Notes under the pieces: model-generated
What the model was told of the DNA's origin: nothing
The model's database searches: none
What the model saw: only the letters and a program-made list of their open reading frames with translations
In this document: piece after piece, positions 1 through 64,000 of the stretch
Numbering within the stretch: the first letter of the stretch is position 1
Layout of the letters: each line of letters starts with the position of its first letter
Made by a program: the position numbers and the translations under genes
Origin: Paragordius varius
Lineage: Eukaryota; Animalia; Nematomorpha
DNA: 64,000 bases
Assembly: GCA_964247055.1 (NCBI GenBank)
Contig: OZ176052.1
Coordinates: 5,518,001 to 5,582,000, forward strand
Direction of reading: 5' to 3'

Positions 1-143
1 TGGTTGGGGAAATTTTAATTTTGTTATGATATTGTGAGTATGTTTTTGTAAATTATGAATTTTCAATTCTGTCCCAGGCTGCATATTTAACACCCCTGCT
101 TAAATTAAAAAATGTATGCAAAATTAATCGTTTGATTTTTTAG

Positions 144-1773
144 TGATGAAACAGATCATATCGATGAGGAAGACGATGACGTTGAAGATACGAATGGGGC
201 CTCAGATCAAAATAATTATCAACACAATAATCAAGGAGAAATATTGACTGGTATAAATTTAAATTTTATTTCAATATCCATGTAAATACTTTTATAGAGT
301 CGCGTATTAAATTGATACCTGTATAAAATTTAAGATGGATAGTTATAAATGTTATGAGAAATTGTTGGGTTATTTTTTATATTAATTGAAAAAGAGTAAT
401 GTTGAGCCAATACTTAAGCATAATTAACTTGAATTTTTAGCTTTGCGATAAATATTTAACAGAATATTTGTTTTACATTCATTGCATCTAGATTTAATCA
501 TATTTTATATATTTTAGATAACACAGAACAGCCAGATATATTGCCATACGATGAGCCGACAAAACACTTGATATCGGGTAAACTTTTAAATTTTTTATTG
601 AATTTTACAGAGGCCAACAAAATTCGCCAAAATTACGAGGATATTCGACAGAAACAAACCAATTTAGATAATGAATACAAGTATTAAAGTTTTTTGCAAA
701 AAACAAAACATATATTTTAATGTGCGATATTTATCAATAGAAATGTTCGCAATTTCTTGGAAAGTGATATGGGTCCTCACTTGGAATTCTTGCATTTACG
801 AGACCATTGCTATGAGTATAGGGATGAAAGGGGAGAGTATGTTTATAAACTTTGCCCGTTTAAAGATGCCATTCAAGAATCTATTAGTTCACATTCGCAA
901 ACTAATATGGGGTAAGTTTTAGTTTTCTGTAATAATATTAATTTTCTTTCTAAATACATGACAATATGCATCTTAATGGTTGCCAACACTGTAGTTATGA
1001 AAAAAACAACAAAATGTTGAATAAACAATTATTTCCTTTCTTTTTTCCATGCACTCCTATATTGCAAATTGCCCTACTATAGTGTGAAATAAGCGATTAA
1101 GATCATATTTTATATTTTTTATGAACTTTTGAAAATAATTACAAAACATATATTAGTGATTTACTTTAATATATATCTCTATTTTATTTTATAAAGTCGA
1201 TGGCAAGGATTTCTCCCCAATGAACATGATCCAAATGACAAATATGCTTACATGAAATTCACAAATGGTCAACAATGCTGGAATGGACCTCAACGTTCAA
1301 CTAAAGTAACATTATTTTATTTGATTAGATTTTATGAATTTTTAATCAAAGCCACCATTTTTCATTCAGAATAAATTAAAACTCACTTATTTATAACTCA
1401 TAATTGTTTGAAAGTAAAAAAATTTGGTTGAAATATGATTTTTTAAAAAAAGATTGCATTTGAATAAAAAGGTGTTTAATTGAAAATTATTTTAGCAACA
1501 TTGCAATTTTAAAACATATTTCCCATTACTACCAATGTAATAATATATAAGGGTATACATTAATTTTAAACAATTATATATTGATTTCTACCTTTAAAAA
1601 ATATTAATACATAGGTTAAAATGATATGTGGGGTAGAGGATATGGTTATAAGCGTATCTGAACCCTCAAGATGTGAATATTATATGGAATTTCTGACACC
1701 GGCTAAATGTATCCCAATCGAACAAAGGAAAGATCTTCACCCCTACATAAATCATTTCAGGGATGAATTATAA
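144..1773 (+). CDS. PRKCSH: Glucosidase II beta subunit, 3' part (multi-exon; 5' end outside window)
   Basis: Spliced exons read: acidic tract DEEDDDVED; ...CYEYRDEREYVYKLCPF...; KYAYMKFTNGQQCWNGPQRSTK; VKMICGVEDMVISVSEPSRCEYYMEFLTPAKC...HFRDEL* (MRH domain plus RDEL ER-retrieval signal). Stop at 1771-1773. The track ORF 671..922 is the wrong frame. Confidence 0.95.
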
Positions 1774-2061
1774 GACGCTATGAAAAACATTTTTATGTCT
1801 CGCTTATGTCAACACACAAGCTGACAATAATATAATATTGATTGACACCTATTATAAAGACCTACCTATCTATCTATACCTGTGATTAAAGTTTGCTGCA
1901 TGATTCATTATTTTATGCATAGACAGTATAAGTGTATAATGTATACTTTATTGGACCAAATATAAATAATCTGTATACATTATATGTATGGTATTATTAT
2001 AATAAATGCATTAAAAATGTAACCTTATAATAATATTTAAACATAAATCGGTTACATAACA

Positions 2062-4515
2062 TTACGAACTTGTGGCTGATATCGATTTTAATTCAATCTC
2101 CTCGTTTTCTTCTGCTACTGCGTATAAAATGCTTGTTCTTTTAACGAATTCTTTTCCGTCCCTCAGGCTTTTATCCATAATCATCGTTAAATCATTATTC
2201 TCATTATTATCGACCAAATATTCGTTTTCAGAAATGGAAGAGGAATTTAAGCTATCTGATGAATTATCATTGCCTTTGCCATTGTTTAAGTTTTTTTCGG
2301 TATTATTTGTTACAGGAGACTTATTGGTGTGACTCTTGTTTTGGGAAGTTTCACTATCGCTCAATGACAGGGAAGAATCTGTTGAAGATCCATCTTCCAA
2401 ACGTGTTAATTTTTTATTGATTGATTCAATAATGCTTTGTATGTGATTTGGATAACTTTTAATTTTTTCCTCAGTCATCTCAACATCTTTTTTCGATTCT
2501 TTGGCCATTAAATTATTCTTCTGATTTTGATTTATACCATCGTCTGATTCTGTGTCAGATTTGGAATGTTTTGTTATTTGATTGGAGATTGGTTGTTTGG
2601 GAGACGCCATATTTTGCTCAATAAACTTATTATCAACACTTTGTTTTTTAAGTAATAGCAAACGTGTCTTTTTCATTCCATCCACGTCTGTGGATTTTTT
2701 GCTATCAGTTGATTTGGATGAAATGGAATTATCTGTAAATAGAATCAATTTAATTAAAATATCAATCAATTTTTTGTTGATTTTTATTAAGGTTTTTATT
2801 AAAATGGTTAGTACTGCTGTATATTTCATCTAAAACTATACCTAGTATAAAATCTATTATTGAAAATATTTTATCTCGGTTTTTTGGTGATCTTCTTATT
2901 TACTAAGATTCTCTATCAAATTTATAATTTTTTTAATGTTCTATAATTTTTTCGTTTATTAATAAAATATGATGCCTTTAATATTAGATATAAATTGGAG
3001 GTTGATTTAACTTTACCCTATTTTGCGATTATTCTAACAAAATTTAAATTTTTATATAAAAAATTTATTCACCTGCTTTTTGACGATTCGGTGATCCTTT
3101 TGTGCTGGATATTTTACTTCTGGTGTTACTGTGATTGTTAGATTTTGAGGAGGAATTACTTTTCGATTCTGCGTTTGAATTTACAGCCAATTTTTTATTT
3201 GAATTATCTTTCTTTGAATCTAACGGTAAAGAAGGGATATTTTTATCTGTTGAAGAACTGGACGATTCGGAAGAACTGGCAGACGATGTTTTAACTTTTT
3301 GCCTTTTTAAATCATCCAAAGTTTCAAGACTTAGATCATTATTTTTTGGAATTGATTTTTCGGTTACCAATCTATTTAATTCTTTCGACCTGTTTTGTTT
3401 ATCTATTTCTTGTTTGGAATCAAAATGTATATCATTGGTCATTTCGACATTATTTTTAATTTTAGAAGATAAAGAATTTACGATACTTTGATTATCATCT
3501 TTGGCTAAAATTTCAGATTGATATATTGAAGGACCATTCATCATTCCATTAACAGTAACAAGATACGATGGCGATTTGGTTTGCGCTGAAATGCTTGAAA
3601 TGGATTTGTTTTCATTAATTTTATTTTTATTAGTTCCTGTATGATCCAATAATGGTGTTTTTTCTCGTTTTACATCCATTTGATATTCAGTATTTGTATT
3701 GTTATGTTTGATATCATTATTTTGTTGATCACTATACGAAGTATTATATACCTTGGCACTTGTTGTAGTAACAGGGTTTTTAATTAATTGTGTCTTTGTT
3801 GTTAATATCGGTGTTCTGTCATTAAATAATATATGTTTATTAAAAGTGTGGTAATCATCCTTTTTTACTATGTGGTGAAGGGTGTTAAGCTTTTGTTTAG
3901 CCTCAGTATTTAGTGTTTTAAAATACATTTTACATTTTTCATTTTCTTTTGCCGATGAAGCAAAATCTAATTTTTGGGTAAAATATTGGTTACATGGACA
4001 CACATAGTTGTAGGATTTCGTATATTTTTTGATAATGACATTCTTTTTCTGAGGCTTATTATTGTTTGTAGAAGTTTTACCCTTAAAAGTATAATCATTC
4101 GTTTGAAGACCAATGCTTTTGGATTGTTTTCTAAAGGTAGTAAGTATAATTGTAAAAATTACAAATGTTTATAATAATATTTGAGCTAATATGATAATAA
4201 TACTTTGGATAATTAATTTCGCCTTTATGTAAGTCCCATTTATATTTTGTTGGTATCTAACATATAGTTATATTTATTAATTTTTACTTGTGGTTCAAAT
4301 ATTTTGTTTGTGGCCGATGCACTTTTATTTGGATGTAACATTTTTTCCAATTCATAAATTTTTCCTAGATATGTGGCGTATGTGGCATCCAGGTATTCAG
4401 AATATCTAATATTTTGATCCAGCGAAAGGCAAAACATGCGCCCAAATGATTTAAGTTTGTTTTCAAAGCTTGACACTTTTCTATATATAATATAAATAAT
4501 TATGTAAAATTGCAA
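2062..4515 (-). CDS. Unassigned multi-exon gene encoding a low-complexity S/N/K/D-rich protein; 5' end unresolved
   Basis: Long open frames at 2062..~2737 and 3065..~3970 plus an exon-like block at 4240..4515 (SFGRMFCLSLDQNIRYSEYLDATYATYLGKIYELEKM), with AG/GT boundaries. No family motif recognised. Confidence 0.6.
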
Positions 4516-5109
4516 ATTATTATAATATCTAGTTTATTTAAATTATATAAAACCGTTTAATGAAATATTTTTTACTCGACACAAGGATTCGGAATTCGTT
4601 CAAGTAGGGTAGGCATCCAAAGTTTATAAATATATATATAATAATAATGTATTTTTCTATAAAACCAAATTTATAGTATATCGATTTTATGCACACTTAT
4701 AGTCGCATTGTGTTTCTTCCAGGTAATTTACCTTTATTATTTGTTATATTATTCTATCCATTTATTTTATTGATTTTTAGGGACCAATTGTAAAAGGTTT
4801 ATATTATAAAACTAAATTTGTCGATATATTTATAATTATTTCTATAAAAATCAAATTTTTTAATCTTATTTAATAGTTTAGCTAAATAATCTAAACCCAA
4901 AATGATCTCAAGATTTTTGTGTTTGAATCAGCACACTTTAAATATAAAACTATTTTTAACATTCTAGAATAATACAAAGTTCAAAAATACACATGTGATT
5001 TTTAGTATATTTATATAAACAACTATAAATTAATTTATGTAAAACTTAAAATATGTTTTTATATTTTGTCATTAAAATAACTCAGGAAAGAAAACTGTAG
5101 TAAGGTCCG

Positions 5110-8100
5110 ATGTATCATAAGAAATATTCTAAATGGCCCCCTAAATTGTTTAAAAAATGGATCTCAATAACAATTATATGTGTTATTAAAATTTTACCCT
5201 TATATTCCTCAAATCAACAAATATACGTACTAAATACTAGCCCAGGTTTATATTTTTAATTTTTAACTTAATATTCAAATTCGATTAACATTTTACAGTA
5301 TGAGTAAGTAAATATACATTGCTAGAAAGTTATTAATTATTGCCACATAGTAAATAAAAGAGCAGTATTATTGGCTTATAATAATTTCTTTTTTTACTAT
5401 TACTACCTAATAATACTCACCTTTGTTGTTACTATATGGCAATAATTAATAACTTACTAGCAATGTATACTTATACTGTATCATATTTGAAAAAATTATT
5501 AACCTGCTAGAGCATCTTGATAAAAAACAATACAAATAACCTTGCAAAGTTGTTGACATTAAAAATATACATTTTGTACCCCTTGGGTTGATTTTAAATA
5601 CTCATTTGAGAAGTTTTGCCGCCAAATTTTTCAGTGTTTTTTAGTTATGATAAAATAGTATCATGGTCAAGATAAAAGTTCGATAAATATCCTTTAATTT
5701 TAATAATAATTTGTGCTTTTAATCTTTTTCCTTAAATATGAATTGATTATTTCTATATACATGAATAATCTCTATAAAAATTATTTTTTTCATAAATTCA
5801 CATCATACAAATTTGATAGATGTTAATGGGTCAACAAAATTTGAAACGGCTTGCGGTAAAAACATCAGTTCAGACGGATCTGTCCTGCTGTCTCACGATT
5901 TCGAACATCTCTATTATGCTAAAACAGGACTGGCATGTAAAGTTACAATAATGGCACCCGAAGGTTAATTATAACTTTATATTCAGCTGTTAGAGTGGAT
6001 GGGAAGTCTGATGCGTCCACTATTTGTGTGATTATGCCAGTGTTTAAATTTCGTGCGAAACTGAACACATTTTCTTTCACTGTTAGCCCTGGCTAGATAG
6101 CTATAATACAATTCAAAATCTTACCTTTGACAAAAACGCAAATCGACTCTATACTGTATATCTTTTATTTCGCCTTTAAATAATATAATGCTATATTTGA
6201 CGTAGATCAACAAATATTGCTTGTGTTTGACAAAAATTTTGACGTGGATGGTGGAAAAAAGGGGTGCAAAGATAAAATTGAGGCATATGATGGCAGTCTA
6301 ACTTCTAATTTTACGCCTTTAATCGGCTCATATTGTGGTAAAATTTTATTGGTTATTTAACATTAAATTTTGAAATGCTTGAGGATATAATTTTAATCGT
6401 ATATATTATAGTAAAATTATTTTTATTTTAGGTAAAAAGAGCCCGGGAAATATAGAATCATCGGGTAATATAATAACACTGGTATGGAATACAACAAATG
6501 GAATTGGTAATTTTATGGGGTTCACCATATACTTGGTTTTTTACCGACCTCACAAATGTTATACGCTCCCAAATAATTTTGAATGTTCCCAAAATTTAAG
6601 GTTAATCATAGTTTACGTACTCAAACTTAATTGTCATTTTAAACATCGATGATTAAAACATATTGAACAACCAATGAGTTATCTAGGCTTTTAGAAATTT
6701 TGGATTTTACACATTTAAATTACGCAAATTAGCTGTAATGTTTTTATTATTATTATTTTACAGAAATTAGAAAGATTAAGTGAATTTAATGATACCAAAT
6801 TATCACAATAATTTAATGTATATTCAATTTTCAGATTTCTTTTTTTTCGGATAAAATAACCAACTTGATTTAAAATAATTAAACCAAAAGGTCATTACTT
6901 ATTAAATTTAAAAATGAATAGTATAATAATTAATAATGTTTACTCAAAATTACTCTTTTACCATATCTTTAGATGTTTAAGTGACATACATCGTTGCGAC
7001 AATATTTTATCATGTGGGGTAAATGACACAAGTGACGAAGATAATTGTACCACAAAATCATCAATATTGACTAAAACATGGAGCTTAACGATACAGAAGG
7101 CAATGGCTCAAATTTTGTTGAATCCCTTCATTATAATTGAATGGACGCTATATGTTTTTATCTTTTTCGTTATAATGGTACTTTTGCTATGTTGCATGAT
7201 GTCACTGTGTGCTGCATTTTGCTGTTGTTTGGGTTTTCAGGTAAAAATTAGCTCTTTTGTATATCTGACTAACTAATTATTGGGATCATTTATTTATTTT
7301 TATCTCTATACAGTTTTATGGCCCAGATTATTCCTACAATGGTAATCGTTTGTCCATATGGGACAAAAGTGTTCCCCCGCCATGCGAATATGAAAGTAAA
7401 AATGAAAAGAGAGCCTCTATAGTTACAATTGCACCGCGTAAAATGAGTAATGCCTCATACAGGTATGAAGGCAACAGTAAGGATCCAAGACAGGGAAAAA
7501 GATTCTCCCTTTCTCAAATAGGCGGAGGTCCTATAAAATGTGCATGGACATATCAACAAGCCAACAAGATTCCTACACTGCTTAGCTCAAACCTCATGGC
7601 TGAAGTTGGTGAACACAATCAGAGCTTTCAACCAACGAGGAGAATTACAGATCCTACCAATAACACAGCAAATGCCAATGATGCAAACGATATGAGCCTG
7701 ATTGATAAACGTGGATCATTTTCAATTTGTTTGCGGAGGGACACAGCGCCCGCAATTTTACCGCCCGGCAATATAGTTCAGGTTTTATGAATGTGTGTAT
7801 TTTTCAGCGACGCAAACAATTATAAAGATGCCTTATTTTAACCCTATACCATAAAATGCATTATTAATGCAATGCAAATCCTTACATAATTTTGAGAATC
7901 CAAATAATTTTGTATATCCATAAATATTTATACTAATGCTTTGAAATATTATTATTAATCATATATGTAATAATACTGCGTCCAAAATCGGGGGTATAAA
8001 ATATAAACTGTTGAAATATAAATATTAGGAAAAAATATCAAGATTATCATAGTGCTTTGGTTTTGGCCCTTAGTTATGATTATTACACTTTTGTTGTAAG

Positions 8101-9729
8101 TGCTCCATTCAGAAAATGGCAAAATTTGATTCCATTTTTTGTGATAACTTTTTTTGGTGAAAGATGCTTAATTTCAAAAAATTATTAAAATATATCCTAA
8201 TCCAACTATAAAAAACAAACTTTTTAATTTTAATTTTTTGACGTAGGCTCGGAAATTCCCAAATTTTTTCGCTCTTCTAAAATGGGCTAGTCTTTTAAAA
8301 TAAAAGCAAAAATTCCGGAATAGCGTAATAAAAATTTTAAATATATACTTTGACATTAAAAAAAATATTTTGAAAAAATGCATACTTTTTACAAAAATTG
8401 AATTAAATTTTGTTGAAGCGTCTTTCATGCTATTTTGGGGCATCATGAAAACGGTATAAAGTTTTATATAATTATGTTATGATGAACATTTCATTTCTTA
8501 TCGCACCAGATTTTTAATTTAAAGGTGTGTTAAGTTAGATTGGTAAATTAAAAAAACAAATTATATTTGACATAAATTAAATAAACGAATATTTCATCGA
8601 AATTCTGAATTGATAGAAATGTTCTTATAAATTTATAATATTTTAATGCGTTTTTATACCGTTTACATCATGCCGCAAACTAGTATGAAGTACACTTCAA
8701 TAAAAATTTTGAAAAAATTAAATTTTTAAAAAAATATGCATTTTCAAAAAAAATATTTTTAGTTGATATCAAAATTTAGCATATATTTTAAATTTTGATC
8801 GTGCAGCGGCATTTTACCGTTTATTTTAAGAAAACCAGCCCATTGAAGATAATTGCCCACATCTAAATATAAATTTTTTTAAAAATATTATTTTGCTTTT
8901 TATAGGTAGCTTATGATATTTAGTGATATTTTTTAGAATAAAGCATTTAGCTTTCACCAAAAAAAATTTATTTTAAAAAATGTGCGCAAATTTTGCCATT
9001 TTCTGATATGGAGCACTTCTTACAACAAATTAATAACTTTCTTATATGACTCTTAAGGGCCAGTAACAAAAGCACCATTATAATACTGATACATTTTTCT
9101 ATCAGATTATGTATATTTCAACAGTATATATTTGTGGACACGGTGAAATTTAAAATCTAAAGGTTCTGTAAATTTAATGGTCATAATTTATTATCTACCA
9201 TATTGACTACATTTTATATAATTAAATATTTCTACATATAAAAATAAATTTTTACATCTAAAATAATGAAATAATAAAATTTTATTTATATTTTTGTTTG
9301 TGATTTTTTGGTTAGAATCCAATTACTCTTATTACGCCACCGTCATCACCTTCGTGCAAAGGATCCTTCCATGGAAAATGCCAGAATATGAGTGATGTGC
9401 ACTTGATACCACCAGAAATAACAAAATCCTATCATGATTTGTTGGAAAAAGTAAAGACAGAAGACAAAACCCTATCTCACAAACCAACCCATAATAAAAC
9501 AAATGATGATTTACAAAACATCAATAAAAACACGTATGCCAATTCAAACACAAGTTCTCCAATGAGTAATAATGAGAAACAACATGGGGAGTCTAATGAT
9601 AGCTCTGCTAACCCTATAAGACGTAGTTTAGATAGTAGTCTCTTCGGATCACCCAAATCGATTCCCAGTCATTTTAGGAAATTTTCCATGCCCCCTATGC
9701 ATATTTTTAGGGGCCCAGACAAAAAATGA
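5110..9729 (+). CDS. Single-pass membrane protein: signal peptide, CUB, LDL-receptor class A repeat, TM, long Ser/Pro-rich cytoplasmic tail (Neto/LRP-like)
   Basis: Phase-consistent exons 5110-5245, 5821-5963, 6206-6337, 6432-6600, 6973-7240, 7314-7781, 9316-9729. CUB: ACG...LACKVTIMAP...GCKDKIEAYDG...IGSYCGKKSPGNIESSGN. LDLa: CYTLPNNFECSQNLRCLSDIHRCDNILSCGVNDTSDEDNC. TM: WTLYVFIFFVIMVLLLCCMM. Confidence 0.85.
5296..5478. mobile_element. TA-flanked hairpin MITE (Tc1/mariner-type ends)
   Basis: TA|CAGTATGAGTAAG...CTTATACTG|TA with long complementary arms. A related partial copy lies at ~12600-12745. Confidence 0.7.
7974..9145. mobile_element. ~1.2 kb foldback element in the last intron of the CUB-LDLa gene
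   Basis: Arms ~7974-8500 and ~8640-9145 are reverse complements (e.g. gtgctccattcagaaaatggcaaaatttg / caaattttgccattttctgatatggagcac). Ends tactgcgtcc / ggacacggtg. A related copy starts at 45663. Confidence 0.8.
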
Positions 9730-11355
9730 GCTTAAAAAATGTCTGTCTATGTGATTAATATAGATTATTGTTTAGATATAATGGTTTTTTGGTATTTATG
9801 ATAATAATGATGTATGTTTGCTAAATAAGTATTAATGAATTTGTGTGTACAAATAAATTATGCGTTAATTAATACATAACAAAATGTTCAATTGGAATAA
9901 ATTTCAAGATCTCAGGTGTATTTTACAGCGGTAACACTGTAAGCAGGCTCTAAAACATAATCAAAATAAAAATGGAAATACTAAACGCCTCTCTTTAATA
10001 AAATGAATATTTTAGCGAAAGCACATTTTATGAATAAAATAAGTAAATGGGTTTTGATTACACATAATATGAATGAAAATGTGTTATATATTTATGAACG
10101 ACCAGAGGGTAAAAGGTATCTATGATTTATCTTTAGTTTGTAATCTAATTTCGCAATTAATCTTATTTCATGAAAAGTAATTCGTTTTTTGTTATTTTAT
10201 AAGCCTTGCTCAACTAACGTTGTAATGATGCCAAAAATACAGTATTGTTCAATTCATAACACAGTAACGGATATAAAACAAATTTTTGTCCATAATTATA
10301 AAAAATTTTATGTTGTAAGATAGGAAAAAAGCGTAATATCAACCATTTATTGTTCTTTACCCATAAGCTAATCTATTGTTAATTGTAAATAATGTTTTGA
10401 CAAACATTAATGTGCTTAATATCTATAATTTTAAATGTGAACTAAATATAAGTCATAAGGATAAATTTACAAGGCAAAACTTATGTCACGGTCAATAATT
10501 AATTCCTTGCCATAAAGTTTGCGCCTTTTGACTAATGCCGAAAATTTAATTGTTAAAAATCGATAATAATCAATTGGATAATTATTTTTAATTAAATATA
10601 TATTTTTATATTAATTCAATATCGTAGCAATTTTTAAAGATTTACCATTTAAATGACACTATGTGACAAAATTTGTAATCAAAATTATGAAAAAAAGACA
10701 AATAAAATCAATTCGGATGCTTTTTTACCCCAAAAATGTTTATAAAATTTGGTTAAGAAATTTTTATGTCACAGTTTAATGAATTCAGCGTATATATTTT
10801 TTAATTTTTAATTTAATATTACTTAAAGCATAATCGTCAAATTATAATATAAAGCAAGTATAATAAAATCCAGATTAGTCGTCAGATAGGATTATCCGAT
10901 AATTACTTGGTTGGAATTTGAGTATTCTTTTGTTCTCATAGGCGTAGGCATTTTTTATATCATTCCACGGATTTAATTTTAAACTATTTTCGCAGACATA
11001 TAATAATCTAAATTTAATTTTAATGTTAACAGTTTTTTTTTCATTTTATGTATTTTTTTTCAATGTGAATTATATTTCATTGTGTTCAACTATTTTTACT
11101 TTGTATGAACTTGTATAACATTTTATGACATTATGTACTTTCCTTATTTTGTGTAATATAATTTTTTTAAAATGAAAATATGATAATTTTTTTTCTGTTT
11201 ACTGTTTGATTTCATGCAACGAATTAAGGAAAGATAAGCGACAATAATGTTGGACACGCATACATAGTTATTATTAACCAAAAAATTAAACGAAAATAGC
11301 CAACAAAGTTTGTGTTGTCCGCGCTATTATACTTATAAATTCAATAAAATAAATT

Positions 11356-13288
11356 ATGATGGACAATAAAACTTTGAAAAACTTTACCCTTATTTCCGTA
11401 ATTTGTTTGGGTTTATCTTTTCAACTTAATATCATACCCCTGATCAGTAATAACAGGAGTGGAGACGGGTATCACTTTTGCCCTAATTCCACCCCAAAAA
11501 TACCTGCTAATACAACTTTAAGAGCTAGAATAGATATTTTAATTCAAGATATGGTATATGGATTAAATAACAACAATAATAATTTCTTTGCAGTATTCCA
11601 TAGCTCAAATATTTCGAGCGATCCCAACTTCTATTGTAACAAATTTGGGATCATCCAACAAGTTATATTATGTATGATTAAATTTGAAATTTTAGCAAAT
11701 CTCTTTGTTGATTTAACCTCTATTTTTAAATTAAATTTGTTTTTTGAAGAATTATTAGAAAAATATGTTTTAAATTTAGACAAATGTACCCTATCAAATA
11801 TAGCCTTGCATTAAAAATAATCCTTAAAATCTTATTTTATTACTCATTTTCAAGGCTTGTATTATATTGAGTGTCTAGTTCACACTTTATCGCTCTGTAG
11901 CAATAAAAATGTAAATTTTGTGTATATATATAGTGGAATTTGGTTAATGAAAAGGCTTTTATGGTGCCGTTATCATCAACAGTTTATTTGCTTGGAGTCT
12001 TCTTTGGATGTATATGCTGTTCATTGCTATCCGACAAATTTGGTCGGAAATATGTACTAGGTCGTAACTATGTAATTCTTACGCTTTTTTCCATCATACC
12101 AGCTTTGGTAACAGTCAACTATGCATCTTACATGTTAATACGTGTAGTTCAAGGATTCTCTTATGGAGTTATTTTTACTATTTGCATAATTTTATTCGCA
12201 TTCCAACGCAAATTTTGTTACTTACATGCTCTGTTACAATAACCTAATCAATCATCATTCTAATATAGAAAAAAAAATTATCAGAAAATTAAATTTTTGG
12301 CAATACATGTTTTAATATATTTTTAACAAAACTTGACTTAATTTGATGTTATACAGTAACGAGAGCTATTATAGGGCATATGGGGGGGGGGGGGGGTGGG
12401 GTGATATTTAAAAAGCTAAAAAGGTATTAATTTACATGTCTGTTTCAAATTGTAAGATTTTTCATTATAACAGTTATTTATTTTATTGAACACTGTATTT
12501 TTTCTCCACAATTTGCAAAATAAATATAACTAATAAAAAAAATATTATACTTCCTTTTAGCCATTTACATTATGCGCAAGGATATATCGTTACAAGGTTA
12601 TTAATTATTGCCAAATAGCTTATACAACAAAGGGCAGTATTATTGGCTTATAGTTATTTTTTTATTATTATTAGCCAATAATAATTCTCTTTGCTACATG
12701 TGCTATTTAGCAGTAAACTTTCAATATATACTTACTCATACTGTGACCTATAACAATAATAACTCTCGTTACTATATAAGTTAATTAATATGTATTTTAG
12801 GGAATATCAATCTGCTCAGTTGTTTTATTGTCTGAAACGTTGCCGCCCGCATTCCGACATTACTATCTTTTGTTTCCCATTCTGTTTTATAGCATAAGTT
12901 GCTTTATTTTGGCTTGGTTAGCATATCAGCACAGACATTGGCAAAACCTACAATTATTGACAGGATTAATCTTAATGGCTTGTCTAGTCCCTTTGAAGTA
13001 ATTAAATTTTTTAAACTTCAAAACAAAATGGTTTTTTGATTAATTTGTTAACTATTTATTATTGAATTATTATGACCTTGTCGTGCGAATCATCAATATT
13101 ATCATAACATTGTTTCATAATACATATATGTAAAAAGGAGCCTCCGAGATAAACAATTTTTTGCAATTTATTTTTTTTAAATATTTTTTGTTAACTAACA
13201 ATCCAATCCTAACATTATTTACAATCAAATGAAATATATTTTTTGATTTCATTCAATTAATTTTGATAAAAAATTTTGCTAAAAATTG

Positions 13289-13326
<38 letters not shown>

Positions 13327-16300
13327 GCTTCGATCCGGCCTGTACAATATTATTAATAGGGGATATACTTTCATAGCCCGTTAAAATCCTTTGAGGCATA
13401 TATAATACTATAGGCCGCATTTTATAACATAAAAAATATTATGTATTAATCTTTTTTTTGATATGAAATAATGAATATTTACTTTGGACTCTGATGTATT
13501 TTAAACTCTTTTCTAGTCAAGATGAGATGCTAAATAACTAAAAAAAGGTTTATTGAGTAACATATTTTGATTGTTGGAAATTTAAACATAGTACTATTTT
13601 GATTAATGAATAAGTTTGATTGCTGGAAACATTTATATTTACTATTTTGATTGTTAAAATACATGGTTATTATTTTTGATTCTTAATTTATTAATATAAA
13701 ATAAACTAGGTGATAATTTAATTTATAAATATCGCATTTGGTTGTTAAATTAAGATATTTTAGGCGCATGCAAATATTTTTAAAGATATGAAAAACCGCA
13801 TCTCAACCTTTGATGCCGCCATTTTTTTAAATTTTTGGTATATCGTGAATACAACAGACAAATAAATGTATATCATCGTTAAAAAGTATAAATTTATACT
13901 TAGACTTGTTACAACTCACCAGCAATATGATATAAATTGATTTTAATATAAGTGTTCGTTACAATCGTGTTTTGGACCTTATTTTAGTTTCAAAAACTAG
14001 AAAAAAACTGTTAGAATTTCAAGTTTTTAATCTAATGCAGGGAAAAGGGTTTGATAATTAAGTTTTAAACAAAAAAATTTCATAACTATAGTCTGTTAAC
14101 TACTTTAATTCCTGGCATCAAAAACTAACCCAATGTTATCGTGTATAAAAAAATGAAAATGTAATAAACTGTTAATATTTTATGTATAGATTTATTGATG
14201 AATCTATATTATGGTTGAATGCACATAAGAAAACAAGAAGCCCTTTCCCAGGAGGCATAGAAGAAAAAGACTTTATTTTGGATAAAAATTCAAAATCATC
14301 CACGTCCGATTCGAATGCATCTGAAAATTCCGACTTAATTGAATTAGGTATCCTATTTAATAAAACTATCTCATTTTACATTAAAAGTAAAAACATAAAT
14401 TGTATTGACAGAAGAGCTAAGAATCTTATAACACTCGTCTGTTCAGGGCGACAGGGAAGGATGGTGGAATAATTGTCCAATGGATTAAAAACATATGTAT
14501 TCAAGCTCATTTTTCTTCTACTACGTAGAATAAATAAACAACTAAATTGGCCCTTTTAATGTAAGAAAAAAGGCGATATTTAATTACCGAAATGTTTGCC
14601 AATATTTTCACATATATATTAACTTATTCATTTTTTACACCAGCTAAATTAGGCTACAGTGTTAACTTTTTTTGATTGTCAATCGAGAAAATAATGTCTT
14701 TACATGACAGAATGATAACAACAGCTATTTTTTAGCCTCTAATTTATAAAGCCACATTCCCTATCACATGTATTGCAGGCATTTAACTTAACTGACGAAT
14801 AGATTGTTACTGAAATGCAAACTTTTTATTCGCAATGGAATTACTATTTTATAAATAATAAAAAAGCATACAAGGATGATTGTTAATTATTTGTAATCAA
14901 ATTTATAAACTCATATTCATAATACTGATAATATTCCCATGCTTTTATATTTCTTATATGGCGGTAAGACGCCGGACCCTTACACCGTTTAAAAACGGCA
15001 CAATTTTTCCATCATAACTCTCAGCCCTGGGCAAGGAGTTAGTAAAATTTTTGTCCTTAACCTTTAATATAAAAGGAAAAAAGAAATTCTAAACAATTAT
15101 ATGGCGAACACATATTTTTCCGTTTCTATACAATTATTTACTATCTATAAAAATTTAAATTCCCAAAAGCTTACAAACGTTTGATATTTAGACAATATAA
15201 TATATATATATATATATATATATAAGAAGTTGATGACAAAGAAAAAATAGCTGGTAAGATATCTACAAAAATAAGTTCAATTTTGGATTGGTATTATGTG
15301 AAACAAACTATTCTAGCTGGAATCATATCGTAAATAATTTAATTATATTACGTCTAATATTATATTCCAAATATAACTCTTTCTAAATAAAATTACTTTT
15401 TATATAATTAATAATTGTATGTTGTATTTGTCTAGCTTTTTTACAGAATTAATTTATACAACAATGCTTTATGATTCGCATATATTACCTGGGAATCAAT
15501 ATCTAAACTTTGTTTTGTATGGAGCATCTGAAACTTTTATGTGCATATGTGGAACTATCGGTTTAAGGTATAAAAATAGAACTCACAATATATTTTACGA
15601 AATATTTTTAATAAAGAATGACAGGAATTCTTTGCATTTTACCCTATCAGAATATATATATTTTTTCAGGAAATTTTTCCGTTTTTTGTGGCTTACCAAT
15701 TGTCCATTGTGTTATATTACATTTTGGAATCCAAATATATATCCCTGATATTTTTTGTTTTTTGAATGATTATTATGATATTTTTTCCAAATATACGAAA
15801 GCGGTAAAAATAGAACACCTTGAAAAAAAAGACCGGCCAAAAAAATATCTGAAATATTTAAATTTTTCATTTTAGGTATGGAAGAAAATTGCCTATAACT
15901 CTAAGCAACATAGTAATTATACTGACACTTATCACAAAATTTCTAATTAAAGGTAAATTAATATATTAATATAATCCATGCATTGATAATAATTTTGTGG
16001 TTTGCAAGAATATGTTTTCTGTTAATACCAATCCAACAATTTTAAATTTACACTCGTAAATCTTTTCTATGGTCGTATAGTATACCTAGATTATAGAGTA
16101 AAATTCTATTTCTTTTATATTTAAAAGAATTAATATTGAAAATATTAATTTGATTTTTTATAATTTAGTTAAAATAATCAAATGCAATGCAGCTATAAAA
16201 AATAAAAAAATAGTGAAAAATCTTGATATACACAATCACTCATTATATAAAACAATAGTTTTTGTGTCTTTAATAAATGTTATATTTTTTTCGGAACAAT

Positions 16301-19300
16301 CTCTCATATATATTTATAATATATAAATATTTAATTTAATCAATTTATTTTGATTCTCCTAATGTGCCAAAAATCTAAAATACGTAATTATATGTTTAAG
16401 CGTATAATTTCCCTTTTATCCACATCGTTTTCAATAATATTTTCACATTAGAATATATTACACGTGCTCAGCAAAATATAAAGGTTAATGAATCATATAT
16501 CATTAGATATCTAAAAGCCTCAAAATAATGAATATCGAAATGATATATGCGGTTAAAACACTAGAAAAAAGTTATTCTTATTTTATTAGCCAAAAAATCG
16601 CATTTTTTCGCATATAGGTCAAATAAAATTAAATACAATAGTTGAAAACGCGTCAACTAAATTTTATTTGTTCAAATACAGCATAAAAATGATTCTGAAC
16701 GCAAAATATTTGCAACAAAAATTTTACATTTTTTCGGAGGGTCCCAGAAGTCCAAGAATATAAGCTGAAAATCGCACTTTGACATCAAATTTGAATCAAA
16801 AAAACCTATTAATATGCGGTATTAGATTTTAATTTTTATTAAAACAATTATATATTAACTCTATATATAGAGTTTACCCAAATATAGTGCCTTCAAAAAA
16901 AATTTAAGCCTTATATAAAAAAAATTTTTTCGATAATTTGCACCAAAGCGGAAGCTGCGTATAATTTTTTCAAAACATCCAATATATATTATATATACTT
17001 TTTCCATACCATTCGATGAAATTTTTTTTATCATCTCCTAATTTTCCGGTATAAAAGCCAAAATGGCGCCTAAAATATATAATGATGATTTTCGGGTAAA
17101 AAATTCCCTAAATCAAAAATCTAAGATGATAGATCTTTTTTTCCGCATTGAATCGTATGTAAAAATTATAATATATATTGGATGTTTTGTAAAAATACGC
17201 AGCTCCCGCTTTGGTGTTAATTATCAAAAAAAATTTTTTTTAGGCTTAAATTTTTTTGAGACAATATATTGGTTAGACTCTATATATACAGTTTATACAT
17301 GATTGAATCTTTTACCGCATATTAATAGGTTTTTGTGATTCAAATTTGATGTAGAAGTGCGATTTTTAGCTTATATTCTTGGAATTTCTTTTGGAACCTC
17401 CGAAAAAATGTAAAAATTTTTCTTGATAATATGTTGAGTTTAGAATTATCCGTCTATATTGAACAAATAAAATTTAGTTGACGCGTTTTCTCTATTGTAT
17501 TTAATATTATTTGACCTAATATGCGAAAAAATGCGATTTTTTGGCTAATAACAGGTAATCAGAATAAGTTTTTTTCTAGTATTTTAACCGCTATTAGTTA
17601 TCCTGAGACTTTTACCTATCTATTTATGATTCATTAACCTTTATTTTATATCCCCATTTTTGCCGCACTGTTTTATGGCTATTTTCTTTCATCAGTTTTT
17701 GGGCCAATAAAAAATATTTTTGTTTATTAACTTTAACATATTAAAAAAGGTTTCCTATTGACCATTTTATGCGAACGCTATCATAATATTAACTTTTTTT
17801 ACTGTATTTTCATGTTATTATAATATATTTTTAATTAGATCACTCACATTCATTGAACCTTGCATTATTATTGATTATGAGCGTTGCTAATGGAACAGTT
17901 TTGTACATGATTCTACTGTACTTCTCCGAATTGTATCCCACATCTATTAGGTAAATCAATTTTTTAATTTAAAAAAGCTCATTTAATAACGCGGTTTCAG
18001 CCTTTTCCAAATGCTCCGGCCTAGTCATAAGTCATTACTGGTGAAACTATTATAGGACGTCATCGAAAACTACGCAGACGAATAATTTGACACAGGCTAA
18101 ATTTTGTTCATTTGTGACCTAAATTGAGTCCCCCAAAAACTAGCGTCTTAAGCTTATCATCCTTCAGTCATCATTGGTGTGTGTGAAAGTGCTCTATTGG
18201 TTGACACATGTGAAATATGATTTTGAAAATTTAAAAGTTGTGATTTCAATACCAAAGAGAGTGGGCATGTTGGTATATCACACCATGTAAAGGCGATAAT
18301 GTTCAGAAATTATTAGAGTATGGCCTAACTCAATCTCAACGAGCAGAAACATTACATGTGTCGCAAAAAACAATCAGGCCTGCTAGCTCTTGGAAAGATC
18401 AATAAACTTGGTATATGGGTCCCACAAATTCGAATGAACATCAAATCAAAAACCACAAAGTGACTCGTAAACCACTGGTTCAACGGCACGAAGAAAATCA
18501 TTTTTTGTATCAAACTTTAACGGGATATGAGAAGTGATTTTATATATAAATCTAAAACAAAGGCGAAAAATGCGGCAAGAAGACCATACTCTTTGTCTAA
18601 TAGGACCAATGAGGTATTGTACATAATAAATTTTTGAAGCCCAGTAAAACCGTTAATACACAACGCTATCACAACAAAAAAATATTTAACCAATGAATTA
18701 ATCGAAAAACGAAATGGCCCAGATAAGACACAGCAACCGCTTTAAAATTGCTTCAATGGGAAACTTTTCCACATCGGCTCTACCCTACTGATTTTCTGAC
18801 TATACCTTTGCATCGATGGGACACATATTTTTTATGACCCCTTAGTGTGTTATACGATAGTTTTGAAATTACGGCAAAATAAAAACTTTGTATATTTATT
18901 ACTATAAAATATATAATTAACACTTCGATTCAAATTGGGGTATCTAAATACCCCGGACTAAATTTGAGTTAGGATTTTTAAAAAACTAGTGAAGGAAACG
19001 GTCCCAATTTAAATTTATGCTTCTATCCAAATAAAAATTATATAAATATGCCAAAATAACTAAATAAAATTTTGTTTTGAAAAAAATGTTTCATGTCTAA
19101 CTACTTCGAGCCCCATTTTTATTTTACAATTTTTTTTGTAAAATATCGTCTTCATTTAATATTAAGGGTAAAATCAATGCTAATTTTTTATCTAACACTT
19201 CGATTCAAATTGGGGTATTTAAATACCCTAGACTAAATTAGAGTTAGGTTTTTTGAAAAACTACTGAAGGAAACGATCCCAATTTAAATTTATGCTTCTA

Positions 19301-21191
19301 TCCTAATAAAAATAATATAAATATGCCAAAATATCTATTTAAATTTTGTTTTGAAATAAAAGTTCCATGTCAAACTACTTCGACGCCATTTTTATTTTAA
19401 AAATTTTTTGCAAAATATCGTCGTTATTTAATTTTAAGTGTAAAATAAGAGCTAATTTTATATTTAAATTACATCTAACATTGATAGAAATAGAAACGGT
19501 TTATTTTGTATTATTTTTCAATTTTACCATTGCACACATGTCTCGCTGACTAAATTTTTACCTTTCGGTTTTAGCTTAAAATAAGTAAAATCAAGTATTT
19601 TTGAATACAATTTTTTATATATTTCAGTTTATTAATGTTATATAAGTGCAAAATTTTGCCATGGTTTCGATTCCTTCCATATTTTTTAAAGAATTTAATT
19701 TTAAACAGGCCTAGGGTATTTAACTACCCCAATTTGAATCGAAGGACTAAAATGAATGTGTTGTATCCAAGTGTTAAATAACATCTAACATTGATAAAAA
19801 TACAAAAAGCCGTTTATTTTGTATTATTTTTTAATTTTACCATTACACACATGACACGTTGAATAAATTTTTACCTTTCGGTTTTAGCTTAAAAAATTAG
19901 ATTTTGAATAAAACTTTGTATGTATTTCGGTTTATAAATGTTATATAAGTGCAAAATTTTGCCATGGTTCTGATTCCTTCCATATTTTTTAAAGTATTTT
20001 ATTTTAAACAGGCCTGGGGTGTTTAGCTACCCCAATTTGAATCAAAGGACTAAAATAAATGTATTGTATCCAAGTGTTAATACAATACTTTATTATATAC
20101 TATTCATTTTACAAAGTTATTATCAATACAAATTTTTCTGTTAGGAATATTATTTTATTTAAAATTATATTATTAACTTTAGAAATAGTGGAACAGGTAT
20201 TGCCTCCTCCTGTGGCAGGATTGGTGCAATCTTTTCCCCATTCATCTCCCATTTGGTTTATAAATATTTTATTATTTTAGTAAACATACTTCATAATCAT
20301 CCAAAAAACCTTGTCATTCGGTGTTGCAGCATAAATCATTAAAATGTAACATTGCATTACATTTTTTATGTTTATGCTAAAAACCGCAAAAAAGTAAACG
20401 AGTATATACAAAAAATGGGCTGTTTGTTAATATATGTATGAAAATCGATTTAATGAGTATATATATATATATATAAACTGGAAACCAAATTATGGGGACG
20501 CAAAATTGTTTTTAAGATGTGTGATTATGTAATATCATTAGGGCAATCACTCTAAAATTAGCGCTTACCAATGTGTATGTATGATCTTAACCAAACAATA
20601 ATTAAATATTAAATATGCATATAGAAATCATATTTTCATTGAAATTATCTTAAAGGGATATACAATTTTTTTCCTTATTAAAATTCTTCATAAAAAATAT
20701 AAATTGTTAATTATTATGTATTATATGTCAAATTTTTGTGATAAATTTTGAAAAGAAAAGATATACGTTTCTTGCTGTAAATATATTAAATAATAATATT
20801 ATTAAATCAAATTAAATTCGCCTTCTCCTACGTAGAGGCATCTAAATTGAAATTATTTGTAATTTAAAGACTTGATTGATATTATAACATTTTAATTTAA
20901 AATACAATATGTGATAGGTTAAATGATAACCATTCTCAAACCATAAAACCCAATGTTTTATGAACAAATTTAACAAATATTTTTTATAATTATTGTAGAT
21001 TATCCTATAAGAATATATTTAAATATATACTCTAATATCCTATTAATATAACGTTTTAACAAATTAATACTTTTTAGAATAGCAAATACCCTGCAAGCTT
21101 TGGATTATTTATAATGATGTCTTTGGTGATTATATTATGCGTTTGGATGCTGCCTTCCACAAAAAAATCAAAATATTTTTCTGACGAATGA
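11356..21191 (+). CDS. SLC22-like organic cation/anion MFS transporter (multi-exon, divergent)
   Basis: Exons give WNLVN...LSDKFGRK; VVQGFSYG|GISICSVVLLSE; FIDESILWL; LPGNQYLNFVLYGASE; YGRK; YFSELYPTSIR|NSGTGIASSCGRIGAIFSPF; last exon 21078-21191 ...MLPSTKKSKYFSDE*. Exons 2-3 are uncertain. Confidence 0.85.
12354..12774. mobile_element. TA-flanked MITE containing a G-tract and a fragment of the 5296-type hairpin
   Basis: TA|CAGTAACGAGAG...CTCTCGTTACTA|TA. Confidence 0.55.
13690..14175. mobile_element. Degenerate copy of piggyBac-like MITE family 2
   Basis: Shares internal segments with the 59143 copy (ttttaggcgcat, caatcgtgttttggacc) and ends ...aaaatgtaataaactg|ttaa. Left end approximate. 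Confidence 0.5.
14959..15041 (+). mobile_element. Probable tRNA-derived SINE, copy 2
   Basis: Matches the reverse complement of 52699-52790 (gcgccggacYcttacac...caatttttccatcat...tcagccctgggca). Confidence 0.45.
16482..17640. mobile_element. ~1.16 kb foldback element in an SLC22 intron
   Basis: Arms of ~530 bp are complementary, with a ~140 bp spacer (~17010-17150). Ends aggttaatgaatcat / atgattcattaacct. Target-site duplication (TSD) ambiguous (TA or degenerate TTAA), so the superfamily is not assigned. Confidence 0.8.
18053..18845 (+). pseudogene. Degraded, internally deleted mariner transposase (DD34D class)
   Basis: Frameshifted fragments: LGKINKLGIWVP (WVPHEL region), HFLYQTLTGYEK*ILYIN (TGDEKW), LKPSKTVNTQRY, LLQWETFPH, DYTFASMGH. 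Weak terminal similarity; ends approximate. Confidence 0.75.
18921..20076 (+). mobile_element. piggyBac-like MITE family 1, copy A (outer, interrupted by copy B)
   Basis: TTAA|CACTTCGATTCAAATTGGGGTA ... TTGTATCCAAGTG|TTAA. Confidence 0.85.
19196..19773 (+). mobile_element. piggyBac-like MITE family 1, copy B nested in copy A
   Basis: CTAA|CACTTCGATT...GTATCCAAGTG|TTAA; copy A resumes immediately after. Confidence 0.85.
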
Positions 21192-21390
21192 ATATAAATT
21201 TATAGAATGTTATAAGGAATAAACTCAAATATACAGCGTATTTATTTATTATATGTAGCCATTCACAAAATTAAATTACCAAACACATGGAAAAATTCAA
21301 TGTATGTACGTTGATAAATTTGTTTGAGCATTAGAGTAAAATTATAAAAATGACCAATATACCCTTTCAATTAACTGTATTTTAACAAAA

Positions 21391-23925
21391 TTAGGCAGAT
21401 AAATTTGTTGAAGTATGGTGAGTCAATTGTTTATGGTTTAGTTTTGTTTCCAAAATATGTAAGAGATCGGATTTGGTTAATTGAAAATTGGAACGTTTCC
21501 AATCATTTTTGAGCTCTTGTAGGATTAAGGCATACCTAGGCCCCTTAGGGATATCAAAAGATGCAAGATCTGTCCCCCTAATTGGAAAGTGGGGTATGGG
21601 AGTCTCCAAAAATTGCAGTAACAAATCAACTTTACCGGAGTATCTAAGGAATTGAATGATACAATCCCTACAAGTGTTTCGACATTTAGCATCTACCATA
21701 TGATCTATGAAATATTTACAGGACGATAATTGCACTTCCTCCTTATTAATAGCAAAATGTTCTCTCTGCTGAATTATGTATGATGCTATTTGTAATTCAT
21801 GATTGGATAGTTTTATCCGTTGATTAAGTATCTTGAGGTCAGATATGTCATTCAACAAAGCAGTTAAAATTGTAATGGGGTTAATTACTAAATTCGAATG
21901 AAGAGAATGATGTGTAATAGTGTCTTTTCTTGAATTAGAAATACCATTTTCTACAGCCGAGAATATTTGGTAACTTTCGTCTTCAATGTTAACAATTTTT
22001 TCTGTAGTTTCAACATTTTTACAAACACAATTGAGTTCTAGACTACGTTGGGTGGTTAAAATTGGAGGTAAACCCAAGTATGTAGCCACTCCGGTTTCAT
22101 AGATCTTATGGAGTAAGGATGCATTGTGATTCCCTAAACATATCTTTTTTAGTTCTGACCATAACCGTTCACCAGATATACCGCTTAAACCTTGAAAAAA
22201 CACAAATTATATTGAAAAATTATATTAATTTGAAAGTAAATAAAGCAAAAAAATTAATAAAGATGTAATCATTACAGTCATGTATGTTTAGAATTGTCAA
22301 ACATACGTTTTTAATTGATTTTACTTTGTTTTTTATTGTTATTATTTTCGATATGTCAACTTTCAACATGCGCATTTTTAAGCCTTAAAATAATAATAGC
22401 CTATTTATTGTAAACAATTAAAAACAAGATAAAATCAATTAAAAACGAATGTCTGACAATTCTAAACATAGATGACTGTAAGTATATTTCCTTCAAATTA
22501 ATTAGAAACAACCAAAAAAATATGAAAAATTTGTGGCAAGGTGTAAAATGATTTAAGGTATTATAAAAATTACCCGAAGCATTTTTGGCAATTATGTCTA
22601 ACGTTTGTGGTTCATGTAAATCCGGTGCGGAAACAATTTTACCGTAAAATCTGAAGTATCTAAGTATGCGAAGATAATCTTCTTTAATCCGTTTTTCTGC
22701 GTCCCCAACAAAAGCTATGCGATGTTTTTGGAGATCATCATATCCGCCACAAAAATCGTATAAATTACCTGCAAAATCTAAGTATTTTAAAAAGTGAAAA
22801 TGTTATTTGATGAAAATAATTTAAAAACTAAATCTAAAAAAAACGGAATTAATACATGCCGACCAAATCCAAAAAAGTAGCAGTCACTTTTAGATATTCT
22901 GCAAAAAATCTATGCAAGGAATTTTTTGACAAGGCAAGTGAAAATTTAAACCCTAATCTCAACTTATATACAATGTATTTTGGGAAGATTATAGTAAACT
23001 TCAATATTAAAGTGTTTAAGCCCAGTTACCACCAATTTACATACCATTTAAAACCTAATTCACCCTTGAATTTTTTTATTTACTTTAACATATAGAATTA
23101 ACACTCGAGCAATTCACCCTTAAAAAAATTATGCTTTTTTGAATATCAAAAATTACTTATAATATGGTTTGGTTAAAATTAATATATACAGTAAAAATAA
23201 TAAAATATGCCATATAAAATTTCTTATTATATTAGACAAAAAACAATTTATTTTTACTAGGGTGAATTTGAAGTCAAAATGGTATATATGCATAAAAAAG
23301 TACCCAAAAACATAGAATTGATTGTCAAATCTCGACGGTGTGCGTCTAAAGACCAATCCTCAGTGAATTCAACTTGAGCATGGCGTCCATCAGTTATTTT
23401 ATCAATTCTCAAAGTGGTAATTTCGTAATTTACTCTTTTATTTCAAAAAAAAAATTTAAATTTTTTAAAAAACGATATTAAATATTATACAAAAATTTAC
23501 TTATCGTTGATTCGTATGGTTATGGTTCCATGTTTTTCGCCATTTTTATTTAATATGCGAATTTTTTCAGCGGTAAATATATTTTTCATAGCAGACGGCA
23601 AAGCATTGGTAGCAAAATCCAGGTCCTCGGGAACTTTCCCCATGATAATATCTCTAACAGGGCCGCCAGACAAACAAATTTGGTAACGATTTTTAGCAAA
23701 AATTTTACTTAGTAATTCAAGTTCAGGAGTAAATATTGCTTTAAAATTGGGGTATTTGGAAATGTTCATTTGGAAATTTGCACGTTTAAGATAGGATATG
23801 GTATTTGTGCTGTATCTTTGGTTTAAATTAATGCTTATATCATTATTCAACAGCGGTAAAATGTCTTTTATTATTGTTACTAGGGGTTTTTTGATTATCA
23901 AAAATGGTTTTAGGAATGTTTGCAT
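21391..23925 (-). CDS. TRNT1: CCA tRNA nucleotidyltransferase (class II), 4 exons, N-terminal mitochondrial presequence candidate
   Basis: Exons 23925-23501, 23434-23304, 22777-22574, 22190-21391. Motifs: SGGPVRD..DLDFAT (catalytic DxD), [64 protein letters not shown]. Confidence 0.96.
22275..22478. mobile_element. TA-flanked hairpin MITE in TRNT1 intron 3
   Basis: TA|CAGTCATGTATGTTTAGAATTGTCA...TGACAATTCTAAACATAGATGACTG|TA. Confidence 0.8.
23042..23284. mobile_element. Hairpin MITE with subterminal AATTCACCCT repeats (copy 1, TRNT1 intron 2)
   Basis: taccattt...aaatggta ends; aattcaccct / agggtgaatt repeats. Same family at 29119 and 39333. Confidence 0.65.
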
Positions 23926-24127
23926 TTAGATCCGTAGTATTTGTACTTTCAGTTTGGTGGCGTTGAAGCCGTTTTTCATCAATCGTTTTTCCAAATATAT
24001 TATCTAAATTTCTTTGCTTACGATAGCGACTTTCCAAAGTATACCCTATATAACCAACTACAATTGTAAAAGGTAATAGAATATATGGTGATTTTTGAGT
24101 TACAACTTTAATCAGAGTAGACCACAT
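23843..24127 (-). CDS. SMIM12: Small integral membrane protein 12 (UPF0767 family), 94 aa, single exon, overlapping TRNT1
   Basis: MW...SPYILLPFTIVVGYIGYTLE...KTIDEKRLQR...IPKTIFDN parallels recalled human MW...[20 protein letters not shown]...KSISERREDR...APKAVL. Confidence 0.85.
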   Translation of the reverse strand: MWSTLIKVVTQKSPYILLPFTIVVGYIGYTLESRYRKQRNLDNIFGKTIDEKRLQRHQTESTNTTDLNANIPKTIFDNQKTPSNNNKRHFTAVE

Positions 24128-24152
24128 TGAAAATCCATGAATTCATAAAGAC

Positions 24153-26517
24153 ATGCAACTAATGCTTTACCGAGCAGCTTTGCTAAGGCCTAATGTTCTT
24201 CGGACTGCTTTTATTAATAATAACAATAATAGTAAAAATCATTTAATCAGGAACCTGCATAGTATATTTTAATTAATAAGTTTTAGTTTCTAACATAAAA
24301 TATGCAAAAAGTTTAGGATCGTTTTACAATCCCGCATACAAAAGAACGCTTTCAATCATCCCTGGTGTTTTATTTGTCGGAGGTTTTTTTGGAATTGTGG
24401 TTTGCTATGTGGAATCGGTAAATTTATATGTATAGCCAAAGTTTTATTTTTGGTATAAAAATCCTCAATTTTTTGCCGAAGAGGAGGATGGAAATGGAGA
24501 GCGTATCAAACGGAAAATAACTAATTTTTTTAAACAAATGCCGCCCAATAACATAAATTTGTCCAGTTTAAATGTTGAAGCTAAGCAAGAAAATATTGTT
24601 GATATTAATAATAATAAAGGTGATTAATTTTATAAGAATATCATCGCACTCAATGTTTTGTTGAAATAAATAAAATTTATTATTTATTTTTTATTACATA
24701 GATTTTCCTTCGCATTCAGACTACATTTTGATAGGGGCAGGGTTAGCATCTTTTGCGGCAGCACGGTCTATTAGAATTAATAATCCAAACGCAAAAGTAT
24801 TAAAATTAAATTTAAAAGTACACTTTTCAAGATTTTTTAAGTTCGACACTTTTAATATTATATAAAAAATATATTATTATAATTGAAGCTTAATTATAAT
24901 AATAAACTTTTCATACATATACATTATAATTACTTTTAATATGTTAAAGGAATTTCATCCTTAATCCTTTAATTTTCAAATATTTTGAATCTCAAAACAA
25001 TCGTTCACCATGTTAATATTTCTGGGCTGAATTAACTTATAATTGTAATTAATTTTTTTTAGTTTATTCATAATTTCTGTTTATTTACTACAATTTAATG
25101 GAAATAAACGATTTTTGTTTTTGAGTTACTGGTAAAAAATGTATTTAAATAAAAATTTAACACTTCATTACCTTTTCTTTTGTCAAAGTTTACCTTTAGA
25201 CTAGTTGTATATCCCAGAGCTCAATTTCGCGAATAAAGTACAGTTTTGAAAGTTATTTTATTATTTATTAACATTGTTTTCATGCATTAGATAAAGCTTA
25301 TATTTTTTACAGTTGAGCCTAAAATTGAGATAGCTTCAAAACGATTGAAACGAACAGCTGATATTAAAATCAAATTATATTAAGTTGCTGGTAAAATGTA
25401 GCCTGAAAGCTTCATAAAGTTAATTATTTACACATCTTAACCATAATATACATTTGTTCTCCTGTTGCATTAGCGATTGCAAAAATTAATAATGGCGGCC
25501 AAAAAGTTGGGAATGGAATTTTTACATTGTTATATTTTTTAAATTATTTTGTAATATGCCCTTAAAAGGCTAAAGAAAGAATTTTTTTAAAATCGGCTTA
25601 ATATCCTACATCCTTTTTAAGATATGCAAATTTTAAATCAAAACTATCCCAAAAGGTAATGGACTGTTAATGAAAGAAGTCTTAAAGATTAAAAAAACGT
25701 TATTATTTAATAATTACACAAAAATATTTCCGAAATCACAGGTAATATAACTGCAAAAAGGATAAGCTAACGCTAAAACATATATTTAACATCAACAATT
25801 AATAATTAATTTTACCTAGTTACATAAGGATTAATTTATTTATAAAAGTATAAACGCGAATTTGAAATTTTTTAAGGGTGATGAAGTGTAAAGTGTATTC
25901 GTATCACTTCAATTTGCAAATTTTATCCATGCGTTTTTCAGTTTTTGATTAAAAATTTAGATACTCATGATAGGCGATGAAGAGGAGAGACCATACATAC
26001 GCCCACCCCTTTCCAAAGATCTTTGGTTTGAAATTGATGAAAATTTAAGTTTGGACCTAAAATATAAATCATGGTCCGGAAAATCTAAAAGGTTAGATAA
26101 TTATCAATTTCGGTAAGAGTTATTCTTTAAATTCAAAAAAAACATTTCTCAGAACAAATTTGTCGGAAATGTTTATTTGATTCAAACAGTTTAATTTAGT
26201 GTCATTAAATGAATTTTCTGGTTTAGATTGCTTCTGCAAAATCTATAAAAACCATTTGTTATTAGATGCATATTTTATTGTTTGTTTTTGTAAATTTCCA
26301 ATAGCATTTATCTCGAACCAGCAATGTTTTTCGATAAAATTGAAGATTATGATAAGTTGGAGCGTGGTGGAATATTTCTTGCTAATAACACAAAGGTAAC
26401 ATATATTAAATGTTTCTAATGCTGTTTAAAATGATAAAAGCCTTTATATAATAAGAATGAATGATTGATATATCGCTTTATTTTAAAAAATATATTTTCT
26501 ATGATTACCCTTTTAAT

Positions 26518-26561
<44 letters not shown>

Positions 26562-29500
26562 TTTAAATTTTATTTATACTTGATAATTTTGCAATAATTT
26601 TAATTGTTGTTTTACAACCTATTAATTCAAACTGCGACTTATAAATTAGTAAACCTTAGATAGCGAAGCTATATGAAATAGCCCAATTTTGTAAAAAAAA
26701 TTGTTACCTTTATATTATATTACCTAGGTTACCAATTTAGATATGTCAAATTTGACTCTCACATTAAACAATGGGAAAACTATTAGCTTCAAAAAATGCC
26801 TAATCGCTACCGGTAAAGACCTTAAAACAATCTAAGAATTTTTAATTAATCACAATAATTTAGAATCTTTAAATTTATTTAAAATTAGGTGGTACTCCCA
26901 AAAAGTTGGATTGTTTAGGCGAAGATACGAATTCACAAACTCATATTACTTATTTTCGAACGGTAATACTTTACAGTAATAAATTTCATAAGAAAATTTA
27001 TTTTAGTAAAAGGTTAACTAATTATTTTAATTTCTTTCTAATATTTATATTTATCACAATAGGCCAAAGACTATTTAGATCTCATAACGCGTCTTCATAA
27101 CTTTTGCGAAAAAGTTAAAACAAATGACACTAAATCTAAGAAAACTGTTGCCATTTTAGGAGGGGGATTTTTGGGTTCCGAATTAGCCTCTAGCATAAAT
27201 CACAAATGTAAAATTTTTTTTACTTTATTTAAGTTGTCAAAAAATTTGTTTATATTAACAAACCGAAGCTTATAACTTTTTGATCGTTTGCAAAAAAATG
27301 TGCGGCGGTTCATAACGATAAAAAAATTAAATAATTTTTTGAATTTCAACCTTCAATATTGTTTTCTAATTTTTTTTCATTCTAAAAGTACATTTTATTT
27401 CAATATTTTTCAGTCTTATTGTGAATATGTAAATGATTAAGACGAGGAGAATTTTTTAAAATTTTCTAAGCGGAACCAAAGTTATTTTAACTGTAATCGT
27501 TCTTTTCATTATAAGAACGAGATCCATAATCAAAAAAATATATGTTAAAAATTTTTTTTTACCATAAATGTGAAACATTGTGTTTTATACAAAAGCATAT
27601 TCTTATATAATTAGTAGAAGAAATGAATCATCTCATAATTTGTATATAATCTTTCTTAAAGCAGCCCCTTATTAATATTTATGTATATGAAAGTAATTTT
27701 ATTTCTATAGTCCATGAAGGCATAAATACAATACAAATTATTGCCGGCGATGGGATTTTATCTAGAGTTTTGCCTCAATTTTTATGTCAATGGGTTACAT
27801 CGATAGTCAAAGACTGTAATTATATTTTATCACGTTTTTTTATAAAATTATAATATATACGCATTTTCGTAAAAAATATAATATAAATATTGTTTATTGA
27901 ATTAATATACATTTATAAACTAATCCAAAAATAATATTTGTCATTTTTTCGATGCATAAATTAGACGGTATCCAAATCATACCTCATTCAAAAATAAAAT
28001 CCGTGGCATACGATAAAACAAAGGACAATATATCATTAGAATTAACGAATTCACAAAAGGTATACTTTTTGTTATTAACTTACAAATTGCCTTATTTTCT
28101 CTTGATTATAACCATTTATCTCGATAAACCTGATGTATTTTATTCTTTATTTTATATTTTATAAATGATAGTTTTTATAAGCGAAAATGTTTTTAATACA
28201 AATTTCTAAGTATTTTTATTTTTTAATATGTATTTCGCTAAAATTCATTCCTCTTATATGGAACATTAAGTAAAGTATATCATCACGTAAATGCTTATAT
28301 AGCTATTGCTATATGGAATAATTGTTTTAGATTGGAACATTATTTTAATTTATATAATACCGGATTTTCTCTTAAAAATACTTTATTCGTTAATATTAAG
28401 TTTTAAAATATATTTTTTCAAAAAACAGTTATCAAACCTTGATTTTTTCTATATAACTTATATAGTAATTGTGAAGGCTGTAATTGAATTTGTTACCAAT
28501 TTACATCTTAATTTTTTATTTCGTTACCCAAAACGATAGGTACATCAAATTAATTAAGGTTTAAAAAAAATGATTTTCATTTTTTAAAAAATATTTGTCT
28601 TTAGCTTTTACGTTTTGGTTTTATATTTTATTTTTTAAAATAAATTTCTTTATGTATTATGGTCATTCTTTATTGTTTTGTCTTTTGCAGGGGATATTTT
28701 TTATATTAACAATAAAATATTAAAAAACATTAATAATGTATGGATGTAAGAAAAGAAACTGCGTTAATTTTAATTTTATAAGAAAAGTATATTATCGAAA
28801 TCATATTAATAAGCTTAAAAACTCTGTTTAAAACTATTACCAATTTTCCAACGCTACCTATTATTCTTAATAAATATATGTATTGAAATGTAACCTCTTT
28901 TTCCGTTTATGTATGTTAGATCGAATGTGATCATGTCATAGTTGCAATCGGTATTGAGCCGAATCTCAAATTTCTCAAAAATTCTGCGTCTTTTTTGAAA
29001 GTTGACAAAACTTTACGATATACTGATAATATTTGGGCGGTATATTTTATTTATTTTAATTTTTATATTTGTGGTTTATAATTTTTAGTGCAAATTATTT
29101 TAGCGATACTTTATGATATACCATTTACAATTCAAATTCACCCTTAAACAATTCAAATTTACTCTTGAACGATTTCAATTCACCCTTAAATAAAAATATG
29201 TTTTTTTAAGATTAAAATTTACCTATATTTTTATATATTTTTATATATTTTTAAAAAATAAAATTATGTTAAAATTAAAATAATATTGAAATAATAATAA
29301 ACTATGCCATAAAAAACACATAATTTATTTTTAGGGTGAATTTGAAGTGTCCAAGGGTGAATTTGATTTGTTTAAGGGTGAATTTGAACTATAAATGGTA
29401 TACTTTAATAAATGTTAGGCTGGAGATGTTATGATGGTTGAGGATGAGAATCAAAAAACAGTTTATCATCAAGAACATTATGATAATGCGACAAATAGTG

Positions 29501-32500
29501 GCCGTATTGCAGGATATAATATGAGTTCTGATGCCTTATTAGATGGCGTTAAGAAAAACCCTCTCGCGTTAGACACCCAACTCTCTTCGTTTTGGTAATA
29601 ATTTATATATAAAAACCCTATCTGAACACCCGATTGAATTTTATTGTCGATAGAGTTCTCTGAACTATAGCTAAATTGTTTTTTGGATAAAAAGGGACAA
29701 ACTTTAAAACTTAAACAAAAGCGTAGTTTGATTACCATCGTTATGATTACACTATTTTCTTCCATACCTCACCATAAACATTTTTATTTCATTGCGAAAA
29801 AGTTAAATCATAAATCATAGGTTATTAAATTACACATAATTTGCATTATGATACATTTACATTTTGATGAATTGATAAAATGTTGCATTTTAATTTTTTT
29901 TTCGTTTCAGGACTGACATTGGACCCAAAATTGGGTTCGAAGGGGTCGGTCATGTCGATTCATCTTTAACAACTCTGTCATACTTTGCTAAAGATATAGA
30001 TTCCGATGATAGCAATAAAAAACCAATGTTCAATACAACAAATGCAGAAAACGAAGTTATAGATAGAAAAATTTAGCTTAATAGATTTTGTGACGTTTAC
30101 AGTATGCATTTTAATGTATGTTCAGTAATTTTATTGCCAGTCCAATAACATAAATGGTTTATCAAATGCGTAAAATACTGACCCACGAAATTATTTCGTA
30201 GTACACATATGAAAGAGGATTGACGTGAGAATAAACATAGGCTTTAATTTGATGGATATTTCGTAATGTTAAATTTGAATATTATAGAAATTTATGTTAA
30301 CATTTGTAATATTTTAGAGTGATACAAATGTAATATCAGCAAATTAATAATAAATTTATTAATGTTTCGTTAGATTCATCTGTTGTTACGTATTTAGATG
30401 CGGAATTTTGTGTGTTTTCTTTGATAAATTAATAAATAGTAAAATACGTATTTTAAAATTTTTTATGTTAATTATTCCTAAATTTAATAATATATATTTT
30501 CAACATGCTAAATACCTGTATTAATTAATATTGGTATTATAATTTTATATAGTTGTTATTACTAATTAAAAAAACACAGGTAAATATATATTTGTGAAAA
30601 TTAAGTAGAATTTAGATTTTTGTCTTTTATGTTTTGCATTAGCATACAGGTAAAAATGGATGTTACGGTTTTAGGTTTGACATTTTATTTTCGAATCCAA
30701 CTTATATTTTAACAAACACCTTATGTCACCAAAGATTGAAAATAAGATCAAAATATAACCGCAATTTTTACCTGTATTTATTACAATGTCCAAAATATGT
30801 AGGTTAATTACAATTAACAATGCAAACCCCAAAAAATTTTTTTTACTAAATTTGTTAAAAACCGCAATTTTTACCTGTATTTATTATAATGTCCAAAATA
30901 TGTAGTAGTTAATTACAATTAACAATGCAAAACCTAAAAAACAAAAAAAAACTAAATTTTTACTAAATTTATTAAAAACCGCAATTTTTACCTGTAGTTA
31001 TTAAAATGTCCAAAATATGTAGTAATTGATTACAATTAACATTACATAATAAAAAACAAAAAAAATTAATTTTGACTAAATTTAAAAATCAAATTTTTAC
31101 CTGAGTAAATTGTTTGAAATACTTAAAAATTATTAATAATTAACAATGCAAAACATAAAAGACAAAAATCTAAATTCTACTTAAATTTTCACAAATATAT
31201 ATTTACCTATGTTTTTTTAATTAGTAATAACAACTATATAAAATTATAATACCAATATTGATTAATACAGGTATTTAGCATGTTGAAAAATATTTAGTAT
31301 TAAATTTAGGAATAATTAACATAAAAAATCTGAAAATACGTATTTTACTATTTATTAACACTGGACAACAAATTTTTCTGCCATTCGAGTTTTTTGAATT
31401 TTCTAATATTTAGTATCATTTTAACAATAAATCTGAAATAAAAATTATAACTCGTTGGAAGAATTTTGTATAATTTGATTTTTTTGATTATGCGCCCTCT
31501 TTATCAAAATTTTACTAAAAAATGTTTTTCTTTGAAAATATACAAGTAATGCCCATTTGTTATATATCATTCGAAAGAGTAATAAAAACTCTATAAAATG
31601 CATAATAATATGTATTACATCGACAGTTAATATTGGACACAAAGAGCGACAAACTCGCGAAGCGAGAGCATTTTTTTTAATTATTATATTTTTAAAACTA
31701 ATGGATGAAAATGGCTCAAACTTTGTTTAGATGATGATGAATGTGCAAAAATGATAACACAAGAAAGTTTTTTTGAATAAAACATTTTTTTATTGCTGTT
31801 ATGTCACTCAAAACAGCCATTTTTAAGTTTTTTGTTTTTTAAAAACTACCATCTCATCAATATTAATTTATTTTCTTTATAATGTTAATTTTAAAGATAA
31901 AAAAAAATTTTAAGGTATTTTTGATCTTTTATAGCCATTATGTAATAAATTTTCAGTTATAACTATGCATTTTAGTATCCACTAGGTAAAATATTTATGA
32001 TAATAATAATTTTTATTAAAAAAGCAAGCCAAAAGCTTTTTCAAACATTTTTTTTAAATTAAATACTAATATATCCCTAATAATTATATTAAAATAATTT
32101 ATATGATTTTCAAATTAGTTTGAAAGTGAAAATTCTTGACTTATTTAAGGATTGAAAATTTCGACCTTTTAAATCCAAATAACTTTTACATCCGATTGAT
32201 TTAAATGACTTACTACCATTTAAAATATGCAGTTTTTTGCGCTCTTTCGAATGATATAAAATACTTGGCTTCATATCTTAAACTTTTAATTTTTGAAATT
32301 TCGAGTTTAATGTTAAATCGGGGCCAAAAATTATCAATAAACTCTAATATAAGAAAATTCTTCCAAGCTAGACCAATTTTCTTTTCAGATTTACTAATTA
32401 TGTACTTTAATTAAATTAATTTTAAATTTACAAGAATGGCAGTTAAAAAAAGTTAAAATTTGTTGTCTAGTGTAATTTATCAAAGATAAAAACACACAAA

Positions 32501-33774
32501 ATTCCGCATCTAAATACGTAACAACAATATTACAAATGTTAACATAAATTGCTATAATATTCTCAAAATTTAACATTACAAAATATCCATCAAATTAAAG
32601 CCTATGTTAATTCTCACGTCAACCTCTTTCATATGTGTACTACGAAATAATTTCGTGGGTCAATATTTTACGCATTGGATAAACCATTTATGTTATTGGA
32701 CTGGCAATAAAATTACTGAACATACATTAAAATGCATACTGTATTATTGCGTTTATTTATATGACCCATTTTATGTTGCTGTTTTTGGTTTGTTAATCTG
32801 GTCAATAATTACTGTTAACGGTAACTTTACTTATCAATAACATATACGATAATTGTTTTTAAGGTTTTTTTCGATTTAATAATAAAATATTTGCGTAAAG
32901 GGAACTGATACGGCTTAAAATAAGAAAGACAGATAAAACTTCAAACTTATTTCAAATTCACAAATGAAAATGGATATTTTCTAAATCTGAGCAAATAATC
33001 ATAATGTATAGCCATATCTTCTTATTTCCACATATTGTATATGAAACTACCGAATTTTCCGTTTTAATTTAATGGTTTAATGTTAAAATTATATTAATTG
33101 ATCTGTACGGTGAAAATAGGTCAATGTCGATGACGTAAATTACAAAAAAGGTGTAGTTTTTTACATGGATAATGATCAAATAGTTGGAATATTGACTGTC
33201 AACTTGGATGGTCAACAAGATGTTGCTAAAAGGGTATGGAAAAAAGCGATATATTTAATAATTTAACATAAAAATTAGATATTTTTTAAAACAATATCTT
33301 AGGGATTGAGTAATTTTTTATACGATATATCACCATAATAATAATTTAAATAATTAAACAAAACGTAAAAGTTAAAATACAAATATTTATTTTAAAAATA
33401 CAGCCATACTTTTATCAAACCCCAATTTTTTTTATATATCTTTTAATTAGAGTATGTTACAGATTTACATCTCTATACCATATTTTGCAACTCAAAAAAA
33501 GGTTATATTGAAAAATGAAAGTTTTGAAAAGTATGGATGGCTGCTTTAATTAAAAAAATATTTTCTTTTTTTTGTTTTGTCTTTATTATAAGTTAAATTT
33601 TTAATGTAACTATGATCGCAATTATATAAGATAATCTTAATATATATTAATATTTTATAGATTATTAAAATGAATACGAAAAACCCAAATGTGGATGAAT
33701 TAGCAAAATTATTTGATATATACGATTTACCACACGATAAAGCCATTGAAAATGAAGGCCTCCCACCACACTAA
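24153..33774 (+). CDS. AIFM1: Apoptosis-inducing factor 1 (mitochondrial FAD/NADH oxidoreductase), multi-exon
   Basis: Presequence-like MQLMLYRAALLRPNVLR; TM IIPGVLFVGGFFGIVV; ILIGAGLASFAAARSIR; PYIRPPLSKDLWF; KKCLIATGGTP; ILGGGFLGSELA; DHVIVAIGIEPN; IWAAGD; EHYDNATNSGRIAG; SFWTDIGP; KGVVFY; last exon ...DELAKLFDI...PPH*. Confidence 0.95.
25161..25666. mobile_element. piggyBac-like MITE family 2 (AIFM1 intron)
   Basis: TTAA|CACTTCATTACCTTTT...AAAAGGTAATGGACTG|TTAA. Confidence 0.8.
29119..29400. mobile_element. Hairpin MITE with subterminal AATTCACCCT repeats (copy 2, AIFM1 intron)
   Basis: TA|TACCATTT...AAATGGTA|TA; three repeats in each arm. Confidence 0.75.
30757..31135 (+). repeat. ~3.5 tandem units of ~103-117 bp at the foldback centre
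   Basis: aaccgcaatttttacctgta...tgtccaaaatatgtag starts at 30757, ~30860 and 30977; degenerate unit at ~31087. Confidence 0.85.
31359..32472. mobile_element. Non-autonomous CMC (Chapaev3/CACTA-like) element, 1114 bp
   Basis: TAA|CACTGGACAACAAATTT...AAATTTGTTGTCTAGTG|TAA; 3-bp TSD confirmed by the empty site in the opposite foldback arm. Confidence 0.8.
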
Positions 33775-34014
33775 ATAATAAACATTGCAATTATTATAAC
33801 AATTATAAAGCATCTCGTATCCAATCATACATCAATCATGTTGTTTATAAAATAAATTTTTGAGACAAATATGGCTTAAACTTGTCTTATGTATCATTTT
33901 CCCAATAATTTAAACCTAAACGGTAATACCCTATTTTTAGCAGGTAATATAACAAAAAAATGTAAAAAGATTATAAGATAAGTAATATTTCATACGATAT
34001 TAACATATTTATTA

Positions 34015-35082
34015 TTAATAGCTGGCTAATACATTATAAAAATGATAAATTTCCTCTTTATCGTACATGGCTACTTCTGTACGACAAACTCCACAATAAA
34101 CTTGTTTATAGATGTCACCATTAACCATTTCATTGTCCGTAGATTTGGAATCAAGTGCTTCTCCTACAAAATAAATTGAAATATTCGTATTTTAAATAAG
34201 TTACAAAAACTATCAAATATCATACCTTGTTTAACGAATTCGATAAAATTGTTGTTGTTTAGGTTTTTATGCCTTTTCGATTTCTTTTTATGGTTTGTTT
34301 CAAGGGAAGGGTATGTAATGGTTTTAGTTTCATCAATGTCACAATTTTGAACAAACATAGCTCGATACTGTGATTTATAGGTTTCATGCCTAATTAAAAA
34401 TATTAAGTTTGGTAAAATTGTAAAAGGTATAAGAAAAAGATATAAAATATTTTCCAGTTCCTTAAAAACGGACAATTTCTGACAAACAAACCTTGACAAA
34501 GATATTTAAAAGTATAAATTTGGTTAATTAGGTCATATGTCATTATAGATAATTTTGTTGTTTTTGTTAGAAGAATCATAAAACCACGATTGATAATTAC
34601 CGTTGGCAGTCTAAACACAGTAATGACATGCAACATGGACAATTTAAAACAGCATCTGAGTTGGGTAGTGGTTTATGTTTCTCACTTTTAATATATTTTC
34701 TTCGAACATTGTTTATCCAATCCTCATTTTCCTCATCATTATTGTTATCGTACAAAAAATCGTCCTCATGCGTTATAAAAGAGTTGGGGTTAGTATTGGT
34801 CCCTTCATTTTGATGATGAGACTGTATGAGGTTATCTTCATAATTTTTGCAAATTTCATTTAACTCATTGGACATGGTTTGTTCAAAAGATTGGACACTT
34901 ATTTTATCCAGGCTTTCGTTTGATTTGAAATGTCGAATACCATTTTTATCACGTAAAAATATATCCACATCAGGAACGTCATTATCCGAACTAAATAAAA
35001 CATTAACAAACAAATACCTTAGCGAAGATTCTTCCGAATTCTCATCGCATAAATAATCCCAATCTATTTGAGATTTATCCAT
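34015..35082 (-). CDS. EAPP: E2F-associated phosphoprotein, 3 exons
   Basis: DFLYD...DEENEDWIN; NSDAVLNCPCCMSLLCLDCQR|HETYKSQYRAMFVQNC; YKQVYCGVCRTEVAMYDKEEIYHFYNVLASY*. Confidence 0.93.
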
Positions 35083-35149
35083 TTAATTTTTTAGATCATA
35101 TTGTGCGCCCTACGCATAAAGGTTTTATTTAAAAAAGACACGCTGCATT

Positions 35150-38100
35150 ATGGAATGGGAAACTGTTGGCAAGAAAAATAAGAAAAAGCAACCAGATATA
35201 ATAAAAAATGACATTTTAAGTTTGTTATACAATAATATATTAGGCCCCAGTGTTTTCAATGGATTAGATGATAAAAAAACTAATAAAAGTGAGAAGGTGA
35301 AATCTGCTAAACCCACCAATAAGATACACTCACGAAATGAAACTCCTAAAACAGTTACCCCGAAATTATTGAAAGACGCTTTGCAAAATGTAAAATTTTT
35401 ATAATTAATTTTAAAGTTTGATTGTGATGCATTGAGAGAATTATATAATAATAGCTATGATCTTTTCCCAAACAATTCCATTGTCTGGTTAAAAGATATA
35501 TCATTCTTTATATCTAAGAAATTGGAAGTTTCTCAAATCACTTCGTTAATGTATGCTGATTATCATGGTAATTCATTTATATTAAATATTAACTTTCAAT
35601 AAAGTTACACCAATCATATATTTTATATTTAACATTTGGATACAACACATTCATTTTAGTCCTTTGATTCAAATTGGGGTAGAATACCCCAGGCCTGTTT
35701 AAAATTAAATTCTTTAGAAAATATGGAAGGAATCGAAACCATGGCAAAATCTTGCACTTATATAACATTAATAAACCGAAAAATATAAAAAAATTTATTC
35801 AAAAATACTTGATATTACTTATTTTAAGCTAAAACCGAAAGGTAAAAATTTAGTCAACGTGACATGCGTGGAATGGTAAAATTGAAAAAGAATACAAAAT
35901 AAATAGCGTTTTCTATTTCTATCAATGTTAGATGTAATTTAAATAAAAAATTATCTTTAATTTTACCCTAATGAAGACGATATTTTGCAAAAATTTTGTA
36001 AAATAAAAATGGCGTCGAAGTAGTTTGACATGGAACTTTTTTTTCAAAACAAAATTTTATTTAGATATTTTGGCATATTTATATAATTTTTATTAGGATA
36101 GAAGTTTAAATTTAAATTGGGACCGTTTCCTTCAATTTTTTAAAAATCTAATTCAAATTTAGTCTGGGGTATTTAGATACCCCAATTTAAATCGAAGTGT
36201 TAATAAAATGTGATAACACAAATCCATATCAGATTTTCCTTGCAAATCGGATCTACAGTCTATGTTAAGTACCTGTGATAATTCTGGACTTTTAGCTTAC
36301 ATTGAGTTTTTCATCAGCCATTGTGCCAAAGATTCCAAAGGTATTTTTTTTAAAATAAAAAATTACTGTTTTATTTAATCATTTAATAAATTTTTATATT
36401 ATCTAGAAAATACAATGCATGGCCATAAATTAATGATTCAGCAATTAATGGATTTTAAACCGTCCCTGATTGTCGACCATATGGATGTGGTATTTTTTTC
36501 GTTTTGATCAATTTTTACCCTTTTTTATTTTACTTTAATATATTTTTCTAATAATTTTGATTGATTTTACGTCATAGCTAGCTAAAAATAGGATCGTTTT
36601 TGATTATCATGTTATAATTGATATTAGTACCCATTGTTTATTTTAGAGCCTCCAATTGATTTTAAAATAGAATATATATATTATTTTTATTTAAATAGTT
36701 TTTCCTTCCTCTATTTTAGATTAAGGAAAATTTGGACCAAAATATCAATAAACCACAAAAATGTTTACCTATATTTTGGATGATAATGCAAATCTCTCCA
36801 CAATCTCATTTTTATGAGGCATTGTTTGGTAATGTAAAATATATTTGTTTTTTTTATCTATTTATTATTGTAAAAATTCTCTTCTTATGGTAAGTTTTTT
36901 AAATAAAAGCGCATTTATAATCTAATTAGGTTATCATGCATAGATTTTTAAAATACGGTTGTCATCGTTTTTTAAGATACAACCATTTCCTTTTAAGTAT
37001 ACTTTCGCATCAATATATAACAATAATCTTTGAAATTTTCTCGATGAGTTAATGATACTCTTTAGTTTTAAGATCGTCCGTTATTCTTATAAATTTTATA
37101 CATATTTATATATTAATTCTAATATTCTGAAAATAAAGTTTAAATTTAGTTTTTATAATGGTTATAACACGGCGGATAACTGTTGTTTTCCCCACAATCT
37201 CTGTTTTTAATTTCATCTATTATTATCATAATCTTTTATATTTTGTCTATGTTTCTGGTAACTTATTAAAGAGGAAAGTTTGAGTTTGAGAATGCGCTGG
37301 ATATTTCATTAAAAAATGCCAAACTACAAAATGCTGTATTATTATTATTTTTTAGCTTTTGTAAAAATGGTATTTAACTTGAATGTTTTTTTTTAAATAA
37401 ATGATTAAAAATTTAAACGCCAAATAAAGCTTTAATAATTTATAGAAAAAAAGTTTAAAAAGAGTTTTTAGGTTCTAATTATCTTGTTAAATTATGGTAA
37501 TAATTTTAAATTTAAATTAAGTTATCTGTTTTACATTTTGAATTATCGAAGTTTGTTGTAATCTATATATTTAGAAGGGATATTTAAACGTACCAGCACA
37601 GATAGAGTGATTTAATATACTTGGCAAAACTATGAGTTTTATAGCTAAAATTTATGATTTTGAGTTAAGTGAAAACAAAAACATTCATTGACATACTTTT
37701 AAAATAGTAAGCTTCTTAAATACTCCCTTTTTAAAAAAACCATGGTTAGTGAAAATATTAGCTCTATTAACTAACAAAAATGAAATTATTTATATTAATA
37801 CAGTCATGTATCCTTTATTTTATCCAAAAAAAATTTTTCGTTAAATGGGTATAAATATTTGGTAAAGATTGGAAAAAAACAAGAGCTCTATAATATTAAC
37901 AATATCATATTCATTAAAAAAGTATAAAAATTACCATAGAGCTCTTGTTCTTTCCATTCTTTACCAAATATTTATACCCATTTAACGAAAAAAAATAAAT
38001 TTTTGATAAAATAAAGGATACATGACTATATATTTTGGTCGATGCGTTTGCTATATGTCGGACGTATTAAAATTTAAATTTTTATTGTTTACCTTATATT

Positions 38101-40429
38101 TTTATTAAAATTCCATGATTAAATGTTAAGTCTTTTATTTTTCATGACGTCAAAAAATTAGCTCTTTAGTTCATTTTGGATTTACCATATTTTTGGGATC
38201 ATATCTAAAATTTTGACAAAATATACCTCAATTTACATACTATGTATTCATATACTCTAAAATATTGAATAATAATATACACTTTTTATATGATAGTTTG
38301 GGCATATTTATTGGTACCGTACGTTACTAATTTCAATTACACCAAATACATCAATGGTTACGGTGAACTTTTATGCAAGTAAGTTATAATATATATTCAT
38401 AAATTATTACATTGTTAATTTTATTTTATATCCAATTTATACGCATCTGAACTAAGCTTATACAATTGGAAAAAGGGATAATAATGGCTTGATATTAAAA
38501 TTATGAATATTGGTTGTTACTTTAAAGTTGTAGACAATGTTTACCAATTAATTTTTTTTAAGTTTTCTAATATAATGAGCCACCCTTTAATTTTTCTGGA
38601 TTAAAAACGCCTCTCATCGACATTATCCGAAAATTTTTATTTTTTAGAGTCAAAGCAATCAAGACCAATTATACATATAAATAAAATATTTTATAACTAA
38701 TCTTATTATTTAAGAGCATCAAAAAAGCAAAGTATACTAACGAGAGAAAATGTTGAAATTGCTAAATGTATAGAAACCTATATATTTCCTTATAATGCGA
38801 TGAATGAAAAAACTAAACATCAAACCACCAATCAAGCCGCCGAAGATAAGAATGAACGGAGTGCATTATCCAATTGTTATGACATTTACAACAAATTAAA
38901 GGTTACCTTTTTTTTGGAATTTATTATTAAAAATAATTAAAACGATTATTTGAAGTCATAAATTAATTATATTTTAAATTTCAAATCAAATCCGATATTA
39001 TTTAATTTGATGCGAACATTTTCTTTGAGCTAAATAATTTTACTGTTTAACAAATTACTCTCATCTTAGAATGTTGAGAATTTGACAAAAGATGATTTAA
39101 CATCATTACTTCCCTCTCTATTGAAGAGATTTGGTAAGAGTTCTGTTAGGGATTACGGATATTCCGATTTCAAAAACCCGGTTAGAATTTCTCTTGCTGA
39201 TGATGTAAGTTTCATTACACATTATTTAACATAAAATTATTTGACAAAACTATCTTTAAAATTTCACATTTGATTTTAGTTGTTCTGATTTTATTTAATT
39301 ATAAGTGTACTCAAACTTACCTATTTATAATTTACCATTTACAGTTCGAATTCATCCTCCAACAATTCAAATTCTCCCTAAAATAAATTATGTGTTTTTT
39401 TAAGTCAAAAATACCTATATTTTTTATATTTTTACCAAATAACATGTTGTTTTAATATTAATAAAATACGGAAAAATAATAAACTATGCCATAAGAATAT
39501 ATTTTATATGACTGATAAGTTATATTAGCCCGAAACAGGTAATTTATGTTTAGGGTAAATTTGAATTGTTCAAGGGTGAATTTAAATTGTGAATGCTATA
39601 TTAATAAGCATTTATAGCATTATACGTTGGCTAATCTTGTGAAAAATTATATTTGTTAAAATACGTTATTTACAGTTTTTATCCGTTTGAATGTCAATGA
39701 AAATTAGGATTTTTATTCTCAATAAATTAACTTTGCTGGACTAATAATCTTGTCATGTCTACAAATAAATAAGAATCACGAATTGAGCCTAAATCTTATG
39801 TTTAAATTTATATACACACTTTTAATTTATATTTTTTTAGATTTGTCATACGATTTTGGATTGTTACAATATTCATCCCAGTGCTACTGGAAATATCTTA
39901 AAAAGCATTATACCTAAATGTCCAAAAGAAACATGGTATATTAATTATTTTATCTTATATTTTTTAATTTAAAATACGTATATATGAATTTTTTTTATAC
40001 CATTTGCAGTCGATTTTTAGCTCACCTCAATAGGGGTTGGGATACTATTGTACAGAATTATACATGCACAAAAGGATTCAACAATCTGATCAAAATTGCT
40101 CAATCATCCTTATCTAAAACTTCTTTACTAGAAGATTCTGAGAAACAGGAAGCTAATCGAATATGCAAAGTAAATGTGCATGAATAATACGCGTATATTT
40201 ATTTTAACGCGAAGCAAAAATATAATCTAATCAAAATTTCTATTGATTTAATACAAATGTTTTTATACACCCCCAAAAAAATAAATTTACGCAACTTTAT
40301 AACATTTTCTGATCCAAAATAAGTCTCTTCATTGCCCATAGTTTGGGTTATTACAAAGGGTTGGTTTTTATTTAAAAAGTTTTCATTTTTTTCCTATTTA
40401 ATTAAATGACTAACTCTAATCATTTTCAT

Positions 40430-40484
<55 letters not shown>

Positions 40485-43070
40485 CTCTTGCTCAAAAAAT
40501 TACCAATTTCAGCAATAACTATAAATGCCGTAAAGGAACTTATTATAAAAGTTCATGCGATGTCGGGACAAACGGTCTTTGGAATTTCATAAAAATGTTT
40601 ACATTTTATTCCTTTTTGTTGCTTGGCATTGCTTTTTCACTCTTGCATTATGATACAAAACTTCGTACGGATCCTGAAAATTCTTGGGGTAATTTTTTTA
40701 TATTTTATTTTTTTTACTTATTAATGATTTCGGCGCGTATGCTAATTTAAATATATTTATATATAAATAGATAGTATTTTGGTCCCAGTTGTTTTAAATA
40801 TATTTGAAATTATTTTGCGCTTTTTTTGAAATAAAATTAATGTTTTATCACAATTAGCAGCGGATTAGTTGTTAGAATTGTTCAAAAACCCTAAATTTTC
40901 AACATGTTTTGATAGTTAACACAAGTGTCAATAAATTTTAATTTTAAAATGACATTGTGTAAAATCTGCTAAAGCTAGTAGCAATTTAAATTTATCCTTT
41001 ATCATAAAATGTTACTTTAATCCAAAATATTTACATTTATTTTGAGAAATTAGTTCCATATAATATAAACTCTCTAAGTATTGTGTTGTATGAATTCTAC
41101 GGCTATTTGATTATATATTTTGTTAAATACTTAAAGTAATTACAAAAAAAACAAATAACGGTGAAATGAGCAAAATACTTAGCTTATGCCCTCATTTAAT
41201 GCTCTTTTTAATTTTGCTTCTGTTTAAAGCATAAAAGGTTGTATGCCATTTCGGTGTATTTTTTAATATTTTGGTGCATTAATGTTTTATATGTAACTTT
41301 TGAAATGGATACAATACGTTCTATACTCATATTATATTTACGGGTTCACGAGCCCAATATGTATTCGAAAGACATTTGATTCTATTAAACGTTAATAATA
41401 TTTTTAGAGGTGTTTTGTGCTAGAGACATCTTTGTTAAATAAGATCTCTTGTAATTCCCCTTTTATGTTTATTTACCAAAGATATATTATCCTTTTTAGT
41501 GCTAAAGTTGGAACATAAAATCGATGAATTAGGATACCGGCCACACGTGGAACGTTTGGAAAAGAATGTTGAATATTATTTTGCGCAAGGGGAAAAGTTT
41601 ATTTATATTATTATCAATATAATAAATTTTGCCTAGATTATTTAATCGTTTATAAAGATTTAATCCTCTTTACGTTCTTTTTAATTAATAATTTTTGACT
41701 TTTTAATTTGCGAACGCATGACTATTTTTATCCAAAAAAATTAGTTACATTGTTTATATTTATATCTCCCAGTAAATTGCTTTTCTCAAATGTTAATAAG
41801 CATAAAATATAAGCTATAATTAAATTGACAAAAAAATATTTTTCATTTCAAACATAGAAAATATAAAATTTTGAAACGCAAATTTGACAAAGAATGGGAA
41901 CCACAGATCAAAAAATATTCCATCCAGGTTAAACATTATGCTTATTTGGCCTATGTCAAATCCCTTCCATATCAACGTCAAGCTATTGAATTGGCGCATA
42001 GATACTTAATATTGGTAAGTGTGGATAAATTTATTGAATTTTGCCATCACACTATAGTATTTTTTTGCAAAATTGTGAATCGATATTTATGTTTTTAAAT
42101 TGGTCAAAAGGAGACTATGATTAATATTGTATCCATTGCGCAAGAAATACAGATTTAGCATCATACATGCACAATCTAGGATAATAGTATTTGAATAGAA
42201 TGCCTTTTAGTACATTATTTAATATATGAAAGGAAACAATTTATATTGGTAACCCCCAAAAGGGAAATTGCCTTATAGATTATTTTATAAAATTAATTAA
42301 TGCATTGCATTCCTTTTACGTGTCCAATTAATATCCCCTTCATTTCCAAACTTTTATATGCTAATAGCGCCTTCATATTGATCTAATTCTGACTTAAATA
42401 ATATTTGTACCATCTTCATTAAGGTTTTAATTATATTTCTTTCTATATATATATATATATATATATACATTCTTATTAACGTCATTCATATATCCTCTGT
42501 ATAGTTACACAAAACAACACTCTTTCTCTATAATACTTATCTTGTACCTGCCTTAAATCATGTATTGACGTATGATTGGAGTTCTGAAAATTTATCAAAA
42601 CAAGCTCATCACCTTTACCAACGTGTGGAAAGTATGATATTCATTCTCAAATTTCACAAATTATATTAATCATTAATAATAGTTAAAAATATTAATTTTA
42701 GGTTATGCATGTTTTTTAAATATTTTTTGCACATAATAGAGATGCTTATGGTAAATTGAATCACAGTGGATCCAAGAAATATGGTGTAAAATCCAGTAAT
42801 CTTCAATATCTGTTCCAAAATTATATTGTATAATTATTACAAAAACTAGATAATTTGGTTTTTTTATTTTATAATAAATTGGTGTTTTTTTGTTTCTATA
42901 TTTAACCTTTACACTTGTACTCAGATTATTTGGTTATAATTTTTATATTATATATATTATCCTTGGGGTGCTGTTATAAATAGAATATAAATATATTATG
43001 TGTGTATATATTACCACAGTAAAGAGATTATCACATGCATTATCGGATATCAGACACTCTTAGAAGTTAT
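35150..43070 (+). CDS. TMEM214: Transmembrane protein 214-like, multi-exon; 3' end approximate
   Basis: N-terminal WETVGKK; LRELYNNSYDLFPNNSIVWLKDISFLISKKL (recalled family pattern SIWLKDLASYL); later exons include a TM-like FTFYSFLLLGIAFHSC. The last exons are uncertain. Confidence 0.7.
35633..36199 (-). mobile_element. piggyBac-like MITE family 1, copy C (TMEM214 intron)
   Basis: TTAA|CATTTGGATACAAC...ATCGAAGTG|TTAA; reverse orientation to 18921. Confidence 0.85.
37801..38028. mobile_element. TA-flanked near-perfect hairpin MITE
   Basis: TA|CAGTCATGTATCC...GGATACATGACTA|TA with ~90 bp arms; the first 11 nt are identical to the 22275 element. Confidence 0.8.
39333..39598. mobile_element. 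Hairpin MITE with AATTCACCCT-type repeats (copy 3)
   Basis: taccatttacagttcgaattcatcct...agggtgaatttaaattgtgaatgcta. Confidence 0.6.
40435..40482. repeat. (TA)n microsatellite
   Basis: Pure TA run; others at ~13290-13323, 15200-15224, 26520-26559 and 42445-42466. Confidence 0.9.
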
Positions 43071-43883
43071 TTAGCTAGCTGAAATCCTTATCTCTGGTAA
43101 AAATATTTTTTGGTTAAATTTGATAATGGTTTTGTGGTGTCTGCTAAATTAATATGTATTCTGACCAGACAGACGCTTAAATATTTATGGGTATTTTTTT
43201 ACATATATAGCCTTAAACAAATATGTGAATACCATTAAACTTACCTATTATTTGATAATGAACTTTGTCATGTTGGTTATTTTTAGGCCAGAGATGAGAT
43301 TGGTAAATGTAAATTAAGGATTAAAAAATGTCTGTAAAATTTTACAAAAATAGAGCTATTCTACGCTACACACTTTATACTAATTAAATAAATTGTTTTT
43401 TTCAGGCGCTTACATTCCTCCTAATATATTTATATATAGATTAACTTAAAAAATATTTGTAGAGTTAACAGCACCTTCTATTATTAAATATTTATCGATA
43501 ATAGGTATGTTTTCTTAGAATCATTCATTGCCTTTTAATATCTATAGCAGAGTATATTTTTCAATTCATTTCATAAAATCTTACAAAATTTTAAATATTT
43601 GTATAAAATGATTAATGATAAAATGAACAACATGCATGATGTGCCGTAAATGTACATTCTTTGTGTTACATGTACATGAAAAAACTTTTTAGGGCAACCC
43701 ATATAAATTATTTATAATTTTTTTATGAGATCGATGATTATGATTATTTTTTCCATTAAGAAGAACCCTAAAAAGCAATATTACATAATTTTTGGAAATT
43801 TCATCATTTTATCCAACATAACATATTTATAATGTTTGTTTTCATTTTCTGTGTCACCGATTTCTGAATTCCTTCGGTAACCA

Positions 43884-45167
43884 ATGTTAATCAGTACCAT
43901 TGGATCTTTGAACAGTGTTCGCAATACTTCAGACTATGAGCTCTTGAATGCTTGTGAACTCTCAAAATTAATTGATAGACAAGATCAATATCCAAATGAT
44001 ACTTATGATTCGTTTGAACGGAATCACAATGATATGGAATTGGTTTACTTTAAATATTTGCTACCGGTTTTAGCTGCAATCGGAGTGTTTGGTAATTTAG
44101 CTTTCATTTACATCTCAACTAAGGTTAAACAAAGGCCCAATTACTACTTTTACATTTATACTAATGTGGCATCGGATCTCATCTATTTTTTTAACATTTA
44201 TCTCTGGCCAATAGCCTACTATCAAACGCCTAATTTTGGGATCCATAGTAAAGCTTATATATGGTATTTCACTCACATTACATGGTTTGCAGTTCGTCTC
44301 GGTTTGAATAGCGTTAATTTATTCACGATGATTATAGCTGTTGATCGAGTAATTGCTATATCTAATCCCATATTCTACACCATACATATAACTAGACGAC
44401 GGATACGAATGATATGCTTAGGTACGGTCATTTTTAATATTATAAGTTGCATACCACACAGTTTCCGTCTTTCGATGCGTAAAAAATATTTATTAGTGGG
44501 GGAAGAAAAAATTCCTAAAGCATTTTATATGGTTGATCCGCGGTACAATGATTGGGAACCAATTTTCGAAAAAGTTTTAGGTGTTTTAGTTTTCCTCATA
44601 CCTACTCTGGTAACGGTTATAGCTGATGTGTATATGATGTGTCCCTACGTACCCAAGAAAATTAAGGAACTGAGAAAAAAGTTAAATGATAACTTGAAAG
44701 AAAATGGGGATATAGAGGCTTTAGGGGAAATATGTTCACCTGTTCAGCCTCAAAATGGACACGCTTTGCCAGACGTGATAATTGGAGACGAATTATCACC
44801 AAACCCGGTTGATGCGAATAAGTTTATTAACAAGAATAAACACATTGAAACTTACAAAACTATAGCGGAAACTGTGATTAGAAACAAAAGTAAAAACATG
44901 CTACTCGTACAATGTCTCACAATGATGCTTTTCAATTTCCCATACATGATTCTCATCTTTAGTTTGGGTGATTGCTTTTATTATCAACATTGGAAACGAT
45001 ATCCCATTTACTTGGTTTTAACACAGCTCCGTTACCTTAACCCAATATTTAACGTGTATATTGTCTTTCTTTTTGATGTCAATTACCTTAATGTTGTAAA
45101 GAATATGATTGCCTCGTGTTGCCACAAATCACCGAAACTTACCAATAAAGTCGATATTGTGGCTTGA
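43884..45167 (+). CDS. Intronless class A (rhodopsin-like) GPCR, probably peptide-receptor type
   Basis: 427 aa with seven hydrophobic segments: GVFGN (TM1), VASD (TM2), AVDRVIAI (TM3), CIP (TM4), LIP (TM5), FNFPY (TM6), LNPIFN (TM7). Confidence 0.9.
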   Translation: MLISTIGSLNSVRNTSDYELLNACELSKLIDRQDQYPNDTYDSFERNHNDMELVYFKYLLPVLAAIGVFGNLAFIYISTKVKQRPNYYFYIYTNVASDLIYFFNIYLWPIAYYQTPNFGIHSKAYIWYFTHITWFAVRLGLNSVNLFTMIIAVDRVIAISNPIFYTIHITRRRIRMICLGTVIFNIISCIPHSFRLSMRKKYLLVGEEKIPKAFYMVDPRYNDWEPIFEKVLGVLVFLIPTLVTVIADVYMMCPYVPKKIKELRKKLNDNLKENGDIEALGEICSPVQPQNGHALPDVIIGDELSPNPVDANKFINKNKHIETYKTIAETVIRNKSKNMLLVQCLTMMLFNFPYMILIFSLGDCFYYQHWKRYPIYLVLTQLRYLNPIFNVYIVFLFDVNYLNVVKNMIASCCHKSPKLTNKVDIVA

Positions 45168-45662
45168 ATTACTGTCATTGTCATACAATATCCAATTATC
45201 TCTTTTTCAATTATTTTTATCATTTATTACTTTTCTATCGTTAATATACAACATTTAATAAGTTTTTTATGTATTAATTTTGTGCTCATCAAAATATTTC
45301 TCTGTTTAATGTCTGTGTTTGATATTGTAAATTTTTTTATTGTTTTAATAAATTTTTATCGGCTAGTTAGATTTAGAGTCATATTTAATCCTTTTTTTTC
45401 ATTGTAATTTCTGTTTAATTTTTGGCTATAATTAGTCAGTTCTTTCATATAAAATTAAAAACCCATATTTTATTAAGCTTTTATGTTTAAAATTTTATTA
45501 GGCAAATTGTCAAGGACATAATTAGTGGGTAGAAATTATATTTAAGAGATAATTTATGGCCTAACTAGGTGTCAACCATCACGTTTTATTAAGTCCCGAA
45601 AACGATAATTAAGAAATTCGGTTGCAATGCGCTTTTAGATAAAATCAGTATTAATTAAAAAA

Positions 45663-46440
45663 CACGGCGTCCAAAATCTGGGGGTGTAAAAATATATTGA
45701 TGAAATGATAGGAAATATAAAGAATATTATGGTGGTTTTGGTCCTTACGAGTGATATAAGAAGGTTATATCACTTTGACTGCTTTATATTTGAAAATAAC
45801 AAAATTTGCGTACATTTTATTTAATAAGTTTTTTTGGCGGATGCTCATGCTTCATTACGAAAATTATGACTAATATATATTATAAACTACATATAAAATG
45901 CAAATCAATAGACTTTTTTTATATATGATAGTTCTCTTAAAATAAAAGCAAAAATGCCAATATATTTCACGATAAAATATTTTAATTTTGCTAGGTTATG
46001 GCATCAAAAATATTTATAAAAAATGCATACGTTGTTCAAAAATTTAATTTTTAGCAAAATTATTTTGAAGCGTACTTTATACAATTTTGAGGCATGTTGG
46101 AAACGGTATAAAACGCTTTAAAATATTTAAAAAAAACACTTTCCATATAATTAGATGATGCTGAACATTTCTATCGCCTCATAAATCAAATTTAATAGTT
46201 TGCTTTTAAATTAATGTAAATTTTTGTAAAAACAATTGTATTTAACAAAAATTTTCAAACGAACAAATATTTTAATGAAACATCTGAGATAGAAATTAGC
46301 ATAATTGAATCATATGGAAAAGTGTATAATCTTAGGTATTCAAGATACCATGAAACTCGCTTCACCAAAACTCTTAAAAATTATTAAGCTAAATATTCCA
46401 TTTTTGGATACGATGTCAAAATTTAACATATATCCCGCGA
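45663..46440. mobile_element. Partial copy of the 7974 foldback family
   Basis: Starts cacggcgtccaaaatctgggggtgtaaaa (7974: tactgcgtccaaaatcgggggtataaaa); colinear through gaaacggtataaa. Right end approximate. Confidence 0.65.
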
Positions 46441-48001
46441 AAAATTTATAATCTATAATTTGCGAAAACATGATCACTAATGGTAAAATTCATATCCTTA
46501 GACAATTTTTCTAAATAAATCTATCCAAATGGCAAGAACGAAAAAAATGTTGAATTCCGTTTTCTGTTTAAAATCTTAAGTTTGGTTGGTATTTAATGCC
46601 CATATATATTATAAATGCGGCCCTGCGTAATTTTTGAGTAAAAATGCGGCTCGCAAAGCCATTTGTTGGGCACCCCTATAAAGTTTAACATTGATGTCCA
46701 AAACACGATTGAAATGAATATATTAAAATAAAATATTAACTATTCGGTAAAATATAGCCTAAAAGTTAAAGTTAATTATTTTTCTATATAATATACATCT
46801 ATTTGCCTGTTATATCGGCGATTCACTCCAAGACCTTTGGGTTTAACACCAGAGCGATTTAAGATTTTGAATAAAAAATATAAGGTATACGGGAATTAAA
46901 ATTATGCTTTTAGCCTTTTAGGCGCTTCCACAAAAATTTGTTTAAAAAAAGTAAAATTGTAAAAAAATCCTCACTCAATTTCATTTTTTTTAATTCGCTA
47001 ATGCAACATTCAAATATTTTAATATCAGCTGTTCGTTTCAATCATGTTTTGGACCAAGTGATAACAAGTAAAGGGTGATGCGTCGGAAGATCGTTGGCCT
47101 GCCGTCAAAGCATTCCCTACCCACCCGTAACGCATTGGAGGTTGGGTTTGATGTTAGTAATGCCTTTATGTTAGATGTTAGTGTGTTCATTTGAAATAAA
47201 GTAAATTTCGCCGTGTTGCGTATGTAAAAGTAATTGACCTTGTATAACCGTACAAATAGGCTTAAATTCCTTTTCAGTAATGTCAAAGGTCTATGTCGAG
47301 TCAAATGTAGAGTTTATTTTAATATCTTATCTTTGGTGCAAAAGGGGTCCTTATTTGCTTCTAAATGAGTGTGGCCTTTAAAGTAGACCAATTTTAGAGA
47401 TATTAAACGTCACTAGTGTCAACGTTACCCCTTAATGCGACTATGTTTCAGCTATACCTTAAACTAGGACGCTAATCTGGGATAATTAACCGTTAACCCT
47501 TTAACTAAGTATACTTCAGCCAACATAAATACCGAATATTGGTAACCTGTTATATATAAACGGCTTAGACATTGCTTCCCAGGACTTACGTGGTTGGCAA
47601 GTAGCGTCAGAGTTATATCTTGAATGGCTTGAGTTTTTAACGGTACATTAAAGAATGTGACACACATTTAGAGACAATCCACAATATTAACCATAGTAAT
47701 TTATGCGCTTTCCATTAACAAAATTAAATGTAAATATTTGTCATCAATTACTGACTCATTTCCAAAGAGTGATATATTTAAACAAAATATATACTTTAAT
47801 CCAGCAGATATGAATGAAAATTTAAAAATAGACTACCGCTGCAATCAAACCATTTTATCTGTCAGAGTAAAATGTCCTGCTCAAAAAATATGTCGAAAAT
47901 TGCTAATCTGCCCCTCTCAAACATCAGCGGCTTTAATATCATCACACATGTTAGGCAAGTAGTATCGTCAGAGGATCCACCATGGCTTTTTGTATTAGCG
48001 G

Positions 48002-48131
48002 CAGTGGTGATACTACGTACAGCTTGGGAGCAGTGCGGGGCGGTCCAAAGGCAAAACAGGGGCCCTTTTTTATTCTTTTTATAAAATGTAAAAATCCCCC
48101 TCCCCCTTTATTTTACAGGGCGGGGCCCAAA
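48002..48131. mobile_element. GC-rich hAT-like terminal fragment
   Basis: CAGTGG start with GGGGCCC motifs in AT-rich context; no partner end found. Confidence 0.3.
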
Positions 48132-48297
48132 GTTTATTAACTTTTTTATCTACTATATATGTTATTAAGGATAACTTGATTGTAATTATACTGGCAACGA
48201 ATAGTGAATTATTATAAAATAAAGCGAAAAATGCATTATTTCACTATCTCAATAAACGGTTTCAATATAAGTAGGTATTAATTATTTCATCTTTTAA

Positions 48298-48842
48298 CAC
48301 TTCGATTTGAATTGGGGTATCTAAATACTTCAGACAATAATTAAGTTGATGTTTTTAAAAATTACTGAAAGAAACGGTGCCAATTTAAATTTATGCTTCT
48401 ATCCTAATAAAAAATATATAAATAAGCCGAGATATCTATATAATAAAAAGTTCCATATAAAACTACTTGGACCCCATTTTTATTCTACAACATTCTCCCA
48501 AATCTTATTTATTTAATTCTAAGCCTAAGACTTAGTTATTTTATTAAAATCACATTAAACATTGATATTAACAGCAAAAGTGGTTTATTTTGCATTTTGT
48601 ATTTAGCATGTGCACACACGTCATATTGGCTAAACTATTAGCTTTGGGTTTAACCTTAAAATAAGTAATTTCAAGTATTTTTAAATGAATATTTTTAATA
48701 TTTGGTTCAATGTTATATGAGGGCAAACTTTTGCCCTTGTTTCAATCCATGTTTTTTTAAATATTTAATTTTAAACAAGCATGGGGTATCTAACTACCCT
48801 AACTTGAATTGAAGGACGGAATGAATGTATTGTATCCAAGAG
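48298..48842 (+). mobile_element. piggyBac-like MITE family 1, copy D
   Basis: TTAA|CACTTCGATTTGAATTGGGGTA...GTATCCAAGAG|TTAA. Confidence 0.8.
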
Positions 48843-49881
48843 TTAATTCAACCAATTTTTGAAAAAAGTGAGAAAATGTTAAAAAAATATAGATGGTTGA
48901 CACCAAAAATTAAGTGCTTATAAATTTTTAAGTCCTAAAATTATGTACGCTATGAATATTGTAATTAAAAATTATTTTCAATTTTATGACAATTCAAGCA
49001 AAATTTTGACAATGAATAAAATATATATATAAAATGCTTAAGCAAAATGGAGAAAACAAAATTTTTAAATATGATTATATGATTAATCTACAACACTGCC
49101 CAATTTTAATTCAATCAAATGTATTTGAAAATTACATATTCTTGATTTAATCTTTTTCATCCAATTATCCGCCATTTGCGCCTCAAATAAGGATAAATTA
49201 CTCAATCATTATTCAATTATCATGCTATTAATAAGATATTTAATTATTTTTAACTAAAAAAGAACGTCTAAGATTAAGGATTGGCGGTTAGAGTGGGCGG
49301 GTGGGTACAAACCATCATATTTTAAATACAGGCACGCATAAATTTTAGACACAGAATGCCAAGTTATGGAAGTATTATTATTTTAAATACAAAGTATTCT
49401 TTACGAATCTAAGTAATGCGCTTGGTGAAAAGATAACTGCAAACAAATTGGTCATGCTTTTAGTCAAAACTCACGGGGACCACACTCAAAATATAGGGTA
49501 TCTATTTTTTTGGTAAGAAGGGACCAACATTTATAGTTCCTAAACTTATTAGCGCATGAGAGATTGCGCGTAGCATGAAAGCAATACAAAATATCAACCA
49601 TAGTGAATGGTATTTACCGTTAATAAGTTATAAAATTGGTATAAATTATATTTATCAAAAAATAATTATTCACAAAGATGGATTTTAAAGTGAAAAATCA
49701 GTATATCTTAATCGATAGTGGAATTAACAAAAATAAACTACCAAGTTAAAAAAAGCCATTCTACTTGTTAGGTCCACCTTTTGTCAAGCTTTTGTAGAAT
49801 CTATAATGGGATTTTGAGCTACAAAAGAGCTTCTTTATTCTATAGGTGTGTTTATAAACAGGAAAGCATTTCAGCGATAAA

Positions 49882-50424
49882 CACTTCGATTCGAATTGGG
49901 GTATCTAAATACCTCAATAAGTAGATATTTTTGAAAAACTACTGAAAAAAACAGTCCTTTAAATTTATGCTATACTAATAAAATTCGTATAATAAGCCAA
50001 AATATCCAAATATTAGTTCTGAAAAAAGTTACATATCAAATTATTCGACGCCATTTTTATTTTACAACATTTTTGAAAAATATCGTGTTTTAATTTTAAA
50101 GCTAAAATTGGAGCTACTTTTTTATTTATCACATCTATCATTGATAGGAACATAAAAAGTGGTTTATTTTTGTATTATCTTTTAATTTTGCTAATACACA
50201 CATGTCATGTTGGCTTAATTTTTAGCTTTGGGTTTACCTTTATATATATTATATCAAATATTTCTGAATAAATTTTTTTTATATTTCGGTTCATTGATGT
50301 AATATAAGTGCAAACCTTTGCAATGGTCGTAATTTTATTGATAGTTTTTTAAGTAATTTATTTTAAACATGACTGAGGTATCCAACTTTGCGAGGGGCTG
50401 AAATGAATGTGTTGTATCCAAGTG
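49882..50424 (+). mobile_element. piggyBac-like MITE family 1, copy E
   Basis: TAAA|CACTTCGATTCGAATTGGGGTA...GTATCCAAGTG|TTAA. Confidence 0.8.
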
Positions 50425-50449
50425 TTAAATAATAGAGATTATATTTTGG

Positions 50450-51305
50450 TAAGTGGGGTACCTTATTGGGAAGTATGATCGTGTTTTGGAGATGTCGCTA
50501 TTTTAGACTCTAGAAGTCACACTATAAAAATATAAGCTTCAAATACAGGAGACCAATGTTTGATAATTAAATATTAACTAAAATAACTTTCATAAAATTT
50601 TAAAAATTGACTGGAAACTACCCCAATATGTCATTGCCAACAAAAAAGCGAAAAGATTATTTTAAAAAGATAAAAAGAAAAATATGGCGACAAAAAGGTT
50701 TGAGATGAGGAATTTTTAAAATTCTAATTTAGAAAAATATTTTTTGAGGCATGCGCCTAAGATAAAAGCATATTTTGGAATTCTAATACCTTAAATTTGC
50801 AAGATATAATTGCTCTGTGAAATAATACCCGTAATGAAATGTTAACCCATTACCTTTTGGGATAGTTTTATATCCCATAGCGATTTGAAATTCGAATATC
50901 ATATGAACTAGTTAAGATATCAAGTTATAAAAATATGTTTTATTTAGCCTTTTAGGCGCATTATACAAAATTTTTTTTAGTAAAATCCTCATATCAAACT
51001 TTTTGCCATTTTTTTCTATAATATTTTTATATCAATGAACGTAAGGTTAGAAAAATGGAATAATTAATAAGAATCAGGCTAAATTTATCCGTCAAACTTA
51101 ATAAATTTTGTTTCAATCGAGTTTAGGACCTGTTCTGATTTTAAACTCTAGAAGTCACAAAACTGTAACAATATAGGCTTTTTTCTCTAATATATAAGCA
51201 AAGTGTTTAATTTATTATATATAAAGTAGCTTTCATAACTATATTTACAAATTGCGCTCCTACCCCAAAAGGTAAACTAGGACAAAAATTAGGAAGGTAA
51301 GTAAT
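50450..51305. mobile_element. Rearranged or degenerate family 2 MITE pieces
   Basis: 50846 onward reads ttaa|cccattaccttttgggatagttt, colinear with the 59143 copy; 50450-50845 holds family 2 half-segments in mixed orientation. Confidence 0.55.
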
Positions 51306-51671
51306 AAAAACTTTCTTAAATGACTTGTAAGGGCCAAAACAAAAACCACAATTTTATTCGTGATAAATTTTCCTACTAGATGATATATTTTATCAGGATA
51401 TTTACTGATCGCAGTGCATAGTATATAACAAATTTAAGTGATATTTTAGGAATGAAGCATTTTTTACCAAAAAATTTATTAGCAAAATAGCGCCAATTTT
51501 TGATACGGATAAATTATCACCAAAGTGATAACTTTGTTATATCACTCGTGCAAAACCATGAGCACCATGAGAATCATGATCCACCTATTTTTTAAGTTAT
51601 AAAAGCAAAATGTTTAAATTACACAATTTTATAATATGTTTCAGTGTGTGAATGATTATTAGTGCGACTAT

Positions 51672-54600
51672 ATGGTAGTACACATGCGTGGTATAAATTC
51701 TGAACAAAACGGGATCAATGGTCACCATTACAAGGAAGTCCCTACTTATGAAATTACCAAAGATATTAAATCTCCACACAAAGAAAAGCAACATCATTAT
51801 GTTAAATTGGCATCATGCTGCCTCGGAATATTTTTTTGTTATTTATATTATGGAATAATCCAAGAAAAAATGTAATAATTTATTTAATTCTTTATAGCAC
51901 ACGAAGTCAATATGTATATAATGGCTTTATTGAAAAGTTTGAATACTCATTCAATCTTTTGCTTGTACAATGTATCGTTAACTCGTTATTTTCTAAAGGA
52001 GGTTACTAATTAACATTAGCTTTAAAATGATTTTAATGATCTTGACTAATGATATGGTTTTATCATGAATAATATAAATTTTTTAATCAAAACACACTTT
52101 ATAACCATGTATAAATGAATTTTATTGCCTAAATTAAAACAAATATTTTAAAAAACTGGATATATCTTTTTATTAATTAACAATTATTATGCATTATATC
52201 AAATAAAATTAAAGGCCTAAAATTTTTAAACATTCTAAATAGCATCAAACTAGATTTAAAGAAGTGTTAATATTCAAAAATTAGCTTATTTAGGTCCACA
52301 TTATTATGATAAATTTTGAATAAACTCCTTTACACGCAGTTTATTAGTTAATTGTTTGATAGATTTGAGCATATTAGAATTTTATGTGATAATATGAAAA
52401 AAAGCTAATACATCAACTCAATATTTGTCTACAAATGGTTAAAATCTTATTAAAAAGTGAAAATAGCTCAAGATTCACGAAATTTACGCAGTGATTTTTA
52501 ATTATAATTATATTGTTTTATATTTTATGCGATAATAAAATTTAACGATTTCAGTAAAATTGATTTAGACAAACATAAATTTTTGAAACTTTTAATTTGC
52601 ATTTTAATAGATTTTTAGTATATTTTGTTGGAATACTTTTTTCCTTTTTTATTAAAGAGTAAGGACTTAAATTGTATTCGGACATGTGAAGGCTTTAACA
52701 CTCCCTGCCCAGGGCTGACATTGATGATGGAAAAATTGCGTAATTTTGGGGTTCGAACTCTAGCACGCAGTGTAAGAGTCCGGCGCCTACTATTTATTTG
52801 TATTTTTTAACACTTTTTATGATATATAAGATTGAGCTAATTATTTAACATATATTGTAGTAATTTGGCAAATTTATATTTTAAATGAAGTCAAACACAT
52901 AAAATACTTCTTTCACCAATCAAATATTTTTTGCCAAAAATTTAGTTAACCAACTATATGATGTTTGCCATTCTAAATTTTGCTATATTAATTACCTAGA
53001 TTTAAAGAAACCGTTAATTTTGCTAAAATAAAAATATTTTACTGTTACAATCAATAATTCATCAGTACCAACAGATATACACATTTTTCTAATAATATGG
53101 TAGGATGGTTAGAGCATTAAATAATTTAATAGTCTCAATTTACTATTAATATGTATGAATCAGCCTAAGGGGGTATTAAAATTTTTCATGAGTCTAGTCT
53201 AACAATTTGTGTTCTTATTTATTTAAAGAATGTACTATTGATAGTTTTGATGTGGACTTCTGGTAAATCGGGTAAAGATGAAACTACCCCAACATGGTTA
53301 CTCTCATTATCATCGCTTTCATATATTGGTGCCATGTTGACTAGTAACAAAGCCCTACAATATGTTAACTATCCTGCTCAAGTTTTGTATTTCGATTATA
53401 TCTGTCTAATATATGACCATAAACTATTGTTCGTTATAGAAAGTAAAATGAAAAAATATAGGCAAATATTTAAATGATTAAAGTTAATTTTTTGTGGTTA
53501 AAATTTCGAAATATATCATGACATTAATGTGCCTTTTTCTATATATTCTGCGTATTAAACCAAACTTTTTAATTTTTAAGGTGCTAATGATAAATGGTTT
53601 AAATATTATATTTTATGTAAGTATTATATCTATAACTCGATGATCTGTTTAAATATTATTCATATCAAACTTTCAATCTATCTGATGCATCATCTGTAAA
53701 TGATTTTAAATATAATGCTTGTTTGCTATTTAAACTCTAAAGATAACAAATTTGACTAGTATATATAATATTCGAACAGTTAGTTTTAAGTAGCATATAT
53801 AAGTTAATTTTTTTATTGGAAATTTAAATATGTTACCCTTTTTCCTTAATATATTTATTTTTACAATTTTTATAGGTTCTCGGTAAATCAACCAAACCCA
53901 TTCCTGTCATGCTTTTGGGCGTATTGATAGCTCATAAACGATATCCCTTGCGAAAATATTTGTTTGTTTCACTCATAGTGATGGGCGTCACATTATTCCT
54001 TTACAAAAATACGATAACGAATAATTTTGATCAAAAATCTATGCGATTTGGCGAATTTTTATTGGTAAGTTAGATATAATATATATGATATCATTGTTTT
54101 CATTAATTATTATATCTTTAAAATTGAAAAAATAGGTAAAAGCCGATAACACTTAATTTATTTTCTAAATTTGTTAAAATTTTATTATGTTAGATGATCT
54201 CATTGTTGTTGGATGGTGTAACTGGGGCTTTGCAAGAGAGAATGCGTCATTTTCATATCAGACCGCATACCATGATGCTCTTTTTTAATCAATGGTCTAT
54301 GCTTTATATGGCGATTGGTATTATTTATATTTTGCATATAACTGTAACTTCTTTCACACTTAAATAAAATTGTGTTTTTGCTATTAATAGGGATTTTTAT
54401 TACCGGAGAAGGACCTAAATTTGTCGGGTTCGTTCATCGACATCCCCATGTCTTGTGGGATTTTTTTGTTTTCGGAATTACTAGTGCCCTTGGTCAGGTA
54501 AGAATAAATATATTTTATTTTATCTATATATTGTTTGTAATTGTCACCCTTGTGTTGCATCTTTCTAAATAAAATGAACATAAAATTATTAATGTTAAAT

Positions 54601-54947
54601 TTTTTTGTTAACTATTATGCTTCTCAGATACAGATAATTTATATTAATGAATCATTTTATTTGATTACCCAATTTCAACTTTTACATATATGCCTATGCC
54701 TTTTTATGCAACAAAAAAATAGCATTTCATATTTGTGACCGTTACCGATTTTGGACCTCTCACATGCTCAATCGTTACTACGACACGCAAATTTTTTACC
54801 ATTCTGGCTTCTGTCATGTTTTTTGGAAATTCACTTACCCCGAGACAATGGTGGGGCACATTGCTAGTTTTTGCAGGACTCTTTTTAGACACCTTTTTTG
54901 GAAAATCGGCGGCGGTTAAAAAACACGAACATGCTGTAAAATCATAA
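51672..54947 (+). CDS. SLC35B1: Nucleotide-sugar/ER ATP-ADP transporter family member SLC35B1
   Basis: [18 protein letters not shown]|ITR; [21 protein letters not shown]|[16 protein letters not shown]; [13 protein letters not shown]; FGITSALGQ; [22 protein letters not shown]...[12 protein letters not shown]. Confidence 0.95.
52699..52790 (-). mobile_element. Probable tRNA(Lys)-derived SINE, copy 1
   Basis: Minus strand GTAGGCGCCGGACTCTTACAC...GAGTTCGAACCCC: B-box plus a CTT-anticodon-like GACTCTTA, followed by a tail shared with 14959. Confidence 0.45.
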
Positions 54948-56987
54948 AACACATGAGCATTTTCAAAATAATTTATATTATAGTGCATACTGTATATAAA
55001 TTTATTTATTTATATTATTAGTGATTGACAATTAATTTTATTTGACATATTTGGGGTGTGTTTGACAATTTTTATTTACGATAGGCACATTATGTCAAAA
55101 TGTGATTTTTATTTACCACCCGTTTTAGATAGGATAATATATGGAATGCATTTTACAATGTTAAATATACCAACTAATTTTATAATAAATCTATAAAGAT
55201 TGTATTATATCCCATTTAATTTCATTTTAATTTTAGTGTAAATTTTTTGATTTTGATACTTATTGAATTGGACTCTATTTTAAGCGAAATAAGTGTATTG
55301 CTAAATTTACATTTAAACAAGGAAAAGACACTGACATTGTACTTTTGGAATAATATTGAGTTTTTTGAAAGAATGTTATTTTATGGATTGTAAAAATGAC
55401 CCGATCTATGTTCGGCGCATTCCCAAAAAATAAAAAATATTTCAATATCAAATCTGAATGAGCCTCTTTTTCCCGACTATTGTCTTGAAGACACGATATT
55501 TAATGGCTTGTAAATTTAAAAAAACCCTCTAGTTAAACAAAGTTGAGGGATTAATATAAGTGGTTTTTTTGTTCAGTGCATTTATTTAATAAAAAATTTT
55601 TTTGAATTTGGATGAGCATACTCGTTTTCCGGAATATTGATTCAAATCCAACGTTCTACCTTTTAAGTATATATTATAGGATCTAAAAAATTTTGCCTTA
55701 TTTGGTAGCTTTTAACGAATTATCAGTTTTTTAACTTTTAACCAATAAGTTGAAGTTATACGATGGCGACTGAATTGTAGGAGTCGAAGACTCAATCATA
55801 AAAGTTACTGAGTGATATTTTATTTTTAAAGTATTCCATATTTTTCAATACTAAAATCACATAATCCAACGATCGATTGTGGTTATATAATTATAAATAA
55901 AGTGCTAAATAAAAAATTTAATCTAACAAGTCTAAATTTGGTTTATTAATTAAATGCAATTAATTATTAAGTAAAATTTCAAAGTAGTCATCGCTTATTG
56001 TGAATCGTTTGTTTTGATTAAAAAGTTTTAAACAATTGTCCCAATATATTAGAAATATTTTGGTTAATGACTCATTTAATTTTATTTTTTTCTCGGATAT
56101 GGTTAGATTTTTGATGGCGAGAAAAGAGTTAGTCGCTAAGCTGTAAGCATCAACAATATCATTAACTCAACAAAATGACATTTTTTAGTAATAGATACAT
56201 ATCTTTATATAAATAAGTATGTGTAAGATAATCCCCAATTTGCGTCGATATCCAAAAATACCAAGAAACATTTTTATTATTTTATCAATTATATTTAAGA
56301 TAGATTACAAATACAGTTATATAAGGTTATTTTTAAAAAACCCTAAAAGAAAATTTCTCTTCAATGCCTATTTGTGGATTAACCAAATACTCAAATTATT
56401 TTTTTAAAAATTATTATCGAATCCCTAACACCAAAAATCTAATGAGATGTTCATGTTTAAAATAATAAACCCACATAAAGATTACAAATCACTCATCATT
56501 TCATCTGCTATAACAGTGTTACAATAAAATTTTATTATCATTTATTTTATTACCCTTAAAAGTAATAAAATCAACCCATAAAATTGAGTAAATATATATA
56601 TATGATGAATACCAAAAATATCTGAAAAAATATCTTTTTAAACAAACGGCAAGCAGTTAAAAAAATAGTAAAAATGATTAAAGACAGTTAATTGCTTTAT
56701 TTAAACATGTGTTATTTTGCGAATTGCGCAATTATTTAATCAATATTTGTACCAATTACTACACATAATAAATAATACAGGTAGTATAGTTGAAATGAAA
56801 AATAATGTAATGGTAAAAAAGCATAGGTGGGATATTTGCTCACAAATATTTGTTGTAATTTGTTTAAAAAAATCCAAATTAATTCTTACGTTTTGGTTTT
56901 CCTATTATCTAATAAATTTATTTTTTATATCCTTAAATATAATATTTACCGACCATGAATGATTTTTTCCGTTACGAACAATAATAT

Positions 56988-59900
56988 ATGATAAATCGTT
57001 ATATATTTACATTTTTATTACTAATTCTTATATGGAATCCATGTCTTATAAAAGCCTACAAAAGTGAGTATAACATTTTTTATTTTTAATCTAAAAATTA
57101 AATAGGTGATTGTTGCAGAAGAGTATTGGGATAAGTATATTTTTGTGCGAAAATATAATTAAGTCCCTAATGAATGAGCCCATATCATTTGTTGTAATTT
57201 ATTTTTATAAAAAAATATCTATATCAAAACCGGTCTCTATATGTTTAGTTTTGTTTTGTTGTTGTAAATATGATGTGATAATATAATTGCATGTGTGTTG
57301 TACAAACAAATTATGACTATGGACTGAACTAATTAGCGGTCATATCTGTTTTTTTTCCACTAATCTTTTAGTTAATATATACTGTTTTTAAATTAAGAGA
57401 TACTTTTTTACAGGTTTGGCATAAATAATTATTAGGCATATTTCCGACTAAAATACAATAAATATATACAAATAATTGAATTATGTTTAAATCAACTAAC
57501 ATTTTTGTTAATAGAAATTAACTGAAAATTAAACTGTAAATAAAATAAAATATAATTGATATGTGAAACCTTTTGTCAAAAGTAATATCAATATATTTAT
57601 CTTTAACAAAAAGGGCTCTCCTTAGTTATTAAATTAATTTCTGTGAAATCCCTAAGTAGCTCTAGGGAGAAATCTTAGATAACCCTTGTCTTCAGTTTAT
57701 TTTCAAATTTTTAGTGTAATTTCATAAATTTCAATTATGTTTTATTTAAAATTCGCATAACCGACTGCATTTATCCCAAAATTGCAAAAGGTGGATAAAT
57801 GTACGAAATTGATATGTGAAAACTCCATGTCAAATAGTTGTGTCGTACTGATGAGTGCTAACAAGCACGAAACTAGTTTGCGATTATTATTGAAGGGTAC
57901 CACATAACATTTATATCTGCAGTTAATTTTCTATTTATTTTTTTATAATTATTTCACGGATTTAACTATTGTTAATACATAAAAATTTCAATCTTTCATT
58001 TAACAATATTATATTATATATGTTTTATTTAGTCAATCACAAGGTGTTGGATGATTCCAAATGGAAAGATTTAACATTAAAAGGTACAATTCATATAAAA
58101 AAATTATATAAATATTTTTCATTTATCATGGACAATGTACGTACTTAACCATTAATTCAATGGATGAAAGGTCACCGAAATCCAAAAAACAGATTAAATG
58201 GCATTTGAAAATATTAACGGCCGATTGATATACATTTAAAATTACGCCATATTTTATAAAAAAATAAAGTATGAAATGACTCAAAAAACCTTTGAAAAAC
58301 GTATATGAATTAGTTTTTATTAATTATAACAAATTTATGGCCGTAAGATTGGAAGCTTATAATATACATAATAATTTGTATAAGAGTTTATATATTTGAT
58401 AATTACAATCGTATTTCGCTGCAATCCCTTCATTACCATCCTTGCCCATTTTATAATAATATGCCATGTGCAATTTTTAAAGAGGCGTAAAATGCGTTTA
58501 ATACAATTTTTACCAAAATTAATTGTTTTGATCATAAAACTTTCCATTAGATATTTGCGATCGAGATTGGCGCATACCTCGAAGGATAAAGCGTATTGTA
58601 AATGGTACTATCCCAAATTTTAATGACCATCCATTCATGGTAATTTTTATCGGATCATATATTTTTAAAAAAAATAATGGTAAAACTTAACTCCCTTTCT
58701 TCACAGTATGCTAGTTCAAAATTTTTTTAAAACTTCCAATCTTTAAATTTAAATTATTTAAAGGTTCTTCCTGCCTGAATTTTACCTAATATTAATCTCT
58801 ATTTAGATATCTAAAATTTTAGATATCATTTTTTGTTATAAAGTATTAATTGTCTAACACTTATGTTGTTATTAGGTCGGCTTAAGGAAAAAGAAAGAAG
58901 ATGTTATATTTTGCCACGGAGCCCTAATACATCCATTATTTGTGTTAACTGCTGCCCATTGCGTATATAAGTTTATTTTTACAGTATAATACTTTATTTA
59001 ATATCTGCAAATCTTATCTTATTCATTGAGGGTCGTTCTGGAGAAAGATTAACAAAATAATTATGTTTTAATGTAATTTAGACATAATATATAAAGGATG
59101 CATAAGCGCTTTGATTTTATTAATTTTTAGTACGCTGTTTAACACTCCATTACCTTTTGGGGTAGTTTTATATCCCAGAGCGATTCGAAGTTTGAATATT
59201 TTAAAAATTATTTAAGTTATATTAAGTCGAATTAAAAAATATGCTTTCTTTAACCATTTAGGTGCATTATACAAAAAAAATTTAAAAATGTAAAATTGTA
59301 AAATCCTTCGCCATTTTTTCCTATAAATTTCTTTAAAAATCGCCAAAGCTACAGGCAAATAAATGTATATTACAGTTAGGTATAAATAACTTTAAAAACT
59401 TAAACTACATTTTACCAACAAAAACTTGATATATTGTTTTAGCATCAGCTGTTTGTTTCAATCGTGTTTTAGAGCTGTCATTGGTAGACTTAAAAAAAAT
59501 TTTAAAAAATATAAGCATTTTTATCAATGCATGAGAACAATGTTGGATAATTATATTTTAAATAAAATACCCTTCAAAACTGTAGTTTTTTTTACAAAAT
59601 TGAGCTCTGTGATATAAAACTACCCCAAAAGATAAACTAGGATAAAAAATGGAAAAGGTAATGAAGTGTTAAAATAGATCTTTGGTAGGATGATCGTTTT
59701 GTCCATGACTAAATCTTATAAATATATTAAGAATATATCGTTTTATATTCATATTATAACTCAATGATAATGTCATTCATATGGCCAAAATTGTTAATTT
59801 TGAATGTGTTTTCTAGTTATTATGATTGGAAATCCATAGAACTCCTGATAGGATTCCATAATATTAGCCGTAAAACCAATTATCAACAAATACTTTCCCC

Positions 59901-62486
59901 TAAACACATTATAATACATGATGAATTCGATCGACCCGAACTATTTAATGATGTTGGTGCGTGAAATTATTTTTACATTACTATCCAAGATACATTTATT
60001 GCTCTTTCATTACAAAACCTTATATTATTTAATTATACAATCATTTTGCCTTATAATTAGTTTATGGATCAGACCCGCGGTTTTACACGGCTCCAAAGAT
60101 AATTTTTTTAATTTTTAAATAACGGACATAAATTATGTTGCCTTTATTCATGTTTATGATTGCGGCTATTATTAGTCATATGGTAGATCAAAAAAACAAG
60201 ATATGTTTTGATTAAAAAAATTTAAATAAAATTATAATCATTTGACCAAAAAGCTGGAACACCGCAACCGGAATAAATTGTTGAAAATTGTCAAACGCCG
60301 AATCATTTTACCTGAAATCGCCCTTTCTATAAAAAATAGACTTAAAAGCGGTTTCGGTCATTAGCTCCTATTTGGAGAAAATGGGAGAGAATTATTGTTT
60401 AAAAATTACCATTTCATTAAGGGTTTCCAAATGGACAACTAATATAAACAAAGTGCTTCTATGTAAGGAATAATATGTGAAAGCGTAATCTAACTAAAAA
60501 AATGTACAGAGAGATGCAAGAGGTTAAAATATTTAATTATCAATAGAAGTTAAAACTTAATTATCTATAATCTACTCTTGGTCTAAAAACATTAATTGGA
60601 TTTTAATCTCTAAATCATTCATTATTTGTTTTAGCTGTAATACATGTGATTGTAAAAAATAGCATAATTAATAATGTGCCTACTCCAATAAAGATATTAC
60701 AAAAACTAATCATACAGGATATCTATAAAAACAAGGACCTATATTTTAAAATATATTTTAAATTAAATTATAATTTAACTTCTTATCCGTGCAGTATTTT
60801 TTAATAAGTTTGCTTTCGATAAATTTTAACGCAGGGGTGTCCCTCTAGCGGTCCTCCAAGATGCTCGTGAAAAATTAGGAAAATTACAAACAATTACGAA
60901 ATTCCATAATTTTCATGAATATTAATTAATTTTTTTTGTAAATATGATATTACATTAAACAATTTCAAGTATTTCTAAATTTTGGCATTGAACTAACGAA
61001 ACTAGTTCGTATAAATAGTTATTATATTGTGTTTTTGTGAATTTTTTATTGTCTTACGTTAAAAATCTAATAAAGTATTTCTTAATGTCTGTATATCTTC
61101 AAATGGTTTCGCCCGAATTTTAGATAACAGCGACCTGAGAAGTCGTTTGTGTTGGGCACCCCTCTTTTAATGTATTGTTTTTATCTTATTAATATATATT
61201 TTCATATTATATAGCTTTAATCAAATTAAACCAAAGCGTAAAACCAACTATGAATATAAATTATGCGTGCTTGATCAATTCGAGCCATTCATGCAATGAG
61301 TATTATGGCAAAAAAGCATACGTATATGGATGGGGAAAACCTTATCAAACGACCGGTACATATATAATTTTTGGCTTATAGAATAAAAAGTAACCTTGAA
61401 AATTTTAGTTTTATGGAATTAATAATAAAGCAATGGCAAACAATCTTAATAATGAAGTAAAAAAATGATTGTATTTTTAAAATTGGTATAGGAATTATAT
61501 CCTCATACAGAATAACTCTTTGGCCGACATAATAGATTATTACTTTATTTAGACATTGTAATCGGGGGTCTGGTTAAGCTCTAAATTGTATCATTCTATT
61601 TAAATTTGTGACTAGTTTTTGAACTAACCGAATAAATAGTTGTCCTTCACATATTTTGTATTCCGCTTTATATACTTGGATTTGTTTGCATAATTGTAAT
61701 TGGATATTTATAATATCTTTGGTTAAAAGCCATTTTCTATTTATTAATGACTTTAAATTCTGGGTTATTCACCTAATTCATATTTTTTACCCATTATAAT
61801 TGTTAGTTATGGTAAAACCCATATATATTTAGAGCTGCGCAATCAAGAGGTGATTCATTATATACCCATGCCAATAATCAATAATTCTGAATGCCACAAG
61901 TTATATGAAAACGAAAATTTTGAACCGTACTACATTTGTGCCGGTTACTATAGAGGTGGAAAGGATAGTTGCGCAGTATCTAACTTATATATTAACTAAT
62001 TAACTCACAAAATTAAGTATTATCTATTTTTTTTGTAAAATTTATAAGTAAAAAATGTTATTTTGAGATCGTTAAAATCCATGAAATAAGATTATTAACG
62101 AAAATTAACTGATAATTAACTCAAAGGATAAAATTAAAGACTTGACTGTAAATACAGATATATATATATGCCCTGCGTCAATAGTAATCGCATTAGTTTT
62201 GCGCTTTTTACTCTTCTGTACGACACAACTATCTGGGGTAAATGAATTCTGAAAGAACTATAATCTTTTGTAACCATTTTTATATATTGTACAAATATTT
62301 TAGGGAGATTCTGGTGGACCCTTAATATACAAGGATGAAGAGAGCAGAGGAAATATTTATACACAAATCGCAATATCGTCATGGGGTTATAACTGTGCAG
62401 AAGCCAATAAGCCCGGAGTATACACGTGTGTTGCAAATTTCTTTCCATGGATAAATAAGCATATTAAAGCAGAGATTAAGGATTGA
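56988..62486 (+). CDS. Secreted trypsin-like serine protease (S1A)
   Basis: Signal peptide MINRYIFTFLLLILIWNPCLIKA; RIKR-IVNG; FCHGALI...LTAAHC (His); LFNDV|ALIKL (Asp); YGWG; ICAGY..GGKDSCA|GDSGGPL (Ser, with Asp at S1); SWGYNC...PGVYT; stop 62484-62486. Confidence 0.93.
59143..59668. mobile_element. piggyBac-like MITE family 2 (protease intron)
   Basis: TTAA|CACTCCATTACCTTTTGGGGTAG...AAAAGGTAATGAAGTG|TTAA. Confidence 0.85.
60832..61164. mobile_element. hAT-type MITE
   Basis: CAGGGGTGTCC...GGGCACCCCTC with an 8-bp TSD, ttttaacg / ttttaatg. A related right end lies at ~46615-46678. Confidence 0.75.
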
Positions 62487-62979
62487 AACAATGGAAAGAA
62501 TATTATTTTATTTTTGATATTTATTGGAAAGATTCGATAATAATAAAGGCAGAATGGAATATATTTTAATTATATTTTAAAATTTTGAGTTTATAGAAAG
62601 ATTACTGATTTCCTTTAAATTTTATATATTATTAAATATCTGGCAAATATACTAATAGTTTGCGTTATTGCTATAGGAAAGTATTTTCATGGAGCAGAGC
62701 AATGTAAAAGTATAAAAATAATTAATTTAAAGACACTTATACCTCACTTTGATTATTTCTATATAAGCTTTATTTATTTTTTTATCATAGTGTGTGTCAT
62801 CAATTTATATTTCTAATCCTTTATCTAAAAGGAATGTCACAATTAAAAAAATCAAGTTTTTTATAATATGAGTGAAAAAAGTTTTCTCTTTATATTTTTA
62901 CATTTTGTCTGTAAAATATCAATTTAATGTGTATCCACAATCATGTAAAGTAACCCTGTAATAAAACTAGGATATTTAA

Positions 62980-63505
62980 AACTTCATGTTTCATTTTTTT
63001 GTCCGCGCTGACCTATTGGTTTTCCTGGGCTTAATAATGTAAACTACTGCTTTAAAAGTAGTTTAGGTTAAAATTCAATTTTTTTAACATTGTCTCCTAT
63101 ATTCAATAAAAAAACCTTATATTTTTAACATGTTGTAGAGTCAATTGAGACAGCTCAATAACATGATTTAAATAAACAACTGATTTTAAAATTACTAAAT
63201 ATCAAGTTTTTGCTAATAAATGTTTTTCAAGCTTACTAAAGTTAATTATGCATTTTCTAACCATCTTATACATTTATTTGTTAATTGTATTGATTTGAAA
63301 AATTTGAAGGAAAAAATGGCGGCGTAAAAATCTGTGATTATAATTTTTGCAATATTACATTTTTTAAGAAATTTTTAAAGCATGTATGTGCCTTTAAGTG
63401 CTAAAGATAGCATATTTTTAAATTCGGCCTAATACCTTTATATTTTTAAGATTGTCAAATAAATCGCTCCAGGATATACAACTACCCCTAAAAGGTCATG
63501 AAGTG
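62980..63505. mobile_element. piggyBac-like MITE family 2 (diverged)
   Basis: TTAA|AACTTCATG...ACTACCCCTAAAAGGTCATGAAGTG|TTAA; interior colinear with the 25161 copy. Confidence 0.7.
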
Positions 63506-64000
63506 TTAAATAAGAAAAAAAGAAAAAAAAGTAGCGTTGAGAATTTAGTTCGGTTTCAAGTATTGGTATTATACTCCATAATAATGTTTTTAAAATAAAG
63601 AGCACCCATAAATTAATTCATTGCACTTTTTCGAATTGATATATAAGGCACTAATTTTTTTAGATTAACGGCGCACACCAAAAAATATGTTCTGAATCAT
63701 ATATCATTCGATTGCTAGCTTTAGAATAATAATAGACAAATTATAAATGCGGTTAAAATACCAAAAAAATGCTATAGTTTATCAACTAATAGCAAAAATA
63801 AAATCACACTTTTATCGCACATTATGCCAAATAAAACTTTCATTTGAGGAAATGCAAACTTATTTAATTTGTTAATATATATATACAATAAAAATAATTC
63901 CAAATCCAAAATAATATCGATAAAGATTTTACAATTTTTCGGATGGTTCTTAAAGACATACAAGAATGAAAGAAAAATTGAACTTTGCCATTACATTTAA

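What the first reader, a model, noticed from the sequence alone, without database searches (positions are those of the whole stretch)
23843..24127. SMIM12 overlaps TRNT1 on the same strand: candidate bicistronic unit
The SMIM12 ORF (24127-23843) runs 83 nt past the first in-frame TRNT1 ATG (23925) in another frame. The conserved SMIM12 PKTIF motif and the start of TRNT1 (MQTFLKPF) use the same bases. There is no room for a polyA site and a new promoter between them. Only two ATGs (24127 and 23979) precede the TRNT1 ATG from the SMIM12 start, so leaky scanning is feasible. I know of no described SMIM12-CCA enzyme bicistron, but I could not search for one.
Basis: partly seen in the sequence, partly recalled or inferred. 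Interest (0 to 1): 0.8.

Follow-up and report, generated by a model that had tools for sequence, protein, structure and literature searches.

The report
SMIM12 overlapping the CCA-enzyme gene start
In a horsehair-worm genome a small mitochondrial membrane protein gene (SMIM12) ends 83 bases inside the longest open reading frame of the next gene (TRNT1), so both probably share one transcript, as in human MOCS2, but no RNA data could be had to prove it.

Summary
A complete 94-codon SMIM12 ORF (24127-23843, minus strand; Pfam UPF0767) ends 83 nt past the first ATG (23925) of the TRNT1 exon-1 frame. Its conserved C-terminal motif IPKTIF shares bases with that ATG. Both genes are single copy.

- Every sequencing run I could lay was DNA, so there is no transcript evidence.
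- No close relative was reachable. In seven other animals SMIM12 has other neighbours, and two foreign TRNT1 loci have no SMIM12 upstream.
- The scarcity of ATGs is not significant (P about 0.3).
- Given the SMIM12 protein, the open 52-codon TRNT1 extension has P of about 0.08. It looks only weakly like a mitochondrial presequence.
- If TRNT1 starts at the second ATG (23769), the two coding regions do not overlap. They then lie 73 nt apart, which is still too close for ordinary separate genes.

Best reading (0.45): one transcription unit from a promoter shared with divergent AIFM1, with TRNT1 read by leaky scanning or reinitiation. The closest known case is human MOCS2 (77-nt overlap, leaky scanning).

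The scan had already noted this same stretch twice, and several other stop-to-start gene pairs on other DNA of this genome.

The parts
23843..24127 (-). SMIM12 (UPF0767) coding sequence, one exon, 94 codons plus TAA
   Evidence: ORF. PF15990, E 2.6e-13, 50.4 bits against a cut-off of 27. Collinear with 14 animal homologues from M1 to the C-terminal motif. Single copy in the genome.
23843..23925 (-). 83-nt stretch read in two frames: SMIM12 C-terminus ([27 protein letters not shown]) and the putative TRNT1 N-terminus ([28 protein letters not shown])
   Evidence: The SMIM12 motif is conserved. Translation of the TRNT1 frame here is inferred only.
23501..23925 (-). TRNT1 exon 1 with two in-frame start candidates: ATG 23925 (long form, 52 extra residues, possible mitochondrial presequence) and ATG 23769 (short form). 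The donor GT is at 23500.
   Evidence: PolyA_pol head domain. Homology to other animal TRNT1 starts at 23751.
23926..23979 (-). 17-codon upstream ORF in the TRNT1 frame. Its TAA (23928-23926) abuts ATG 23925.
   Evidence: Function unknown. It could allow reinitiation at 23925, or it could be chance.
21391..23434 (-). Remaining TRNT1 exons (approximate): exon 2 23434-23304, exon 3 22777 to about 22570, exon 4 22190-21391. AATAAA hexamers at 21250 and 21246 follow the stop.
   Evidence: tblastn and tblastx against TRNT1 of other animals. Splice sites read. Hexamers.
24128..24152 (.). 25-bp spacer between the divergent start codons of SMIM12 (24127, minus) and AIFM1 (24153, plus): presumed shared bidirectional promoter zone
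   Evidence: The AIFM1 exon-1 reading (a presequence-like N-terminus, then a membrane segment) comes from direct translation.
23867..23872 (-). AATAAA hexamer 22 nt before the SMIM12 stop, the only one near the SMIM12 3' end. The next ones lie at 23554 and 23550 inside TRNT1 exon 1.
   Evidence: Such hexamers are common at 26% G+C, so this shows no function.

Best explanation
SMIM12 and TRNT1 form one transcription unit. It is driven from the short promoter zone shared with divergent AIFM1 and ends at the TRNT1 poly(A) site. SMIM12 is the 5' cistron. Ribosomes that pass the SMIM12 AUG (U at -3 and +4, probably on a very short leader) reach AUG 23925. They get there directly or after the 17-codon ORF that stops right before it, and they make a long TRNT1 with an N-terminal extension for mitochondrial import. 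Ribosomes that pass this AUG too, or that resume scanning after the SMIM12 stop, start at AUG 23769 and make the short cytosolic/nuclear form. Shown here: the two ORFs, their identities, the overlap, and single copy of both genes. Inferred: the single mRNA, use of AUG 23925, and the mode of initiation.
For: (1) Geometry. The coding regions overlap by 83 nt, or lie 73 nt apart if only AUG 23769 is used. A SMIM12-specific poly(A) site would then sit inside TRNT1 and would cut TRNT1 transcripts as well. (2) The surroundings are not compact: there are few ORFs within 20 kb and TRNT1 has long, repeat-filled introns. The tight packing is therefore specific to this pair. (3) TRNT1 is the only PolyA_pol-head gene in the genome. 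None of the predicted mitochondrial tRNA genes is followed by CCA. A mitochondrial form of this enzyme is therefore needed, and the short form has only 6 residues before the conserved core. (4) The first 20 residues of the extension have 4 basic and no acidic residues. (5) All start codons on the path have a pyrimidine at -3. (6) Other same-strand pairs with 3-29 nt between stop and start exist in this genome. I read two myself (L014 and L015); the others are scan notes only. (7) There is a precedent: human MOCS2, with a 77-nt overlap and leaky scanning (PMC9607355).
Against: There are no RNA data; all four laid runs cover the introns and so are DNA. ATG depletion is not significant. The open extension has P of about 0.08 and its presequence-like make-up P of about 0.07 against an AT-rich null. 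Two other animal TRNT1 loci also lack an in-frame presequence in that exon, so mitochondrial import may be achieved in another way. The layout was not found in any other animal sampled. In the CTU1 pair of this genome, 10 ATGs lie in the 268-codon upstream ORF. Leaky scanning therefore cannot be the general mechanism for this genome's tight pairs.
Confidence: 0.45

Rival explanations
1. Two overlapping transcripts. TRNT1 has its own start site inside or just after the SMIM12 coding region. SMIM12 is translated from a longer transcript, or from one that is polyadenylated early. TRNT1 protein comes only from the shorter mRNA.
For: Monocistronic mRNAs are the rule in animals. A TATA-like TATATAG sits at 24050-24044 inside SMIM12. 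An AATAAA lies 22 nt before the SMIM12 stop, and others lie at 23554 and 23550. ATG scarcity is not significant. SMIM12 looks monocistronic on transcript-like contigs of other animals (L002 and L019-L021).
Against: The TATA-like and AATAAA strings are expected by chance at 26% G+C, and the TATA-like one is fixed by the conserved GYIGY codons. A poly(A) site inside TRNT1 would also truncate TRNT1 mRNAs. The genome has room for separate genes but does not use it here.
Confidence: 0.3
2. Operon-like unit. A polycistronic precursor is cut into separate mRNAs, for example by trans-splicing at an acceptor after the SMIM12 stop (AG at 23834 or 23810). That would make AUG 23769 the first AUG of the TRNT1 mRNA.
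For: The mitochondrial DNA supports a horsehair worm, the sister phylum of nematodes (PMC6649704). The genome has many tight same-strand pairs and start codons 25 bp apart. Some pairs have long upstream ORFs that rule out scanning. In the CTU1 pair an acceptor-like AG also follows the upstream stop directly.
Against: There was no match to the nematode SL1 family RF00198 (only 50 of about 38,000 first-look candidates were scored). Candidate acceptors lack the T-rich tract of this genome's real acceptors. Gaps of 1-3 nt in other pairs leave no 3' UTR. No paper in the library links nematomorphs with spliced leaders.
Confidence: 0.12
3. The coding overlap is only apparent. TRNT1 is translated from AUG 23769 alone, and the 52-codon upstream frame is open by chance. 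This is compatible with any of the transcript models above.
For: Homology starts at 23751. Open-frame P is about 0.08. The presequence-like make-up is common in AT-rich random frames (P 0.07). Other animal TRNT1 first exons have equally short N-termini.
Against: TRNT1 is single copy, mitochondrial tRNAs need CCA added, and the short form has no room for a presequence.
Confidence: 0.4
4. A spliced fusion. The donor at 24021 (ATC|GTAAGC) is joined to the acceptor at 23880, a 142-nt intron. This would put SMIM12 residues 1-35 in frame with TRNT1.
For: The donor matches the consensus well and the frames fit (arithmetic).
Against: The acceptor has an A-rich, not a T-rich, upstream tract. The splice would remove the conserved SMIM12 C-terminus. 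The membrane topology reported for human SMIM12 (N-terminus in the matrix; preprint 10.64898/2026.04.03.716438) would put the enzyme on the wrong side of the membrane.
Confidence: 0.03

Closest known systems
Human MOCS2 (MOCS2A/MOCS2B) bicistronic mRNA
   Same: A small upstream protein and a larger downstream one on one strand. The upstream C-terminus and the downstream N-terminus share about 80 nt in different frames: 77 nt in MOCS2 and 83 nt here. The downstream ORF is reached by leaky scanning (PMC9607355).
   Different: The MOCS2 products are two subunits of one enzyme, and its single mRNA is shown by experiment. Here the products are not known partners, no mRNA is shown, and the downstream ORF has a second start beyond the upstream stop.
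Human RPP14/HsHTD2, GDF1/CERS1 and SNURF/SNRPN bicistronic mRNAs
   Same: Two unrelated conserved proteins from one animal mRNA. RPP14/HsHTD2 also pairs a tRNA-processing protein with a mitochondrial one (PMC4705651).
   Different: As far as I recall (not checked here), the ORFs of those pairs do not overlap. In RPP14/HsHTD2 the tRNA-processing gene is upstream, and that pair is said to be old; here the layout looks confined to one lineage.
Dual targeting of CCA-adding enzymes from alternative in-frame AUGs (yeast CCA1; own knowledge, not checked here)
   Same: One gene would give a long form with a mitochondrial presequence and a short cytosolic/nuclear form from two in-frame AUGs.
   Different: Here the stop codon of another gene lies between the two AUGs. 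Use of either AUG is untested.
Nematode operons resolved by spliced-leader trans-splicing
   Same: Tightly packed same-strand genes in the sister phylum of nematodes.
   Different: No SL1-like gene or sequence was found. The spacing, an overlap or 73 nt, does not fit the usual spacer of about 100 nt (own knowledge).

Membership tests
UPF0767 / SMIM12 | Match to Pfam PF15990 above its curated cut-off | tested here: met
   50.4 bits against a cut-off of 27, E 2.6e-13; 49.6 bits in the genome search.
UPF0767 / SMIM12 | N-terminal hydrophobic helix with the conserved P, P, G, G and E positions, plus the C-terminal PKTIF-type motif | tested here: met
   Alignment A1: invariant P14, P19, G25, G28, E32 and R56, and the motif IPKTIFDNQ.
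UPF0767 / SMIM12 | Location in the mitochondrial inner membrane | not testable with these tools
   Reported for human SMIM12 only (preprint 10.64898/2026.04.03.716438).
TRNT1 / class II CCA-adding nucleotidyltransferase | PolyA_pol head domain with the GGxVRD and DxD motifs | tested here: met
   PF01743: 47.9 bits for exon 1, 28.4 bits for exon 2 and 80.5 bits joined in the genome search. SGGPVRD, DLD and RRDLTINS can be read. Identity to animal TRNT1 is 56-63%.
TRNT1 / class II CCA-adding nucleotidyltransferase | C-terminal RNA-binding region | tested here: inconclusive
   PF12627 scores 19.2 bits, below its cut-off of 22. The last exon aligns at 27% identity with the TRNT1 of L009.
Overlapping bicistronic mRNA of MOCS2 type | Two conserved protein ORFs on one strand that overlap in different frames | tested here: inconclusive
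   The ORFs overlap and the SMIM12 side is conserved. The overlapped TRNT1 part has no homology support, and its open frame has P of about 0.08.
Overlapping bicistronic mRNA of MOCS2 type | One mature mRNA that spans both ORFs | not testable with these tools
   No RNA holder was listed.
Overlapping bicistronic mRNA of MOCS2 type | A path open to leaky scanning: weak upstream AUG and few intervening AUGs | tested here: inconclusive
   U at -3 of the SMIM12 AUG and one intervening AUG. The count is not below chance, and the start consensus of this species is unknown.
Overlapping bicistronic mRNA of MOCS2 type | Layout kept in related species | tested here: inconclusive
   Absent in seven distant SMIM12 loci and two TRNT1 loci. 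No close relative was reachable.
Nematode-type spliced-leader operon | Spliced-leader RNA gene in the genome | tested here: not met
   RF00198 gave no match (a weak test: 50 of 37,936 candidates scored). The SL1 22-mer had no match at up to 3 mismatches. A leader of another sequence is not excluded.
Nematode-type spliced-leader operon | Upstream poly(A) site, a spacer, then a trans-splice acceptor before the downstream AUG | tested here: inconclusive
   AATAAA at 23872 and AGs at 23834 and 23810 exist, but the acceptors are poor and this fits only the short TRNT1 form.

The most novel reading that the evidence does not exclude
The SMIM12 stop codon sits on purpose between the mitochondrial and the cytosolic start codons of TRNT1. 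Ribosomes that translate SMIM12 can then resume only at the cytosolic AUG, and ribosomes that skip the SMIM12 AUG make the mitochondrial form. The upstream cistron would thus set the ratio of the two enzyme forms. This would be one case of a wider, undescribed use of polycistronic mRNAs in horsehair worms.
Probability: 0.1. Interest if true: 0.75.

Novelty: new member of a known kind. Interest (0 to 1): 0.45.

Why it matters
If one mRNA makes both proteins, this is a natural animal bicistron with overlapping frames. Few such cases are known (MOCS2 is the standard one). It would link three mitochondrial functions at one promoter: AIFM1, SMIM12 and tRNA CCA addition. With the other stop-to-start pairs noted in this genome, it would also suggest that horsehair worms, the sister group of nematodes, express many genes from polycistronic units without a nematode-type spliced leader. 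That bears on how nematode operons arose. If the transcripts are separate, it is simply an unusually tight gene pair.

Tried and rejected
- RNA evidence. The look-up of sequencing runs listed no RNA holder. The runs X6-X10 are guessed to be RNA, carry the same species label and hold almost none of the words.
- Relatives. The word search with SMIM12 found nothing. The full search found 17 hits, at best 43% identical. TRNT1 exon 1 found only distant animals, and the last exon found nothing. An exact look-up of the window's SMIM12 found no record, and neither did P0009.
- Synteny. SMIM12 neighbours elsewhere are a copper chaperone for SOD, a hydantoinase-type gene, a COMM-domain gene, a carbonic anhydrase, or nothing.
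- ATG depletion as support for leaky scanning: rejected as not significant.
- Presequence scoring by charge and hydrophobic moment: weak.
- Micro-introns of 18-45 nt that might join the frames or remove the stop. The candidates lie in conserved coding sequence or have poor donors.
- SMIM12-TRNT1 fusion by a 142-nt intron: judged unlikely (see rivals).
- Nematode SL1 family and 22-mer: not found.
- My recollection that SMIM12 is in MitoCarta3.0 was wrong according to the MitoAtlas preprint.
Full report
**What is there**

On the minus strand a 94-codon ORF runs from ATG 24127 to TAA 23845-23843. It matches Pfam UPF0767 (SMIM12) at E 2.6e-13, 50.4 bits against a cut-off of 27. It is the only such match in the 110.6-Mb assembly.

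A search of 1.84 billion representative proteins gave 17 relatives, at best 43% identical. Aligned with 14 of them, the ORF is collinear from Met1 to a conserved C-terminal (I/V)PKTIFxRN motif, here IPKTIFDNQ. SMIM12 is therefore complete, has no intron, and truly extends to 23843.

TRNT1 follows on the same strand. I read it as four exons, with approximate coordinates:

| Exon | Coordinates |
|---|---|
| 1 | 23925-23501 |
| 2 | 23434-23304 |
| 3 | 22777 to about 22570 |
| 4 | 22190-21391 |

- The PolyA_pol head domain scores 80.5 bits, and this is the only match in the genome.
- The exon-1 frame opens at ATG 23925, right after an in-frame TAA (23928-23926).
- A second in-frame ATG lies at 23769.
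- Similarity to other animal TRNT1 proteins begins at PNFKAIF (23751), six residues after the second ATG.
- The SMIM12 stop therefore lies between the two TRNT1 start candidates. The two ORFs share 83 nt (23925-23843) in different frames.

**Surroundings**

- AIFM1 lies head to head with SMIM12. Its ATG is at 24153 on the plus strand, 25 bp from the SMIM12 ATG.
- The AIFM1 first exon is joined to the next one across a 25-nt intron (24262-24286), which restores the frame.
- The neighbourhood is not compact. ORFs are sparse over 20 kb, and the TRNT1 introns hold high-copy repeats.

**Taxon**

An earlier follow-up in this scan called the genome horsehair-worm-type. I tested this. The 15.7-kb mitochondrial contig holds perfect palindromes with arms of 208, 140, 138, 131 and 92 nt. 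This is the peculiarity reported for Nematomorpha mitochondrial genomes (PMC6649704). I did not check that the palindromes lie inside protein-coding genes. The label is supported.

**Is it more than chance?**

- The two genes and their adjacency are real.
- The claim of a coding overlap rests on ATG 23925.
  - By base composition alone, 52 open codons have P 0.012.
  - Given the SMIM12 protein, however, the other frame stays open over the 27 shared codons in 64% of synonymous resamplings.
  - Multiplied by 0.13 for the 24 codons beyond, this gives P of about 0.08.
- The first 20 residues of the extension have 4 Lys and no acidic residue. Random AT-rich frames show this in 7% of trials.
- ATG scarcity carries no weight. 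One ATG is seen against 3.5 expected before 23925, and codon permutation gives P 0.29.
- Three more ATGs (24138, 24146, 24154) lie just upstream of the SMIM12 ATG. The SMIM12 leader is therefore either very short or carries small upstream ORFs.

**For and against use of the long form**

- For:
  - TRNT1 is single copy.
  - None of the predicted mitochondrial tRNA genes is followed by CCA, so the enzyme must enter mitochondria.
  - The short form has no room for a presequence.
- Against:
  - In two other animal TRNT1 loci (L008, L009) the first coding exon also lacks an in-frame presequence. Import can therefore be arranged in other ways.
- I put use of ATG 23925 at about one half.

**Transcripts**

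- No run on record as RNA holds the stretch.
- The four best holders cover the introns and show no splice joints, so they are DNA.
- The variants listed in exon 1 (23590, 23599, 23620, 23644) all fall on third codon positions of the TRNT1 frame. This only confirms that frame within the conserved domain.

**Logic of the layout**

- Transcripts started at the SMIM12 promoter must enter TRNT1.
- A poly(A) site for SMIM12 alone would lie inside TRNT1 and would also cut TRNT1 transcripts.
- The only AATAAA near the SMIM12 end (23872) lies before the SMIM12 stop. The next ones are at 23554 and 23550, in exon 1.
- A precursor that covers both genes is therefore likely (my estimate about 0.7).
- Whether TRNT1 is translated from that RNA, from a shorter RNA with an internal start, or from a processed RNA remains open.

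**Comparison across species**

SMIM12 has other neighbours in every other animal locus I could fetch:

| Locus | What lies beside SMIM12 |
|---|---|
| L003, L004 | a copper chaperone for SOD |
| L007 | a hydantoinase-type gene |
| L012, L013 | a COMM-domain gene |
| L010 | no TRNT1 within 5 kb |
| L002, L019-L021 | SMIM12 alone on transcript-like contigs |
| L011 | a carbonic anhydrase ORF 180 nt downstream on a 1.4-kb contig |

L008 and L009 have no SMIM12 in the 248 and 647 nt upstream of TRNT1. No close relative of the window's species was reachable. The layout therefore looks specific to this lineage, and its age is unknown.

**The rest of this genome**

- The scan noted this same stretch twice more (s1-261353, s1-261503).
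- It also noted other tight pairs on other DNA: COX17/DPH3, NDUFAF8/UTP6, an orphan ORF with CTU1, STMP1/PET100, PTRHD1/TMX2, ANAPC16/RCL1 and ASNS/TRIP13. A second pair of divergent start codons 25 bp apart was noted too.
- I read two of these pairs myself.
  - In L014 a TAA is followed by TAA and then the UTP6 ATG.
  - In L015 a 268-codon ORF stops 29 nt before the CTU1 ATG, with 10 ATGs on the way.
- Leaky scanning therefore cannot explain all pairs. Some other mechanism must act in part of them: reinitiation, internal start sites, or processing of the precursor.
- A nematode-type spliced leader was not found. RF00198 gave no match, though the test was weak.
- The paper library holds nothing on spliced leaders or operons in nematomorphs.

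**Comparison with known systems**

- The nearest case is human MOCS2. There 77 nt encode the C-terminus of MOCS2A and the N-terminus of MOCS2B in two frames, and the second ORF is reached by leaky scanning (PMC9607355).
- RPP14/HsHTD2 pairs a tRNA-processing protein with a mitochondrial enzyme on one mRNA (PMC4705651).
- Human SMIM12 is reported as an inner-mitochondrial-membrane protein (preprint 10.64898/2026.04.03.716438). AIFM1, SMIM12 and the long TRNT1 form would then all serve mitochondria. That is suggestive of co-regulation but proves nothing.

**Verdict**

| Reading | My estimate |
|---|---|
| One transcription unit with translation of both ORFs | 0.45 |
| Separate overlapping transcripts | 0.30 |
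| Precursor processed into separate mRNAs | 0.12 |

- Independently of these three, there is a chance of about 0.4 that the coding overlap is only apparent.
- Novelty: a new member of a known kind.
- Interest is moderate. It would rise if RNA data showed a single mRNA or a genome-wide polycistronic habit.

I did not build, search or fold the joined four-exon protein.

Noticed in passing
window 24262-24286 (+): The first AIFM1 coding exon is joined to the next by a 25-nt intron (GTATAT...TTTTAG), which restores the frame. This fits the 20-33-nt introns that other readers noted in this genome.
   Followed up: partly
window 24128-24152: Only 25 bp separate the divergent start codons of AIFM1 and SMIM12. 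Either the 5' leaders are very short or the two transcripts overlap head to head. Upstream ATGs exist on both strands (24136 on plus; 24138, 24146 and 24154 on minus).
   Followed up: partly
L018 (G000:C44:1-10000): The mitochondrial contig has perfect palindromes with arms of up to 208 nt. It also has a run of roughly 72-nt repeats at about 6745-7451 that ARAGORN calls as tRNA-Val or tRNA-Asp-like.
   Followed up: partly
L011:174-1387: In another, unidentified animal, a 1.4-kb public contig carries SMIM12 and, 180 nt downstream on the same strand, a carbonic anhydrase ORF (PF00194, E 1.3e-65). SMIM12 may be a 5' cistron there too.
   Followed up: partly
L015:1091-2232: A 268-codon ORF without a family name stops 29 nt before the CTU1 start, with 10 ATGs in between. 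If this is one mRNA, leaky scanning cannot serve CTU1. An acceptor-like AG directly follows the stop.
   Followed up: partly
window 22270-22600, 23105-23438 and 25109-25600: Contig depth rises 100- to 1000-fold in these intron stretches of TRNT1 and AIFM1, with many loose ends and joints. These are high-copy repeats.
   Followed up: no
window 23841-23845 (-): The SMIM12 stop overlaps a further ATG (TAATG) that opens a 2-codon ORF (M-I-stop) with A at -3. On a shared mRNA it would catch scanning ribosomes 70 nt before ATG 23769.
   Followed up: no
P0004 (115 aa): One SMIM12 relative from another organism appears to carry two SMIM12-like helices in tandem in one ORF.
   Followed up: no
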